In this document: piece by piece, positions 1 to 3,879 of the stretch
Position numbering within the stretch: position 1 is the first letter of the stretch
Layout of the letters: the number at the start of each line of letters is the position of its first letter
Source of the DNA: a virus
Lineage: Duplodnaviria > Heunggongvirae > Uroviricota > Caudoviricetes
Length of the DNA: 3,879 bases
Reading direction: 5' to 3' (one strand)
Virus record (IMG/VR): IMGVR_UViG_2740892235_000014
The notes under the pieces: model-generated
Told to the model about the DNA's origin: nothing
Seen by the model: only the letters and a program-made list of their open reading frames with translations
The model's database searches: none
Translations under genes and position numbers: made by a program

Positions 1-1218
1 ATGAACAAACTGAGCGATACCTTGCTAAGGAAACTTCATGGTAAGCCAGCGGAGAAAAACACGTTTTATAGCGATGGCGGAAATCTGAGCGTGAAATATT
101 TAACATCAGGGAAATTAACCTGGTATTTCACTTACAGGGCAGGAACGGGAAGAGAGACACGACCGGAACGTATTAAGCTGGGAAATTATCCTGATCTGAG
201 CCTGAAAGCAGCCAGGGAAAAAGCCGCCCAGTGTCGCGCATGGCTGGCGGAGGGGAAAAATCCACGCCATGAGATGAATTACGCCGTACAGGAAGCGTTA
301 AAGCCGGTAACGGTTGGCGATGCGCTCACCTACTGGCTTGAGTCGTACGTAAAGGAAAACCGCGTGGATTATATCGCCCTGAAAAGGCGACTTAATAATC
401 ACGTAATACAGTACATTGGCGCTATGCCGCTGGATAAATGCGAGCTACGGCACTGGCTGGCCTGTTTTGACCAGGTGGCAAAGCGAACACCTGTTACTGC
501 CGGATTCGTGCTACAGACATGCAAGCAGGCGCTTAAGTTCTGCCGGAGGCGGCGCTTTGCAATCAGCAACGTTCTCGATGATCTGAACGTGGCGGACGTT
601 GGGAAAAAACCGGATATAAGCGAACGTGTCTTAAGCACCAAAGAACTGGGCGAGTTATTGCAGGCGCTGGATAAAAAAATATTTTCTCCTTACTACGTCG
701 CGTTAATCCGCCTCCTGATTGTCTTCGGAGCCAGGACGGTAGAACTGAGGTTATCGGAGATCAGCGAGTGGGATTTTACCGAAATGCTATGGACCGTTCC
801 GAAGGAGCACAGCAAAACGAAGGTTGCAATATTCCGGCCCATACCGGAAGCGATCCTGCCGTTCGTCACGCGGCTGGTGGACCAGAACAGGCACACGGGC
901 TTATTACTGGGGGAAGTGAAACAGGAGGCTAGCGTATCGCAGTACGGCAGATTAGCGCACAGGAGGCTAAAACACCCTCAATGGTCATTGCATGACATCC
1001 GGCGCACCTTTACAACCATGCTGAACGATTTAGGCGTTGATCCTCACGTCGTGGAGCAGCTTACAGGCCACCAGATGCCAGGAATGCAACGCGTGTACAA
1101 CCATTCCCGCTATATTGATGCGAAACGCAATGCGCTTGATATGTGGGTGGAGCGGTTGGAGATACTGGCGGGAACACATGAAAACGTAACCACGCTACCA
1201 GTAACCAGAATAAAATAA
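1..1218 (+). CDS. int: Site-specific tyrosine recombinase / integrase, P4-like family (405 aa)
   Basis: 405-codon ORF starting at the window edge. N-terminus (KNTFYSDGGNLSVKY...WYFTYR) resembles the arm-binding domain of P4-type integrases. C-terminus has the catalytic pattern: GARTVELRLSE (Arg), HDIRRTF (His-x-x-Arg), LTGHQ, and RVYNHSRY (candidate Tyr nucleophile). The true start could lie a few codons upstream of the window. Confidence 0.9.
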   Translation: MNKLSDTLLRKLHGKPAEKNTFYSDGGNLSVKYLTSGKLTWYFTYRAGTGRETRPERIKLGNYPDLSLKAAREKAAQCRAWLAEGKNPRHEMNYAVQEALKPVTVGDALTYWLESYVKENRVDYIALKRRLNNHVIQYIGAMPLDKCELRHWLACFDQVAKRTPVTAGFVLQTCKQALKFCRRRRFAISNVLDDLNVADVGKKPDISERVLSTKELGELLQALDKKIFSPYYVALIRLLIVFGARTVELRLSEISEWDFTEMLWTVPKEHSKTKVAIFRPIPEAILPFVTRLVDQNRHTGLLLGEVKQEASVSQYGRLAHRRLKHPQWSLHDIRRTFTTMLNDLGVDPHVVEQLTGHQMPGMQRVYNHSRYIDAKRNALDMWVERLEILAGTHENVTTLPVTRIK

Positions 1219-1235
1219 TTTTTTTCGTGTTTTTT

Positions 1236-1251
1236 CAGTATGCGCATACTG
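1236..1251. promoter_or_regulatory. Perfect 16-bp palindrome CAGTATGCGCATACTG immediately downstream of the int stop codon
   Basis: Read directly: the reverse complement equals itself. Preceded by two T6 runs. Function (protein-binding site or hairpin) is unknown. Confidence 0.4.
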
Positions 1252-1261
1252 GATAAGTGCA

Positions 1262-1310
1262 CAGATACAACGTGAAACAATGTGCAACAACGTGACACAA
1301 TCACGAACAA
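1262..1310. repeat. Array of about five 10-bp phased repeats (units ending in ACAA; consensus near YGTGMMACAA)
   Basis: ACAA recurs at 1267, 1277, 1287, 1297 and 1307, exactly 10 bp apart, with CGTG/TGTG cores in between. Helical-phase spacing suggests a protein-binding array (Int arm-type or AlpA/Vis sites). Confidence 0.5.
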
Positions 1311-1407
1311 GAGGCCAAAAAGAATACAGATTTGTAAGTTGCTGATTTTTAATGCTCAGCTGGTTTTTTATACATTAGTGAATTACGCGTTAAAGTGTGC
1401 GAAAAAA

Positions 1408-1438
1408 GGCATAAAACAAGATTTTATGCCTTTGTATT
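1408..1438. terminator. Putative bidirectional intrinsic terminator between int and alpA
   Basis: 9-bp stem GGCATAAAA / TTTTATGCC (1408-1416 / 1422-1430) with a 5-nt loop, flanked by an A6 run upstream and TTTGTATT downstream. The stem is AT-rich, so strength is uncertain. Confidence 0.45.
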
Positions 1439-1502
1439 AACATGAATTTAAATGATTTTATCCTGATTATTCCTCTTTCTGTAAACCATGCGACACCAAC
1501 AT

Positions 1503-1531
1503 TTGCCAACTCTGAATCATCCTGACACAAT
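1503..1531 (+). promoter_or_regulatory. Candidate sigma70 promoter for alpA (TTGCCA -17- CACAAT)
   Basis: -35 TTGCCA at 1503-1508, 17-nt spacer, -10 CACAAT at 1526-1531, about 60 nt upstream of the alpA start. The -10 is weak and alternatives exist. Confidence 0.3.
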
Positions 1532-1563
1532 CAGACACATCCCAACGCAATAGAACACGAAAT
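1524..1563. repeat. Second 10-bp phased repeat array (GACAC / GACAC / AACGC / AACAC) overlapping the candidate alpA promoter
   Basis: The pentamers start at 1524, 1534, 1544 and 1554. TGACACAATCA also occurs in the first array (1293-1303) and here (1523-1533). Confidence 0.4.
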
Positions 1564-1592
1564 AACTCTTTAAGAAACGAAAGGGGGCAATA

Positions 1593-1781
1593 GTGTTAAG
1601 CACTGATCGGTTTATACGTGAAAAAGAATGCGAAAAGCTAACAGGCCTTAGCCGCTCATGCCGCTACCGCCTGGAAAAGGCCGGACAATTCCCATCACGT
1701 CGTAAACTTGGTGGGCGTTCTGTTGGCTGGTCTTTATCTGAGGTTTTGGCCTGGAAGGATAGCTGCAAGGCAGTTCACTAA
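1593..1781 (+). CDS. alpA: AlpA / Vis-family phage transcriptional regulator / excisionase-like DNA-binding protein (62 aa, GTG start)
   Basis: SD AAGGGGG at 1581-1587, 5 nt before GTG at 1593. The protein (EKLTGLSRSCRYRLEKAGQFPSRRKLGGRSVGWSLSEVLAW) matches the AlpA family pattern as I remember it: KTG-x-R-x-T-x-Y, FP, then LG-x-(R/K)-SVGW and a conserved W. Position right after int is typical. Confidence 0.85.
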   Translation: MLSTDRFIREKECEKLTGLSRSCRYRLEKAGQFPSRRKLGGRSVGWSLSEVLAWKDSCKAVH

Positions 1782-1922
1782 AAAGACTGGCGGCACACAG
1801 TCGCCACACATCCACTAATACAGAGATATAACTATGAAGATTGAATATGCGCCCGAACGTGGGCGGGGATTCGTTCGCCCTGGTGAAACTGAAAAACAAC
1901 AAAATTGGGGTTTTTCAGGCAT

Positions 1923-1950
1923 AAAAAAAGCGGCCCCGATATGGAGCCGC
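1923..1950 (-). terminator. Putative intrinsic terminator for the minus-strand small-gene transcript ending at 2025
   Basis: Hairpin GCGGCCCC-GATAT-GGAGCCGC (1930-1950, 8-bp stem with one mismatch). On the minus strand it is followed by a T7 run (complement of A7 at 1923-1929). It lies about 75 nt downstream of the 2025 stop. Confidence 0.5.
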
Positions 1951-2024
1951 CTTTCTGAACAATTAACCTGCTGCGCCTTATGTGTATGTGATCCCAAACA
2001 TAAGCACGGGAATGATAGCCGCTA

Positions 2025-2228
2025 TCAGGCTGGTGGGCAATTACCTTGCTTGTTGGGGCCGTATTGTGCTGCCATTTTCATCCGTTCAGAACGTGAATAT
2101 TTTTTTAGAAACTCATCAAGGACAAAAGCGCATGGAGCGAATCTTTCTGATTCATGCTCGAGCGCCATATTTTCGTGCTCTCTGTTCGTTTTTTGCGATG
2201 GTGTATTGGTTGATTCTTTATTGGTCAT
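2025..2228 (-). CDS. Hypothetical small protein (67 aa), paralog of the 2685-2912 ORF
   Basis: Minus-strand ORF starting MTNK. It shares the N-terminal MTN and a C-terminal motif FVLDEFLKKY (FALEDFVDKY in the paralog). It is preceded by the conserved 44-bp family A leader. No recognisable domain. Confidence 0.5.
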   Translation of the reverse strand: MTNKESTNTPSQKTNREHENMALEHESERFAPCAFVLDEFLKKYSRSERMKMAAQYGPNKQGNCPPA

Positions 2229-2236
2229 TGTGTGTA

Positions 2237-2280
2237 CCTGTAAAGCAATGCGCCGGAGTTCCTCACGCCACGGCGCTGAT
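2237..2280. repeat. Family A conserved leader element, copy 1 (44 bp, internal hairpin GCGCCG-N15-CGGCGC)
   Basis: 41/44 identical to 2921-2964. It lies 9 nt upstream of the minus-strand start codon at 2228. On the plus strand the hairpin is followed by TGATGTTTTTTATTCTTT. Confidence 0.65.
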
Positions 2281-2285
2281 GTTTT

Positions 2286-2390
2286 TTATTCTTTGGGTTC
2301 AATACCGCGTTGCTGTAATTCTTTTCGGATTATTCGTTTTATCCAAGCAGCTAAAGAGTCATCACCGTCTTGTTGTTGTGCTTTTTCCAT
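2286..2390 (-). CDS. Possible small ORF (34 aa, MEKAQQQDGDDSLAAWIKRIIRKELQQRGIEPKE)
   Basis: Found by manual translation of the minus strand; it is below the ORF-track size cutoff. Charged, helical-looking composition, weak SD (GGGAAAAG), and its stop abuts the family A copy 1 region. Could be spurious. Confidence 0.25.
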   Translation of the reverse strand: MEKAQQQDGDDSLAAWIKRIIRKELQQRGIEPKE

Positions 2391-2458
2391 CTTTTCCCGT
2401 AAGTCAGGATCTAAACGGAACTGGAAAGGAGGATTACCACGCCTTTCATTTTTGTGTG

Positions 2459-2486
2459 TTGACACGTCAATTACACTCCATATAAT
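2459..2486 (+). promoter_or_regulatory. Consensus sigma70 promoter P1 (TTGACA -16- TATAAT), plus strand, antisense to the minus-strand cluster
   Basis: -35 TTGACA at 2459-2464, 16-nt spacer, -10 TATAAT at 2481-2486; both hexamers match consensus exactly. Confidence 0.55.
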
Positions 2487-2492
2487 GTGTTT

Positions 2493-2508
2493 ATGTGTAT
2501 ATACACAT
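2493..2508. promoter_or_regulatory. Perfect 16-bp palindrome ATGTGTATATACACAT at the predicted transcription start of P1 (operator-like)
   Basis: Read directly; the reverse complement is identical. It sits 7 nt downstream of the -10 hexamer. Confidence 0.5.
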
Positions 2509-2530
2509 TACACACAACTAGCACAAAAAA

Positions 2531-2645
2531 CAACGCCCCGCAGTGATGGGAACACATACGGGGCGTCTAACCAAACCATTAATTGAGGAACGATTATGGC
2601 TATAAAAGAGCATAGCTTACTCTTTATACACACACAAACGCCCCG
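2531..2645 (+). repeat. Family B module, copy 1: leader hairpin + TCTAACCAA + SD + ATG + about 16 codons (MAIKEHSLLFIHTQTP), homologous to 3279-3390
   Basis: Hairpin ACGCCCCG / CGGGGCGT (2533-2540 / 2559-2566), SD GAGGAA at 2585-2590, ATG at 2596, then TACACACACAAACG. It aligns block-for-block with copy 2. The downstream 240-codon reading frame looks like antisense junk (S/C/R-rich) running across the minus-strand genes. Confidence 0.6.
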
Positions 2646-2684
2646 GAAACGGAATAATCCGTTTCATAGTTCGGTTTTGTGCAC

Positions 2685-2912
2685 TCATCCTGGCGGTCGG
2701 TTTTTGCCGGATTTAAGCCGCCGTGGGTATTTATCGACAAAATCTTCAAGGGCAAATTTTTCTGGTGGCACTAAGCGCGGCGCTGGTGGTGGTATTTTTG
2801 TTCTGGTTAGTTCTTCCTCAAGTCTGGCGCAGGCTTCTGACTGCCTTTGCCGGATGATTTCATCATCTTGCGTTTGCGTGTCTTGTATTGGTGATAGTGT
2901 GTTGTTGGTCAT
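2685..2912 (-). CDS. Hypothetical small protein (75 aa), paralog of the 2025-2228 ORF; probably co-transcribed with the upstream RHH gene
   Basis: Minus-strand ORF starting MTNN, with an acidic, proline-rich middle and the C-terminal motif FALEDFVDKY. Preceded by family A copy 2. No recognisable domain. Confidence 0.55.
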   Translation of the reverse strand: MTNNTLSPIQDTQTQDDEIIRQRQSEACARLEEELTRTKIPPPAPRLVPPEKFALEDFVDKYPRRLKSGKNRPPG

Positions 2913-2920
2913 GATACTGC

Positions 2921-2964
2921 CCTGTAAAGCAATGCGCCGTAGTACCTCACACCACGGCGCTGAT
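2921..2964. repeat. Family A conserved leader element, copy 2 (44 bp, hairpin GCGCCG-N15-CGGCGC)
   Basis: 41/44 identical to 2237-2280. It lies between the RHH stop (2970) and the start codon at 2912. Confidence 0.65.
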
Positions 2965-2969
2965 AGTGA

Positions 2970-3149
2970 TTATTCTGATTCTTTGGCCTTGCGGCGCTGG
3001 CGGCGTTTGATCTCGCCTTCAAGTGCCGAAACGATAAATTGCCCTGTACTTTCGCCATCTTCCTTTAAATTTTCTACAGCATCAGCTATTGCGTGTGGTA
3101 CTCGAGCCTCAAGCTTTTTGGATTTTGCATTAACTGCTTTTGTTGCCAT
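2970..3149 (-). CDS. Arc-type ribbon-helix-helix DNA-binding protein (59 aa), putative transcriptional repressor
   Basis: Internal start ATG at 3149 with SD GAGGAA 8 nt upstream. The protein MATKAVNAKSKKLEARVPHAIADAVENLKEDGESTGQFIVSALEGEIKRRQRRKAKESE aligns with phage P22 Arc as I remember it: RWP-REVLDLVRKVAEENG-RSVNSEIYQRV versus RVP-HAIADAVENLKEDG-ESTGQFIVSAL. The 106-aa extension in the ORF track has no SD and a hydrophobic junk-like N-terminus. Confidence 0.7.
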   Translation of the reverse strand: MATKAVNAKSKKLEARVPHAIADAVENLKEDGESTGQFIVSALEGEIKRRQRRKAKESE

Positions 3150-3170
3150 ATCTGATTTCCTCGTTATTAG

Positions 3171-3251
3171 GTGGCTGACAGTATACACACAAGAAAACGG
3201 AAAAACACTATTGACGTGGCTGACACCCGTTACTAATATAGTGGCTGACAC
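3171..3251. promoter_or_regulatory. Three direct repeats of GTGGCTGACA (3171-3180, 3216-3225, 3241-3250): candidate operator array
   Basis: Exact 10-mer three times in the divergent intergenic region. Copy 2 lies in the spacer of promoter P2 and copy 3 at its predicted transcription start. RHH proteins typically bind direct or inverted repeat arrays. Confidence 0.5.
3211..3239 (+). promoter_or_regulatory. Sigma70 promoter P2 (TTGACG -17- TAATAT) for the plus-strand operon
   Basis: -35 TTGACG at 3211-3216, 17-nt spacer, -10 TAATAT at 3234-3239. It has the same position relative to the family B hairpin and ATG as P1 has in copy 1. Confidence 0.55.
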
Positions 3252-3278
3252 CTTTATCAAGGTAATCGATGAAAAGAC

Positions 3279-3390
3279 AAAGCCCCGCAAGTGTCGTTAC
3301 CACTCGCAGGGCTTCTAACCAACAACGTAAACTAGGAGCCGTTATGGTTGCTGTAAATCATATACCACACCTTGTACACACACAAACGGC
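3279..3390 (+). repeat. Family B module, copy 2: leader hairpin + TCTAACCAA + SD + ATG + first codons of the Icd-like ORF
   Basis: Imperfect 14-bp stem AAGCCCCGCAAGTG / CACTCGCAGGGCTT (3280-3293 / 3301-3314, 12/14 paired) with a 7-nt loop, SD AGGAG at 3334-3338, ATG at 3344, then TACACACACAAACG. Confidence 0.6.
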
Positions 3391-3541
3391 CTTTGTGTGG
3401 CGTTTTCTGGCACTGAGTGCCGGAGAATCTCAAATCATCCACGTAACCGCCTGGACGGAACGCGAAGCGCGTAACCGTTGCCCGTCCGGTTGTGTTGCTG
3501 TATTTGCCGCCCGTATTCGTCAGGAGGTGCGCCATGATTAA
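3344..3541 (+). CDS. Small protein (65 aa), tentatively Icd-like (host cell division inhibitor-like / P4 Ash-region type)
   Basis: SD AGGAG 5 nt before ATG at 3344. The protein MVAVNHIPHLVHTQTAFVWRFLALSAGESQIIHVTAWTEREARNRCPSGCVAVFAARIRQEVRHD fits my recollection of Icd-like proteins (VW-F-A, TE-EAR, V-FA-R); this is unverified. The alternative upstream start at 3269 (90 aa) has a weaker SD. Confidence 0.5.
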   Translation: MVAVNHIPHLVHTQTAFVWRFLALSAGESQIIHVTAWTEREARNRCPSGCVAVFAARIRQEVRHD

Positions 3542-3746
3542 TCTGTCACTTACTGACCTTAACCGCATTCAGTTTCGTGAGAAATTCACAGGGCAGCTAC
3601 TGGTCAATGTGGATAAAGGTCGCGTGGTGTGTAATTACCACTTACCAGATGAAGCAATTGTCGCCACAAGGGAATCATTACAGGAAATCACAAAACGTGC
3701 CGGAATGATTAACACGAATATTCAGGGGATGCTTTATGCACAATAA
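3534..3746 (+). CDS. Hypothetical protein (70 aa), translationally coupled to the upstream ORF
   Basis: Strong SD AGGAGG at 3523-3528, 5 nt before ATG at 3534. The start overlaps the upstream stop as ATGATTAA. The protein MINLSLTDLNRIQFREKFTGQLLVNVDKGRVV... has a balanced composition; no family recognised. The GTG at 3492 used by the ORF track lacks an SD. Confidence 0.6.
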   Translation: MINLSLTDLNRIQFREKFTGQLLVNVDKGRVVCNYHLPDEAIVATRESLQEITKRAGMINTNIQGMLYAQ

Positions 3747-3820
3747 AACCACACCGGACGCAGCCGCCGAAGCCATCAAAACGCTGATGCACGCGCTGAT
3801 TGATATTTCTGTTATCGCGG
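3736..3820 (+). CDS. 5' end of a further ORF (MHNKTTPDAAAEAIKTLMHALIDISVIA...), interrupted by the assembly gap
   Basis: ATG at 3736 overlaps the upstream stop at 3744-3746, with SD-like AGGGGA at 3724-3729. The frame is open until the N run, so the true length is unknown. Confidence 0.35.
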
Positions 3821-3830
3821 NNNNNNNNNN
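3821..3830. other. Assembly gap (10 N)
   Basis: Ten consecutive n characters. Contiguity and reading frame of 3831-3879 relative to the upstream sequence cannot be assumed. Confidence 1.
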
Positions 3831-3879
3831 CGATTATACTCGGTCAGACTTTTCGCCAGTTGAATGCGCCAGTGGATGA

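Follow-up and report, generated by a model that had tools for sequence, protein, structure and literature searches.

The spacer between int and alpA at the left end of a phage satellite carries two arrays of short direct repeats, and we propose, with a probability of roughly 60%, that these are candidate operator arrays for AlpA, which would work on them like the dual directionality factors Vis, Apl and Cox. The proposal is built on sequence comparison. The arrays lie on the + strand at 1261-1310 (array 1) and 1521-1570 (array 2) of the window, by which we mean the whole stretch of 3,879 nucleotides analyzed, and in both of them the units share one orientation and a spacing of exactly 10 bp, in keeping with the head-to-tail arrangement, about one helical turn apart, of directionality-factor operators. 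These spacer arrays more plausibly control the transcription of alpA than excision.

Genomic context

The window covers the left end of a capsid-forming PICI, an E. coli phage satellite integrated in tqsA. The RefSeq annotation of an identical locus shows, in gene content and end repeats, the int-alpA module, replication module, own capsid, portal and terminase, absence of tail genes and direct repeats bounding ~15 kb that define capsid-forming Gram-negative PICIs. The annotated genes are int, alpA, RepA helicase, ssb, perC, capsid, protease, portal, connectors, HNH, terS and terL, and the repeat ATAACAGCA is present at both island ends of the tqsA insertion. On the 27.8-kb locus (L001), the att core falls at 11804-11812, and arrays 1 and 2 at 13261-13310 and 13521-13570, respectively. 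Gram-negative PICIs are very common in E. coli, with homologs of this int-alpA spacer in 878 of 5426 complete genomes; the 'phages' collection contained no DNA match to the window.

The integrase gene (1-1218, + strand; the RefSeq start, a GTG, lies 12 nt before the window) encodes a P4-type tyrosine integrase with an arm-binding N-domain (PF13356, PF00589 and PF22022). On the same strand, alpA runs from a GTG at 1593 to a stop at 1781, behind the ribosome-binding site AAGGGGG at 1581-1587, and its 62-aa product is a small DNA-binding protein of the AlpA/Vis/TorI family, a family of directionality factors (PF05930, E = 5e-18). The initial annotation had placed the arrays between int and alpA, in agreement with these domain assignments. 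AlpA also matches PDB 8c3t, 'AlpA family phage regulatory protein' (E = 2.6e-6), for which a literature search found no describing publication, and it is 92-98% identical across E. coli PICIs wherever the ACAA motif is retained. Members of the AlpA family function as excisionases (PMC5148205; PMC11773190). In EcCICFT073, overexpressed AlpA leads to excision and replication, and AlpA turns on its own promoter, not Pint (PMC6092414). AlpA alone suffices for PalpA activation and excision without a helper phage, and helper phages also switch on alpA (PMC6092414). Positive autoregulation was likewise recorded with an EcCIMP1 alpA-lux fusion spanning -449 to +50 (PMC11773190).

Two phased arrays in the int-alpA spacer

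Array 1 follows the int stop codon and precedes the putative int terminator. It consists of five direct 10-bp units, in order ACAGATACAA, CGTGAAACAA, TGTGCAACAA, CGTGACACAA and TCACGAACAA, with the consensus YGTGRAACAA. Its ACAA tetramers start at 1267, 1277, 1287, 1297 and 1307, so that the 10-bp recurrence read at 1267-1310 in the initial annotation is exact. TRF reported the array with period 10 over 1267-1300 (score 47). The best 50-nt segment reached a lag-10 autocorrelation of 0.625, the top value in the window (mean 0.28, sd 0.085), which was attained in none of 1000 dinucleotide shuffles of the spacer; none of the 1000 shuffles gave two or more segments at 0.55 or higher either. With a matrix trained solely on att-arm units, three units scored 11-12 bits and the two flanking ones 4.5-5.9 bits, and array 1 thus contains at least three adjacent recognizable units, as expected of directionality-factor operator arrays. 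The same matrix ranked array 1 first in three of four islands (L001, O157 and elppa6) and third in CFT073, and its score in L001 was 34.5 against a null maximum of 18.2. Among 57 unique spacer variants, its AACAA cores were at least 90% conserved, against 40-80% at the 4-5 positions that separate them, counts that are not independent because the compared sequences are related by descent. The repeats are therefore retained in homologous islands, with six units in the CFT073 group, and fixed cores with drifting spacers are the pattern of binding sites, in line with the original suggestion that a protein binds here.

Array 2 has the orientation of array 1 but is degenerate. Its units are CCTGACACAA, which is strong, TCAGACACAT, which is weak, and CCCAACGCAA, TAGAACACGA and AATAACTCTT, which are CA-rich and keep only a periodic RAC.C. 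The pentamers are GACAC at 1524, GACAC at 1534, AACGC at 1544, AACAC at 1554 and AACTC at 1564; the periodicity first described from 1524 onward is real, whereas the third pentamer is AACGC and not AACAC. The units scored 9.3, 2.2, -2.2, -1.1 and -9.3 bits with the att-arm-trained matrix, which leaves 1521-1530 as the only strong unit, 1531-1540 as a weak one and the others negative, and array 2 taken alone has fewer than three recognizable units. Its lag-10 autocorrelation (0.55-0.575) ties for second place with an AT-rich stretch at ~1431-1483, and TRF did not report it even at score 30. The matrix ranked it 5th-6th best in each of the four islands. A pair or triple as good as array 2 is expected 0.002-0.003 times per 90-bp zone, and its triple score of 11.3 falls inside the genome-wide null range, whose mean is 12.3. 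In the CFT073 and O157 lineages array 2 has two strong units against one in this lineage, and relatives vary by 10-bp and 5-bp indels, of which the 5-bp indel disrupts the phasing among the downstream units. The sequence TGACACAATCA is common to both arrays (1293-1303 and 1523-1533), as the initial annotation had noted; this sharing is only modestly unusual in itself, because 150 of 5000 spacer shuffles gave an exact 11-mer repeat.

A consensus scan placed the best candidate sigma-70 promoter of alpA at 1503-1531 on the + strand, with TTGCCA at 1503-1508, a 17-bp spacer and a TG-extended CACAAT at 1526-1531. The candidate -10 hexamer lies within the first unit of array 2, which would span about -17 to +33 of the promoter; the overlap proposed from the first reading thus holds. 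Each of the 20 distinct variants of the promoter retains the pattern TTGCCA-17-(C/A)ACAAT, also where 10 bp are deleted. Array 1 lies ~220 bp upstream of the candidate -10, and the two arrays are ~21 helical turns apart.

Between them, a hairpin at 1405-1433 separates array 1 from the alpA promoter. Its 12-bp stem (AAAGGCATAAAA / TTTTATGCCTTT) is 100% complementary and has an A-run and a T-rich tail on either side; it is likely the int terminator and possibly works in both directions. The hairpin is present in 13 of 13 aligned relatives, with 87% of cells paired. A formal count over these 13, in which the CFT073 group is offset by one column, found no double-sided compensatory changes; by eye only, and across that same offset, there is an apparent replacement of A-U by G-C. 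The AT-rich stretch at 1431-1483 shows a third 10-bp periodicity, made of TGAtT units (TRF 1437-1460, period 10; lag-10 0.575), and is a possible upstream element or nucleoid-protein target; the G+C of the spacer core (1312-1500) is 0.317. The RNA fold of the alpA leader is not unusual (z = -0.46), and that of the int 3' region is mildly so (z = -1.98). A small ORF in the spacer was dismissed, as the longest ORF varies in strand, length and sequence over the 57 variants and none is conserved. A known RNA was dismissed as well: the sole Rfam match, BSnc120, scored 27.9 bits against a gathering score of 114 and is essentially the terminator hairpin.

Intrinsic bending, which had been offered as an alternative to protein binding, found no support. 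Wedge-model curvature was average or below over both arrays, at 12-19 degrees for array 1 and 6-13 degrees for array 2 against a window mean of 16, all approximate values, because the model parameters are themselves approximate. Phased A-tract curvature was rejected on the same ground, with curvature at or below background, and because the AACAA units contain no A4 tract.

The same motif in the att arms

The 27.8-kb locus contains seven runs of at least three ACAA at 10-bp spacing, in four places, where 0.00 would be expected. Four islands, which occupy three chromosomal sites, have such runs only on either side of int and in the distal att arm, except for one more in this island, upstream of the capsid gene; the 12 kb of chromosome flanking the L001 island contained none. 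The set of arrays in the island comprises the two in the window, three in the att arms (two on the int-proximal side and one on the distal side) and a further one ahead of the capsid/packaging operon, in a region where relatives are at least 95% identical. The att-arm arrays (L001 11899-11932 and 27198-27221) each lie 10-20 bp from a GGTGTAGT doublet, and the CFT073, O157 and elppa6 islands likewise have ACAA arrays beside their arm doublets. The comparison with att-proximal regions of relatives that had been put forward as a check thus finds motif and phasing in both att arms. Distant AlpA homologs (60-68% identical; other genera, IMG/VR) belong to differently organized elements, with no array upstream of alpA and with TGTT(C/T)G phased arrays ~2.3 kb upstream.

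The 12-bp doublets adjoin the att-arm arrays as GGTGTAGTCACT or GGTGTAGTTAAT, in four copies per island that are confined to the arms; GGTGTAGTCACT x2 is found ~89 bp and ~145 bp from the att core, and the int-alpA spacer has none. Across 22 loci the doublet switches from GTCACT to GTTAAT with the type of the Int N-domain, the distal arm included, while one identical AlpA protein is paired with both Int types and the ACAA arrays do not change. Because the doublets vary with the N-terminal type of Int and not with AlpA, and because the spacer lacks them, they are likely Int arm-type sites.

The initial annotation had suggested that the spacer arrays might be AlpA/Vis or Int arm-type sites controlling excision. 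The AlpA/Vis half of this suggestion remains the best candidate, with motif and phasing in both att arms as in P4. The Int half does not, given the separate Int-linked doublets. A direct role in excision is not borne out either: both spacer arrays lie ~1.45-1.75 kb from the att core with int in between, beyond the distance of Int arm sites, and the copies placed for excision are outside the window. Replication-origin iterons were also considered and rejected, the arrays being 3.4 kb upstream of repA. As a separate observation, a GTGGGGA-type periodic array lies just after repA (L001 18292-18362).

Discussion

We infer that AlpA is the protein that reads these arrays. It would bind head-to-tail and cooperatively on direct repeats one helical turn apart (YGTGRAACAA), and at the att-arm arrays, beside the Int doublets, it would direct excision. 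In the spacer, array 1 with its five good units may be a high-affinity nucleation site, and array 2, with one or two good units merged with the -10/start region and degenerate units downstream, may be a low-affinity site. Together, the two arrays would mediate the AlpA autoregulation that genetic experiments have measured in related PICIs. Which sign the regulation takes at each array is also something we infer: array 1 might stimulate alpA, by bending or looping across the AT-rich spacer (32% G+C) or by relief of silencing, and occupancy of array 2 might cap alpA expression, as Vis does at P4 PLL. In support of AlpA as the reader, the class of recombination directionality factors in general recognizes direct repeats spaced by one turn, and its members with a dual function have comparable arrays at att sites and at promoters (PMC7498355). 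However, several points weigh against AlpA. From a site over the -10/+1 region one would expect repression, yet AlpA was measured to activate PalpA on balance (PMC6092414); array 1 stands 220 bp away from the promoter, and the terminator hairpin intervenes; and array 2 is weak, with a single strong unit in this lineage. A literature search found no published map of PICI AlpA binding sites.

Other readers of the arrays have to be weighed. It is unlikely, in our judgment, that they are bound by another phased-repeat protein, such as an OmpR/PhoB-type host regulator, a nucleoid protein, PerC or a YlcI/YnfO-like ribbon-helix-helix protein. OmpR/PhoB-type winged-helix regulators bind 10-11-bp tandem half-sites, e.g. 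TGAAACA, which the GAAACAA of the arrays at 10-bp spacing presumably resembles. The constancy of the motif across islands would fit a conserved host factor just as well as AlpA, which is conserved too. The spacer core is AT-rich, and in the Shewanella CP4So prophage alpA is silenced by H-NS (PMC5148205). However, the arrays stand beside Int doublets in both att arms, the position of the phased arrays of P4, and are absent from the 12 kb of chromosome around the L001 island. Moreover, the elppa6 island has arrays with no annotated perC, which speaks against PerC, and the ribbon-helix-helix genes have separate motifs at their promoters, such as GTGGCTGACA x3. We regard it as quite unlikely that a helper-phage protein, e.g. 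a helper excisionase, lands on the spacer arrays to switch on alpA. The precedent is P4, where P2 Cox activates PLL, upstream of vis, via three phased 10-bp cox boxes. P4 has three CTTTAA repeats spaced at exactly 10 bp at 9176-9205, which we take to be these P2 Cox sites, and in this the two satellites are alike, each with a short exact-10-bp array upstream of its vis/alpA-type gene. Helper phages do turn alpA on (PMC6092414), and cross-talk between PICIs and helper excisionases has been demonstrated (PMC11773190). Yet the cox boxes are read by a helper protein, whereas the island has the PICI motif in its own att arms as well; the motif stays constant in islands with different helpers, and AlpA needs no helper to activate PalpA and excise (PMC6092414).

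It seems to us very unlikely that the arrays have no role in protein binding and are slippage products, curved DNA or, in the case of array 2, an unstructured CA-rich leader aiding translation. Array 2 does vary by 5- and 10-bp slippage of CCCAA units, its leader RNA has the unremarkable fold given above, and CA-rich leaders can enhance translation. Against this stand the conserved cores and drifting spacers of the 57 variants, the recurrence of the motif, in one orientation, at four or five separate positions of the island but at no other point of the 27.8 kb, average or lower predicted curvature, and the lack of a conserved spacer ORF. It is highly improbable that the arrays are arm-type sites for the Int N-terminal domain. 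Int does carry an arm-binding domain (PF13356), tandem direct repeats are common among arm-type sites, and ACAA is present in both att arms; however, a distinct 12-bp doublet, found in the arms only and at P4-like and HE-PICI-like distances from the core, follows the Int N-domain type, while the ACAA arrays are identical under both types, lie ~1.45 kb or more from the core in the spacer and include one at the capsid-operon promoter. A broader scheme is a speculation that we consider doubtful, about as improbable as the helper-protein explanation: the ACAA arrays might make up the whole cis-acting circuitry of the life cycle of Gram-negative PICIs, with other readers besides AlpA. Like P2 Cox at P4 PLL, an excisionase-like protein of the helper would fire alpA by nucleating on one of the two arrays, and AlpA filaments on both would then loop out and de-silence the AT-rich spacer. 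If this were true, such a helper protein would be the long-sought helper 'inducer'.

The AlpA reading can be compared with several known systems. P4 Vis is an AlpA homolog and, like PICI AlpA, a small protein of the AlpA family that accompanies a P4-type int and regulates the promoter of its own gene. The layout of P4 attP is that of the PICI, with core, phased 10-bp arrays, 12-bp arm doublet and int; the arrays are nTCC(G/T) x4 and x3 at 3973-4045, and TGGGGGCA doublets lie at 3942-3965 and 4151-4174. Cali et al. 2004 reportedly placed Vis Box I/II in this attP arm. The systems differ in motif (TCC-type in P4, AACAA-type in the PICI) and in gene order, since vis lies far from int in P4 and depends on PLL for its transcription, whereas in the PICI the gene immediately after int is alpA, and a five-unit array stands past the int stop. 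They also differ in reported net effect, as Vis represses its own promoter and PICI AlpA activates its own (PMC6092414). Vis is reported to bend att DNA, to be required for excision and to regulate int negatively, in work cited by PMC7498355. The direct repeats of 186 Apl and P2 Cox are 10-11 bp apart and similar at att and in the promoter region, as in the PICI (PMC7498355). Binding by Apl and Cox requires at least three adjacent operators, is cooperative and of low specificity, and spreads to neighboring DNA (PMC7498355), which fits one strong and one degenerate array. However, Apl and Cox belong to another protein family, sit between face-to-face lytic and lysogenic promoters and repress both, whereas the PICI arrays flank one positively autoregulated promoter.

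Helper-embedded PICIs (HE-PICIs; Tommasini, Mageeney and Williams 2023) share with this island co-oriented tandem 12-bp doublets on both sides of the attP center, there at -81 and +132 (PMC10111431). The doublet is TGTATTGC in HE-PICIs against GGTGTAGT here, and that study left undecided whether Int or AlpA binds it and did not describe ACAA arrays (PMC10111431). Lambda Xis resembles the PICI in that X1-X1.5-X2 are three head-to-tail sites one turn apart beside an Int arm site (PMC7498355); it differs in protein family and in having no promoter-proximal array that regulates its own gene. Antitermination by P. aeruginosa AlpA was rejected as a model, as that protein is larger, unrelated and recognizes a single GGGACG element (PMC9371919). 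It is a Q-like antiterminator in which residues to at least 142 contact DNA, its GGGACG lies between -35 and -10, and it enters the RNA exit channel (PMC9371919). It shares with PICI AlpA only the name and a binding element within the promoter, falls outside the 62-aa Phage_AlpA family and is no binder of repeat arrays.

AlpA is the master switch of Gram-negative PICIs, and its expression is needed for excision, replication and transfer. The candidate AlpA-type sites can now be told apart from the likely Int arm-type doublets, whose binder was left undecided in earlier work on related PICIs. A 10-bp consensus together with a short list of arrays (att arms, after int, PalpA and the packaging operon) would make both the AlpA regulon and the induction of alpA testable.

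Results

The window is matched at 100% identity by a chromosomal segment of Escherichia coli O145:H28 12E115, as well as of other strains, and in the 12E115 genome it forms the left end of a ~15.5-kb element with tqsA as its insertion site, both ends of which carry half of tqsA and a ATAACAGCA repeat. The genes run in the order int, alpA, small regulators, Icd-like, RepA helicase, ssb and perC, followed by a capsid module, the later genes being capsid, protease, portal, connector, HNH, terS and terL. Because the genome annotation shows this order and no tail genes in the element, we classify it, by gene order, as a capsid-forming phage-inducible chromosomal island (PICI). int (1-1218; arm-binding and catalytic domains in Pfam) and alpA (1593-1781; PF05930, E = 5e-18) are co-oriented and separated by a 374-bp spacer that holds both arrays. 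RefSeq places the int start at a GTG that precedes the window's first base by 12 nt, and 10 N at 3821-3830 break the last ORF.

Both arrays lie where the initial annotation had placed them. Array 1 (1261-1310) consists of the units ACAGATACAA CGTGAAACAA TGTGCAACAA CGTGACACAA TCACGAACAA, and array 2 (1521-1570) of CCTGACACAA TCAGACACAT CCCAACGCAA TAGAACACGA AATAACTCTT. The 11-mer said to be common to them, TGACACAATCA, is indeed seen at 1293-1303 and 1523-1533, and by itself is modestly unlikely (3% of shuffles). In the best 50-nt windows, lag-10 autocorrelation reaches 0.625 for array 1 and 0.575 for array 2 against a background of 0.28 (sd 0.085) across the window; array 1 ranks top and array 2 joint second with the AT-rich stretch 1431-1483, and none of 1000 dinucleotide shuffles of the spacer reached the observed maximum. 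Since TRF detected array 1 and not array 2, and the shared 11-mer is only modestly unlikely, array 1 is a strong periodicity and array 2 a weaker one. The spacer yielded no credible Rfam match and, among 57 unique variants, no conserved ORF.

The best candidate alpA promoter joins TTGCCA (1503-1508) across 17 bp to a TG-extended CACAAT (1526-1531), and TTGCCA-17-(C/A)ACAAT is kept in all 20 distinct promoter variants. The proposed overlap of array 2 with this promoter holds: its first unit is fused to the -10 hexamer, as indicated by a lineage with a 10-bp deletion in which the following repeat unit serves as -10, and the array extends to about +33. Relatives show 10-bp indels in array 2 and also one 5-bp indel via CCCAA slippage, which suggests that its downstream units are loosely constrained. 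Array 1 lies ~220 bp upstream of the -10 hexamer; every variant has an interval of 220-224 bp or 232 bp here.

Other features were seen in the spacer. A third 10-bp periodicity (TTAACATGAAT TTAAATGATT TTATCCTGATT) occupies its AT-rich core at 1431-1483, just upstream of the alpA -35, and includes a second, weak promoter match, TTAACA-16-TATCCT. A hairpin at 1405-1433 (12-bp stem, A-run before, T-rich tail after), kept in 13 of 13 aligned relatives, is probably a bidirectional terminator closing int transcription; a formal pair count gave no double-sided compensation in it, owing to a one-column shift of one group. Right behind the int stop codon and T-runs comes a perfect 16-bp palindrome, CAGTATGCGCATACTG (1237-1252), which is kept in the window/O157 group, not in the CFT073 group.

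Homologues of the whole spacer occur in 878 of 5426 complete E. coli genomes, including O157 islands (~80% identity) and the prototype EcCICFT073 (~70%). Across 13 diverged copies and then 57 variants, which are kin by descent and do not count as independent events, conservation is 90% or more in the AACAA of every array-1 unit and 40-80% at the 4-5 intervening positions; in the CFT073 group array 1 has six units. Conserved cores, constant spacing and drifting spacers are, at the sequence level, the signature of a protein-binding array. Far from missing in otherwise conserved homologous islands, the arrays are present in those of CFT073, O157 and elppa6. We consider array 1 very probably a functional protein site; for array 2 the same is somewhat more probable than its opposite.

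In the 27.8-kb E. coli chromosomal locus that contains the whole island (L001), triple ACAA at 10-bp spacing occurs seven times in four places (expected 0.00), and none lies outside the island. The four places are the stretch from the att core to int (L001 11899-11932, opposite orientation), array 1 (window 1261-1310), the region upstream of the capsid gene just past the perC terminator (L001 19644-19667), and the distal att arm (L001 27198-27221). The capsid-side array (TTGT/ACAA, L001 19614-19675) stops where the -35 of a -35-less TATTTT would lie, the expected place for an activator of the packaging operon. The CFT073, O157 and elppa6 islands, at two other chromosomal sites, have arrays on both sides of int as well as in the distal arm, so that the suggested comparison with att-proximal regions of related elements recovered the same motif in the att arms of four islands. 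With a weight matrix trained solely on 13 distinct att-arm units, array 1 is the top-scoring array of three islands out of four, namely L001, O157 and elppa6, and comes third in CFT073. Its score in L001 is 34.5, whereas the null reaches 18.2 at most. The matrix also shows a second, weaker array closer to the core in the int-proximal arm. Array 2 is 5th-6th best per island, its scores of 10-16 lying within the genome-wide null, yet a match of this grade is expected no more than 0.002-0.003 times per 90-bp promoter zone. Its unit CCTGACACAA scores 9.3 bits, TCAGACACAT 2.2 and the others negative; two of its units are good in the CFT073 and O157 lineages.

The island has repeat systems besides the ACAA motif, as GTGGCTGACA illustrates, with three exact copies (3171-3180, 3216-3225, 3241-3250) in the divergent region between a ylcI-like gene (minus) and the icd-like operon (plus, from 3344); they are a candidate operator of some other regulator. 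Just past repA, 10-bp periodic GTGGGGA-type repeats of another motif (L001 18292-18362) are probably origin iterons, and GTGAC recurs four times at 10-bp period near the island's right end (L001 26805-26870), with a similar array in the elppa6 island. A 75-nt direct repeat (2218-2292 and 2902-2976; 80% identity) bridges, in each copy, the gap between a minus-strand ribbon-helix-helix-like ORF of the YlcI/YnfO family (2286-2465; 2970-3149) and the next minus-strand ORF (2025-2228; 2685-2912). The sequence suggests a module of two genes that has been duplicated in tandem and keeps a GCGCCG...CGGCGC intergenic hairpin.

Discussion

The arrays had been proposed to be AlpA/Vis or Int arm-type sites, and a second class of repeat helps to separate the two. 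Directly adjoining the arm arrays are 12-bp tandem doublets, GGTGTAGTCACT x2 here (L001 11942-11965 and 27241-27264, one in each att arm) and GGTGTAGTTAAT x2 in other islands, with four copies per island restricted to the two arms and never found in the int-alpA spacer. Across 22 loci, doublet type (GTCACT versus GTTAAT) tracks the Int N-terminal type (…SVKYLTSGK… versus …SVRHSTSGL…), and identical AlpA protein is found with both doublet types, the ACAA arm array being unchanged under both. In four islands the switch extends to the doublets of the distal arm, 15 kb away from int, which argues against mere linkage. In phage P4, whose Vis is the homologue of AlpA, doublets of 12 bp annotated as 'attP arm sequence repeats' flank the core on either side at comparable distances, and nTCC(G/T) recurs every 10 bp, four and three times, in the interval from the core to the int-proximal doublet. 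Helper-embedded PICIs (HE-PICIs) carry a comparable doubled motif at positions -81 and +132, its binder not assigned there (PMC10111431). Given the tracking of Int type and these two likenesses, the doublets are likely the Int arm-type sites, and the phased ACAA arrays stand where sites for a directionality factor would be expected. The AlpA/Vis half of the proposal is therefore favored by the same motif in the att arms, and the Int half, which doublet covariation and the distance of the spacer arrays from the core both contradict, is very improbable.

It is hardly more probable that the arrays have no binding function and reflect slippage, curvature or a CA-rich leader. Core-versus-spacer conservation and recurrence of the motif both speak against this; predicted curvature, from a wedge model with approximate parameters, is not elevated over the arrays, contrary to the intrinsic bending first suggested, and the alpA leader RNA has no unusual predicted structure. 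A helper-phage protein might act on the spacer arrays, as P2 Cox does upstream of P4 vis, where three phased CTTTAA boxes serve as Cox sites, but we regard this as improbable. Slightly less unlikely is that another host or island protein reads the same phased repeats.

We favor AlpA as the binder, with a probability of roughly 0.6. AlpA is 92-98% identical among all islands keeping the motif. Its distant homologues (60-68% identity; other genera, IMG/VR; L018-L024 and L096-L106) belong to differently organised elements, and these loci have no array immediately upstream of alpA. They show a conserved GC-rich hairpin and T-run a few bases before the alpA start codon, and four of them (L098, L100-L102) carry 10-bp-phased TGTT(C/T)G arrays ~2.3 kb upstream of the alpA match.

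AlpA of EcCICFT073 activates transcription from its own promoter and not from Pint, and overexpressing it is enough for excision and replication; helper phages turn alpA on via some further factor (PMC6092414). EcCIMP1 shows the same positive autoregulation (reporter -449 to +50; PMC11773190), induction of the cf-PICI EcCIEDL933 requires alpA (bioRxiv 10.1101/2022.09.08.507074), and in a Shewanella prophage alpA is silenced by H-NS (PMC5148205). As a rule, recombination directionality factors bind cooperatively and head to tail at direct repeats spaced by one helical turn; they require some three neighbouring sites, have low specificity and tend to spread, and the dual-function Apl and Cox have similar arrays at att and promoters (PMC7498355).

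As the most likely mechanism we propose that AlpA polymerises on YGTGRAACAA units and that the arm arrays serve excision. Array 1, with five good units ~220 bp upstream of the -10, would be the high-affinity site mediating autoactivation; it would act over a spacer of 32% G+C, whether by looping the DNA, bending it or relieving silencing. Array 2, which covers the -10 and the predicted start, would fill later and cap expression, like Vis at P4 PLL; an operator over -10/+1 fits awkwardly with net activation. Thus, instead of controlling excision itself, as was first supposed, the window arrays more likely control alpA transcription.

We found no paper mapping AlpA sites in a PICI among the open-access papers searched, and the arrays are apparently an unmapped case of a known kind, the operator arrays of dual recombination-directionality/transcription factors. 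They offer concrete starting points for work on the master regulator of this widespread family of satellites.

Follow-up and report, generated by a model that had tools for sequence, protein, structure and literature searches.

Two tandem cassettes at the left end of a capsid-forming PICI

The 3,879-nucleotide window analysed here forms the left end of an E. coli satellite, a capsid-forming PICI. An identical element is annotated in E. coli O145:H28 12E115, where it is inserted in tqsA. Its annotation shows the gene content of the EcCIEDL933 type, for which we used a published description as comparison (bioRxiv 10.1101/2022.09.08.507074): int, alpA and rep accompany the element's own capsid, protease, portal, connector, HNH, TerS and TerL genes, tail and lysis genes are absent, and the size is ~15 kb. 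The alpA gene (1593-1781, plus strand), coding for the satellite activator of the AlpA family (PF05930, E 5e-18), bounds the region of interest on the left. An icd-like gene (3343-3540, plus strand; phage_ICD_like NF033153, E 5e-18), the first gene of a rightward replication and packaging operon, bounds it on the right.

An earlier note on this DNA, made from the letters alone, had singled out two minus-strand ORFs encoding 67 and 75 aa in what it took for a mobile-element regulatory region. Both are found in the ORF listing and are annotated in RefSeq as hypothetical proteins (orf67, 2025-2228, WP_000182306; orf75, 2685-2912, WP_012601535), and they do lie within a satellite, between alpA and the icd-like operon. 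The note also placed the pair downstream of an Arc-like RHH gene. Their position downstream of an RHH gene stands, but there is not one such gene for the pair: RHH-A (2286-2465, minus strand) and RHH-B (2970-3149, minus strand) each serve their own ORF, and orf67 and orf75 each begin exactly 57 nt past an RHH stop codon. The layout shows two divergent cassettes, A and B, in tandem between alpA and the icd-like replication operon, with each small ORF as the distal cistron of a leftward unit: RHH gene, fixed 57-nt spacer with an RNA hairpin, small protein.

The two proximal cistrons differ in type. RHH-A is Arc-like and has a GTG start (phrog_228, Arc-like repressor, E 2e-6); it scores 19.7 bits against YlcI_YnfO_N (NF041551), under the cut-off of 30, and so is not a member by that test. 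RHH-B belongs to the YlcI/YnfO family (NF041551, 60.6 bits for the same cut-off, E 1e-16; phrog_949, E 3e-23).

Each cassette faces a putative rightward promoter on the plus strand. That of cassette A spans 2459-2486 (TTGACA, 16 nt, TATAAT; 12/12 matches), and the 16-bp palindrome that follows it, ATGTGTATATACACAT at 2493-2508, is likely the RHH-A operator. For cassette B, three direct repeats of GTGGCTGACA (3171-3250, plus strand; starts at 3171, 3216 and 3241) overlap the rightward promoter at 3211-3239 and are likely the RHH-B operators. Plus-strand leader hairpins lie beyond both. In cassette A, hairpin A' (2533-2566) and an icd-start remnant, whose ATG at 2596 encodes MAIKEHSLLFIHTQT as against MVAVNHIPHLVHTQT in the real icd, make up a segment (2533-2640) with the repeats D3 and D11. 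In cassette B, hairpin B' (3279-3315) precedes the icd-like gene itself (segment 3279-3540). A strong bidirectional intrinsic terminator (1925-1958; 14-bp stem and seven U in its minus form; -26.4 kcal/mol, z -3.7) lies between alpA and orf67.

A constant hairpin separates the RHH gene from the small ORF

Spacer A (2229-2285, minus strand, 57 nt) carries the direct repeat D1 and a hairpin stem at 2250-2276, followed by the Shine-Dalgarno-like AUUGCUUUACAGG and the ATG. Spacer B (2913-2969, minus strand, 57 nt) contains an 11-bp hairpin at 2934-2960 (-24.3 kcal/mol, z -3.3). The two score 84.5 and 90.6 bits, respectively, with our covariance model R1. They lie within a 75-nt junction repeat (2218-2292 versus 2902-2976) that is 80% identical, while the genes on either side can barely be aligned.

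The earlier note had proposed to look at the neighbourhoods of homologues, and there the same order, an RHH gene, 57 nt and a small ORF, recurs across satellites. The spacer element was found in 1652 of 5426 complete E. coli genomes (~30%). Where an upstream RHH gene could be identified (74 distinct combinations), the distance from its stop to the MT(N/D) start is nearly always exactly 57 nt, or 42 nt where an in-frame upstream ATG is counted. A purine-rich, Shine-Dalgarno-like element is present 7-10 nt 5' of the ATG in all spacer variants, and the most conserved stretch is the non-coding spacer.

The pattern of substitutions points to a hairpin that acts in the leftward mRNA, the sense strand of the small ORF. 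The basal six pairs are paired in nearly all of the 37 distinct spacers, the exceptions being the outermost pair in two sequences. Stem changes on one side only always leave a G-U or U-G pair when read in the small-ORF sense, where the other strand would have A-C. In one of the 37, two pairs have changed to U-A by compensatory substitution. We also considered and rejected an antisense RNA of the sar type that would end at this hairpin: we found no plus-strand promoter for it, and a U-run follows the hairpin in some variants only. Alternatively, the hairpin might have nothing to do with the small protein and terminate part of the transcription or act as a stability element. From the spacing, and from the fact that no internal promoter is predicted between the RHH gene and the small ORF, we infer that the two are co-transcribed.

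The small proteins form one family confined to satellites

The proteins had been described as a paralogous pair sharing an N-terminal MTN and a C-terminal motif. Both features can be read in the two sequences (FVLDEFLKKY in orf67 and FALEDFVDKY in orf75), with the MTN falling within the 75-nt DNA repeat. Pairwise BLASTP alone gives a weak match (25% identity, E 0.012). Because sub-family A (orf67, motif FAPCAFVLDEFLKKY) and sub-family B (orf75, motif PPEKFALEDFVDKYPRRLKSGKNRPPG) match in profile-profile comparison (E 1.4e-5, 20 motif columns), because bridging relatives such as P0041 combine the N-terminus of one type with the motif of the other, and because the gene context is identical, the two are shown by their sequences to be genuine homologues within one small uncharacterised family.

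That family comprises 22 clusters among 1.84 billion representatives, with members of about 55-80 aa. The ORFs are conserved in related elements, a point on which the earlier note had made its own reading depend: E. coli holds 15 homologues of orf67 and 17 of orf75, and EDL933 carries an A-type homologue. A search of 185,579 species representatives gave matches in E. coli and Shigella only, and 50,697 phage genomes gave none. This distribution shows a family restricted to Escherichia/Shigella PICI satellites.

The note had recognised no family, and searches against curated collections led to the same outcome. With a match defined as a score above the curated cut-off or E <= 0.001, scans of both proteins against Pfam, NCBIfam and PADLOC gave only noise (DUF2371, E 0.17; Cas8g, 17.6 bits against a cut-off of 125), and the PADLOC search for defence systems gave no match for the small proteins. 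Nothing consistent emerged from a Pfam scan of 26 family members, and Ant, AntA, Bro and KilA domains are absent from both ORFs and from 26 relatives. A separate AntA gene is present in a related locus (L117). The one assignment obtained is that of orf67 to phrog_21027, a PHROG with no assigned function (E 2.2e-12, residues 1-48); orf75 had no match among the PHROGs. A profile search of the PDB returned 0 hits at E <= 10, Foldseek found 0 hits in the PDB and none with E below 2 in BFVD, and neither these ORFs nor RHH cassettes of E. coli PICIs turned up in our literature searches.

Within the family, the N-terminal halves and the C-terminal tails are highly variable. The C-terminal motif is kept in members that are less than 25% identical and have unrelated N-terminal halves; its conserved core reads F-A-L-E-x-F-[LV]-x-K-[YH]. 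An arginine-rich, N/Nun-like RNA-binding N-terminus was considered for the family, and it occurs in some members but is not conserved family-wide. The predicted fold is one long helix, then a short conserved amphipathic helix that corresponds to this core, and a basic tail. AF2 places helices in orf67 at residues 15-29, 31-43 and 46-56 (mean pLDDT 80-91 across residues 31-50) and in orf75 at residues 8-38 and 54-61, the latter covering most of the motif (mean pLDDT 78.6). The helices over the motif are confidently predicted, and the structure as a whole is modelled as non-globular (pTM 0.35 for orf75).

Small-ORF alleles shuffle against the RHH genes

Comparison of related loci shows that the RHH and operator part of the cassette is hypervariable, as in immunity regions, and that it shuffles freely against a constant block made up of the hairpin and the small ORF. 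At least 10 unrelated RHH classes (37 protein variants) are found upstream of identical orf75 or orf67 sequences: the same orf75 lies behind at least 8 different RHH proteins, and orf67 lies behind both Arc-like and YlcI-like ones, being 100% identical in loci L008-L013, which have other RHHs. Identical small ORFs also combine with different AlpA types and with both Icd types. In locus L003, an identical orf75 stands beside a copy of RHH-A that has no small ORF behind it, so the small protein is not required by every RHH.

These observations bear on two claims of the earlier note. It had called the small proteins duplicated; they are homologous, but other satellites carry the same alleles beside different partners, which favours reading the pair as two divergent cassettes brought together by mosaic recombination. 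It had also named anti-repressors, helper-interference factors and toxic effectors as candidate roles. The pairing of small-ORF alleles with at least 10 unrelated RHH classes argues, at the level of sequence, against a cognate anti-repressor and against a toxin neutralised by its own RHH, and makes both less likely.

The cassettes lie antisense within a long open frame

Both cassettes are antisense to a long, P4 Eta-like open frame on the plus strand, which runs from alpA to icd (1834-3318; ORFs 1834-2586 and 2596-3318) and shares the reading frame of icd (3343-3540). Between 1782 and 3343 this frame contains 4 stops, versus 43 and 18 in the other two plus frames, and it is kept free of stops beyond chance (P < 2e-4 in simulations; survey of 100 loci). 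We considered whether the long plus-strand ORFs are a compositional shadow: the plus strand is A-poor there, yet synonymous-codon and shuffle simulations reject chance. The antisense translation is rich in Cys and Ser and appears to follow from the codons of the minus strand.

The converse, that the small ORFs are mere shadows of the Eta-like frame, is ruled out by the number of stops: there are 0 in the small-ORF frame across 59 distinct sequences, where ~61 would be expected from coding in the opposite frame alone. The pN/pS ratio is 0.51 in the ORF frame versus 0.55 in the wobble-coincident antisense frame, a test that, like that of codon position, is blind to strand because the wobble positions of both strands coincide. 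The locus is a statistically supported case of both DNA strands being kept translatable.

Relation to known regulatory systems

The immI region of P22 (arc - sar - ant, with mnt) places a second gene, under intercistronic RNA control, behind a small RHH repressor gene, and its divergent promoters carry RHH operators. The locus studied here likewise has an RHH gene and a second gene, an RNA element between the cistrons, and divergent promoters with putative RHH operators. However, the product of the second gene, at 57-75 aa, lacks an Ant-family domain, a search for an antisense promoter in the spacer found none, the hairpin substitutions point to the sense mRNA, and RHH and small ORF do not co-vary.

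The region also resembles the immunity region of P4 (vis - eta/kil(icd) - CI RNA - seqA/seqC), with the same order of an alpA/vis homologue, a long open frame, icd/kil and replication genes. The long frame ends in an Icd domain, as P4 eta does with its nested kil (PMC10111431). Aligned to the complete P4 genome, spacer A matches best at seqC, a hairpin that precedes an ORF start (score 32, above all 200 shuffles); spacer B has no significant match, and the covariance model R1 did not recover P4 seqA/seqC. In contrast to the present locus, no antisense RHH operon is annotated inside P4 eta, and the spacer hairpin lies on the strand opposite to the P4 targets. The Rfam models C4, isrK and c4-a1b1 matched neither the window nor the whole PICI at E <= 1; on P4 itself, isrK gave 60.8 bits (gathering threshold 50), and c4-a1b1 fell slightly short of its threshold (44.1 bits; 46.7 required). 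Genuine C4/CI and isrK RNAs do occur in related PICIs, encoded on the icd strand, and where C4 is present its variable segment matches the icd leader, not the spacer (AAGGCTAA versus TTAGCCTT in L008). We rejected a pairing of the P4 type, in which the spacer would be the seqB/seqC partner of the icd leader hairpin: the spacer loops co-vary neither with the leader loops nor with RHH type, and the element has no C4 RNA. RNAduplex energies for spacer-leader pairing were uninformative.

Three further likenesses are partial. The membership of RHH-B in the YlcI/YnfO family (DUF3950) of the cryptic lambdoid prophages DLP12 and Qin concerns the upstream gene only; in K-12, no FALExF ORF lies downstream of ylcI, which is followed by the convergent ybcW. 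Type II toxin-antitoxin loci (ParD/ParE, CopG-type) are likewise bicistronic, with a small, probably autoregulated RHH gene first, but here there is no toxin homology, no co-variation and no toxin-binding tail on the RHH, and the prediction is non-globular. As in the Stl-Str regions of SaPIs and Gram-positive PICIs (PMC6092414), divergent regulatory units lie between int and the replication module, but an RHH of 57-101 aa takes the place of the large helix-turn-helix repressor Stl. The literature examined describes no constant small second cistron in SaPIs.

A proposed role for the small proteins

Our best guess, which we hold as tentative and a little short of an even bet, is that the small protein would be made together with the RHH repressor in the quiescent satellite and would serve as an accessory factor of the maintenance switch, whatever the RHH allele. 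Its amphipathic helix and basic tail would dock on a partner that is invariant between satellites, possibly the constant hairpin RNA or the host transcription or translation machinery. Docking would hold down read-through expression from alpA through the Eta-like frame into icd, the proposed inducer of the island, and the spacer hairpin would set the amount of small protein.

Co-expression with a putative repressor is also the classic position of exclusion genes expressed in lysogeny, such as lambda rexAB and HK022 nun. The small protein might accordingly be a helper- or host-directed effector, which would target a conserved phage or host component for exclusion or interference and leave its own switch alone. 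Independence from the RHH, AlpA and Icd alleles suits an external conserved target. The protein is short and predicted to be helical, with a docking-type motif, which would also fit an effector. We nevertheless find this doubtful: accessory and defence cargo of satellites is usually variable and hotspot-like, while the small gene is a constant part of a regulatory cassette, PADLOC returned no hit, and EcCIEDL933, which carries a homologue, reportedly leaves its helper phages unblocked (bioRxiv 10.1101/2022.09.08.507074). Somewhat harder to accept, and in our view unlikely, is that the region works only in cis, whether through antisense RNA, through mRNA stability or as a translated spacer facing the Eta-like frame, with peptides that have no role of their own. 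The selection of the opposite frame to stay open, the position of the non-coding spacer as the most conserved stretch, the variability of the N-terminal halves and tails, and a pN/pS of only ~0.5 would all fit. Yet the peptide motif has been retained between sub-families despite divergence of their DNA, none of the 59 distinct sequences has a stop in the small-ORF frame where ~1 apiece would be expected, and it is the antisense translation, with its Cys and Ser, that looks dictated by the other strand.

The lead idea of the earlier note was an anti-repressor or inducer that inactivates the RHH or a helper repressor and turns the island on, like Ant behind Arc in P22 immI. The order of RHH gene and small ORF resembles arc-ant, and the conserved hairpin could hold translation low until induction, but the gene would be transcribed from the promoter of the repressor itself and hence in the repressed state. 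A protein found behind so many unrelated RHH classes cannot recognise a specific repressor, it lacks the domains of such proteins, and at 57-75 aa it is far below the size of known Ant proteins; we regard this role as quite improbable. Least credible of all is an addiction pair, with the RHH as antitoxin and autorepressor and the small protein as an island-stabilising toxin. Antitoxin-first order, protein sizes and an RHH autoregulation layout do fit, and RHH-A has a weak match to a VapB antitoxin model (15.9 bits where the cut-off is 60; E 0.015). Against it, the small protein matches no toxin family, the alleles shuffle with no cognate pairing, RHHs of 57-59 aa have no C-terminal toxin-binding extension, the modelled structure is non-globular, and a copy of RHH-A persists without the small ORF.

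The accessory-factor reading can be carried further, into a scheme that we put forward with considerable doubt. The RHH and small-protein cassette and the Eta-like frame might together form a dual-coding, bidirectionally translated switch, in which leftward expression of repressor and small protein, and rightward AlpA-driven, translation-coupled read-through from alpA through the Eta-like frame into icd and the replication genes, would be mutually exclusive uses of the same DNA. On this scheme, the small proteins would found a new class of satellite immunity factors, blocking read-through via the constant RNA hairpin or the transcription or translation machinery.

Implications for satellite biology

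PICIs are very common in E. coli and move virulence and defence genes between strains. [quoted passage not shown] Shown here are a widespread, hypervariable RHH/operator cassette, the constant hairpin and small protein attached to it, and its antisense placement in a stop-free Eta-like frame. The cassette provides concrete candidates for how satellites stay silent and for how AlpA-driven read-through may override that silence.

A family of small proteins confined to E. coli and Shigella

The two minus-strand ORFs picked out by the earlier note, orf67 (2025-2228) and orf75 (2685-2912), are both present, and both are annotated as "hypothetical protein" in RefSeq. Their pairwise comparison (25% identity, E 0.012) is weak taken alone. 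Word-indexed searches returned 15 and 17 relatives for the two ORFs, all from E. coli, and profile-profile comparison of these two sets aligned 20 motif columns with an E value of 1.4e-5. Bridging clusters link both types: the family member P0041, for example, has the N-terminus MSEDELQKLAFS together with PCTFALEKFLKEY. The homology that the earlier note proposed for the pair is borne out by the profile comparison and the bridging members; the family is real, and the original observation was correct and non-trivial. The family signature comprises a charged, variable N-terminal half, the motif P-x(1,2)-[FY]-A-[LI]-[ED]-x-F-[LV]-x-K-[YH]-x-R and a basic tail. A third, more divergent member, with the motif FRIEQFIKTYKR, occurs in the related satellite locus L117.

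An exhaustive HMM search found only 22 family clusters among 1.84 billion cluster representatives. Matches among 185,579 species representatives came from E. coli and Shigella only, and a search of 50,697 phage genomes found no relative in any bona fide phage. The earlier note had recognised no family, and indeed neither ORF has a relative in Pfam, NCBIfam, PADLOC or the PDB; orf67 alone matches a PHROG, whose function is not assigned. Literature searches turned up nothing on these ORFs or on ribbon-helix-helix (RHH) cassettes in E. coli PICIs. AlphaFold2 predicts a globular fold for neither protein: the model of orf75 (mean pLDDT 78.6, pTM 0.35) has a long helix at residues 8-38, a Pro-rich linker, a short helix at 54-61 that covers most of the motif and a disordered tail, and that of orf67 is similar with lower confidence.

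The host element

The window matches the chromosome of E. coli O145:H28 strain 12E115 with 100.0% reported identity over 1-3820 and one 1-nt indel, and there forms the left end of a ~15 kb element inserted at tqsA. This element encodes int, alpA, four small leftward genes and an icd-like gene, followed by RepA helicase, SSB and PerC, and then its own capsid, protease, portal, connectors, HNH, TerS and TerL; its annotation includes no tail or lysis genes. As annotated, this gene content is that of capsid-forming PICIs of the EcCIEDL933 type (bioRxiv 10.1101/2022.09.08.507074), whose induction requires AlpA (bioRxiv 10.1101/2022.09.08.507074; PMC6092414). Ten N residues at 3821-3830 break the last ORF (3736-3879), and the best genome matches end at 3820.

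The AT-rich int-alpA intergenic region holds three copies of a ~21-nt repeat (1263-1303 and 1513-1533, plus strand; core ACAACGTGA[AC]ACAAT / CATCCTGACACAAT), to which AlpA or the arm-binding domain of the integrase could bind. It also contains a hairpin-bearing stretch at 1369-1447 (plus strand) with a weak Rfam match to the Brucella sRNA BSnc120; at 27.9 bits, where the gathering score is 114, it is not a member of that family.

Two divergent cassettes in tandem

Both orf67 and orf75 are the second gene of their own cassette. Upstream of orf67 lies RHH-A (2286-2465), which is Arc-like (phrog_228, E 2e-6), and upstream of orf75 lies RHH-B (2970-3149), a YlcI/YnfO family member (60.6 bits; cut-off 30). 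In both cassettes a minus-strand spacer of exactly 57 nt with an RNA hairpin separates the two genes (spacer A, 2229-2285; spacer B, 2913-2969). The 75 nt around this spacer are 80% identical between the two copies, while the flanking genes are scarcely alignable. Operator-like repeats are found to the right of each RHH gene: a 16-bp palindrome at 2493-2508 for RHH-A, and three copies of GTGGCTGACA within 3171-3250 for RHH-B.

Each cassette region also has a rightward sigma-70 promoter, followed by a GC-rich leader hairpin and an icd start, which is intact in cassette B and truncated after ~15 codons in cassette A. Promoter A (2459-2486, plus strand; TTGACA, 16 nt, TATAAT) matches the consensus at 12/12 positions, overlaps the GTG start of RHH-A and points towards the truncated icd remnant and, beyond it, across cassette B in antisense. 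Compared with strain 12E115, the window carries one additional T, at 2477, which gives this promoter a spacer of 16 nt instead of 15 and abolishes the ATG start used by PGAP for RHH-A. A strong bidirectional intrinsic terminator (1925-1958) lies between the convergent alpA and orf67. The window thus carries two complete divergent regulatory cassettes in tandem.

A constant block behind variable RHH genes

In 109 related loci collected from IMG/VR, the small ORF and its upstream gene occur in 74 distinct combinations. The homolog neighbourhoods that the earlier note had suggested inspecting show the small ORF in a fixed place: the upstream RHH gene, where one was identified, nearly always stops exactly 57 nt short of the MT(N/D) start codon, a distance of 42 nt when measured to an in-frame ATG further upstream. 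These RHHs are highly diverse, with 37 protein variants in ~10 classes, including 57-aa Arc-like, 59-aa and 65-aa YlcI-like and 101-aa forms, and an identical orf75 is found behind at least 8 of them. Small-ORF type is independent of both AlpA type and Icd type, and K-12 ylcI has no small family gene downstream. The hairpin and small ORF thus form a constant block set on a hypervariable, immunity-like RHH/operator block.

Only 27 of 5426 complete genomes carry the two-cassette stretch at ≥80% coverage. Some related satellites (L004, L005, L006) have a single cassette; in L003 (2987-3616) an RHH-A copy that lacks a small ORF sits beside a full cassette with an identical orf75, and L117 (2990-3810) has a small ORF without an RHH plus one full cassette. 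The earlier note had described the pair as duplicated. Because single-cassette satellites exist and L003 has its RHH-A copy beside an identical orf75, the pair is better explained by mosaic recombination that brought two alleles together than by a recent in-place duplication. The differing states of the tandem cassettes suggest frequent recombination at the constant block.

The spacer hairpin and its likeness to P4

Within the region, conservation is highest in the spacer. Of 5426 complete E. coli genomes, 1652 (~30%) carry it, with up to 7 copies per genome. In an alignment of 37 distinct spacers, the basal six hairpin pairs are kept in nearly all, the sole exceptions being 2 sequences whose outermost pair is open. 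Wherever one side of the stem alone has changed, the result is a G-U or U-G pair in the sense of the small ORF and would be an A-C mismatch on the opposite strand, and the most divergent spacer has two compensatory U-A pairs; these changes argue that the hairpin acts in the leftward mRNA. On its 3' side follows the near-invariant AUUGCU(U/A)U(A/G)CAGG, with the start codon 7-10 nt past the purine run.

By eye, the hairpin resembles the P4 immunity target seqC, a hairpin whose loop contains GCGUGAGAACUCCGG and which is followed by UUCACAGG and then by the kil/icd ATG. The best Smith-Waterman match of spacer A in the whole P4 genome is exactly seqC, above all 200 shuffles. Spacer B has no significant match in the P4 genome. 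Membership in the known RNA families fails on every other test: the Rfam C4, isrK and c4-a1b1 models match P4, but neither the window nor the full PICI; our own covariance model of the hairpin, R1, does not recover seqA or seqC; and no co-variation was found between the spacer loops and the highly variable icd leader hairpins. Related PICIs with the same small ORFs do have C4/CI and isrK/seqA-like RNAs upstream of icd (on the icd strand: L008 1073-1258, L020 1421-1932, L050 1771-1956, L072 1518-1722, L093 1771-1959, L117 2096-2664, L120 2126-2213), whereas the PICI of the window is without C4/CI or isrK. The variable segments of C4 in those PICIs are complementary to the icd leader hairpin, not to the spacer. 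The likeness to P4 probably reflects shared ancestry of sequence modules and is not evidence for control by CI RNA.

An open frame antisense to the cassettes

On the plus (alpA/icd) strand, two ORFs at 1834-2586 and 2596-3318 lie opposite the cassettes in the same frame as icd (3343-3540). This Eta-like frame is nearly stop-free from just past alpA through to where icd ends (1834-3540). Between 1782 and 3343 it has 4 stops, 3 of them just upstream of an icd or icd-remnant ATG, where the two alternative frames have 43 and 18. Its start, ATG 1834, lies upstream of the 1925-1958 terminator, which the frame crosses. PGAP annotates such stretches as "Icd-like pseudogene". Elsewhere the frame is uninterrupted for 314, 355, 353 and 605 codons (L006 3119-4063; L005 3197-4264; L120 2361-3422 and L117 2331-4148, both minus strand). 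Across 100 distinct loci the median open stretch over the small ORF is 380 codons, and in 63 it runs in frame to the Icd C-terminus.

We simulated this openness by shuffling the non-coding parts and reshuffling or resampling synonymous codons of the minus-strand genes: ~8 stops were expected and 0 seen (P < 2e-4 in each of two loci). Within 56 distinct RHH genes the frame has 0 stops against 50 expected, and within 59 small ORFs 1 against 34; because the sequences are related the P values are not exact, but the openness spans ~10 unrelated RHH classes. A composition artefact is rejected by both the simulation and the within-gene counts. Conversely, the small-ORF frame has 0 stops in 59 sequences, where ~61 would be expected if only the Eta-like frame were coding.

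The translated frame is Cys/Ser-rich and not conserved between cassettes, and selection appears to act on its openness and not on its protein sequence. This matches P4 eta, described in PMC10111431 (citing Forti et al. 1999) as a long frame translationally coupled to the alpA homologue with kil/icd nested inside, whose translation keeps the late read-through transcript from terminating prematurely. The Eta-like frame seems to be an extended counterpart of P4 eta, nested kil/icd included.

Possible roles of the small protein

We rate the locus as an RHH cassette of the immunity type whose constant partner is uncharacterised and which lies antisense within a P4 Eta-like frame. The observed elements, namely the family, its fixed place behind variable RHHs, the sense-mRNA hairpin, the operator-like repeats and promoters, and the open opposite frame, make up the descriptive part of our explanation, in which our confidence is high. 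The mechanism that we attach to them is the one we favour, but it is tentative and, in its specifics, less likely than not; description and mechanism together fall a little short of even odds. The RHHs would repress the rightward promoters and their own expression, and the small protein would be co-made with them in the quiescent state. It may use its conserved amphipathic helix and basic tail to act on a target which, because the protein is allele-independent, should be constant; candidates are the hairpin RNA and the host transcription or translation apparatus. It would thereby help to keep alpA-to-icd read-through silent. After induction, transcription of the Eta-like frame, driven by AlpA and coupled to translation, would cross the cassette against its own direction and switch it off.

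The pairing of a constant with a variable block is the main argument against a small protein that recognises its own RHH. Two of the functional guesses in the earlier note, anti-repressor and toxin, are weakened by it: identical small ORFs stand behind many RHHs, which neither an anti-repressor specific to its own RHH nor a toxin paired with an RHH antitoxin would lead one to expect. We consider an anti-repressor improbable and a toxin more improbable still. That the small protein is an effector aimed at the helper, as the same note also proposed, or at the host is the likeliest of the rival readings but still unlikely, and that the ORFs matter in cis only is somewhat less probable than that.

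The founding paper on Gram-negative PICIs called their global repressor "unclear" (PMC6092414). If the RHHs repress as we propose, they would be the missing repressors of these satellites.

Follow-up and report, generated by a model that had tools for sequence, protein, structure and literature searches.

A sharply bounded hairpin-plus-ribosome-site module, probably acting in the leftward mRNA, joins repressor and small genes in Escherichia coli PICIs

Why should a 44-nt segment stay nearly unchanged ahead of two small genes when the sequence on either side of it has not? This question is raised by a 3,879-nt stretch of DNA (IMG/VR record IMGVR_UViG_2740892235_000014; hereafter the window), in which such segments occur at 2237-2280 (copy 1) and 2921-2964 (copy 2), just upstream of the starts of the minus-strand reading frames MTNK and MTNN. 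The original prediction held that a leader more conserved than the coding region reflects either selection on an element or recent gene conversion. The two copies are identical at 41/44 positions, and an ungapped comparison of the adjoining 100 nt gives only 35/100 matches on the left and 36/100 on the right, in agreement with the description on which that prediction was based. A repeat search reports the pair as a 75-nt direct repeat of 80% identity with a spacing of 684. The motif GCGCCG-N15-CGGCGC, described as a hairpin with an SD-like loop, is present exactly twice in the window (2250-2276 and 2934-2960), compared with 0.01 expected from shuffles, and the minus-strand loops read GAGGAA in copy 1 and GAGGTA in copy 2. 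The plus strand likewise is as had been described, with TGATG-T6 after copy 1 and an interrupted T-rich tract after copy 2. Between the minus-strand end of each 44-nt copy and the ATG of MTNK (2228) or MTNN (2912) lie 8 nt.

The window matches E. coli chromosomes at 99-100% identity and is the left end of an EcCIEDL933-like, capsid-forming PICI. In the O145:H28 strain 12E115, the corresponding island, ~15.5 kb long, is inserted in tqsA, and the window forms its left end. This island carries int, alpA, an icd-like gene, DUF4222, the RepA helicase, ssb and perC, together with a complete set of HK97-type head and packaging genes (capsid, protease, portal, connectors, HNH, TerS and TerL), and the capsid-forming PICI EcCIEDL933 has the same gene content (bioRxiv 10.1101/2022.09.08.507074). 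Within the window, the int reading frame (1-1218, plus strand) and alpA (1593-1781, plus strand; a 62-aa PF05930 AlpA) are followed by two tandem leftward modules, in each of which the element stands between a ribbon-helix-helix (RHH) repressor gene and a small ORF. The RHH1 gene of module 1 (2286-2465, minus strand; MSTHKNERRG...GIEPKE) encodes an Arc-like protein (phrog_228, Arc-like repressor, 1.5e-6). Behind copy 1 lies the 67-aa MTNK frame (2025-2228, minus strand; phrog_21027, 2e-12), which contains the motif ERFAPCAFVLDEFL, and a strong intrinsic terminator at 1925-1950 (minus strand) closes the RHH1-MTNK operon. In module 2, the product of the RHH2 gene (2970-3150, minus strand; MATKAVNAKS...RRQRRKAKESE) belongs to the YlcI/YnfO family (phrog_949, 3e-23; NF041551, 1e-16), and the 75-aa MTNN frame behind copy 2 (2685-2912, minus strand; motif FALEDFVDKYPRRLK..NRPPG) has homologues in E. 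coli only. Opposite each module, a rightward promoter is accompanied by operator-like repeats, a leader hairpin and an icd-like reading frame. Sequence scans of the two divergent control regions (plus strand) identified a consensus promoter, TTGACA-16-TATAAT, followed by a 16-bp palindrome, ATGTGTATATACACAT, in module 1 (2459-2508), and three GTGGCTGACA repeats around the rightward promoter TTGACG-17-TAATAT (3211-3239) in module 2 (3171-3250).

Read on the leftward mRNA, the core of the element is a 27-nt hairpin, the first six pairs of which (GCGCCG/CGGCGC) form a near-invariant GC clamp. In the commonest forms, pairs 7-11 read U-A, G·U, G-C, U-A and G·U; in other forms they are partly mismatched. 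Among 41 variants, the loop is UGAGG in 29, UGAGU in 6 and UAAGG in 4, with rarer forms in the remainder; an SD-like loop (UGAGG or UAAGG) is thus retained in 33/41. The hairpin is followed by a 21-nt unpaired tail, AUUGCU(U/A)U(A/G)CAGG plus 8 nt, which contains a weak SD and has the AUG at its end. The hairpin of copy 1 runs from 2276 to 2250 on the mRNA strand (GCGCCG-UGGCGUGAGGAACUC-CGGCGC), and its single-stranded tail, AUUGCUUUACAGGUACACACA (2229-2249, minus strand), with CAGG as a weak SD, leads up to the AUG at 2228. The hairpin of copy 2 (2960 to 2934) has an 11-bp stem that includes G·U pairs and is capped by the pentaloop UGAGG, its 71-nt context folds at -24.3 kcal/mol (z -2.65), and its SD-carrying 21-nt tail, AUUGCUUUACAGGGCAGUAUC (2913-2933, minus strand), leads up to the AUG at 2912. 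Each copy is intercistronic, with the RHH1 stop codon 9 nt ahead of hairpin 1 and the RHH2 stop codon 9 nt ahead of hairpin 2. This intercistronic position behind a repressor stop had not been part of the original prediction.

We searched 5,426 complete E. coli genomes for further copies with a 54-nt query; 1,664 of them carry the element, at 2,712 places in total and up to 7 per genome, and nine types of small gene follow it. Plasmid occurrences amounted to 4 places in the E. coli genome collection and 8 PLSDB records, and the phage collection gave no match to the 1.4-kb region with the elements. All annotated examples that were fetched, including the prototype EcCICFT073, have the element close to int and alpA, in the control region of a PICI-type island. 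The IMG/VR instances number 132; in them, 46 distinct RHH proteins are encoded upstream, the hairpin begins 9 nt past the RHH stop codon, and a member of one small-ORF superfamily (MTDK, MTNK, MTNN, MTNE and others) follows. The nine RHH clusters and nine downstream small-gene clusters are joined across the element in 24 combinations, indicating that it is a conserved junction of independently assorting modules. Because the same core spans 1,664 genomes and these 24 combinations of flanks, recent gene conversion inside this island cannot account for the likeness of the two copies. The element is widespread, but bound to the RHH/small-gene module, and thus does not behave as a generic repeat unrelated to these genes.

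The element also occurs outside this arrangement. Diverged copies without an upstream RHH gene precede other small ORFs in L127 (1779-1832 and 1494-1547), L142 (1200-1253 and 1443-1496) and L144 (~2015-2066), and diverged copies are found in 5' leaders of other small genes. In L126-type ("type III") islands, represented by at least 14 loci, an RHH gene precedes the element but no small ORF comes after it. The edges of the element are sharp: homology to the L126-type ends right after AUUGCUAUG, and that to L127 begins at CCAUCAG; in L045 the breakpoint falls within the loop. None of the RHH homologues found in E. ruysiae, Citrobacter, Dryocola and Edwardsiella (4 loci) is followed by the element, which is therefore dispensable for the RHH gene. 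For the small ORFs, only E. coli yielded homologues. On the sequences searched, the element is restricted to Escherichia satellites (PICI and P4/Ash-like islands), and its divergence time is short, since all copies come from one genus. In the searchable literature, including that on YlcI/YnfO, RHH in PICIs and Icd-like topics, we found neither the element nor the RHH module of Gram-negative PICIs described. We therefore describe it, as judged by comparison of these loci, as a previously undescribed, sharply bounded hairpin-plus-ribosome-site module of E. coli PICIs.

The position of the element is fixed with respect to the start codon, as expected of a cis-regulatory mRNA leader or intercistronic hairpin. 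The distance from the end of the hairpin to the AUG is 21 nt in 51/54 unique contexts, and the remaining 3 have no ORF. The same spacing holds even in diverged copies whose tails differ at ~40% of positions, and 10 or more diverged small-gene paralogues have the element in front of them at this distance. In contrast, the distance from the upstream stop is 9 nt only in RHH contexts, and is ~2 nt in L144, ~45 nt in L127 and undefined in L142. Since the AUG distance is fixed and the upstream-stop distance variable, the element is tied to the downstream start and not to the end of the upstream gene. This recurrence, together with the G·U and compensatory stem changes presented below, upholds the proposal of selection on a leader element of paralogous small genes, and the element is evidently real and under selection or constraint.

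On the mRNA strand, pairing of the hairpin is conserved, with wobble and compensatory changes. The clamp GCGCCG/CGGCGC reads UUGCCG/CGGUAA in the L127 leader copy, which amounts to two double changes and one G·U; the loop region UGUGAGGUACU is kept. In the L142 and L144 copies, pair 9-19 is A-U for G-C and pair 8-20 is G-C for G·U, and in one variant pair 10-18 is C-G for U-A. Single changes in the 3' arm of L072, L137 and L144 yield G·U, L147 combines a C·A mismatch with a new U-A pair at the base, and in L045, with its breakpoint in the loop, a foreign 3' arm still pairs. IMG/VR scans for non-canonical bases at 3'-arm positions 22-27 returned very few variants (L133, L137 and L147). The helix was recovered independently by RNAalifold. 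These changes lend modest support to the pairing: the covariation is thin, with three pairs showing double changes, mostly from single diverged copies, most alignment rows (the first 37) were collected by a pattern that fixes the lower stem, and the family is young and from one genus, with shuffle controls that are only suggestive.

The same comparison bears on the strand in which the element acts. Across the 41 variants, 89.4% of cells pair in the mRNA sense compared with 77.8% in the antisense. In 13/16 variants, the hairpin folded in isolation is the more stable in the mRNA sense. A·C cells, which are G·U on the other strand, are found at pair 10-18 in 13 variants, and the strand asymmetry is modest. 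The covariance model R1 matched copy 1 at 2233-2286 (minus strand) with 77.3 bits and copy 2 at 2917-2970 (minus strand) with 81.2 bits, compared with 8.7 bits for the opposite strand. We consider it fairly probable, on this evidence, that the element acts as a leftward-strand RNA and not through the plus strand or as DNA.

Known classes of element did not account for the segment. A cmscan of the whole window against Rfam 15 (E<=10) gave six weak matches, none over 2230-2290 or 2910-2970; the C4/IsrK antisense RNAs, expected beside icd-like genes, were among the families without a match at the element. A nut site was rejected because direct reading revealed no CGCUCUUA-like boxA and the loop, U(G/A)AGG, is not GNRA-like. 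REP/BIME repeats do not fit, as the fetched copies are all in satellite regulatory modules and the sequence appears unlike the REP consensus. CsrA was set aside because a GGA core is present in only a minority of loops, and by inspection no sigma-54, CRP, LexA or IHF motif fits the element. A promoter scan revealed no internal promoter, and a -10-like AATAAT over the RHH stop is not kept in CFT073. Neither the plus frame (CKAMRRS.SHHGAD) nor the minus -1 frame (HQRRGV..GALLYR) shows the synonymous-biased variation of a coding element, and frameshifting was rejected because no slippery site was found. A search for trans targets of the loop or tail within the island returned only trivial antisense matches and chance 9-mers. 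Antitermination of the kind mediated by the P. aeruginosa protein named AlpA, a Q21-like eight-helix protein (PMC9371919), is not transferable to this locus, since AlpA here is the 62-aa PF05930 protein and not Q21-like.

These findings leave, in our estimate, about an even chance that the element is a cis-acting mRNA leader or intercistronic module controlling the translation or stability of the downstream small gene. The GC clamp would start where the footprint of a ribosome terminating at the RHH stop ends. From this position, the hairpin should stay folded and block termination-reinitiation coupling, and folding during termination 9 nt upstream would uncouple small-gene translation from translation of the repressor. 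The hairpin would also lie at the 5' edge of the initiation footprint (-22), where its function could be that of a translational operator or standby site, or it could determine processing and stability. The SD-like U(G/A)AGG loop appears to be more conserved than folding alone requires and may be read by a trans factor, either a protein or the 30S subunit, and GC↓AUU at the 3' foot of the hairpin is a candidate RNase E-type site. The net effect would be to set the amount of the small protein relative to the RHH repressor. We favor a post-transcriptional role because of this combination of clamp position, initiation-footprint edge, conserved loop and GC↓AUU motif. Observations that count against such a role are the thin covariation, the modest strand asymmetry, the L126-type islands without the small ORF, the RHH homologues that lack the element and the absence of a predicted hairpin effect on RBS accessibility. 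Specifically, when 81 natural contexts were folded with a partition function, the wild-type, arm-reversed and deleted forms were equal, and a hairpin that acts as an RBS-opening insulator was rejected.

Several known systems resemble the element in part. Hairpins of the REP and intercistronic stabilizer type (malE-malF) and RNase E-processed operons (papBA) share with it a GC-rich intercistronic hairpin found at multiple loci, a position suited to unequal expression of the flanking genes and an RN↓WUU-type site (GC↓AUU) at the 3' foot. Unlike REP, the element has an apparently unrelated sequence, is confined to satellite modules, keeps both its loop sequence and the 21-nt spacing to the AUG, and is present in 5' leaders as well. 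The thrS operator, the rpsO pseudoknot and the MS2 and Qbeta coat-protein hairpins likewise place a sequence-specific loop at the 5' border of the RBS. This analogy is positional only, as the hairpin of the element, in contrast to those operators, excludes the SD and AUG, and its partner protein is only hypothetical. The boxB hairpin of the lambda and P22 nut sites is a short pentaloop hairpin in an early phage-type operon, and arginine-rich peptides are encoded near the element too (the RHH tail KRRQRRKAK, and ...ARKRRRRK in MTDK). However, the element differs from boxB in the missing boxA and the UGAGG loop, and arginine-rich motifs are absent from RHH1, MTNK and MTNN.

An alternative to a post-transcriptional role is that the element is a mosaic junction subject to concerted evolution, i.e., a recombination linker that stays similar through exchange or gene conversion and has no function as RNA. 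Such a linker agrees with the 24 combinations of 9 RHH and 9 downstream clusters, with breakpoints at the edges of the element (L126) or inside it (L045), with the Chi sites (GCTGGTGG) located 139-208 nt to the left of the element in both modules, and with the short divergence time of a family from one genus. It leaves unexplained, however, why substitutions avoid the clamp and stem changes are G·U or compensatory, why the 21-nt AUG spacing persists in copies that have drifted by ~40%, and why the foreign 3' arm of L045 pairs. As a full account of the element, we therefore regard it as somewhat unlikely. It is compatible with the post-transcriptional explanation and does not exclude it: as the sole conserved stretch between variable genes, the element probably serves as a homology patch for reshuffling of RHH and small-gene modules.

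It is unlikely that the hairpin acts in leftward transcription as a weak intrinsic terminator or attenuator, at which most transcripts end after the RHH gene and a fraction enters the small gene. Differential expression would suit the intercistronic position, the hairpin is GC-rich (6-11 bp stem, -12 to -18 kcal/mol), minus-strand copy 2 is flagged by a consensus scan (12 pairs; tail ATTGCTTTAC), and the L144 tail is U-richer (AUUGUUUUAAAGG). The scan does not flag copy 1 or the CFT073 type, however, and d'Aubenton-Carafa-type scoring, for which the terminator at 1925-1950 served as a positive control (read from 1950 to 1925, d-score +43.9), gave tail scores of 1.3-2.0 and d-scores of -27 to -49 over both strands, with -27 to -47 for the leftward mRNA. 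Moreover, a terminator needs neither a conserved loop sequence nor a fixed distance to the AUG, and the element is present in 5' leaders as well. An intrinsic terminator was accordingly rejected for either strand.

If the post-transcriptional role is correct, it could take the form of a dedicated translational operator, whose U(G/A)AGG loop would be read by an RNA-binding protein encoded by the satellite or the helper phage, switching the small genes on helper infection. We consider this specific version, in which the reader could be, for example, the small F-x-L-E-x-F proteins themselves or an arginine-rich RHH tail, quite unlikely.

A very unlikely reading is that the 6-N15-6 inverted repeat is a DNA site for a satellite, helper or host protein, possibly a roadblock or a site for a recombinase or replication factor. 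The arms do form a perfect palindrome with a 21-bp centre spacing, and conservation reaches into the non-palindromic centre. However, the inner arms are symmetric through transitions only, as G·U pairs in RNA predict, and in L127 the outer arms are a different palindrome with the centre kept, which would be odd if a protein reads the arms. We also found no candidate protein that co-occurs with all contexts.

Transcription on the plus strand offers a further, highly unlikely explanation, in which the element would terminate int/alpA read-through or form the 3' end of a sar-like antisense RNA over the small-gene RBS. In P22 arc-ant (sar) and pMV158 copG-repB (RNAII), an antisense RNA is located in the spacer downstream of an RHH gene. 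The resemblance of these systems to the modules described here lies in an RHH autorepressor gene followed by a short conserved spacer. In P22 immI and pMV158 this spacer governs translation of the next gene and is targeted by a countertranscript that has a promoter and a terminator of its own. In contrast, no antisense promoter or conserved antisense terminator was found for the element, which is better structured on the sense strand, the plus-sense hairpin being the weaker one in 13/16 variants. We found no plus-strand promoter-like site at 2150-2240 or 2830-2925, at the 5' ends of the two small genes. The T-run, represented by TGATG-T6 after copy 1, is confined to copy-1-type variants and is missing in copy 2, CFT073 and most variants. 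With plus-strand d-scores of -36 to -49, the idea of an opposite-strand terminator was not borne out, and antisense control of the sar/RNAII type was rejected.

Stimulation of stop-codon readthrough by a hairpin 9 nt past the RHH UAA, which would give an RHH-linker-MTNx fusion, is scarcely credible and was rejected along with a bacterial SECIS. Viral readthrough stem-loops have a similar 8-9 nt spacer after the stop, and in 43/50 unique RHH contexts, including both window copies, the RHH stop and the small ORF share one frame with 19 open codons between them. Against this reading, the other 7 contexts, including the functional prototype EcCICFT073, are closed by an in-frame UAA in the loop, and an arrangement both in frame and open has a chance of ~0.13. 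The RHH stop is UAA and often UAAU, the most efficient terminator context in E. coli, and diverged copies either lack an upstream ORF or contain additional stops.

Silencing and induction of Gram-negative PICIs are poorly understood, and the founding paper on these satellites describes a global repressor as unknown. The window presents a modular, immunity-like control region, in which the RHH genes face the replication and packaging operon across operator-like repeats, and the sole sharply conserved non-coding piece of this region is the hairpin-plus-RBS module. If the module does exert post-transcriptional control over the small genes, satellite regulation could be dissected, and PICI-based tools engineered, by way of it. 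Were it mainly a recombination linker, it would account for the shuffling of repressor specificities and cargo genes between satellites. A protein-read operator, if true, would represent a new layer of RNA-protein control in the conflict between satellites and their helpers.

Both modules share one layout, in which a gene for a ribbon-helix-helix (RHH) protein is divergent from an icd-like/replication operon whose rightward promoter is overlaid by operator-like repeats. The RHH genes lie on the minus strand, one per module (2286-2465 in module 1 and 2970-3150 in module 2). The module 1 control region (2459-2508) carries a perfect consensus promoter followed by a 16-bp perfect palindrome, and that of module 2 (3171-3250) carries three operator-like GTGGCTGACA repeats. 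Islands differ both in the N-terminal sequence of the RHH protein and in operator sequence, the repeats in the prototype island EcCICFT073 being GTGGGCCACACC. The RHH proteins of both modules look like immunity-type master repressors; according to the PICI literature, no such master repressor is known for Gram-negative PICIs.

The rightward leader of each module contains a second structured element just upstream of the icd-like start. On the plus strand, it forms a 14-bp stem in module 2 (3280-3314) and, at the equivalent place in module 1 (2533-2566), an 8-bp stem of unlike sequence. The EcCICFT073 copy is identical to that of module 2. Searches of Rfam, C4/IsrK included, returned no match for this leader element, which has a terminator-like appearance when read on the minus strand.

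The small ORFs located 3' of the 44-nt element in the window and in the comparison loci L127, L142 and L144 form one superfamily restricted to E. coli. Their shared C-terminal motif, F-(A/P)-L-E-x-F, is in many cases followed by ..YPRRLK...NRPPG, and P4/Ash-type islands carry several paralogues in tandem. Every member is annotated as hypothetical, with no match in Pfam. The Chi sequence (GCTGGTGG) occurs three times in the window, always on the plus strand (873-880, 2029-2036 and 2782-2789), against 0.12 occurrences expected from shuffled sequences. Two of the three sites fall within small ORFs, at distances of 139-208 nt from the respective element copies. In EcCICFT073, the element is flanked by GCTGGTGA.

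Only the first ~15 codons of the icd-like frame are left in module 1 (MAIKEHSLLFIHTQT at 2596-2640 vs MVAVNHIPHLVHTQT at 3344-3390), and the homology between these segments stops close to where the MTNN gene ends. The arrangement thus resembles two control regions juxtaposed in tandem more than it does a clean duplication of one module. An assembly gap (10 N at 3821-3830) lies within the gene starting at 3736.

Between int and alpA, direct repeats (..ACGTGACACAATCA / CCTGACACAATCA; 1263-1303 and 1513-1533) upstream of alpA are candidate AlpA sites. The same interval holds a perfect, AT-rich 12-bp inverted repeat (AAAGGCATAAAA/TTTTATGCCTTT; 1405-1433) with a weak Rfam match to BSnc120 (E 0.0018), far below gathering.

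Very long antisense ORFs cross the leftward operons end to end: 1834-2586 and 2596-3318 on the plus strand of the window (250 and 240 aa), 2343-3629 in the EcCICFT073 locus L003 (428 aa) and 1403-3391 in L144 (662 aa). Parts of them are labelled by PGAP as 'Icd-like' or 'BRO-N' pseudogenes, and the frames are probably annotation artefacts. Their openness is striking, and it might matter if alpA-driven transcription continues rightward across the region.

Follow-up and report, generated by a model that had tools for sequence, protein, structure and literature searches.

Tandem cassettes at the left end of a capsid-forming PICI probably combine a divergent repressor gene with a sar-like antisense RNA

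The sar RNA of phage P22 is a short RNA of ~70-80 nt that is transcribed opposite to its target, with its promoter located within the 5′ part of the gene it targets (PMC2629481). It forms two stem-loops, of which the 5′ one displays a pyrimidine-rich anti-Shine-Dalgarno (anti-SD) loop and the 3′ one is a terminator, and it is antisense to a ribosome-binding site. In the P22 immI region (mnt, arc, sar, ant), sar adjoins small ribbon-helix-helix (RHH) repressors and overlapping divergent promoters, and its target is the antirepressor gene ant behind arc. A different RNA lock is placed on the Icd-like first gene of phage and satellite immunity regions by C4 (P1/P7), CI (P4), and isrK. C4 and CI (RF01695) lie on the same strand as their target; RNase P processes them, and their action depends on short complementarities in loops. 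CopA of plasmid R1 and the Inc RNA of IncB/IncI plasmids also consist of two stem-loops and pair with a leader starting from a loop. They block the first reading frame of the replication operon and control plasmid replication initiators.

Gram-negative PICIs, including the prototype cf-PICI EcCIEDL933, have been described as transcribed unidirectionally, with an unclear global repressor and with AlpA alone as activator (PMC6092414). The published descriptions of PICIs and cf-PICIs do not mention the divergent small proteins, repressor, or antisense RNA considered here (PMC6092414; 10.1101/2022.09.08.507074). The window, which is the whole 3,879-nt stretch of a Caudoviricetes record (IMGVR_UViG_2740892235_000014), is 100% identical to a 15-kb island inserted in tqsA of E. 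coli O145:H28 12E115. This island encodes int, alpA, helicase, SSB, PerC, capsid, protease, portal, HNH, TerS, and TerL. Its length of ~15 kb, int, alpA, replication module, own HK97-type capsid, portal, protease, and terminase genes, and lack of tail genes are those of a cf-PICI, and its int, alpA, rep, PerC, HK97-type capsid, and packaging genes recall the Gram-negative PICIs and cf-PICIs described earlier (PMC6092414; 10.1101/2022.09.08.507074). The Sakai Sp7 and EDL933 islands share the same organization, and EcCIEDL933 carries one copy of the RNA gene discussed below. The window is thus the left end of a capsid-forming PICI, and it holds two tandem cassettes. These are probably immI-like immunity cassettes, each combining a divergent repressor with a sar-like antisense RNA switch. 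Searches of a phage collection returned no DNA match, and matches in a plasmid collection were limited to E. coli records that look chromosomal and to chance similarities in Xylella.

A sequence-only reading of the window had described two plus-strand modules, each with a promoter, a leader hairpin, a Shine-Dalgarno (SD) sequence, and a start codon. All of these elements are present where that reading placed them, and the two modules are homologous. A single 1-nt gap suffices to align positions 2522-2641 with 3269-3389, and the two segments share TCTAACCAA, the SD, ATGG, and an identical TACACACACAAACG (2627-2640 and 3376-3389), together with GC-rich imperfect hairpins at 2533-2566 (copy 1) and 3280-3314 (copy 2). 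Upstream of the A-rich tract, the promoter regions of the two copies cannot be aligned with each other, and the copies differ in the distance from the -10 element to the hairpin (46 and 40 nt). The repeat extends beyond the modules to tandem units of ~700 bp, at 2025-2645 (cassette A) and 2685-3390 (cassette B). Each unit comprises a small protein gene, a 75-nt block, a small RHH-type gene, a promoter, and the hairpin module; the 75-nt block (2218-2292 and 2902-2976) is 80% identical between units. The relationship between the copies exceeds chance, as 851-1149 of 5426 complete E. coli genomes carry the module too. It is also found in more than 150 viral contigs.

In cassette A, the minus strand encodes an Arc-like RHH protein of 59 aa with a GTG start (2286..2465; PHROG 228 ‘Arc-like repressor’, E 1.5e-6), which is identical to the protein found beside intact operons in single-cassette islands. 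Downstream of it on the same strand is a RefSeq-annotated gene for a 67-aa protein (2025..2228; PHROG 21027, E 2e-12). The predicted sigma70-like rightward promoter P1 (TTGACA-16-TATAAT, 2459..2486, plus strand) matches the consensus at 12/12 positions, a grade for which ~1e-3 matches are expected by our estimate in 2.7 kb on both strands, and its -35 element overlaps the GTG start of the Arc-like gene. A palindrome (TAATGTGTTTAT / ATATACACATTA, 2483..2510) that is 92% complementary spans the P1 -10 element and is a candidate operator of the Arc-like protein. In cassette B, the corresponding minus-strand genes encode a YlcI/YnfO-family protein of 59 aa (2970..3149; NCBIfam NF041551, E 1.1e-16; PHROG 949, E 3e-23) and, downstream, a RefSeq-annotated 75-aa protein (2685..2912) for which family searches including PHROG gave no match. 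The predicted sigma70-like promoter P2 (TTGACG-17-TAATAT, 3211..3239, plus strand), assigned to the Icd-like operon, has a 9/12 match, which alone is not significant. Three direct copies of GTGGCTGACA (3171-3180, 3216-3225, and 3241-3250) flank and overlap P2 and are candidate operators of the YlcI/YnfO-like protein. Searches of solved structures with both small proteins returned nothing significant; their role as repressors is suggested by family resemblance and by the repeats around the promoters.

Copy 2 had been proposed to head a credible operon, and it does: the first rightward gene (3344..3541, plus strand) is Icd-like (NCBIfam NF033153, E 5e-18) and is the predicted target of the cassette B RNA. 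In cassette A, only the first 15 codons of an Icd-like gene remain (MAIKEHSLLFIHTQT, 2596..2640, plus strand). Homology stops at 2640, the point at which cassette B abuts the remnant by its 3′ end, and this truncated junction occurs in eight loci with several different terminator hairpins. A protein-guided scan of genome contigs with the Icd-like protein found two loci only. The plus-strand frame headed by copy 1, which the earlier reading had called antisense-looking, is spurious. The long plus-strand open reading frames 1834-2586 and 2596-3318 have neither Pfam/NCBIfam support nor conservation between cassettes and were rejected as genes.

Each module most likely encodes a sar-like antisense RNA of ~78-80 nt on the minus strand, as judged from sequence features. 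RNA B (3267..3350) scores 63 bits with covariance model R1, in whose training set both copies were included, and has a predicted fold of -35.4 kcal/mol (z -5.3). Its predicted 5′ end lies at ~3349-3350, followed by stem-loop 1 (3349-3317), whose loop carries the anti-SD CUCCU, stem-loop 2 (3315-3279), which a terminator scan detects as 15 pairs and a T run, and a U-rich tail (3278-3270). RNA B is fully complementary to the 5′ untranslated region, the SD, and the first two codons of the Icd-like gene. The predicted -10 element of its gene, TATGAT (3357..3362, minus strand), falls inside codons 5-7 of the Icd-like gene, and a possible -35 element, TTGTGT (3385-3380), lies 17 nt from it. RNA A (2520..2602, minus strand) scores 84.4 bits with R1, under the same training-set overlap, and folds at -31.1 kcal/mol (z -4.8). 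It has a stem-loop 1 (2601-2569) with the anti-SD CCUC in the loop, a stem-loop 2 resembling a terminator (2567-2532), and the tail UUGUUUUUUG (2531-2523), with copy 1 ending in GGGGCGUUGUUUUUUG. Its predicted -10 element is TATGCT (2609..2614), and its possible -35 element is again TTGTGT (2637-2632).

The position of the -10 element points to a promoter. TAnnnT occurs at +14..19 or +13..18 of the coding sequence in 56/56 unique starts and 12/12 clusters, and almost nowhere else. Counted from the model start, it lies at -12 or -11 (6-7 nt upstream) in all 46 unique upstream regions, two of which come from copies found by the covariance model alone. The codons over the box vary (H-T, S-T, V-T, C-R, V-A, and L-T), and the first genes that carry it are unrelated, being Icd-like, GIY-YIG/NUMOD3, HNH_3/AP2, or ArdC-N-like. 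The -35 sequence TTGTGT is weak. It is the same site as the ACACAA that the sequence-only reading had singled out as conserved, and it is not conserved outside the subfamily with HTQT codons; these codons coincide only with the poorly conserved -35 element, the -10 box corresponding to codons 5-7. The case for a promoter is accordingly not built on this -35 sequence. What had been taken for separate motifs, namely TCTAACCAA, the SD with ATGG, and the first half of the conserved codons, resolves into one stem-loop and the -10 box of a predicted antisense RNA gene. Similarly, the suggestion that P1 drives an antisense RNA into the minus-strand cluster gives way to a predicted short minus-strand transcript opposite each leader. 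A promoter scan of the window did not flag the antisense-RNA promoter. The Hfq-CRAC table of O157 Sakai has no sRNA entry in the homologous island Sp7. Of two candidates picked by coordinate, EcOnc48 proved to be antisense to pmrD and EcOnc33 to belong to prophage Sp6, and both were discarded.

Copy 1 had also been considered a decayed duplicate, which is true of its downstream operon, now lost, but not of the repressor gene, promoter, operator palindrome, and antisense-RNA gene, all of which are intact. A stronger version of this idea, confined to copy 1, holds that cassette A is an inert relic of recombination between islands in which P1 and RNA A have no present role. The loss of Icd-like homology after 15 codons is consistent with a relic, as is P1 now reading antisense into cassette B. 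Every copy of this tandem type has the identical truncated junction, which therefore goes back to one ancestral event. Against inertness, single-cassette islands carry an Arc-like gene identical to that of cassette A, P1 keeps its full 12/12 consensus match, and the RNA A gene, which outscores copy B, has lost neither the -10 box nor either stem nor the U tail. Moreover, the tandem arrangement persists at at least 95% identity in more than 100 E. coli genomes, and tandem cassettes with different partners occur in ~10 other contigs. The relic explanation is thus rather doubtful, though it retains some weight. On the immI-like reading, cassette B (2685-3390) would control the real operon, and cassette A (2025-2645) would be an intact cassette severed from its operon just past the antisense-RNA promoter region.

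The two-stem-loop fold is kept across homologues. In 60 distinct sequences, 92.1% of the pair cells are paired compared with 80.1% in shuffles, and 17/26 pairs show changes on both sides; these conservation measures are inflated, since the search patterns used to gather homologues hold a portion of the element constant and pairs were counted on an alignment that had been fitted to the model. Covariation scores 0.337, compared with 0.151 for shuffles (0/500 reach 0.337) and 0.04-0.11 for slid partners, with many of the variants related through recombination rather than independent mutation. MAFFT places the inner helix of stem-loop 1 out of register, so each sequence was folded separately and the alignment was built from the model. 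In stem-loop 1, UUGGUU, which is the TCTAACCAA of the earlier reading, pairs with the complement of ATGG(C/T)U. An anti-SD (CCUC, CUCC, or UUCC) occupies the apical loop in 35/35 variants, and the inner stems have unrelated sequences among variants despite this constant loop.

Stem-loop 2 is the former “leader hairpin,” with a GC stem and a U-rich tail, and it looks like an intrinsic terminator on the minus strand. The GC stem is followed by a T run on that strand only (scan match 3315..3279). U-rich tails average 4.8 U in 9 nt and are broken up in many variants. In nearly all loci, a small Arc-like or YlcI-like gene lies on the same strand 58-136 nt past the terminator. The module might instead be a terminator and nothing else, insulating the repressor promoter from antisense or read-through transcription and producing no discrete RNA. 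In the tandem arrangement, the hairpin would then end the minus-strand operon of cassette B, and stem-loop 1 and the -10-like box would be incidental. The clear terminator signature fits such a role, copy 1 sits ~120 nt downstream of the cassette B small-protein gene, where a terminator would be useful, and the lack of a reported sRNA in Sakai Sp7 agrees with it. However, in single-cassette islands, the minus strand upstream of the hairpin encodes nothing. Stem-loop 1 covaries and always displays the anti-SD loop, and the -10 box is fixed in 46/46 regions at the spacing that a transcript beginning at the foot of stem-loop 1 would require. The same architecture yields a proven RNA in P22-type immI (PMC2629481). 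An insulating terminator without an RNA is therefore improbable.

The sequence-only reading had placed the structure in the plus-strand leader and attributed it to a conserved RNA rather than to coding constraint. The second part stands, but the fold favors the minus strand. Stem-loop 2 folds better as minus-strand RNA in 44/48 variants, with a mean energy of -21.2 compared with -17.6 kcal/mol on the plus strand (Wilcoxon p 1e-8), and stem-loop 1 is steadier as minus-strand RNA in 35/35 variants (-9.0 vs -4.9). Among 1521 pair cells, 206 are G·U when read on the minus strand and would become A·C mismatches on the plus strand, whereas only three A·C cells would become G·U. A cis-acting element in the 5′ untranslated region of P1 and P2 transcripts, whether an attenuator, a protein-binding hairpin, or a helix that controls translation by sequestering the AUG, has in its favor that the promoters lie 40-46 nt upstream and put the hairpin in the leader. 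The complement of the antisense structure can also partly form in the mRNA (plus-strand fold z -1.8 and -3.5), where it may act as a kissing partner. Nevertheless, besides the weaker plus-strand folds and the asymmetry of the G·U pairs, the plus strand has no U tract after the hairpin, and a leader element does not explain the fixed TAnnnT within the coding region. Such an element is very unlikely. A C4/CI-type immunity RNA, processed by RNase P from the plus-strand leader and acting on downstream complementary sites as in P1/P4, is scarcely credible: Icd-like genes are classically preceded by such RNAs, as by isrK and C4 in E. albertii, and an ACCA motif follows the hairpin, but the C4 model, with E allowed to reach 10, still finds no match in the window (positive control 77.7 bits), the conserved structure belongs to the opposite strand (206 vs 3 G·U), and the CCA lies 5 nt from the stem, paired within stem-loop 1.

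The antisense RNAs of the window most resemble sar. They are predicted to be short RNAs opposite their target whose promoters lie within that target near its 5′ end, as in P22 (PMC2629481), and they share with sar the two stem-loops, the 5′ anti-SD loop, the 3′ terminator, and the position antisense to a ribosome-binding site. As a positive control, a true sar RNA (RF00262, 66.7 bits) was found in an EDL933 prophage, where it covers the ribosome-binding site of ant, and the model built here matches it at 23 bits. This sar has the same layout and similar linker and terminator sequences (UUGUUGAUAACGAAGCCCUG...GGGGCUUC, compared with UUGUUGGUUAGAAGCCCUG...GGGGCUUU in the window). The Rfam sar model (RF00262; gathering threshold 43 bits) has no match in the window at E up to 10 or in four diverse relatives (L093, L104, L019, and L155) at E up to 0.5. 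In a scan of the window with all of Rfam at E up to 10, nothing fell on either hairpin, with weak chance matches elsewhere, and scans of relatives had the same outcome. The cassettes also resemble immI in adjoining genes for small RHH-type proteins and overlapping divergent promoters: Arc-like and YlcI/YnfO matches, synteny, and repeats over P1 and P2 are all present, binding being predicted. Compared with sar, the -10 box is set 7 nt deeper within the gene, and the RNA therefore also covers the start codon. A conserved UUGGUUAGA / AGCCAU closing helix is specific to the window RNA family. The target differs as well. Instead of an antirepressor behind arc, it is the leader-proximal first operon gene of a satellite, which is Icd-like in the window and encodes GIY-YIG, HNH, or ArdC-N-like proteins in relatives.

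As an RNA lock on an Icd-like first gene, the predicted system parallels C4, CI, and isrK, and C4 with isrK occupies the same position in a related island of E. albertii. Unlike C4 and CI, the window RNA lies on the strand opposite its target, to which it is complementary in full, and it has its own terminator. The proposed loop-initiated pairing and block of first-frame translation by a two-stem-loop RNA also recall CopA and Inc RNA, which have no sequence relationship to the window RNAs. A weak ctRNA_pGA1 match fell on sar, not on the window.

What the analyses show is a structure on the minus strand with a terminator signature, a -10 box at a constant position, conserved synteny, and a likeness to sar. 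That the RNA is transcribed and blocks translation and that the small proteins repress is inferred. In this mechanism, the divergent Arc-like or YlcI-like protein would repress the rightward promoter (P1 or P2), with the cassette-specific flanking repeats as operators. The RNA gene opposite the leader would be transcribed from the complement of ATGG(C/T)T. In stem-loop 1, AGCCAU or AACCAU would pair with UUGGUU and expose the anti-SD loop, and the GC-rich stem-loop 2 would serve as the intrinsic terminator. Being fully complementary to the leader, the RNA could then pair with leaky rightward transcripts, beginning at the anti-SD loop. Pairing would mask the first gene's start codon and ribosome-binding site and would probably make the duplex open to attack by RNase III. 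Upon induction, strong rightward transcription would titrate the RNA and run over its promoter, flipping the switch.

The conserved elements proposed here to lie between alpA and the replication operon, a divergent gene for a putative repressor and an antisense RNA, are a testable candidate for silencing of the islands, and they could also explain the origin of island-specific immunity. We tentatively suggest, at somewhat less than even probability, that the Arc/YlcI-like protein and the sar-like RNA together supply the repression (immunity) system that Gram-negative PICIs and cf-PICIs have seemed to lack. If so, the cassette would be portable, with an RNA gene overlapping the first ~19 nt of the gene it controls, and islands would exchange cassettes by recombining at the conserved UUGGUUAGA and ATGGCU joints. 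With cassettes in tandem, as in the window, an island would gain two immunity specificities or a decoy against related satellites. Control of the sar/immI type would extend from P22-like phages to satellites. The RNA family escapes detection by Rfam 15 and is found in about one-sixth to one-fifth of complete E. coli genomes. The annotation of the locus can also be corrected, as O157 Sakai and EDL933 records show a 247-aa plus-strand “hypothetical protein” across it where the small minus-strand genes should be annotated.

The elements listed by the sequence-only reading, which proposed a duplicated plus-strand promoter, leader hairpin, Shine-Dalgarno (SD), and start-codon module, are all present in the window. 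P1 (2459-2486) is a perfect TTGACA-16-TATAAT promoter (12/12), P2 (3211-3239) is TTGACG-17-TAATAT, and the hairpins are found at 2533-2566 and 3280-3314. In both copies, the hairpin is followed in order by TCTAACCAA, an SD, ATGG, and an identical TACACACACAAACG. The copies align from 2522/3269 to 2641/3389 with a single 1-nt gap, and the P1 and P2 regions themselves are not alignable. The repeat extends beyond this description, forming two ~700-bp units in tandem, cassette A (2025-2645) and cassette B (2685-3390). Each unit contains a small protein gene, a 75-nt block (80% identical), a minus-strand gene for a small DNA-binding protein, a rightward promoter, and the hairpin module.

The 75-nt blocks (2218-2292 and 2902-2976) are located between the RHH-type and small protein genes, overlap the start of the latter, and retain their identity despite unrelated flanking genes. 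They hold a GCGCCG...CGGCGC hairpin that is terminator-like on the minus strand (2960..2934), and may be an attenuator or another RNA element. Two Cys-rich plus-strand ORFs (1834-2586 and 2596-3318; 250 and 240 aa) cover the small minus-strand genes in antisense orientation, and a 247-aa counterpart carries a hypothetical-protein annotation in O157 Sakai (ECs_1576), EDL933, and ATCC 35150. As genes, these ORFs were rejected, having no family support and no conservation between the cassettes; they are probably mis-annotations, with the pyrimidine richness of the plus strand keeping the frames open.

On the minus strand, a terminator scan picked out the copy 2 hairpin, which has 15 pairs and then a T run; copy 1 reads GGGGCGUUGUUUUUUG in this orientation. 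Homologues were gathered from E. coli genomes and viral contigs using three exact patterns. The minus-strand RNA is more stable in 44 of 48 unique hairpin variants (mean -21.2 versus -17.6 kcal/mol for the plus strand; Wilcoxon p 1e-8), and C·A mismatches on the plus strand become G·U pairs when the minus strand is read. For the window, the predicted minus-strand RNAs fold into two stem-loops (z -5.3 and -4.8), the second being the terminator hairpin. In stem-loop 1, UUGGUU (the complement of TCTAACCAA) pairs with AGCCAU or AACCAU (the complement of ATGG(C/T)T), and the loop closed by this helix holds an anti-SD sequence, which explains the remaining motifs of the module (TCTAACCAA and SD/ATGG). 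Stem-loop 1 is formed in all 35 unique variants; its apical loop contains CCUC, CUCC, or UUCC in every case, and the sequences of its inner helices are unrelated among variants. It is more stable on the minus strand in every one of them (-9.0 versus -4.9 kcal/mol).

A covariance model built from both stem-loops recovers the two copies in the window (84.4 and 63 bits) and ~170 copies across the collected loci. Among 60 distinct sequences, standard pairs occupy 92.1% of pair cells versus 80.1% in shuffles, and 17 of 26 pairs vary on both sides. The alignment has a covariation score of 0.337, versus 0.151 in shuffles (0/500 reach 0.337) and 0.04-0.11 for slid partners. These values come from an alignment fitted to the model and from loci gathered by patterns that hold some of the element constant; neither the strand asymmetry nor the folds of single sequences depend on that alignment. 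G·U pairs on the minus reading fill 206 cells, versus only 3 for A·C, which would be G·U in a plus-strand RNA. These counts and the folds (44/48 and 35/35) assign the supposed plus-strand leader hairpin to the minus strand. The earlier proposal holds for the two copies of the module but not for the strand and nature of the RNA.

A minus-strand TAnnnT hexamer (TATGAT, TATGCT, TAGAAT, TAGACT, TACAAT, TACACT, TAAAAT, or TAACCT) occurs at CDS +14..19 or +13..18 in 56/56 unique gene starts and 12/12 sequence clusters, and is rare elsewhere in the first 50 nt. It lies at -12 or -11 from the model start in all 46 unique upstream regions, including two copies found only by the model, which excludes the promoter. 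The host genes are unrelated (several Icd-like N-termini, GIY-YIG/NUMOD3, HNH_3/AP2, ArdC-N-like, and unknown proteins), and the residues encoded across the hexamer differ, which places the constraint on the DNA. Transcription is predicted to start at the base of stem-loop 1, on an A or C, which would give an RNA of ~78-80 nt. In the window, TTGTGT lies 17 nt upstream of the -10, inside the conserved TACACACACAAACG, as the complement of ACACAA. Because TTGTGT is not conserved in other subfamilies, the -35 of the predicted promoter would be weak or absent.

The DNA-binding proteins of the cassettes are unrelated in sequence; cassette A encodes an Arc-like protein (PHROG 228, E 1.5e-6) and cassette B a YlcI/YnfO-family protein (NF041551, E 1e-16). 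In nearly all loci, an Arc-like or YlcI-like gene begins 58-136 nt past the terminator on the same strand, with the rightward promoter between the two. A palindrome (2483-2510) spans the P1 -10 box in cassette A, three GTGGCTGACA repeats (3171-3250) flank P2 in cassette B, and other islands have different repeats at the equivalent position, as would be expected of operators with different specificity. In a homologous locus of E. coli GF4 (L007, 2010-3797), the RefSeq 595-aa 'Icd-like' protein begins 560 nt upstream of the real start, and its frame crosses the Arc-like gene, the promoter, and the antisense RNA gene. This protein is probably an annotation artefact.

An extra weak model match (23 bits) is found in an EDL933 lambdoid prophage, just upstream of an ant gene and beside two Arc-family genes, at a site identified by Rfam as sar RNA (RF00262, 66.7 bits). 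sar is an antisense RNA of the P22 immI region that controls ant together with Mnt and Arc (PMC2629481). The prophage sar shares the two-stem-loop layout and pyrimidine loop of the window RNA, its -10 box is also within the target gene (TATACT at ant +7..12), and its linker and terminator are similar in sequence. The predicted window RNA is described as sar-like in mechanism and perhaps distantly related to sar. It is not called an RF00262 member because the Rfam sar model has no match in the window or in four diverse relatives. The C4/CI family also gave no match in the window. In a related E. albertii island (L003, 2247-2435), isrK (61.6 bits) and C4 (77.7 bits) lie upstream of the Icd-like gene and on its strand, in place of the RHH and antisense-RNA cassette; thus, two different RNA-based locks occur in one position.

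The window starts with a tyrosine integrase gene (1-1218), followed by an AlpA-family gene (1593-1781). The window is 100% identical to a stretch of E. coli O145:H28 12E115, where it forms the left end of an island of 15 kb that occupies tqsA. Along with int and alpA, this island has Icd-like, RepA-type helicase, SSB, PerC, HK97-type capsid, protease, portal, head-completion, HNH, TerS, and TerL genes, and no tail genes. Its organisation is that of a capsid-forming PICI, a layout shared by the prototype EcCIEDL933 and by Sakai "prophage Sp7". Direct repeats of ~21 nt between int and alpA (1263-1303 and 1513-1533; ACAACGTGA(A/C)ACAATG-like) could serve as arm sites for Int or as sites for AlpA. 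Upstream of alpA lies a perfect inverted repeat of 12 bp (1405-1433; AAAGGCATAAAA / TTTTATGCCTTT), which is the basis of a sub-threshold BSnc120 match and may act after int as a terminator in both directions. The Rfam int-alpA RNA model has no match in the window and only a weak one in L155, another collected locus. A hairpin at 1926-1954 (GCGGCCCC...GGAGCCGC), preceded by an A run and followed by a T-rich stretch, lies between alpA and the leftward small protein gene and probably serves both genes as a bidirectional terminator.

The most likely function predicted for the duplicated module is an immI-like switch, in which a small repressor would be combined with a sar-like antisense RNA, present twice. 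This would be a variant of sar/immI-type control, here in a satellite island with two copies. PICIs are described as transcribed in one direction, with an unclear repressor (PMC6092414); thus, the antisense-RNA element appears undescribed in these islands. In Sakai, the Hfq-CRAC catalogue lists nothing within Sp7, and two coordinate-based sRNA candidates were rejected, their positions being elsewhere. In the rightward operon, successive genes share 8-11 nt (ATG 3534 ahead of stop 3541; ATG 3736 ahead of stop 3746), which suggests translational coupling to the Icd-like gene. Therefore, a block of the Icd-like ribosome-binding site could silence the downstream genes too. A 10-N run at 3821-3830 is an assembly gap within the third gene of this operon.

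The Arc-like gene of cassette A is intact and identical to the one in single-cassette islands; the cassette also keeps the 12/12 promoter, the palindrome as a candidate operator, and a complete predicted RNA gene. Its homology to the Icd-like gene covers 15 codons and stops at 2640, the point at which the 3' end of cassette B starts, and P1 is now directed antisense into cassette B. The junction is shared by eight loci, paired with several different terminator hairpins, and persists at ≥95% identity in >100 E. coli genomes. Approximately ten other contigs have two copies, 700-870 nt apart. Cassette A may be a relic, may confer a second immunity specificity, or may supply the operon with a second promoter. 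A hairpin at the junction (AAACGGA-ATAA-TCCGTTT, 2646-2664) is kept in all truncated copies and could terminate the cassette B minus-strand operon or P1 transcripts.

Follow-up and report, generated by a model that had tools for sequence, protein, structure and literature searches.

The stretch of DNA analysed here (3,879 nt, hereafter the window) belongs, by its sequence, to a capsid-forming PICI (cf-PICI) satellite of E. coli, of which it makes up the left, regulatory end; elements of this type have been described previously (10.1101/2022.09.08.507074). An identical island in NZ_AP024921 carries, in annotated order, int, alpA, the regulatory region, an Icd-like gene and a RepA helicase gene, together with capsid, portal and terminase genes. 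The regulatory region of the window comprises two cassettes, A and B, whose parts are a leftward RHH gene, putative operator sites around the -10 element of a rightward promoter, a leftward terminator, a CTAACCA box, and the SD and start codon of an icd gene; the same cassette is present in EcCICFT073. The papers on cf-PICIs (10.1101/2022.09.08.507074) and on EcCIMP1 contain no description of this promoter/cassette region, nothing relevant was found in the literature on YlcI/YnfO and on Icd-like genes with antisense, and the INPHARED phage collection yielded no match to the promoter/operator region. The comparative set used throughout derives mostly from viral contigs, genome contigs having given only 8 loci.

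The early promoter of cassette A, P_A (2459..2486, plus strand), is composed of TTGACA at 2459-2464 and TATAAT at 2481-2486, with a predicted start at ~2493. It was the sole exact TTGACA-N16-18-TATAAT reported for the window by a promoter scan, matching the consensus at 12/12 positions with a 16-nt spacer, and the same pattern appeared in 0/200 dinucleotide-preserving shuffles, which bears out an earlier claim, made in a preliminary description of this DNA, that the site is a consensus, strong-looking promoter. Promoter-like sites as a whole are not enriched across the window (5 vs 5.4 expected). TTGAC is preserved in 44 distinct promoter regions representing at least 11 cassette types, each of them lying ~110-130 nt upstream of an icd start, and orthologues of P_A stand directly upstream of an intact icd in six relatives (L004, L005, L009, L010, L060 and L063). 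In the first two of these, which have a single cassette, the promoter region is accompanied by the same RHH protein and leads straight into the intact Icd-like gene. The -10 element reads TATAAT in P_A vs TGTAAT in the single-cassette orthologues, placing P_A nearer to consensus, and a spacer of 15 nt, vs 16 nt in P_A, in one near-identical strain hints at a loose constraint on promoter strength. By this orthology P_A is a true counterpart of the early promoter that faces rightward in the satellite, and it is predicted to be active.

Downstream of P_A, the SD (GAGGA) and first 15 codons of a truncated gene, icd' (2585..2640, plus strand; ATG at 2596), align with the start of icd-B at 3344. The preliminary description had seen no convincing gene downstream of P_A; a conserved 5'UTR, an SD and 15 icd codons do follow it, and the gene is intact in single-cassette relatives. 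Beyond icd', cassette B opens with a 75-aa ORF (2685..2912, minus strand) located downstream of RHH-B and paralogous to a 67-aa ORF (2025-2228) that matches phrog_21027; the coding status of the 75-aa ORF is uncertain, its substitutions being too few to judge. RHH-B (2970..3149, minus strand) belongs to the YlcI/YnfO family (NF041551, 60.5 bits, E=1.2e-16; PGAP annotation). Its control region (3171..3250) holds three copies of GTGGCTGACA, at 3171, 3216 and 3241, around the promoter P_B (TTGACG-17-TAATAT, 3211-3239), and is followed by a leftward terminator hairpin (3270..3314, minus strand; -25.0 kcal/mol on the minus strand vs -15.6 on the plus strand). The intact Icd/Kil-like gene icd-B (3344..3541, plus strand; NF033153, E=5e-18) is the first gene of the replication/packaging operon. 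A transcript starting at ~2493 would therefore cross both the 75-aa ORF and the second RHH gene in antisense, a geometry that had been correctly described, and a scan of the window detected no plus-strand terminator-like site between P_A and icd-B, nor any before 3379.

The RHH gene of cassette A, RHH-A (2286..2465, minus strand), encodes a 59-aa candidate Arc/Mnt-like repressor; it begins at a GTG codon with GGAG 9 nt upstream, and its codons 1-3 overlap the -35 element of P_A. The protein matches phrog_228, an 'Arc-like repressor' family, at E=1.5e-6 and NF041551 at E=5e-4, the latter below that model's cut-off, and its best PDB profile matches are P22 Mnt (E=0.065) and Arc (E=0.34), both weak scores obtained over the PxFxxR strand. 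An AF2 monomer of low confidence (pLDDT 69) has helices at 20-31 and 35-52 and gave no PDB matches in Foldseek; Pfam returned no match for RHH-A, RHH-B or the small ORFs. Because the third positions of the two opposing frames coincide, counts of substitutions by codon position are uninformative, and the coding strand was judged instead by counts of amino-acid changes. The 31 nt differences observed at the RHH-A locus translate into 4 amino-acid changes in the minus frame vs 14 in the plus frame, and RHH-A is, by this measure, under purifying selection.

A perfect 16-bp palindrome, ATGTGTATATACACAT (2493..2508), lies 6 nt past the -10 element and hence, as previously pointed out, where an operator would be; we propose it as the RHH-A operator (O2) at +1. 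Taken alone it is only marginally unusual: when the window is randomised by a first-order Markov model, 6.9% of the resulting sequences contain a perfect palindrome with arms of at least 8, and the window itself has a second one (CAGTATGCGCATACTG, 1236-1251). Among type-A orthologues the palindrome is perfect or nearly so, the arms ATGTGT/ACACAT being conserved around a variable centre (ATAT, AATG, AGTG), and it has the same offset from the -10 element as ATGGTAATTACCAT in type C, the closest type. Across cassettes, the 10-mer that follows TTGAC recurs just past the -10 element with at most one mismatch in 9/11 RHH types. Mismatches between the -35 site and the post--10 site average 1.18, as opposed to 3.68 for cross-type comparisons and 4.1 for shuffled sequences, and no cross-type pair has one mismatch or fewer, so that the putative operator covaries with RHH type. 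The same two positions are occupied in other types by the direct repeats GTGGCTGACA and GTGGGCCACAC. This two-site pattern is weakest in cassette A, where the sequence abutting the -35 element (ACGTCAATTACACT, 2464..2477), in the position of the first operator copy of other types, differs from the palindrome at 5/10 positions; a heptad within this sequence, ATTACAC (2470-2476), has a second copy at 2507-2513. Since type A is devoid of a close -35 repeat, it is chiefly by position that the palindrome is read as an operator for RHH-A. The operator reading thus has comparative backing in the nine types and the conserved arms but lacks a close second copy in type A, and the palindrome most likely serves as the operator site from which RHH-A would repress P_A.

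Between the palindrome and icd', a hairpin with its stem at 2566..2533 and a U-rich tail at 2532..2523 constitutes the predicted leftward intrinsic terminator of cassette A (2523..2566, minus strand). The fold is stabler on the minus strand in 24/27 variants, with minus-strand stems of -17.6 to -25.0 kcal/mol, and U-tails, such as TGTTTTTTGT, are found only on that strand. The RNAalifold consensus reaches -22.5 kcal/mol and 13 pairs (3 compensatory) on the minus strand vs -4.8 kcal/mol and 8 pairs on the plus strand, and one-sided stem changes are G·U-compatible on the minus strand only. Folding thus assigns the hairpin to the minus strand, as a terminator, and in view of this asymmetry between the strands a plus-strand 5'UTR element or CI-like RNA was rejected. 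The interval between hairpin and SD contains the CTAACCA box (2567..2573, plus strand), present in nearly all cassettes, whose TAA is the stop of the long plus-strand frame in some of them.

A minus-strand terminator at this position implies a cis-antisense RNA of ~80 nt over the icd start. Its candidate promoter (2609..2637, minus strand) is predicted as TTGTGT (2637..2632)-17-TATGCT (2614..2609), and in every lineage a TAnnnT -10-like element precedes the terminator by 42-45 nt, taking the form TGnTATGAT in Serratia, L006b and L015. The RNA delimited by this promoter and the terminator (2523..2602, minus strand) would cover the SD and ATG of icd' and is predicted to fold into two stem-loops followed by a U-tail (-32.5 kcal/mol). 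An Rfam scan (E<=1) covering the whole window reported only a sub-threshold BSnc120 at 1369-1447, with nothing at the promoter or the hairpins. P4-type RNA immunity was rejected for the window on the same scan: IsrK and C4 RNAs (RF01394, RF01695) were absent at E<=1, as they were from L004, L005, L006 and L008, while the positive controls P4, L002 and L003 were detected at 61-78 bits.

The arrangement of the two cassettes recurs widely. The duplication junction, located after position 2640, is identical in all stacked cassettes and in 111/5426 E. coli genomes, at up to 3 places per genome, and diverged repeats ~680 bp apart (D1, D3, D4, D6 and D13) are discernible within the window. Relatives with 2 or 3 cassettes exist, L003 having 3 in one island. 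One junction common to all stacked cassettes points to descent from a single event, so the 11 stacked cases compared below are not independent.

Two long plus-strand frames run through this region. The upstream frame (1834..2586, 250 codons) starts just past alpA, runs antisense to the 67-aa ORF and RHH-A and through P_A, and ends at a TGA inside the SD of icd'. The second, which we term the bridge (2596..3318, 240 codons), extends from the icd' ATG antisense through cassette B and runs into the stop codon (TAA) within CTAACCA, 26 nt short of the icd-B start codon. Previously dismissed as antisense junk, the bridge is open for 214-440 codons in 11/11 stacked cassettes and reaches the next icd in 10 of them, the exception being a 3-cassette relative in which it ends inside the next promoter, ~105 nt before icd. 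An open plus-strand frame is also found in Serratia, in EcCICFT073, which has a single cassette, and in one EDL933 island. Stop codons are depleted in these frames: none occurs antisense to RHH genes, against 10.3±2.6 or 6.8±2.0 expected (0/5000 null sets), and 2 occur in regulatory DNA, against 20.3±4.1 expected (0/3000 null sets). Neither 1834-2586 nor 2596-3318 was retained as a conventional gene, because a PHROG search with both ORFs gave no family match and their amino acids are poorly conserved relative to the minus frame. The plus-strand frames are nonetheless clearly kept open, in a manner that would link alpA or an upstream promoter to icd.

We propose, with a probability of roughly 0.68, that P_A is a stacked, repressor-controlled early promoter of the PICI satellite that feeds the icd-B operon via the bridge. 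A tandem duplication or recombination event would have stacked cassette A upstream of the complete cassette B (2685-3343) and cut the icd gene of cassette A after codon 15, a truncation that makes P_A appear geneless. RHH-A, acting at the +1 palindrome, would repress P_A, and the derepressed promoter would most likely still feed the same early operon. As the SD is intact and the ATG at 2596 opens a stop-free frame, the P_A transcript would be translated, and hence shielded from Rho, over the ~750 nt that lie antisense to RHH-B. The short antisense RNA, transcribed leftward as far as the hairpin, would probably damp translation from the icd start. What the preliminary description observed is confirmed, and its interpretation as a whole is partly supported.

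Two alternatives concern the purpose of P_A itself. Cassette A might be a decaying leftover of the duplication, in which P_A and the palindrome are intact only through recency and now lack function. An icd' cut after 15 codons, a single junction denoting one event and a spacer of either 15 or 16 nt among near-identical strains would all suit such a leftover, but we deem it unlikely in view of the purifying selection on RHH-A, of a -10 element closer to consensus than in single-cassette orthologues, and of the retention of SD, ATG and 214-440-codon frame in 11/11 cases although the type of the downstream cassette differs. The presence of the stack in 111 genomes, with as many as 3 sites in a single genome, and the three cassettes of L003 also argue against it. 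It is more doubtful still that P_A, instead of expressing downstream genes, has as its main product a long non-coding antisense RNA that silences RHH-B and the 75-aa ORF through either RNA pairing or transcriptional interference. Even though the geometry and the lack of a plus-strand terminator before 3379 fit a silencer, this explanation does not account for the retained SD and ATG or for the strong selection against stops in precisely the frame of that ATG, and ~750 nt of untranslated antisense RNA would be, on established knowledge, a typical Rho target. Antisense silencing is compatible, as a side effect, with a P_A that feeds the icd-B operon.

Other alternatives concern the palindrome. 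Starting at the predicted +1, it would form the first hairpin of the P_A transcript and could serve as a 5'-terminal stabilising element; it might otherwise be a site for AlpA, a helper-phage protein or a host factor, and type A does lack a clear second copy beside its -35 element. The direct repeats at the equivalent positions of other types are unable to form a hairpin and therefore count against an RNA structure, and the sites vary with RHH type whereas alpA is constant (WP_000953271.1) across islands with different cassettes, making a role other than RHH operator improbable. The preliminary description, for its part, suggested that the one palindrome could gate transcription from both P_A on the plus strand and a possible minus-strand promoter, TTGTGC (2526..2521)-17-TATATA (2503..2498); the two promoters would overlap face to face, the second serving RHH-A. 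The minus-strand sequence exists, but it matches consensus at only 7/12 positions, lacks the final T of the -10 element and went unreported by the promoter scan; nor is it conserved, reading TTGCGC-17-TCATTA in the orthologue L004 and having TAATTA as its -10 in type C. Across types, the short RHH genes yielded no canonical promoter that is conserved, and the YlcI types have a conserved TATACT placed back-to-back with the early promoter. On the other hand, with its start codon at 2465 and the terminator tail at 2523, RHH-A must have its promoter within 2466-2523, in unavoidable overlap with the operator region, which keeps autoregulation via that region plausible; a TTGTGN motif also follows the terminator tail in several types. 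We view face-to-face gating as a possibility with the odds leaning against it.

The implications may extend beyond this island. Gram-negative PICIs are reportedly induced by AlpA, which activates its own promoter and a reporter placed downstream of alpA, and no global repressor has been identified for them (PMC6092414). A small RHH gene divergent from the early operon is present in EcCICFT073, an experimental model, and in one EDL933 island, and such genes are sometimes missed by genome annotation or replaced by an antisense ORF. With at least 11 predicted operator specificities, the RHH gene is a candidate for the missing repressor/immunity determinant. More tentatively, and as a joint proposal to which we give distinctly less than even odds, these elements may form exchangeable, stackable satellite immunity cassettes in which a stop-free frame couples into icd and which, when stacked, act as an OR gate. 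The cassettes of enterobacterial PICI/P4-like elements would then each consist of an RHH repressor, its cognate operators, an early promoter and a cis-antisense RNA, and the cassette RHH proteins would be the repressors so far missing from Gram-negative PICIs. The plus-strand frame would be kept stop-free, without amino-acid conservation, through an opposing repressor gene and through promoter/operator DNA, allowing rightward transcripts from the alpA promoter or P_A to stay translated, and thereby Rho-resistant, and to couple into icd. Any single derepression would suffice to start the operon, with antisense transcription silencing downstream repressor genes, and stacking would possibly widen the range of inducing helper phages. 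Stacking and the stop-free antisense frame together suggest a route by which a single replication operon could receive several inputs. Both would represent an unusual selection for translatability rather than protein sequence. For annotation, the analysis shows which ORFs of this region are probably real and which are frames held open for another reason.

Several known systems share elements of this design. The immI region of P22, reportedly worked out by the Susskind, Sauer and McClure groups in the 1980s, combines the RHH repressors Mnt and Arc, the promoters Pant and Pmnt and the sar antisense RNA. Like it, the window has a small gene for a candidate RHH repressor that points away from a strong-looking promoter, a candidate operator at or around the start site, and a predicted antisense RNA, short and bounded by a promoter and a terminator of its own, over the ribosome-binding site of the downstream gene; Mnt and Arc are also the top PDB profile matches of the RHH-A family, though marginally so (E=0.065 and 0.34). 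The regulated genes differ, being an Icd/Kil-like gene and replication operon here and the antirepressor in P22, and the antisense RNA of the window is a prediction. P22 is not known to have stacked cassettes or a stop-free antisense frame.

The P4 immunity region comprises P_LE, seqA/IsrK, the CI/C4 RNA and the nested eta/kil ORFs. It resembles the window in being placed downstream of an AlpA/Vis-like gene, where the replication operon begins, with an Icd/Kil-like gene in first position. In P4, too, kil shares its frame with a long ORF, annotated as 'cI gene product' (8584..8168), and Forti et al. 1999 are said to have found that translation of the nested ORFs suppresses premature termination. 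Unlike P4, in which both RNAs were detected as in L002 and L003, the window has no IsrK/C4 RNA; P4, conversely, has neither a divergent RHH gene nor operator repeats, and in the window the long open frame crosses an oppositely oriented repressor gene. In the immI operon of P1/P7, arranged as c4 RNA - icd - ant, C4 acts in trans and is specified by the same strand, further upstream. Both systems have an Icd-type gene in first place and, as far as the predicted RNA is concerned, in both a small antisense RNA targets the start of its translation, but the RNA predicted here would be cis-encoded on the opposite strand and is unmatched by the Rfam C4 model. Finally, the candidate repressor gene of this satellite is divergent from the excision/replication operon, like those of the Stl/Rpr repressors of SaPIs and Gram-positive PICIs (PMC6092414). 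The RHH proteins of 57-113 aa are unrelated to Stl/Rpr in fold and size, and their many allelic specificities may fit the same kind of helper-specific derepression.

Several E. coli strains carry chromosomal islands with which the window is virtually identical. In NZ_AP024921 the island runs from int and alpA through small leftward genes, an Icd-like gene, several small ORFs, RepA helicase, SSB and PerC to the major capsid, protease, portal and head-completion genes, HNH and terminase, which is the gene content of a capsid-forming PICI (cf-PICI; 10.1101/2022.09.08.507074). Past alpA, one regulatory cassette is present in two diverged tandem copies, ~680 bp apart. Cassette A comprises a 67-aa ORF (2228..2025) and a ribbon-helix-helix gene (RHH-A, 2465..2286), both on the minus strand, the plus-strand early promoter P_A (2459-2486), a palindrome as putative operator (2493-2508), a hairpin (2533-2566), a CTAACCA box (2567-2573) and only the SD and first 15 codons of icd (icd', ATG 2596). 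Its counterparts in cassette B are a 75-aa ORF (2912..2685) and RHH-B (3149..2970; YlcI/YnfO family, 60 bits) on the minus strand, P_B (3211-3239, plus), three copies of the putative operator site GTGGCTGACA, a hairpin (3280-3314), a CTAACCA box (3315-3321) and an intact icd (icd-B, 3344-3541, plus; NF033153, E=5e-18). A 75-nt element (2218-2292 and 2902-2976), 80% identical between cassettes, covers the RHH stop codon together with the 67/75-aa ORF start and includes a hairpin GCGCCG...CGGCGC (2250-2276, 2934-2960) that resembles a terminator when read on the minus strand; its role may be that of an attenuator separating the two leftward ORFs, or of a flank at which cassettes recombine and are exchanged. 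Ten consecutive N, either an assembly gap or masked bases, occupy 3821-3830, inside an ORF starting at 3736.

The consensus sigma70-like promoter of the preliminary description is borne out: TTGACA (2459-2464), a 16-nt spacer and TATAAT (2481-2486) match at 12 of 12 positions on the plus strand and form the single exact TTGACA-N16-18-TATAAT in the window, with none in 200 dinucleotide-preserving shuffles. The accompanying claim that no convincing gene lies downstream is not supported by single-cassette relatives (e.g. L004, L005 and several IMG/VR loci), in which the same RHH protein and promoter region stand directly 5' of an intact Icd-like gene followed by a primase or helicase operon; P_A is thus orthologous to the satellite's early rightward promoter. 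The -10 of these orthologues is usually TGTAAT, with ATGTGTAATGACACAT as the +1 site; in the lineage of the window these two elements read TATAAT and ATGTGTATATACACAT. Strain 12E115, described as '100% identical', carries a 1-nt spacer deletion (L001 12270-12290 versus window 2471-2480) that leaves 15 nt instead of 16 and also moves the PGAP-chosen RHH-A start to an upstream ATG.

The upstream (stacked) cassettes of the window, L002, L003, L006 and seven IMG/VR loci are all cut at an identical junction, ...CACACACAAACG|CCCCGGAAACGG, following icd codon 15, which indicates that stacking arose once and that RHH/operator cores were later swapped between conserved flanks. The junction occurs in 111 of 5426 complete E. 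coli genomes, in up to three places per genome, and L003 has three cassettes. A type-A RHH/promoter cassette also resides on the 60-kb plasmid pEC291_3 (L009, NZ_AP027442), adjoining IS elements; the genes that follow it there, WYL, DUF1819 and DUF1788, form a BREX-like neighbourhood in place of the replication operon of a satellite.

The perfect palindrome reported earlier was likewise recovered, ATGTGTATATACACAT at 2493-2508, its first base 6 nt past the -10. About 7% of randomised windows contain a perfect 16-bp palindrome; by itself the element is therefore not rare, and its significance rests on position and on comparison with relatives. Across 11 RHH types (lettered variants of the protein) the promoter TTGAC is kept, each type having its own 10-16-bp site. 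The 10-mer directly after TTGAC is repeated, in direct or inverted orientation, just past the -10 with at most one mismatch in 9 of the 11 types; mean mismatches are 1.18 within type versus 3.68 for cross-type pairs and 4.1 for shuffled windows, and no cross-type pair has one mismatch or fewer in this test. YlcI-type cassettes have a third site copy near the RHH start. We read these sites as RHH operators mainly because the site covaries with the protein type. The 10-mer repeat fails in two types, of which type A is one, and this is where the less likely rival view, that the palindrome is not an RHH site, finds its footing. On the other side, the palindrome's offset equals that of the 14-bp palindrome ATGGTAATTACCAT of type C, the closest relative of type A (RHH protein 60% identical); its arms, ATGTGT/ACACAT, are conserved among type-A orthologues around a variable centre; and the heptad ATTACAC occurs at both 2470-2476 and 2507-2513. 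On these grounds we regard the palindrome, with moderate confidence, as a putative RHH-A operator.

Between int and alpA, 18 nt past the int stop, lies another perfect 16-bp palindrome, CAGTATGCGCATACTG (1236-1251). A motif of ~21 nt (consensus near TGCAACAACGTGACACAATCA) occurs three times 5' of alpA, at 1263-1303 and 1513-1533; the copies are possible sites for AlpA, which in EcCICFT073 activates its own promoter, or for the arm domain of the integrase. The Rfam family BSnc120 is matched below threshold at 1369-1447 (plus; 27.9 bits, gathering score 114); the match consists essentially of the hairpin GGCATAAAA...TTTTATGCC followed by TTTG, and looks like a terminator after int.

Comparison of RHH-A with a relative differing by 31 nt yields 4 amino-acid changes in the minus frame versus 14 in the overlapping plus frame, a substitution pattern that marks it as a real minus-strand gene. 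RHH-A matches PHROG 228 'Arc-like repressor' (E=1.5e-6), and the two best PDB sequences for a profile of types A, C, D and E are P22 Mnt (E=0.065) and Arc (E=0.34), weak matches whose alignment spans the beta-strand motif PxFxxR. A low-confidence monomer model of RHH-A has two helices and returned no match in a fold search. The N-terminal x-Ser-Thr conserved in short RHH types is encoded, as read from the sequence, by the complement of TTGACA, so that the RHH gene start and the -35 are mutually constrained. In YlcI-type cassettes a conserved AGTATAC beside the third operator copy provides a minus-strand -10, TATACT (5/6; 3180-3185), likely the RHH-B promoter, back-to-back with P_B; a TATACT-type minus-strand element is absent from the short types (A, C, D, E). 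RefSeq annotation is inconsistent here: EDL933-type islands have no RHH gene call (L007 2058-2651; L100 1804-2547), and the annotation has in its stead the plus-strand ORF antisense to it, given either as a 247-aa hypothetical protein or as an 'Icd-like' pseudogene.

The frame fed by P_A, said earlier to look like antisense junk, is the plus-strand frame that shares its third codon positions with the RHH gene, and this frame is nearly stop-free. Antisense to the RHH genes of 43 distinct cassettes it contains 1 stop, versus 160 and 179 in the other two plus frames; in the regulatory DNA of the same cassettes it contains 34, mostly the terminal one, versus 203 and 141. For nine representative types there are no stops antisense to RHH, where synonymous recoding expects 10.3±2.6 or 6.8±2.0 (0/5000 as low), and 2 from RHH start to hairpin end, where dinucleotide shuffles expect 20.3±4.1 (0/3000 as low). 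The open stretch spans 150-600 codons, begins at or just past the alpA stop, and either reaches icd in frame or closes with a stop codon that overlaps the CTAACCA box or the icd SD. It occupies 1834-2586 and 2596-3318 (plus) in the window, recurs in L004, L007, L099, L100, L013-L016 and Serratia, is open from alpA as far as the icd stop in EcCICFT073 (433 codons), and in an EDL933 island is annotated by PGAP as a 247-aa protein, the RHH gene not being called. Its amino-acid sequence is not conserved among the relatives compared, and it gave no protein-family hits. In 11 of 11 stacked cassettes the icd' ATG (2596 in the window) opens a stop-free frame of 214-440 codons, versus 7-41 stops in the other frames, which in 10 of 11 terminates at the next icd, shortly before it or in frame with it; in the window it terminates 26 nt 5' of the icd-B ATG. 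We infer that translation of this frame shields rightward transcripts, which would come from the alpA promoter or an upstream stacked promoter, from Rho-dependent termination and brings ribosomes to icd. Two published findings fit this reading. Forti et al. reportedly found in 1999 that immunity-specific termination in P4 is opposed when the nested eta/kil ORFs are translated. AlpA of EcCICFT073 activates both its own promoter and a reporter located 3' of alpA (PMC6092414).

Relatives carry 27 sequence variants of the hairpin at 2533-2566, and the minus-strand fold is the more stable in 24 of them (-17.6 to -25.0 versus -10.8 to -20.6 kcal/mol). Plus-strand A·C mismatches become G·U pairs on the minus strand, where alone a U-rich tail is found, and the RNAalifold consensus has 13 pairs, three of them with compensatory changes, for the minus strand (-22.5 kcal/mol) and 8 for the plus strand (-4.8 kcal/mol). 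These asymmetries identify the hairpin as a leftward intrinsic terminator. Since single-cassette islands have no leftward gene to its right, the terminated transcript must begin within the icd start or close to it. Every lineage has a -10-like TAnnnT (TATGAT, TATGCT or TACACT) 42-45 nt upstream of the terminator, which reads TGnTATGAT, an extended -10, in Serratia and some E. coli types. From these features we predict a cis-antisense RNA of ~80 nt over the icd SD and start codon (2602..2523 and 3351..3270), which folds into two stem-loops and a U-tail. In the stacked arrangement the cassette A terminator would also stop the RHH-B/75-aa transcript short of the RHH-A promoter region. Within icd-B codons 12-21, a terminator-like hairpin, CACACAAACGGCCTTTGTGTG then GCGTTTTCTG (3379-3399, plus), could be an attenuator; its 5' half alone is kept at the cassette A truncation junction (2629-2640).

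Taken together, the elements of cassette A compose an ordinary kind of switch, a strong promoter and palindromic operator beside a small RHH gene. RHH-A bound at the palindrome region would hold P_A off; upon derepression, P_A transcripts would be translated from ATG 2596 through cassette B, antisense to RHH-B, and would then reach the icd-led replication and packaging operon, a path on which the window scan found no plus-strand terminator-like sites. The short antisense RNA would dampen icd translation from basal transcripts, and P_B with RHH-B would offer a second operon entry under independent control. The truncation of icd' could suggest that P_A and its palindrome are a functionless relic, an account to be set against the frame opened by the same ATG in every stacked cassette. 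P_A might also, with low probability, be a pure antisense-silencer promoter; its transcripts would run antisense to RHH-B, but the retained SD and ATG and the stop-free frame would then be left unexplained. Dual-promoter gating, proposed in the preliminary description, has the palindrome also govern a minus-strand promoter, TTGTGC-17-TATATA; the element is present as sequence, but it matches at only 7 of 12 positions, lacks the final -10 T and was not reported by the promoter scan.

No repressor has been identified in Gram-negative PICIs (PMC6092414), and in the literature searched their RHH/operator cassettes, the diversity and stacking of these cassettes, the conserved leftward terminator with a predicted antisense RNA in place of IsrK/C4, and the stop-free plus frame through the repressor gene all appear undescribed. 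The P4 counterpart of the Icd-like gene is the kil-type ORF located after the CI RNA. The immunity RNAs of P4 are represented in Rfam as IsrK (seqA) and C4 (CI) (PMC3632133). Both were detected (61-78 bits) in P4 itself and in L002 and L003, there in the last cassette, and neither in the window, L004, L005, L006 or L008, so that the island has a P4-like, icd-led operon head lacking P4's RNA immunity, whose place the RHH/operator and the predicted antisense RNA would thus take. In L002 (5273-5458) and L003 (5952-6137), inserted P4-type IsrK and C4 RNAs separate the icd 5' end from a second Icd-like ORF; such relatives therefore combine an RHH/operator cassette with P4-type RNA control. Among known systems, P22 immI is the closest analogue of this region, and P4 its closest homologous context.

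Follow-up and report, generated by a model that had tools for sequence, protein, structure and literature searches.

Which signal controls the first genes of the early operon in this mobile element, and on which DNA strand does it lie? The window, by which we mean the whole 3,879-nt stretch of DNA analysed here, is the left end of a capsid-forming PICI-type satellite inserted in the E. coli gene tqsA, and the original prediction of a divergent regulatory region belonging to a mobile element is thereby borne out by annotation. In the annotation of locus L001 an island of approximately 15 kb lies between the two halves of tqsA, and its genes run from int and alpA through a divergent small regulator and a small-ORF operon to DUF4222 and a primase/helicase. 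The features that characterise capsid-forming PICIs are all found there: int and alpA, a replication module and, after the replication genes, the element's own capsid, protease, portal, HNH, terS and terL genes, with tail genes absent. This gene order is shared with Gram-negative PICIs (EcCICFT073) and with capsid-forming PICIs of the EcCIEDL933 type, and EcCICFT073 contains the same regulatory cassette as the one described below (positions 1615–1695 of L021). The region 3150–3545 is matched in 1065 of 5426 complete E. coli genomes (about a fifth), and a BLAST search of INPHARED phages with positions 1900–3879 returned zero DNA matches. Homologues were collected mainly from the ecoli_genomes and viral_contigs sets, by far the richer sources; a scan of the genome_contigs set yielded six loci. 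The cassette is mentioned in none of the PICI papers searched (open-access papers and preprints), and nothing relevant came from searches of the same kinds of source for the motif sequence or for PICI antisense RNAs.

The early operon begins with a small gene that had been proposed to be Icd-like, and an HMM search confirms this assignment: residues 17–60 of the 65-aa product match the NCBIfam family NF033153 (phage_ICD_like) with 64.8 bits against a cutoff of 25 (E = 5.2e-18). An AGGAG sequence lies 6 nt 5' of the start codon. The protein is 36.5% identical to P1 Icd, with the WRF core conserved, and P1 is reached only at an E value of about 7 when the Icd-like protein is used in a tblastn search of INPHARED. 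The stop and start codons of the three successive ORFs overlap as predicted (the ATG at 3534 with the TAA at 3539–3541, and the ATG at 3736 before the TAA at 3744–3746), and the third of these ORFs is interrupted by a run of Ns and by the end of the window. The P1-type icd-ant arrangement does not hold, since there is no ant homologue; the icd-like gene is followed by the two ORFs assigned to PHROGs (Table 1), neither of which matched a Pfam or NCBIfam family, and then by DUF4222 and a RepA-family helicase.

Upstream of the icd-like gene, the original prediction placed a strong promoter and a structured leader of about 100 nt, with a small repressor gene and operator-like repeats encoded divergently. 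A promoter-like site is present at 3211–3239, in the divergent intergenic region, but it is not strong in the sense claimed: with 9 of 12 consensus positions it belongs to a class of which five were found against 5.4 expected in shuffled sequence, which by itself is the level of chance. With a start near 3246, the leader would extend for approximately 98 nt as far as the ATG at 3344; it contains a hairpin at 3279–3315, although as a whole the plus-strand leader folds no better than shuffles (z = 0.09). The divergent gene and the repeats are both there. Two of the three GTGGCTGACA repeats (at 3171, 3216 and 3241) overlap the promoter-like site, and the YlcI/YnfO-family protein probably binds these repeats over the early promoter. 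A single-sequence AlphaFold model of this protein contains two helices and no strand (pLDDT 74); the RHH strand is formed only in the dimer. A search of PDB sequences with the protein gave no match.

Table 1. Positions and supporting evidence of the regulatory and coding features in the window.
Feature	Position	Strand	Evidence
Divergent 59-aa small regulator, module A	2286..2465	-	Paralogue of the 2970-3149 gene
Sense promoter of module A, TTGACA-16-TATAAT (12/12)	2459..2486	+	Promoter scan
Second predicted SymR-like antisense RNA, asRNA-A	2524..2601	-	R1 75.8 bits on minus strand; fold
59-aa YlcI/YnfO-family protein, candidate early-promoter repressor	2970..3149	-	NF041551 60.6 bits (cutoff 30)
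Three exact direct repeats GTGGCTGACA, candidate operators	3171-3180, 3216-3225, 3241-3250	.	Sequence
Sense (early) promoter-like site, TTGACG-17-TAATAT	3211..3239	+	9/12 positions; overlapped by GTGGCTGACA repeats
Predicted SymR-like cis-antisense RNA, asRNA-B (~79 nt)	3271..3349	-	R1 72.4 bits; fold
Terminator hairpin of asRNA-B, 15 bp, then GUCUUUUC at 3278-3271	3279..3315	-	Terminator scan, fold, covariation
icd-like gene, 65 aa	3344..3541	+	NF033153 64.8 bits; same CDS called by PGAP; 113 homologues
Predicted antisense -10, TATGAT, in icd codons 5-7	3357..3362	-	Same position as symR TAGAAT
Predicted weak antisense -35, TTGTGT (3/6), 17 nt from the -10	3380..3385	-	Sequence, within TACACACACAAACG
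70-aa ORF	3534..3746	+	Overlaps icd-like stop codon; phrog_340 at 1e-23 (PHROG of unknown function)
86-aa ORF, start of	3736..3879	+	Overlaps preceding stop codon; phrog_2512/5146 (PHROGs of unknown function)

The sequence complementary to this leader carries the features of a small RNA gene. The predicted transcript, asRNA-B, is the complement of the 3'-terminal ~73 nt of the 5' UTR with its Shine-Dalgarno sequence (SD), of the start codon and of three further nucleotides of the icd-like gene; its 5' end was placed by analogy with SymR of E. coli K-12. The RNA is currently unannotated. A covariance model of the cassette (R1), built from 31 homologues with rows identical to the window left out, gives this locus 72.4 bits when the minus strand is searched and 15.6 bits for the plus strand. 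The predicted fold (-35.4 kcal/mol, z = -5.66) has the same two domains as SymR, and a terminator scan flags the 3279–3315 hairpin on the minus strand only. This hairpin has a predicted stability of -25.1 kcal/mol on the minus strand compared with -15.9 kcal/mol on the plus strand, and the C.A and A.C mismatches that it contains on the plus strand become G.U pairs on the minus strand.

The same strand preference is evident across the homologues. Within 56 distinct sequences, 97.8% of the pair cells are paired on the minus strand; with 171 G.U cells against three A.C cells, pairing on the plus strand would drop to 81.1%. The alignment used (A4) was fitted to a model derived from the minus strand; the count of G.U and A.C cells is independent of that fitting. 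This asymmetry places the functional fold on the opposite strand. Compensatory changes are seen in 11 of the 18 pairs, an extent reached in none of 500 shuffles, and both the 5' helix and the terminator helix covary or are conserved. The minus-strand hairpin is the more stable one in 42 of 44 distinct variants. The 8-nt tail following it is on average 59% T, a figure for which there is a second possible explanation, since the A-rich tract that precedes the hairpin doubles as the sense transcript's start in several AT-rich loci. Most of the homologues come from a pattern scan that fixed the motif GGGGC[GT]TCTAACCA[AC]C, whose conservation in them is therefore by construction; the loci obtained by other routes (L004–L023) show the motif independently.

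Further evidence comes from the putative promoter of the antisense RNA. Of 41 distinct upstream contexts, 40 contain a -10 of the form TAnnnT that precedes the predicted 5' end by 6–7 nt, and the contexts belong to unrelated coding sequences, among them Icd-like variants and HNH/AP2 nucleases. In an Icd variant where the -10 is 6 nt nearer to the ATG, the partner strand of the 5' helix has moved by the same 6 nt, and the antisense -10 is absent from Icd genes with a C4-type leader. A simple promoter scan leaves the antisense promoter (3/6 at the -35, TATGAT at the -10) unflagged. The borders of the proposed RNA gene are also those of the homology blocks, which extend to about 3270–3273 on the left and slightly beyond the -35 on the right. 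Taken together, these sequence features make it reasonably probable that a cis-antisense RNA of approximately 79 nt, transcribed from 3349 to 3271, keeps the icd-like gene from being translated.

A second copy of the cassette (module A, 2225–2680) lies to the left of the one considered so far (module B). It is 70% identical, its icd is truncated, and the second leader region that the original prediction had pointed out at 2490–2600 is a true paralogue of the first. The antisense RNA predicted from it has a fold of -31.1 kcal/mol (z = -5.11), its candidate -10 (TATGCT, 2609–2614) and TTGTGT (2632–2637) are arranged as in module B, and UUGUUUUUUG directly follows its terminator. The last stretch conserved between the two modules is TACACACACAAACG, which contains the antisense -35. 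The sense promoter of module A drives only the leader and an icd remnant of approximately 15 codons (ATG at 2596). Its divergent protein scores 20 bits with NF041551, below the cutoff of 30, and a match to phrog_228 'Arc-like repressor' (1.5e-6) is confined to this paralogue. As to the specificity of asRNA-A against asRNA-B, perfect complementarity in the heterologous pair is limited to 9 nt.

Three other readings of the hairpin have to be weighed. The hairpin could be a mere insulating terminator, minus-strand or bidirectional, that keeps stray antisense transcription out of the repressor gene and promoter, with no dedicated RNA being made. The strong terminator features on the minus strand and the weak -35 of the proposed antisense promoter would both fit such a role. 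We nevertheless regard it as unlikely, because it leaves unexplained the conservation of a 5' helix (AGCCA/UGGUU) whose loop carries the anti-SD, the -10 at its fixed distance of 6–7 nt from that helix and the fact that module A has kept exactly the stretch from terminator to -35. A slightly poorer candidate is a structure that acts in the sense mRNA, as a 5'-UTR stabiliser, as an RNase III/E site or by sequestering the start codon through AACCA-UGGUU pairing at the ATG. All of the Watson-Crick pairs can form on the plus strand too, which accounts for the 81% pairing there, the plus-strand fold allows AACCA to pair with UGGUU across the SD hairpin, and the sense transcript of some loci starts right at the hairpin. 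Against this stand the G.U/A.C asymmetry, the low R1 score on the plus strand and a plus-strand z of -1.9 compared with -5.7 on the minus strand, and we consider a purely sense-strand role improbable. This reading is partly compatible with an antisense RNA, as the mirror fold in the mRNA may matter for kissing-loop pairing with the antisense RNA.

The third reading is the one originally proposed, in which the sense leader gives rise to a stable RNA of the C4/CI type that pairs with the icd RBS (as in P1) or terminates the early transcript (as in P4). Searches with Infernal and the Rfam models for C4 (RF01695, gathering score 45 bits), isrK (RF01394) and c4-a1b1 (RF03163) gave no match in the window at E≤1 and none in 2480–3420 at E≤10, while the C4 model recovered its positive controls in P1 (68.8 bits), P4 (74.9 bits) and sibling PICIs (72–78 bits). 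The isrK/seqA-type elements were likewise found in P1, P4, L005, L010, L016, L020 and L022. That C4 and isrK profiles match Gram-negative PICIs has been noted earlier (PMC10111431). In the sibling PICIs and P4, isrK and C4 lie directly 5' of the homologous gene. The characteristic C4 fold, a long outer stem enclosing two hairpins, is not found at this locus, where there is a single hairpin at 3279–3315. Pairing in cis between loop and RBS, of the P1 a'/b' kind, is also unlikely, since hairpin and RBS variants are shuffled among loci: three hairpin variants share one RBS variant, and one hairpin is combined with three RBS variants. By eye, only 5–6-nt loop-RBS matches can be seen.

Despite an Icd-like first gene, the occurrence of isrK and C4 at exactly the same position in sibling elements and P4, and a hairpin followed by ..ACCA that loosely resembles the C4 outer stem and ACCA tail, a C4-type RNA is very improbable here given the failure of all three models even at E≤10, one stem-loop in place of three helices, A.C mismatches that are G.U pairs on the antisense strand, freely mixed loop and RBS variants, and a sense leader that has no U-tract terminator. 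The negative C4 searches and the G.U/A.C asymmetry towards the opposite strand together indicate that the likely regulator is a cis-encoded SymR-like RNA rather than one processed from the leader. The original idea of antisense-RNA control was the right theme for an operon headed by an icd-like gene, but the type of RNA proposed is not supported.

Smaller variants of a sense-strand function were also considered and rejected. An RNase P-type 'hairpin + NCCA' mimic does not suit the sequence, in which 4 nt separate CCA from the stem; the 5' helix of the antisense RNA, with the motif as its 3' half, is the better explanation. A sense-strand attenuator is contradicted by the missing U-tract after the plus-strand hairpin, and another plus-strand hairpin, an attenuator candidate inside icd (3379–3399), is no better than shuffles (z = -0.5).

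The closest known counterpart of asRNA-B is SymR (Rfam RF01809, gathering score 61 bits), which with symE forms a type I toxin-antitoxin pair in E. coli K-12. For the symR promoter mutant, a rise of roughly 5–10-fold has been reported. SymR represses translation of the overlapping gene (reviewed in PMC4147584). Like SymR, asRNA-B is predicted to lie opposite the 5' end of its target gene and to cover its SD and start codon, and the lengths are similar (77 nt for SymR and ~79 nt for asRNA-B). Counted from the start of the target ORF, the -10 occupies +14 to +19 and the 5' end of the RNA is at +6, as annotated for SymR and as predicted for asRNA-B; the hexamer upstream of the annotated symR 5' end is TAGAAT, where asRNA-B has TATGAT. 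SymR and the predicted asRNA-B both start with A(G/A)(U/C)CAUAAC; their 5' stem-loop places the anti-SD at or in the apical loop, and UG(A/G)UUAG stands just 5' of a 3' hairpin. This two-domain arrangement, a predicted MFE fold in each case, is common to asRNA-B, asRNA-A and SymR (z of -5.7, -5.1 and -5.3, respectively).

There are also clear differences. The target is SymE for SymR but the Icd-like protein here, or an HNH/AP2 nuclease in other loci; the 3' hairpin has a canonical U-tract here, which K-12 SymR lacks; the sense promoter has a LexA box at symE and here has repeats beside a divergent YlcI/YnfO-family gene; and, unlike symE/symR, the cassette heads the early/replication operon of a satellite. 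Similarity in primary sequence is modest (median z of 1.3, and 2.1 for asRNA-B). The Rfam SymR model does not match the copies in the window even at E≤10. It does match the antisense strand of relatives at sub-threshold scores (40.5 bits for L131 and 32.8 bits for L023), and the best match of R1 in 10 kb of K-12 sequence is SymR itself, at a marginal 13.5 bits (E = 0.09). With all of these scores below threshold, direct membership of the SymR family was rejected and the RNA is described as SymR-like.

Comparison with other phage immunity systems places the cassette beside, rather than within, the C4/CI group. In P1 c4-icd-ant (immI) and the P4 CI RNA/seqA-seqC immunity system, as here, the regulated operon begins with an Icd-like gene and a small RNA is predicted to mask the icd RBS. 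The P1 and P4 RNAs are processed from the leader, whereas asRNA-B would be made from the opposite strand with its own predicted promoter and terminator; it lacks the three-helix C4 fold, the a'/b' loops and an isrK-like upstream element, and its icd-like target is not followed by ant. Before a given icd-like gene, sibling PICIs carry either isrK and C4 or a cassette of the R1 type; in L005, L020 and L022, C4 is present and R1 finds no match. The immI region of P22 encodes both an Arc-type repressor and sar, a short cis-antisense RNA that pairs with the ant RBS in the arc-ant intercistronic region. The likeness to asRNA-B lies in a cis-antisense RNA that pairs with the RBS of the regulated gene, the target gene being a different one. 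Rfam gave nothing that connects the two, and no link by sequence or family to P22 sar was found.

From these features we infer that the antisense RNA is produced, that it represses translation and that the divergent repressor binds the repeats, and the cassette might work as follows. The YlcI/YnfO-family repressor would bind the GTGGCTGACA repeats over the early promoter, whose transcript would comprise the ~98-nt leader, the 65-aa Icd-like protein, the overlapping small ORFs and, at a greater distance, the replication genes. An opposite-strand promoter of weak to moderate strength inside icd codons 5–14 would give rise to asRNA-B, running from about 3349 to the intrinsic terminator (3315–3279) and its U-tract. 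In its SymR-like fold, asRNA-B would expose CUCCU, the anti-Shine-Dalgarno, in the apical loop of a 5' stem-loop that precedes the terminator hairpin. Because it is fully complementary to the SD and start codon, asRNA-B should block translation of the icd-like gene, and loss of translation in this leader-proximal cistron would damp the downstream operon too. The block would last until derepression of the early promoter out-titrates the RNA. asRNA-B would in this way be a functional alternative to the C4/CI RNA found at the same place in sibling satellites.

How the early/replication operon is silenced in Gram-negative and capsid-forming PICIs is poorly understood beyond AlpA. Our analysis suggests that many satellites, the model island EcCICFT073 among them, use a SymR-type cis-antisense RNA switch instead of C4/isrK. 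If this is true, the icd-like family would be under two unrelated RNA mechanisms that are exchanged by recombination, and the orphan chromosomal symE/symR pair would be placed within a wider family from mobile elements. More tentatively, such RNAs could form a large unannotated family of SymR-like cis-antisense regulators, of which SymR is the sole characterised member: a portable 'immunity' or gating device, interchangeable with C4/CI, that heads the early operons of satellites (PICIs and cf-PICIs) and some prophages and guards potentially toxic first genes such as those for Icd-like proteins and HNH/AP2 nucleases, with the two cassettes of this element providing two RNA specificities that could exclude competing satellites. 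An RNA of this kind is missed by current genome annotation, and as a target of ~80 nt it would also be relevant to engineering PICI induction.

E. coli chromosomes contain the window at 100% identity, and in strain 12E115 it makes up the left extremity of an island of ~15 kb that splits tqsA. After int and AlpA, the island carries two divergent small-gene modules, an operon of small ORFs, DUF4222 and a RepA-family helicase, followed by SSB, PerC, major capsid, prohead protease, portal, head closure, connector, HNH, terS and terL. No tail genes are found in the annotated ~15-kb island, and its layout is that of a capsid-forming PICI satellite. In the int–alpA gap, short repeats of the ACAA/CACAAT/CAACGTGA type are clustered at 1255–1310 and 1515–1560 and may bind AlpA or serve as arm-type sites for the integrase. 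An AT-rich hairpin in this gap, ~150 nt beyond the int stop codon, is spanned by a weak Rfam match to the Brucella sRNA BSnc120 (1369–1447, plus strand; 27.9 bits, gathering score 114) that has most likely arisen by chance.

Features of the window around the module B control region, which carries the intact icd-like gene.
Feature	Position	Strand	Evidence or comment
Integrase	1–1218		Island annotation
AlpA	1593–1781		Island annotation
Divergent 59-aa gene	2970–3149	−	YlcI/YnfO family, 60.6 bits
Three exact GTGGCTGACA repeats	3171, 3216, 3241		Flank and overlap the promoter-like site
Sense promoter-like site	3211–3239	+	TTGACG-17-TAATAT
Hairpin	3279–3315
icd-like gene, 65 aa	3344–3541	+	AGGAG 6 nt upstream; NF033153, 64.8 bits vs cutoff 25

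The original prediction had proposed a P1 c4-icd-ant or P4 CI-type antisense-RNA immunity operon at 3211–3820. Its gene-level elements are borne out: the 65-aa ORF is Icd-like, a small regulator gene is encoded divergently, and the ORFs beginning at 3534 and 3736 each overlap the preceding stop codon. The promoter described as strong does exist as a site, but it matches the consensus at 9/12 positions, and because the promoter scan finds such sites no more numerous in the window than in shuffles, it is plausible by position alone. The third downstream ORF is broken by a 10-N run (3821–3830), and an intact 86-aa version is readable in the island locus between the tqsA halves (L001 15735–15995).

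The leader, which had been expected to resemble C4/CI, gave no match to Rfam C4, isrK or c4-a1b1 in the window at E ≤ 1 or in 2480–3420 at E ≤ 10. The positive controls were recovered in P1 (C4, 68.8 bits; c4-a1b1, 51 bits) and in P4 (isrK, 60.8 bits; C4, 74.9 bits), in the latter directly upstream of an ORF in the Icd-like gene position. No ant-like gene is present downstream of the icd-like gene. Related loci, fetched from genomes of E. coli and of other species, show two alternative leaders ahead of homologous icd-like genes. Type 1 is isrK + C4 (62–78 bits; L005, L010b, L016b, L020 and L022), previously noted in Gram-negative PICIs (PMC10111431). Type 2, a window-type hairpin then CTAACCA, occurs in both window modules, Shigella, Morganella, EcCICFT073 (L021) and others. 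The two types are stacked in L010 (1501–2255) and L016 (1501–2132), where the order is early promoter, SymR-like cassette with icd remnant, isrK, C4 and intact icd-like gene, placing both RNA systems in series on a single transcript. Pairing of loop and RBS of the P1 kind is disfavoured, since hairpin and RBS variants have recombined freely among loci. CDSs annotated as 'ash family protein' (PF10554) overlap the isrK + C4 genes (L010 1695–2033, L016 1572–1910, L020 1127–1453, L022 980–1348), and the N-terminal extensions with PF10554 on some Icd-like proteins (P0049, P0052, P0112) are translated isrK/C4 RNA region; because of this coincidence, the Ash family may, at least partly, be an artefact of translating a C4/CI RNA locus.

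Four results point to the minus strand as the carrier of the conserved structure. A pattern scan of viral contigs added 120 loci and, when both strands were folded, the minus strand was the more stable in 42 of 44 distinct hairpins (−25.1 kcal/mol vs −15.9 kcal/mol on the plus strand for the window hairpin), A·C and C·A mismatches of the plus strand being G·U pairs on the minus strand. A T-rich tract comes after the hairpin on that strand, where the terminator scan also makes a call. R1, a covariance model of the predicted RNA trained on 31 minus-strand sequences, scores 75.8 bits (2524–2602) and 72.4 bits (3271–3350) on the window minus strand vs 15.6 bits on the plus strand. In the alignment of its 99 matches (56 distinct), pairing is kept in 97.8% of pair cells, with compensatory changes at 11 of 18 pairs, a level reached by none of 500 shuffles; G·U cells number 171 vs 3 A·C cells, so the plus-strand mirror structure would be just 81.1% paired.

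This predicted RNA resembles SymR. In K-12, TAGAAT lies at symE +14 to +19 and SymR is annotated as starting at +6. The icd-like ORF of the window has TATGAT over the same interval, +14 to +19 (3357–3362), and the 5′ end of the module B RNA (asRNA-B) is therefore predicted at 3349. Both RNAs begin A(G/A)(U/C)CAUAAC, have UG(A/G)UUAG ahead of the 3′ hairpin and adopt the same two-domain predicted fold with an anti-SD in the apical loop. Plain sequence similarity is modest. In two relatives, the Rfam SymR model matches the antisense strand with 40.5 and 32.8 bits, under its gathering score of 61, and an R1 search of 10 kb around symE returns SymR itself as top match, at only 13.5 bits. Given the shared geometry and fold together with sub-threshold scores and modest similarity, the predicted element is SymR-like and is not filed in RF01809.

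With the sequences put in register at the start of the conserved 5′ helix (A[G/A]CCA), 40 of 41 distinct upstream sequences have a TAnnnT hexamer 6–7 nt ahead of the helix (TATGAT, TATGCT, TATAAT, TAAAAT and TAGAAT among others), which is the predicted −10 of an antisense promoter. It falls within unrelated coding sequences, among them several Icd N-terminal variants and HNH_3/AP2 nuclease genes of AT-rich phage early regions. In an Icd variant with the −10 6 nt nearer the ATG, the 5′-helix partner has also moved by 6 nt; C4-leader Icd genes lack the hexamer. Homology between the window modules stops just past the predicted antisense −35, and in many E. coli loci homology to the window starts at 3270–3273, the predicted RNA 3′ end. 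The same antisense cassette also precedes an HNH_3/AP2 nuclease gene in L026 (1173–1739) and similar AT-rich viral contigs (L024, L030, L034, L056 and others), and is thus not confined to Icd-like genes; the L026-type phage early region also encodes VRR-NUC, a RecA-dependent nuclease and a DNA methylase. Overlapping the predicted antisense −35 in the window, within icd codons 12–19, is a terminator-like hairpin (CACACAAACGGCCTTTGTGTG + GCGTTTTCTG; 3379–3399, plus strand). It does not outperform shuffled sequences (z = −0.5) and other Icd N-terminal variants do not have it, so it is probably incidental.

The entire arrangement is duplicated, modules A (2225–2680) and B (2909–3420) aligning at 73% mean identity. 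Module A contains a small Arc-like/YlcI-like gene, a perfect-consensus sense promoter (TTGACA-16-TATAAT, 2459–2486), a leader, an icd remnant cut down to the first ~15 codons and a full antisense cassette copy; its sense transcript seems to reach only as far as a hairpin at 2647–2668. Its predicted RNA (asRNA-A) is 70% identical to asRNA-B, the pair having only 9 nt of perfect cross-complementarity, and module A may act as a decoy or confer a second immunity specificity. Other elements have a double cassette, with two R1 matches each in L036, L051, L082 and L089. In each module, a minus-strand hairpin with flanks (CTGTAAAGCAATGCGCCG...CACGGCGCTGAT; 2934–2960 and 2250–2276) sits between the small repressor gene and the small gene that comes next, ~90% identical between the otherwise 73% alike modules and found again in 14 fetched loci. 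Its fold gives z = −3.8 in module B and z = −0.6 in module A, and it may be an intercistronic terminator or processing site.

Only CDS features lie beneath the matches in RefSeq, with no antisense RNA annotated; Rfam has no family for it, and the PICI and SymR literature searched makes no mention of it. SymR is described as blocking translation of its target (PMC4147584). The predicted RNA would likewise prevent translation of the icd-like mRNA by pairing with its SD (3334–3338) and AUG (3344–3346) and, with the first cistron of an operon of overlapping ORFs untranslated, expression of the downstream replication genes should also fall. How fast the sense strand is transcribed would depend on the divergent repressor and its repeats, and module A would supply a second antisense RNA. 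From these sequences, we infer that satellite early operons have, at their head, a predicted SymR-type cis-antisense RNA in place of C4/CI.

Follow-up and report, generated by a model that had tools for sequence, protein, structure and literature searches.

The three copies of a short repeat upstream of a 59-aa RHH gene in an Escherichia coli satellite element are likely to be operators of the RHH protein itself, through which it would silence a long rightward operon and regulate its own synthesis. This reading comes from comparing sequences across related loci, and the element concerned is a capsid-forming PICI (cf-PICI). The DNA that we analysed, a stretch of 3,879 nt referred to here as the window, matches E. 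coli O43 RM10042 with 100% identity and forms the left end of the element.

In the annotation, the element occupies ~15.5 kb between two tqsA fragments and encodes int, alpA, a RepA-type helicase, SSB, PerC, capsid, prohead protease, portal, head closure, connector, HNH, TerS and TerL; no tail or lysis genes are annotated in it. cf-PICIs are described as elements of 10-18 kb that have integrase, regulation and replication modules, encode their own capsid, protease, portal, connector, HNH, TerS and TerL proteins, and lack tail and lysis genes (10.1101/2025.02.11.637232). Judged by annotation only, the element matches this description and is a cf-PICI inserted in tqsA. Its leftward part consists of two units, each made up of a small ORF and a 59-aa gene, and its long rightward operon begins with an Icd-like gene and continues through small ORFs, DUF4222, the RepA-type helicase, SSB and PerC to the capsid and packaging genes. 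In later cf-PICI papers, what lies downstream of alpA is described as variable, with no known function. Ten masked bases (N) lie at 3821-3830 of the window, inside an ORF that starts at 3736. The features discussed below are collected in Table 1.

Table 1. Positions of the operator region, its promoters and the neighbouring genes in the window
Feature	Position	Strand	Basis or remark
alpA	1593-1781	+	transcribed towards the leftward RHH units and in the same direction as the Icd-like operon
orf67 of the second module	2025-2228	-	
other 59-aa RHH gene, second module	2286-2465	-	phrog_228, 'Arc-like repressor'
P1	2459-2486	+	perfect consensus, TTGACA-16-TATAAT; overlaps the RHH start codon of the second module
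16-bp perfect palindrome	2493-2508		ATGTGTATATACACAT; over the P1 start
leader hairpin, second module	2534-2565		followed by TCTAACCA
orf75	2685-2912	-	75-aa ORF downstream of the RHH gene
RHH gene (59 aa, YlcI/YnfO family)	2970-3149	-	NCBIfam NF041551
Shine-Dalgarno of the RHH gene	3158-3162	-	GAGGA; sequence
O1 operator site (copy 1), putative	3171-3181		GTGGCTGACAG; exact copy
-10-like hexamer, RHH transcript	3180-3185	-	TATACT; conservation across loci
P2, sigma-70 promoter	3211-3239	+	promoter scan; predicted
O2 operator site (copy 2), putative	3216-3226		GTGGCTGACAC
O3 operator site (copy 3), putative	3241-3251		GTGGCTGACAC
leader hairpin, P2 transcript	3281-3321	+	AGCCCCGCAAGTG / CACTCGCAGGGCT, followed by TCTAACCA
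Icd-like gene, first of the regulated rightward operon	3344-3541	+	NF033153, 64.8 bits

An initial annotation of this DNA, made from its letters alone, had reported three exact copies of a 10-mer, and an exact search bore this out: GTGGCTGACA occurs exactly three times in the window, always on the plus strand, at 3171-3180, 3216-3225 and 3241-3250. Copies 2 and 3 are identical out to 12 nt (GTGGCTGACACC), and copy 1 reads GTGGCTGACAGT. Non-overlapping exact 10-mer triples within 100 bp appeared in 0 of 20,000 simulations (order-1 Markov model of the window), and the analytic expectation, a rough figure, is ~2e-5. We found no additional copy of GTGGCTGACA, allowing up to one mismatch, in the 24.6 kb around the window, a region that contains the whole element.

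At each copy, the 10-mer is the core of a near-palindrome of 11 bp, GTGGC-T-GACAC, with 8 of 10 positions symmetric; across the family the site takes the form (G)TG-N5-CA(C). Perfectly palindromic 11-mers are formed by several other cores (GTGTC-C-GACAC, GTGTT-C-AACAC and GTGGA-G-TCCAC), and the orientation of O3 is inverted relative to that of O2 in several site classes. The site is thus a dyad of a kind that suits a symmetric dimer, and the direct-repeat character of the array is incidental. The copies had been called direct repeats, and on the plus strand they are exactly that, but the working unit is the near-palindrome.

The sites occupy distinct positions relative to two divergent promoters. 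P2 consists of a -35 hexamer, TTGACG (3211-3216), a 17-nt spacer and a -10 hexamer, TAATAT (3234-3239). O2 begins at the last base of the -35 hexamer and takes up the first 10 nt of the spacer, and O3 begins 2 nt 3' of the -10 hexamer, so the predicted P2 start point is covered by O3. O1, at a distance of 21 nt from the start codon of the RHH gene, shares one base with the leftward -10 (the last of that hexamer) and also covers the predicted leftward start point. Thus, the original placement of the repeats in the spacer and at the +1 of P2 fits copies 2 and 3, but copy 1 lies outside P2 and adjoins the leftward TATACT. The leftward promoter has a -10 only, with no good -35 and a T-rich upstream region, and because of this poor -35 a simple promoter scan missed it. 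Its -10 region, CAGTATAC, is conserved in at least 80% of 48 related loci regardless of site class, and is invariant between E. coli and Xenorhabdus. At P2, the TTGA of the -35 is likewise conserved in at least 80% of the 48 loci, with TAnnnT 17-18 nt downstream in 47 of them.

The protein encoded next to these sites scores 60.6 bits against YlcI_YnfO_N (NF041551; cutoff 30, E 1.1e-16), and its PGAP name agrees. A monomer model shows the strand-helix-helix fold of the RHH superfamily (~45 residues), with a beta-strand at approximately residues 10-17 (SKKLEARV), helix A at 19-28, a turn formed by G32-E33-S34 and helix B at 35-58. The G-x-S/T/N turn is well kept among 46 homologues, in which E33 is invariant and G32 and S34 are each conserved in at least 90%. 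Cognate repeated sites and a base-reading strand, also characteristic of the superfamily, are present on comparative evidence only. The best structural match is the antitoxin CopA_SO (PDB 6iya), and omega and CopG are also among the matches. At its C-terminus, the protein has only a short basic tail, without a toxin-binding extension.

Searches at the level of sequence returned little beyond the family match. There was no Pfam match at E <= 1; searches of PDB sequences with the protein and with a 46-sequence profile yielded nothing useful; BLASTP gave no alignment to the Arc sequence, and none between the two RHH proteins of the window; and tblastn against 50,697 phage genomes produced no match. 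The PHROG match is to phrog_949, labelled 'unknown function', not to the Arc-like phrog_228. The protein is therefore a member of the RHH fold and not a sequence relative of Arc; the label 'Arc-like', given to it earlier, is sound for the fold but finds no counterpart in Pfam, PHROG or BLASTP comparisons. A search of the literature on YlcI, YnfO and DUF3950, and on RHH repressors in PICIs, found nothing relevant.

For comparison, we collected 67 loci encoding RHH homologues by a one-genome-per-species search and used 48 non-redundant loci to analyse the layout. Their hosts include Escherichia, Xenorhabdus, Pectobacterium, Yersinia, Serratia, Kosakonia, Proteus, Dickeya, Klebsiella and other genera. 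Most of the 67 loci adjoin alpA and int, and many then have Icd-like and RepA genes, the Icd-like gene being detectable in only 22 of the 67. The three-site layout is kept in ~70 related Enterobacterales loci. Across the 48 loci, the distances of the TG-N5-CA sites from the start codon of the RHH gene are ~22, 67 and 89-102 nt. About 19 nt from that codon comes (G)GTG-N5-CAGTATAC, and the TG-N5-CA site at offset 22 is always followed by GTATAC; beyond it come an A-rich stretch, TTGA(C/A/G) directly followed by GTG-N5-CAC, then TAnnnT and the third site. O1 and O2 are spaced 45 +/- 1 nt apart in all 23 distinct combinations. The spacing of O2 and O3 is 22, 23, 24, 25 or 35 nt, with which preservation of helical phase is only partly consistent, and we make no claim for it. 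A systematic weakness of O1, comparable to that of lambda OR3, has too faint a signal to be claimed: among the 23 combinations, O1 and O2 are unlike in 10, and O2 and O3 in 6. The site array is missing from four loci that keep the RHH gene (L009, L016, L028 and L031).

Conservation is concentrated in the sites and promoters. When E. coli and Xenorhabdus members of the window's own class (KKLEA) are compared, the columns of the sites and core promoters are invariant (45 of 45), against 13 of 37 spacer columns; in the same comparison, helix A of the protein differs and AlpA is only ~45% identical.

The N5 core of the site varies between loci, switches in all copies of an array together, and follows residues 11-15 of the RHH protein (Table 2). 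One exception is a QKTSV strand (L020), which has the TGTCCGACA site in common with KRFDV. Site class is best predicted by columns 12, 13 and 14 of the protein, for which the adjusted Rand index is 0.59, 0.52 and 0.66, respectively. Of these, 12 and 14 face the DNA in the usual RHH register, as does position 16, an invariant arginine (R16).

Table 2. Beta-strand variants of the RHH protein and the sites found with them
Strand	Site	N5 core
KKLEA, RKLEA (window class)	TGGCTGACA	GCTGA
KRFDV	TGTCCGACA or TGTCGGACA	TCCGA or TCGGA
QT[ILV]AA	TGTTCAACA	TTCAA
QMTT[VI]	TGTATTTCA	TATTT (QMTTV)
QQLNA	TGCGATTCA	CGATT
LQVSV	TGGTGTTCA	GTGTT
QS[IV]T[AV]	TGTAAGACA	TAAGA
QK[ILV]QA	TGGAnTCCA	GAnTC
QKMSA	TGGGTGCCA	GGTGC
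QKIHA	TGGAACACA	
KQVNV	TGCTATTCA	
QALKA	TGGGCCACA	GGCCA

The association also holds when the search starts from the DNA. In operator-first searches, we looked for two copies of one 10-mer, correctly spaced, and then for an RHH N-terminus at the expected distance. This recovered 20 of 20 KKLEA, 21 of 21 QQLNA, 3 of 3 KR[FI]DV and 6 of 6 QT[ILV]AA strands, that is, only the predicted class in 50 of 50 cases. Other matches to operator pairs, including those from a metagenome scan, were mostly unrelated sequences without promoter context.

Because gene and sites lie only ~100 bp apart, the co-variation of strand and site is confounded by linkage, and a partial Mantel test does not remove this linkage, since the beta-strand and the rest of the protein both correlate significantly with site distance. 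A natural swap in E. coli PKF11 bears on the question. Compared with the window, this strain has an AlpA identical at 60 of 62 residues, an Icd-like protein identical at 55 of 65 (85%, with residues 12-61 fully identical) and a leader almost as in the window, yet its RHH strand is QALKA and its sites are TGGGCCACA. Conversely, E. coli JP538 has the window's sites but another Icd-like N-terminus. Together, PKF11 and JP538 rule out AlpA and the Icd-like protein as the determinant of specificity, and orf75 is ruled out by its absence from the 67 loci, which leaves the RHH protein. On the column association, the contrast between E. coli and Xenorhabdus, the operator-first searches and the PKF11 swap, we would say that the co-variation of strand and site does exceed what linkage would produce.

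These comparisons are consistent with a simple circuit. RHH dimers on O2, in the P2 spacer, and on O3, at the P2 start, would exclude RNA polymerase, and with P2 blocked the rightward Icd-like, replication and packaging operon would stay silent. Occupation of O1 would block the leftward promoter (-10 TATACT, 3185-3180) and so provide negative autoregulation. The N5 core would be read by beta-strand residues 12-14, and the TG/CA flanks probably by Arg16, which is invariant, together with N7, K9 and S10 of the conserved N-terminal arm. We infer physical binding, with one dimer per site, as well as repression rather than activation and the lifting of repression by a helper phage. Candidates for lifting repression are a helper-phage anti-repressor and proteolysis. 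More speculatively, AlpA-dependent read-through from the alpA promoter across the convergent RHH units might have this effect, an idea suggested by the finding that Pseudomonas AlpA is an antiterminator (PMC9371919). The geometry of alpA would permit such read-through, which would cross the repressor genes in antisense before entering the operon. The initial annotation had predicted that the RHH protein acts from these operators as a repressor of P2 and probably of itself, and comparison supports the prediction: five computational tests agree, namely the RHH fold, the three-site layout, the co-variation of core and strand, the 50 of 50 operator-first recoveries and the PKF11 swap.

Several other readings of the repeats deserve consideration. 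That they are a chance occurrence or a recent, functionless local duplication is favoured only by their short length, and we regard it as vanishingly unlikely: the simulations never reproduced the triple, the sites are invariant between E. coli and Xenorhabdus though the spacers diverge, and the same layout recurs with other cores in more than 40 loci. It is extremely unlikely that the repeats are iterons or centromere-like sites, serving as a replication origin or in partition by an RHH protein of the ParG/omega type. RHH proteins such as omega and ParG do bind arrays of short repeats, and omega is among the structural matches; against this, the element has no ParA-type ATPase, there are only three sites, locked to the -35, -10 and +1 across the family, and no further copies occur elsewhere in the element. 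A type II toxin-antitoxin system, with the RHH protein as antitoxin to orf75 and the repeats as nothing other than its autoregulatory operator, is very unlikely. It would agree with the best structural match being an RHH antitoxin, with an RHH gene followed by a small ORF in the manner of a toxin-antitoxin operon, and with a weak match of the window's other RHH protein to a VapB model. However, orf75 has homologues in 0 of the 67 related loci and matches no Pfam, NCBIfam, PHROG or toxin family, and no conserved downstream toxin gene is found among the 67 loci, many of which have a convergent alpA directly after the RHH gene. The protein also lacks a C-terminal toxin-binding extension, its short basic tail apart, and two of the three sites lie in the conserved divergent promoter. 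In the window, orf75 is probably co-transcribed with the RHH gene, but it does not belong to the conserved module.

Two further readings assign the same sites to a different protein. AlpA/Xis-type proteins often bind direct repeats, and alpA is present in the window, so the repeats could be sites at which AlpA, as an activator or possibly an antiterminator, is loaded at P2. AlpA is the only regulator shown experimentally for Gram-negative PICIs, and their induction is ascribed to it as an activator (PMC6092414). We nevertheless consider this very unlikely, as PKF11 has a nearly identical AlpA with different sites, Xenorhabdus has an AlpA only 42-48% identical with identical sites, and positions in the spacer and over the +1 suit repression, not activation. 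Recognition by a product of the rightward operon, such as the Icd-like protein, has an equally slim chance of being correct. That protein matches phrog_1743 and phrog_6196, both labelled transcriptional repressor, but it is 85% identical between the window and PKF11 while the sites differ, JP538 combines the window's sites with a different Icd-like N-terminus, and the gene is detectable in fewer than a third of the loci that keep the RHH gene. Operators for the 59-aa RHH protein remain the preferred reading.

The region downstream of P2 and the adjoining parts of the window have further features. The leaders that follow the two promoters (3281-3321 and 2534-2573) share a hairpin of the form GCCC(C/G)G..AGTG-loop-CAC..(C/G)GGGC, followed by (T)CTAACCA; compensatory changes affect 5 of 9 pairs of the leader hairpin among 14 loci. 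The Rfam families C4 and isrK (RF01695 and RF01394) gave no match in the window at E <= 1 or in 3235-3420 at E <= 10. Both do match the related locus L071, where they lie downstream of the corresponding hairpin, within a partial ash gene. The right flank of O3 is overlapped by a small 5' hairpin, CCTT..AAGG (3251-3264). The hexamer TGACAC occurs five times on the plus strand of the window and never on the minus strand, its occurrences including O2, O3 and the P1 -35.

A second, upstream module (2025-2640) has the same design and a different specificity. Its layout implies that P1 points antisense into orf75 and the RHH gene at 2970-3149, and an Icd-like frame from 2596 departs from the intact Icd-like sequence after ~15 codons. 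The two modules are linked by a 75-nt repeat (2218-2292 and 2902-2976, 80% identity). Stacked or reassorted modules are seen in other genomes as well: E. coli UC4316 (L071, 625-3250) has three leftward RHH modules in tandem, and after the middle one (QMTTV, with TGTATTTCA sites) comes the same leader as after P1 in the window; an IMG/VR contig (L238) has operator pairs of the QQLNA and KRFDV types 4.5 kb apart; and PKF11 joins the window's P2 leader to another RHH/operator class.

Between int and alpA, intergenic repeats of ~21 nt containing TGACACAATC (1263-1303 and 1513-1533) flank promoter-like alpA sites; these repeats are possible arm sites of the integrase or possible AlpA sites. In four related loci, but not in the window, the equivalent region matches the Rfam int-alpA RNA motif. 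The only Rfam match in the window is BSnc120, a Brucella sRNA (1369-1447; 27.9 bits against a gathering score of 114), which is probably just the terminator-like hairpin AAAGGCATAAAA..TTTTATGCCTTT between int and alpA. Just beyond the stop codon of alpA, at 1807-1785, is a terminator-like hairpin that points leftward, and a GCGGC-N11-GCCGC hairpin (1930-1956) is preceded by an A-run and followed by CTTTCT.

Among 5,426 complete E. coli genomes, 134 have this very operator region, counted at 90% identity or more over 113 nt; all of these copies are chromosomal and none is annotated. The Icd-like part of the locus is far commoner, occurring in 1,080 genomes. The prototype cf-PICI, that of E. coli O157:H7, lacks the module; it has a different gene at that place and no RHH gene, and the RHH protein thus cannot be a universal PICI repressor. 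The module is nonetheless a testable candidate for the missing repressor layer in a sizeable subset of satellites, with other classes across the Enterobacterales.

The mechanism proposed here is classical; what would be new is a probable repressor for Gram-negative PICIs, in at least 13 matched repressor/operator classes. The matched sets of strand variants and 5-bp cores form a panel of probably orthogonal repressor/operator pairs and supply data for an RHH recognition code. We raise with more doubt, as a possibility that we lean somewhat against, that many enterobacterial satellites (cf-PICIs, PICIs and related int-alpA elements) carry a fast-diversifying immunity module, made up of a master repressor of the YlcI/YnfO type and a fixed switch of three operators. 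Its classes, at least 13 of them and orthogonal to one another, would reassort without regard to AlpA or the regulated operon, and one element could have them stacked two or three deep. If this is true, Gram-negative PICIs have a repressor layer beneath the AlpA activator, and the family would offer a readable code from beta-strand to DNA, with residues 12-14 set against the N5 core.

The circuit may be likened to those of other small RHH repressors whose sites overlap promoters, such as P22 Arc and Mnt and the plasmid proteins omega and CopG. P22 Arc binds one 21-bp operator as a tetramer; the array described here instead consists of three distinct dyad sites of 11 bp, spaced 45 and 25 bp apart. 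Moreover, we detect no sequence relationship to the Arc/Mnt (immI) system, and the host element is a satellite, not a phage. In omega of pSM19035 and CopG of pMV158, one RHH dimer binds each short repeat, direct or inverted, and the repeats overlap promoters; the inverted O3 of several classes is reminiscent of this. The heptads of omega are contiguous and number 7-10, in contrast to the three well-separated sites found here at fixed promoter positions, and the target genes also differ. CopA_SO (6iya), the closest structural match, comes from the Shewanella prophage CP4So and is part of a toxin-antitoxin pair, unlike the protein described here, which has no conserved toxin partner. As in the P1 c4-icd-ant system and the P4 CI RNA system, an Icd-like gene leads the regulated operon behind a structured leader, and some relatives, L071 among them, carry C4 and isrK RNAs in the same place; control here, however, appears to be exerted by a protein repressor at the promoter. 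The nearest functional analogy is with Stl/Rpr of the SaPIs, where a divergent repressor next to int keeps the operon for replication and packaging silent (PMC6092414). Stl, however, is a large protein of the helix-turn-helix type and is inactivated by helper-phage proteins, whereas the candidate repressor described here is a small RHH protein.
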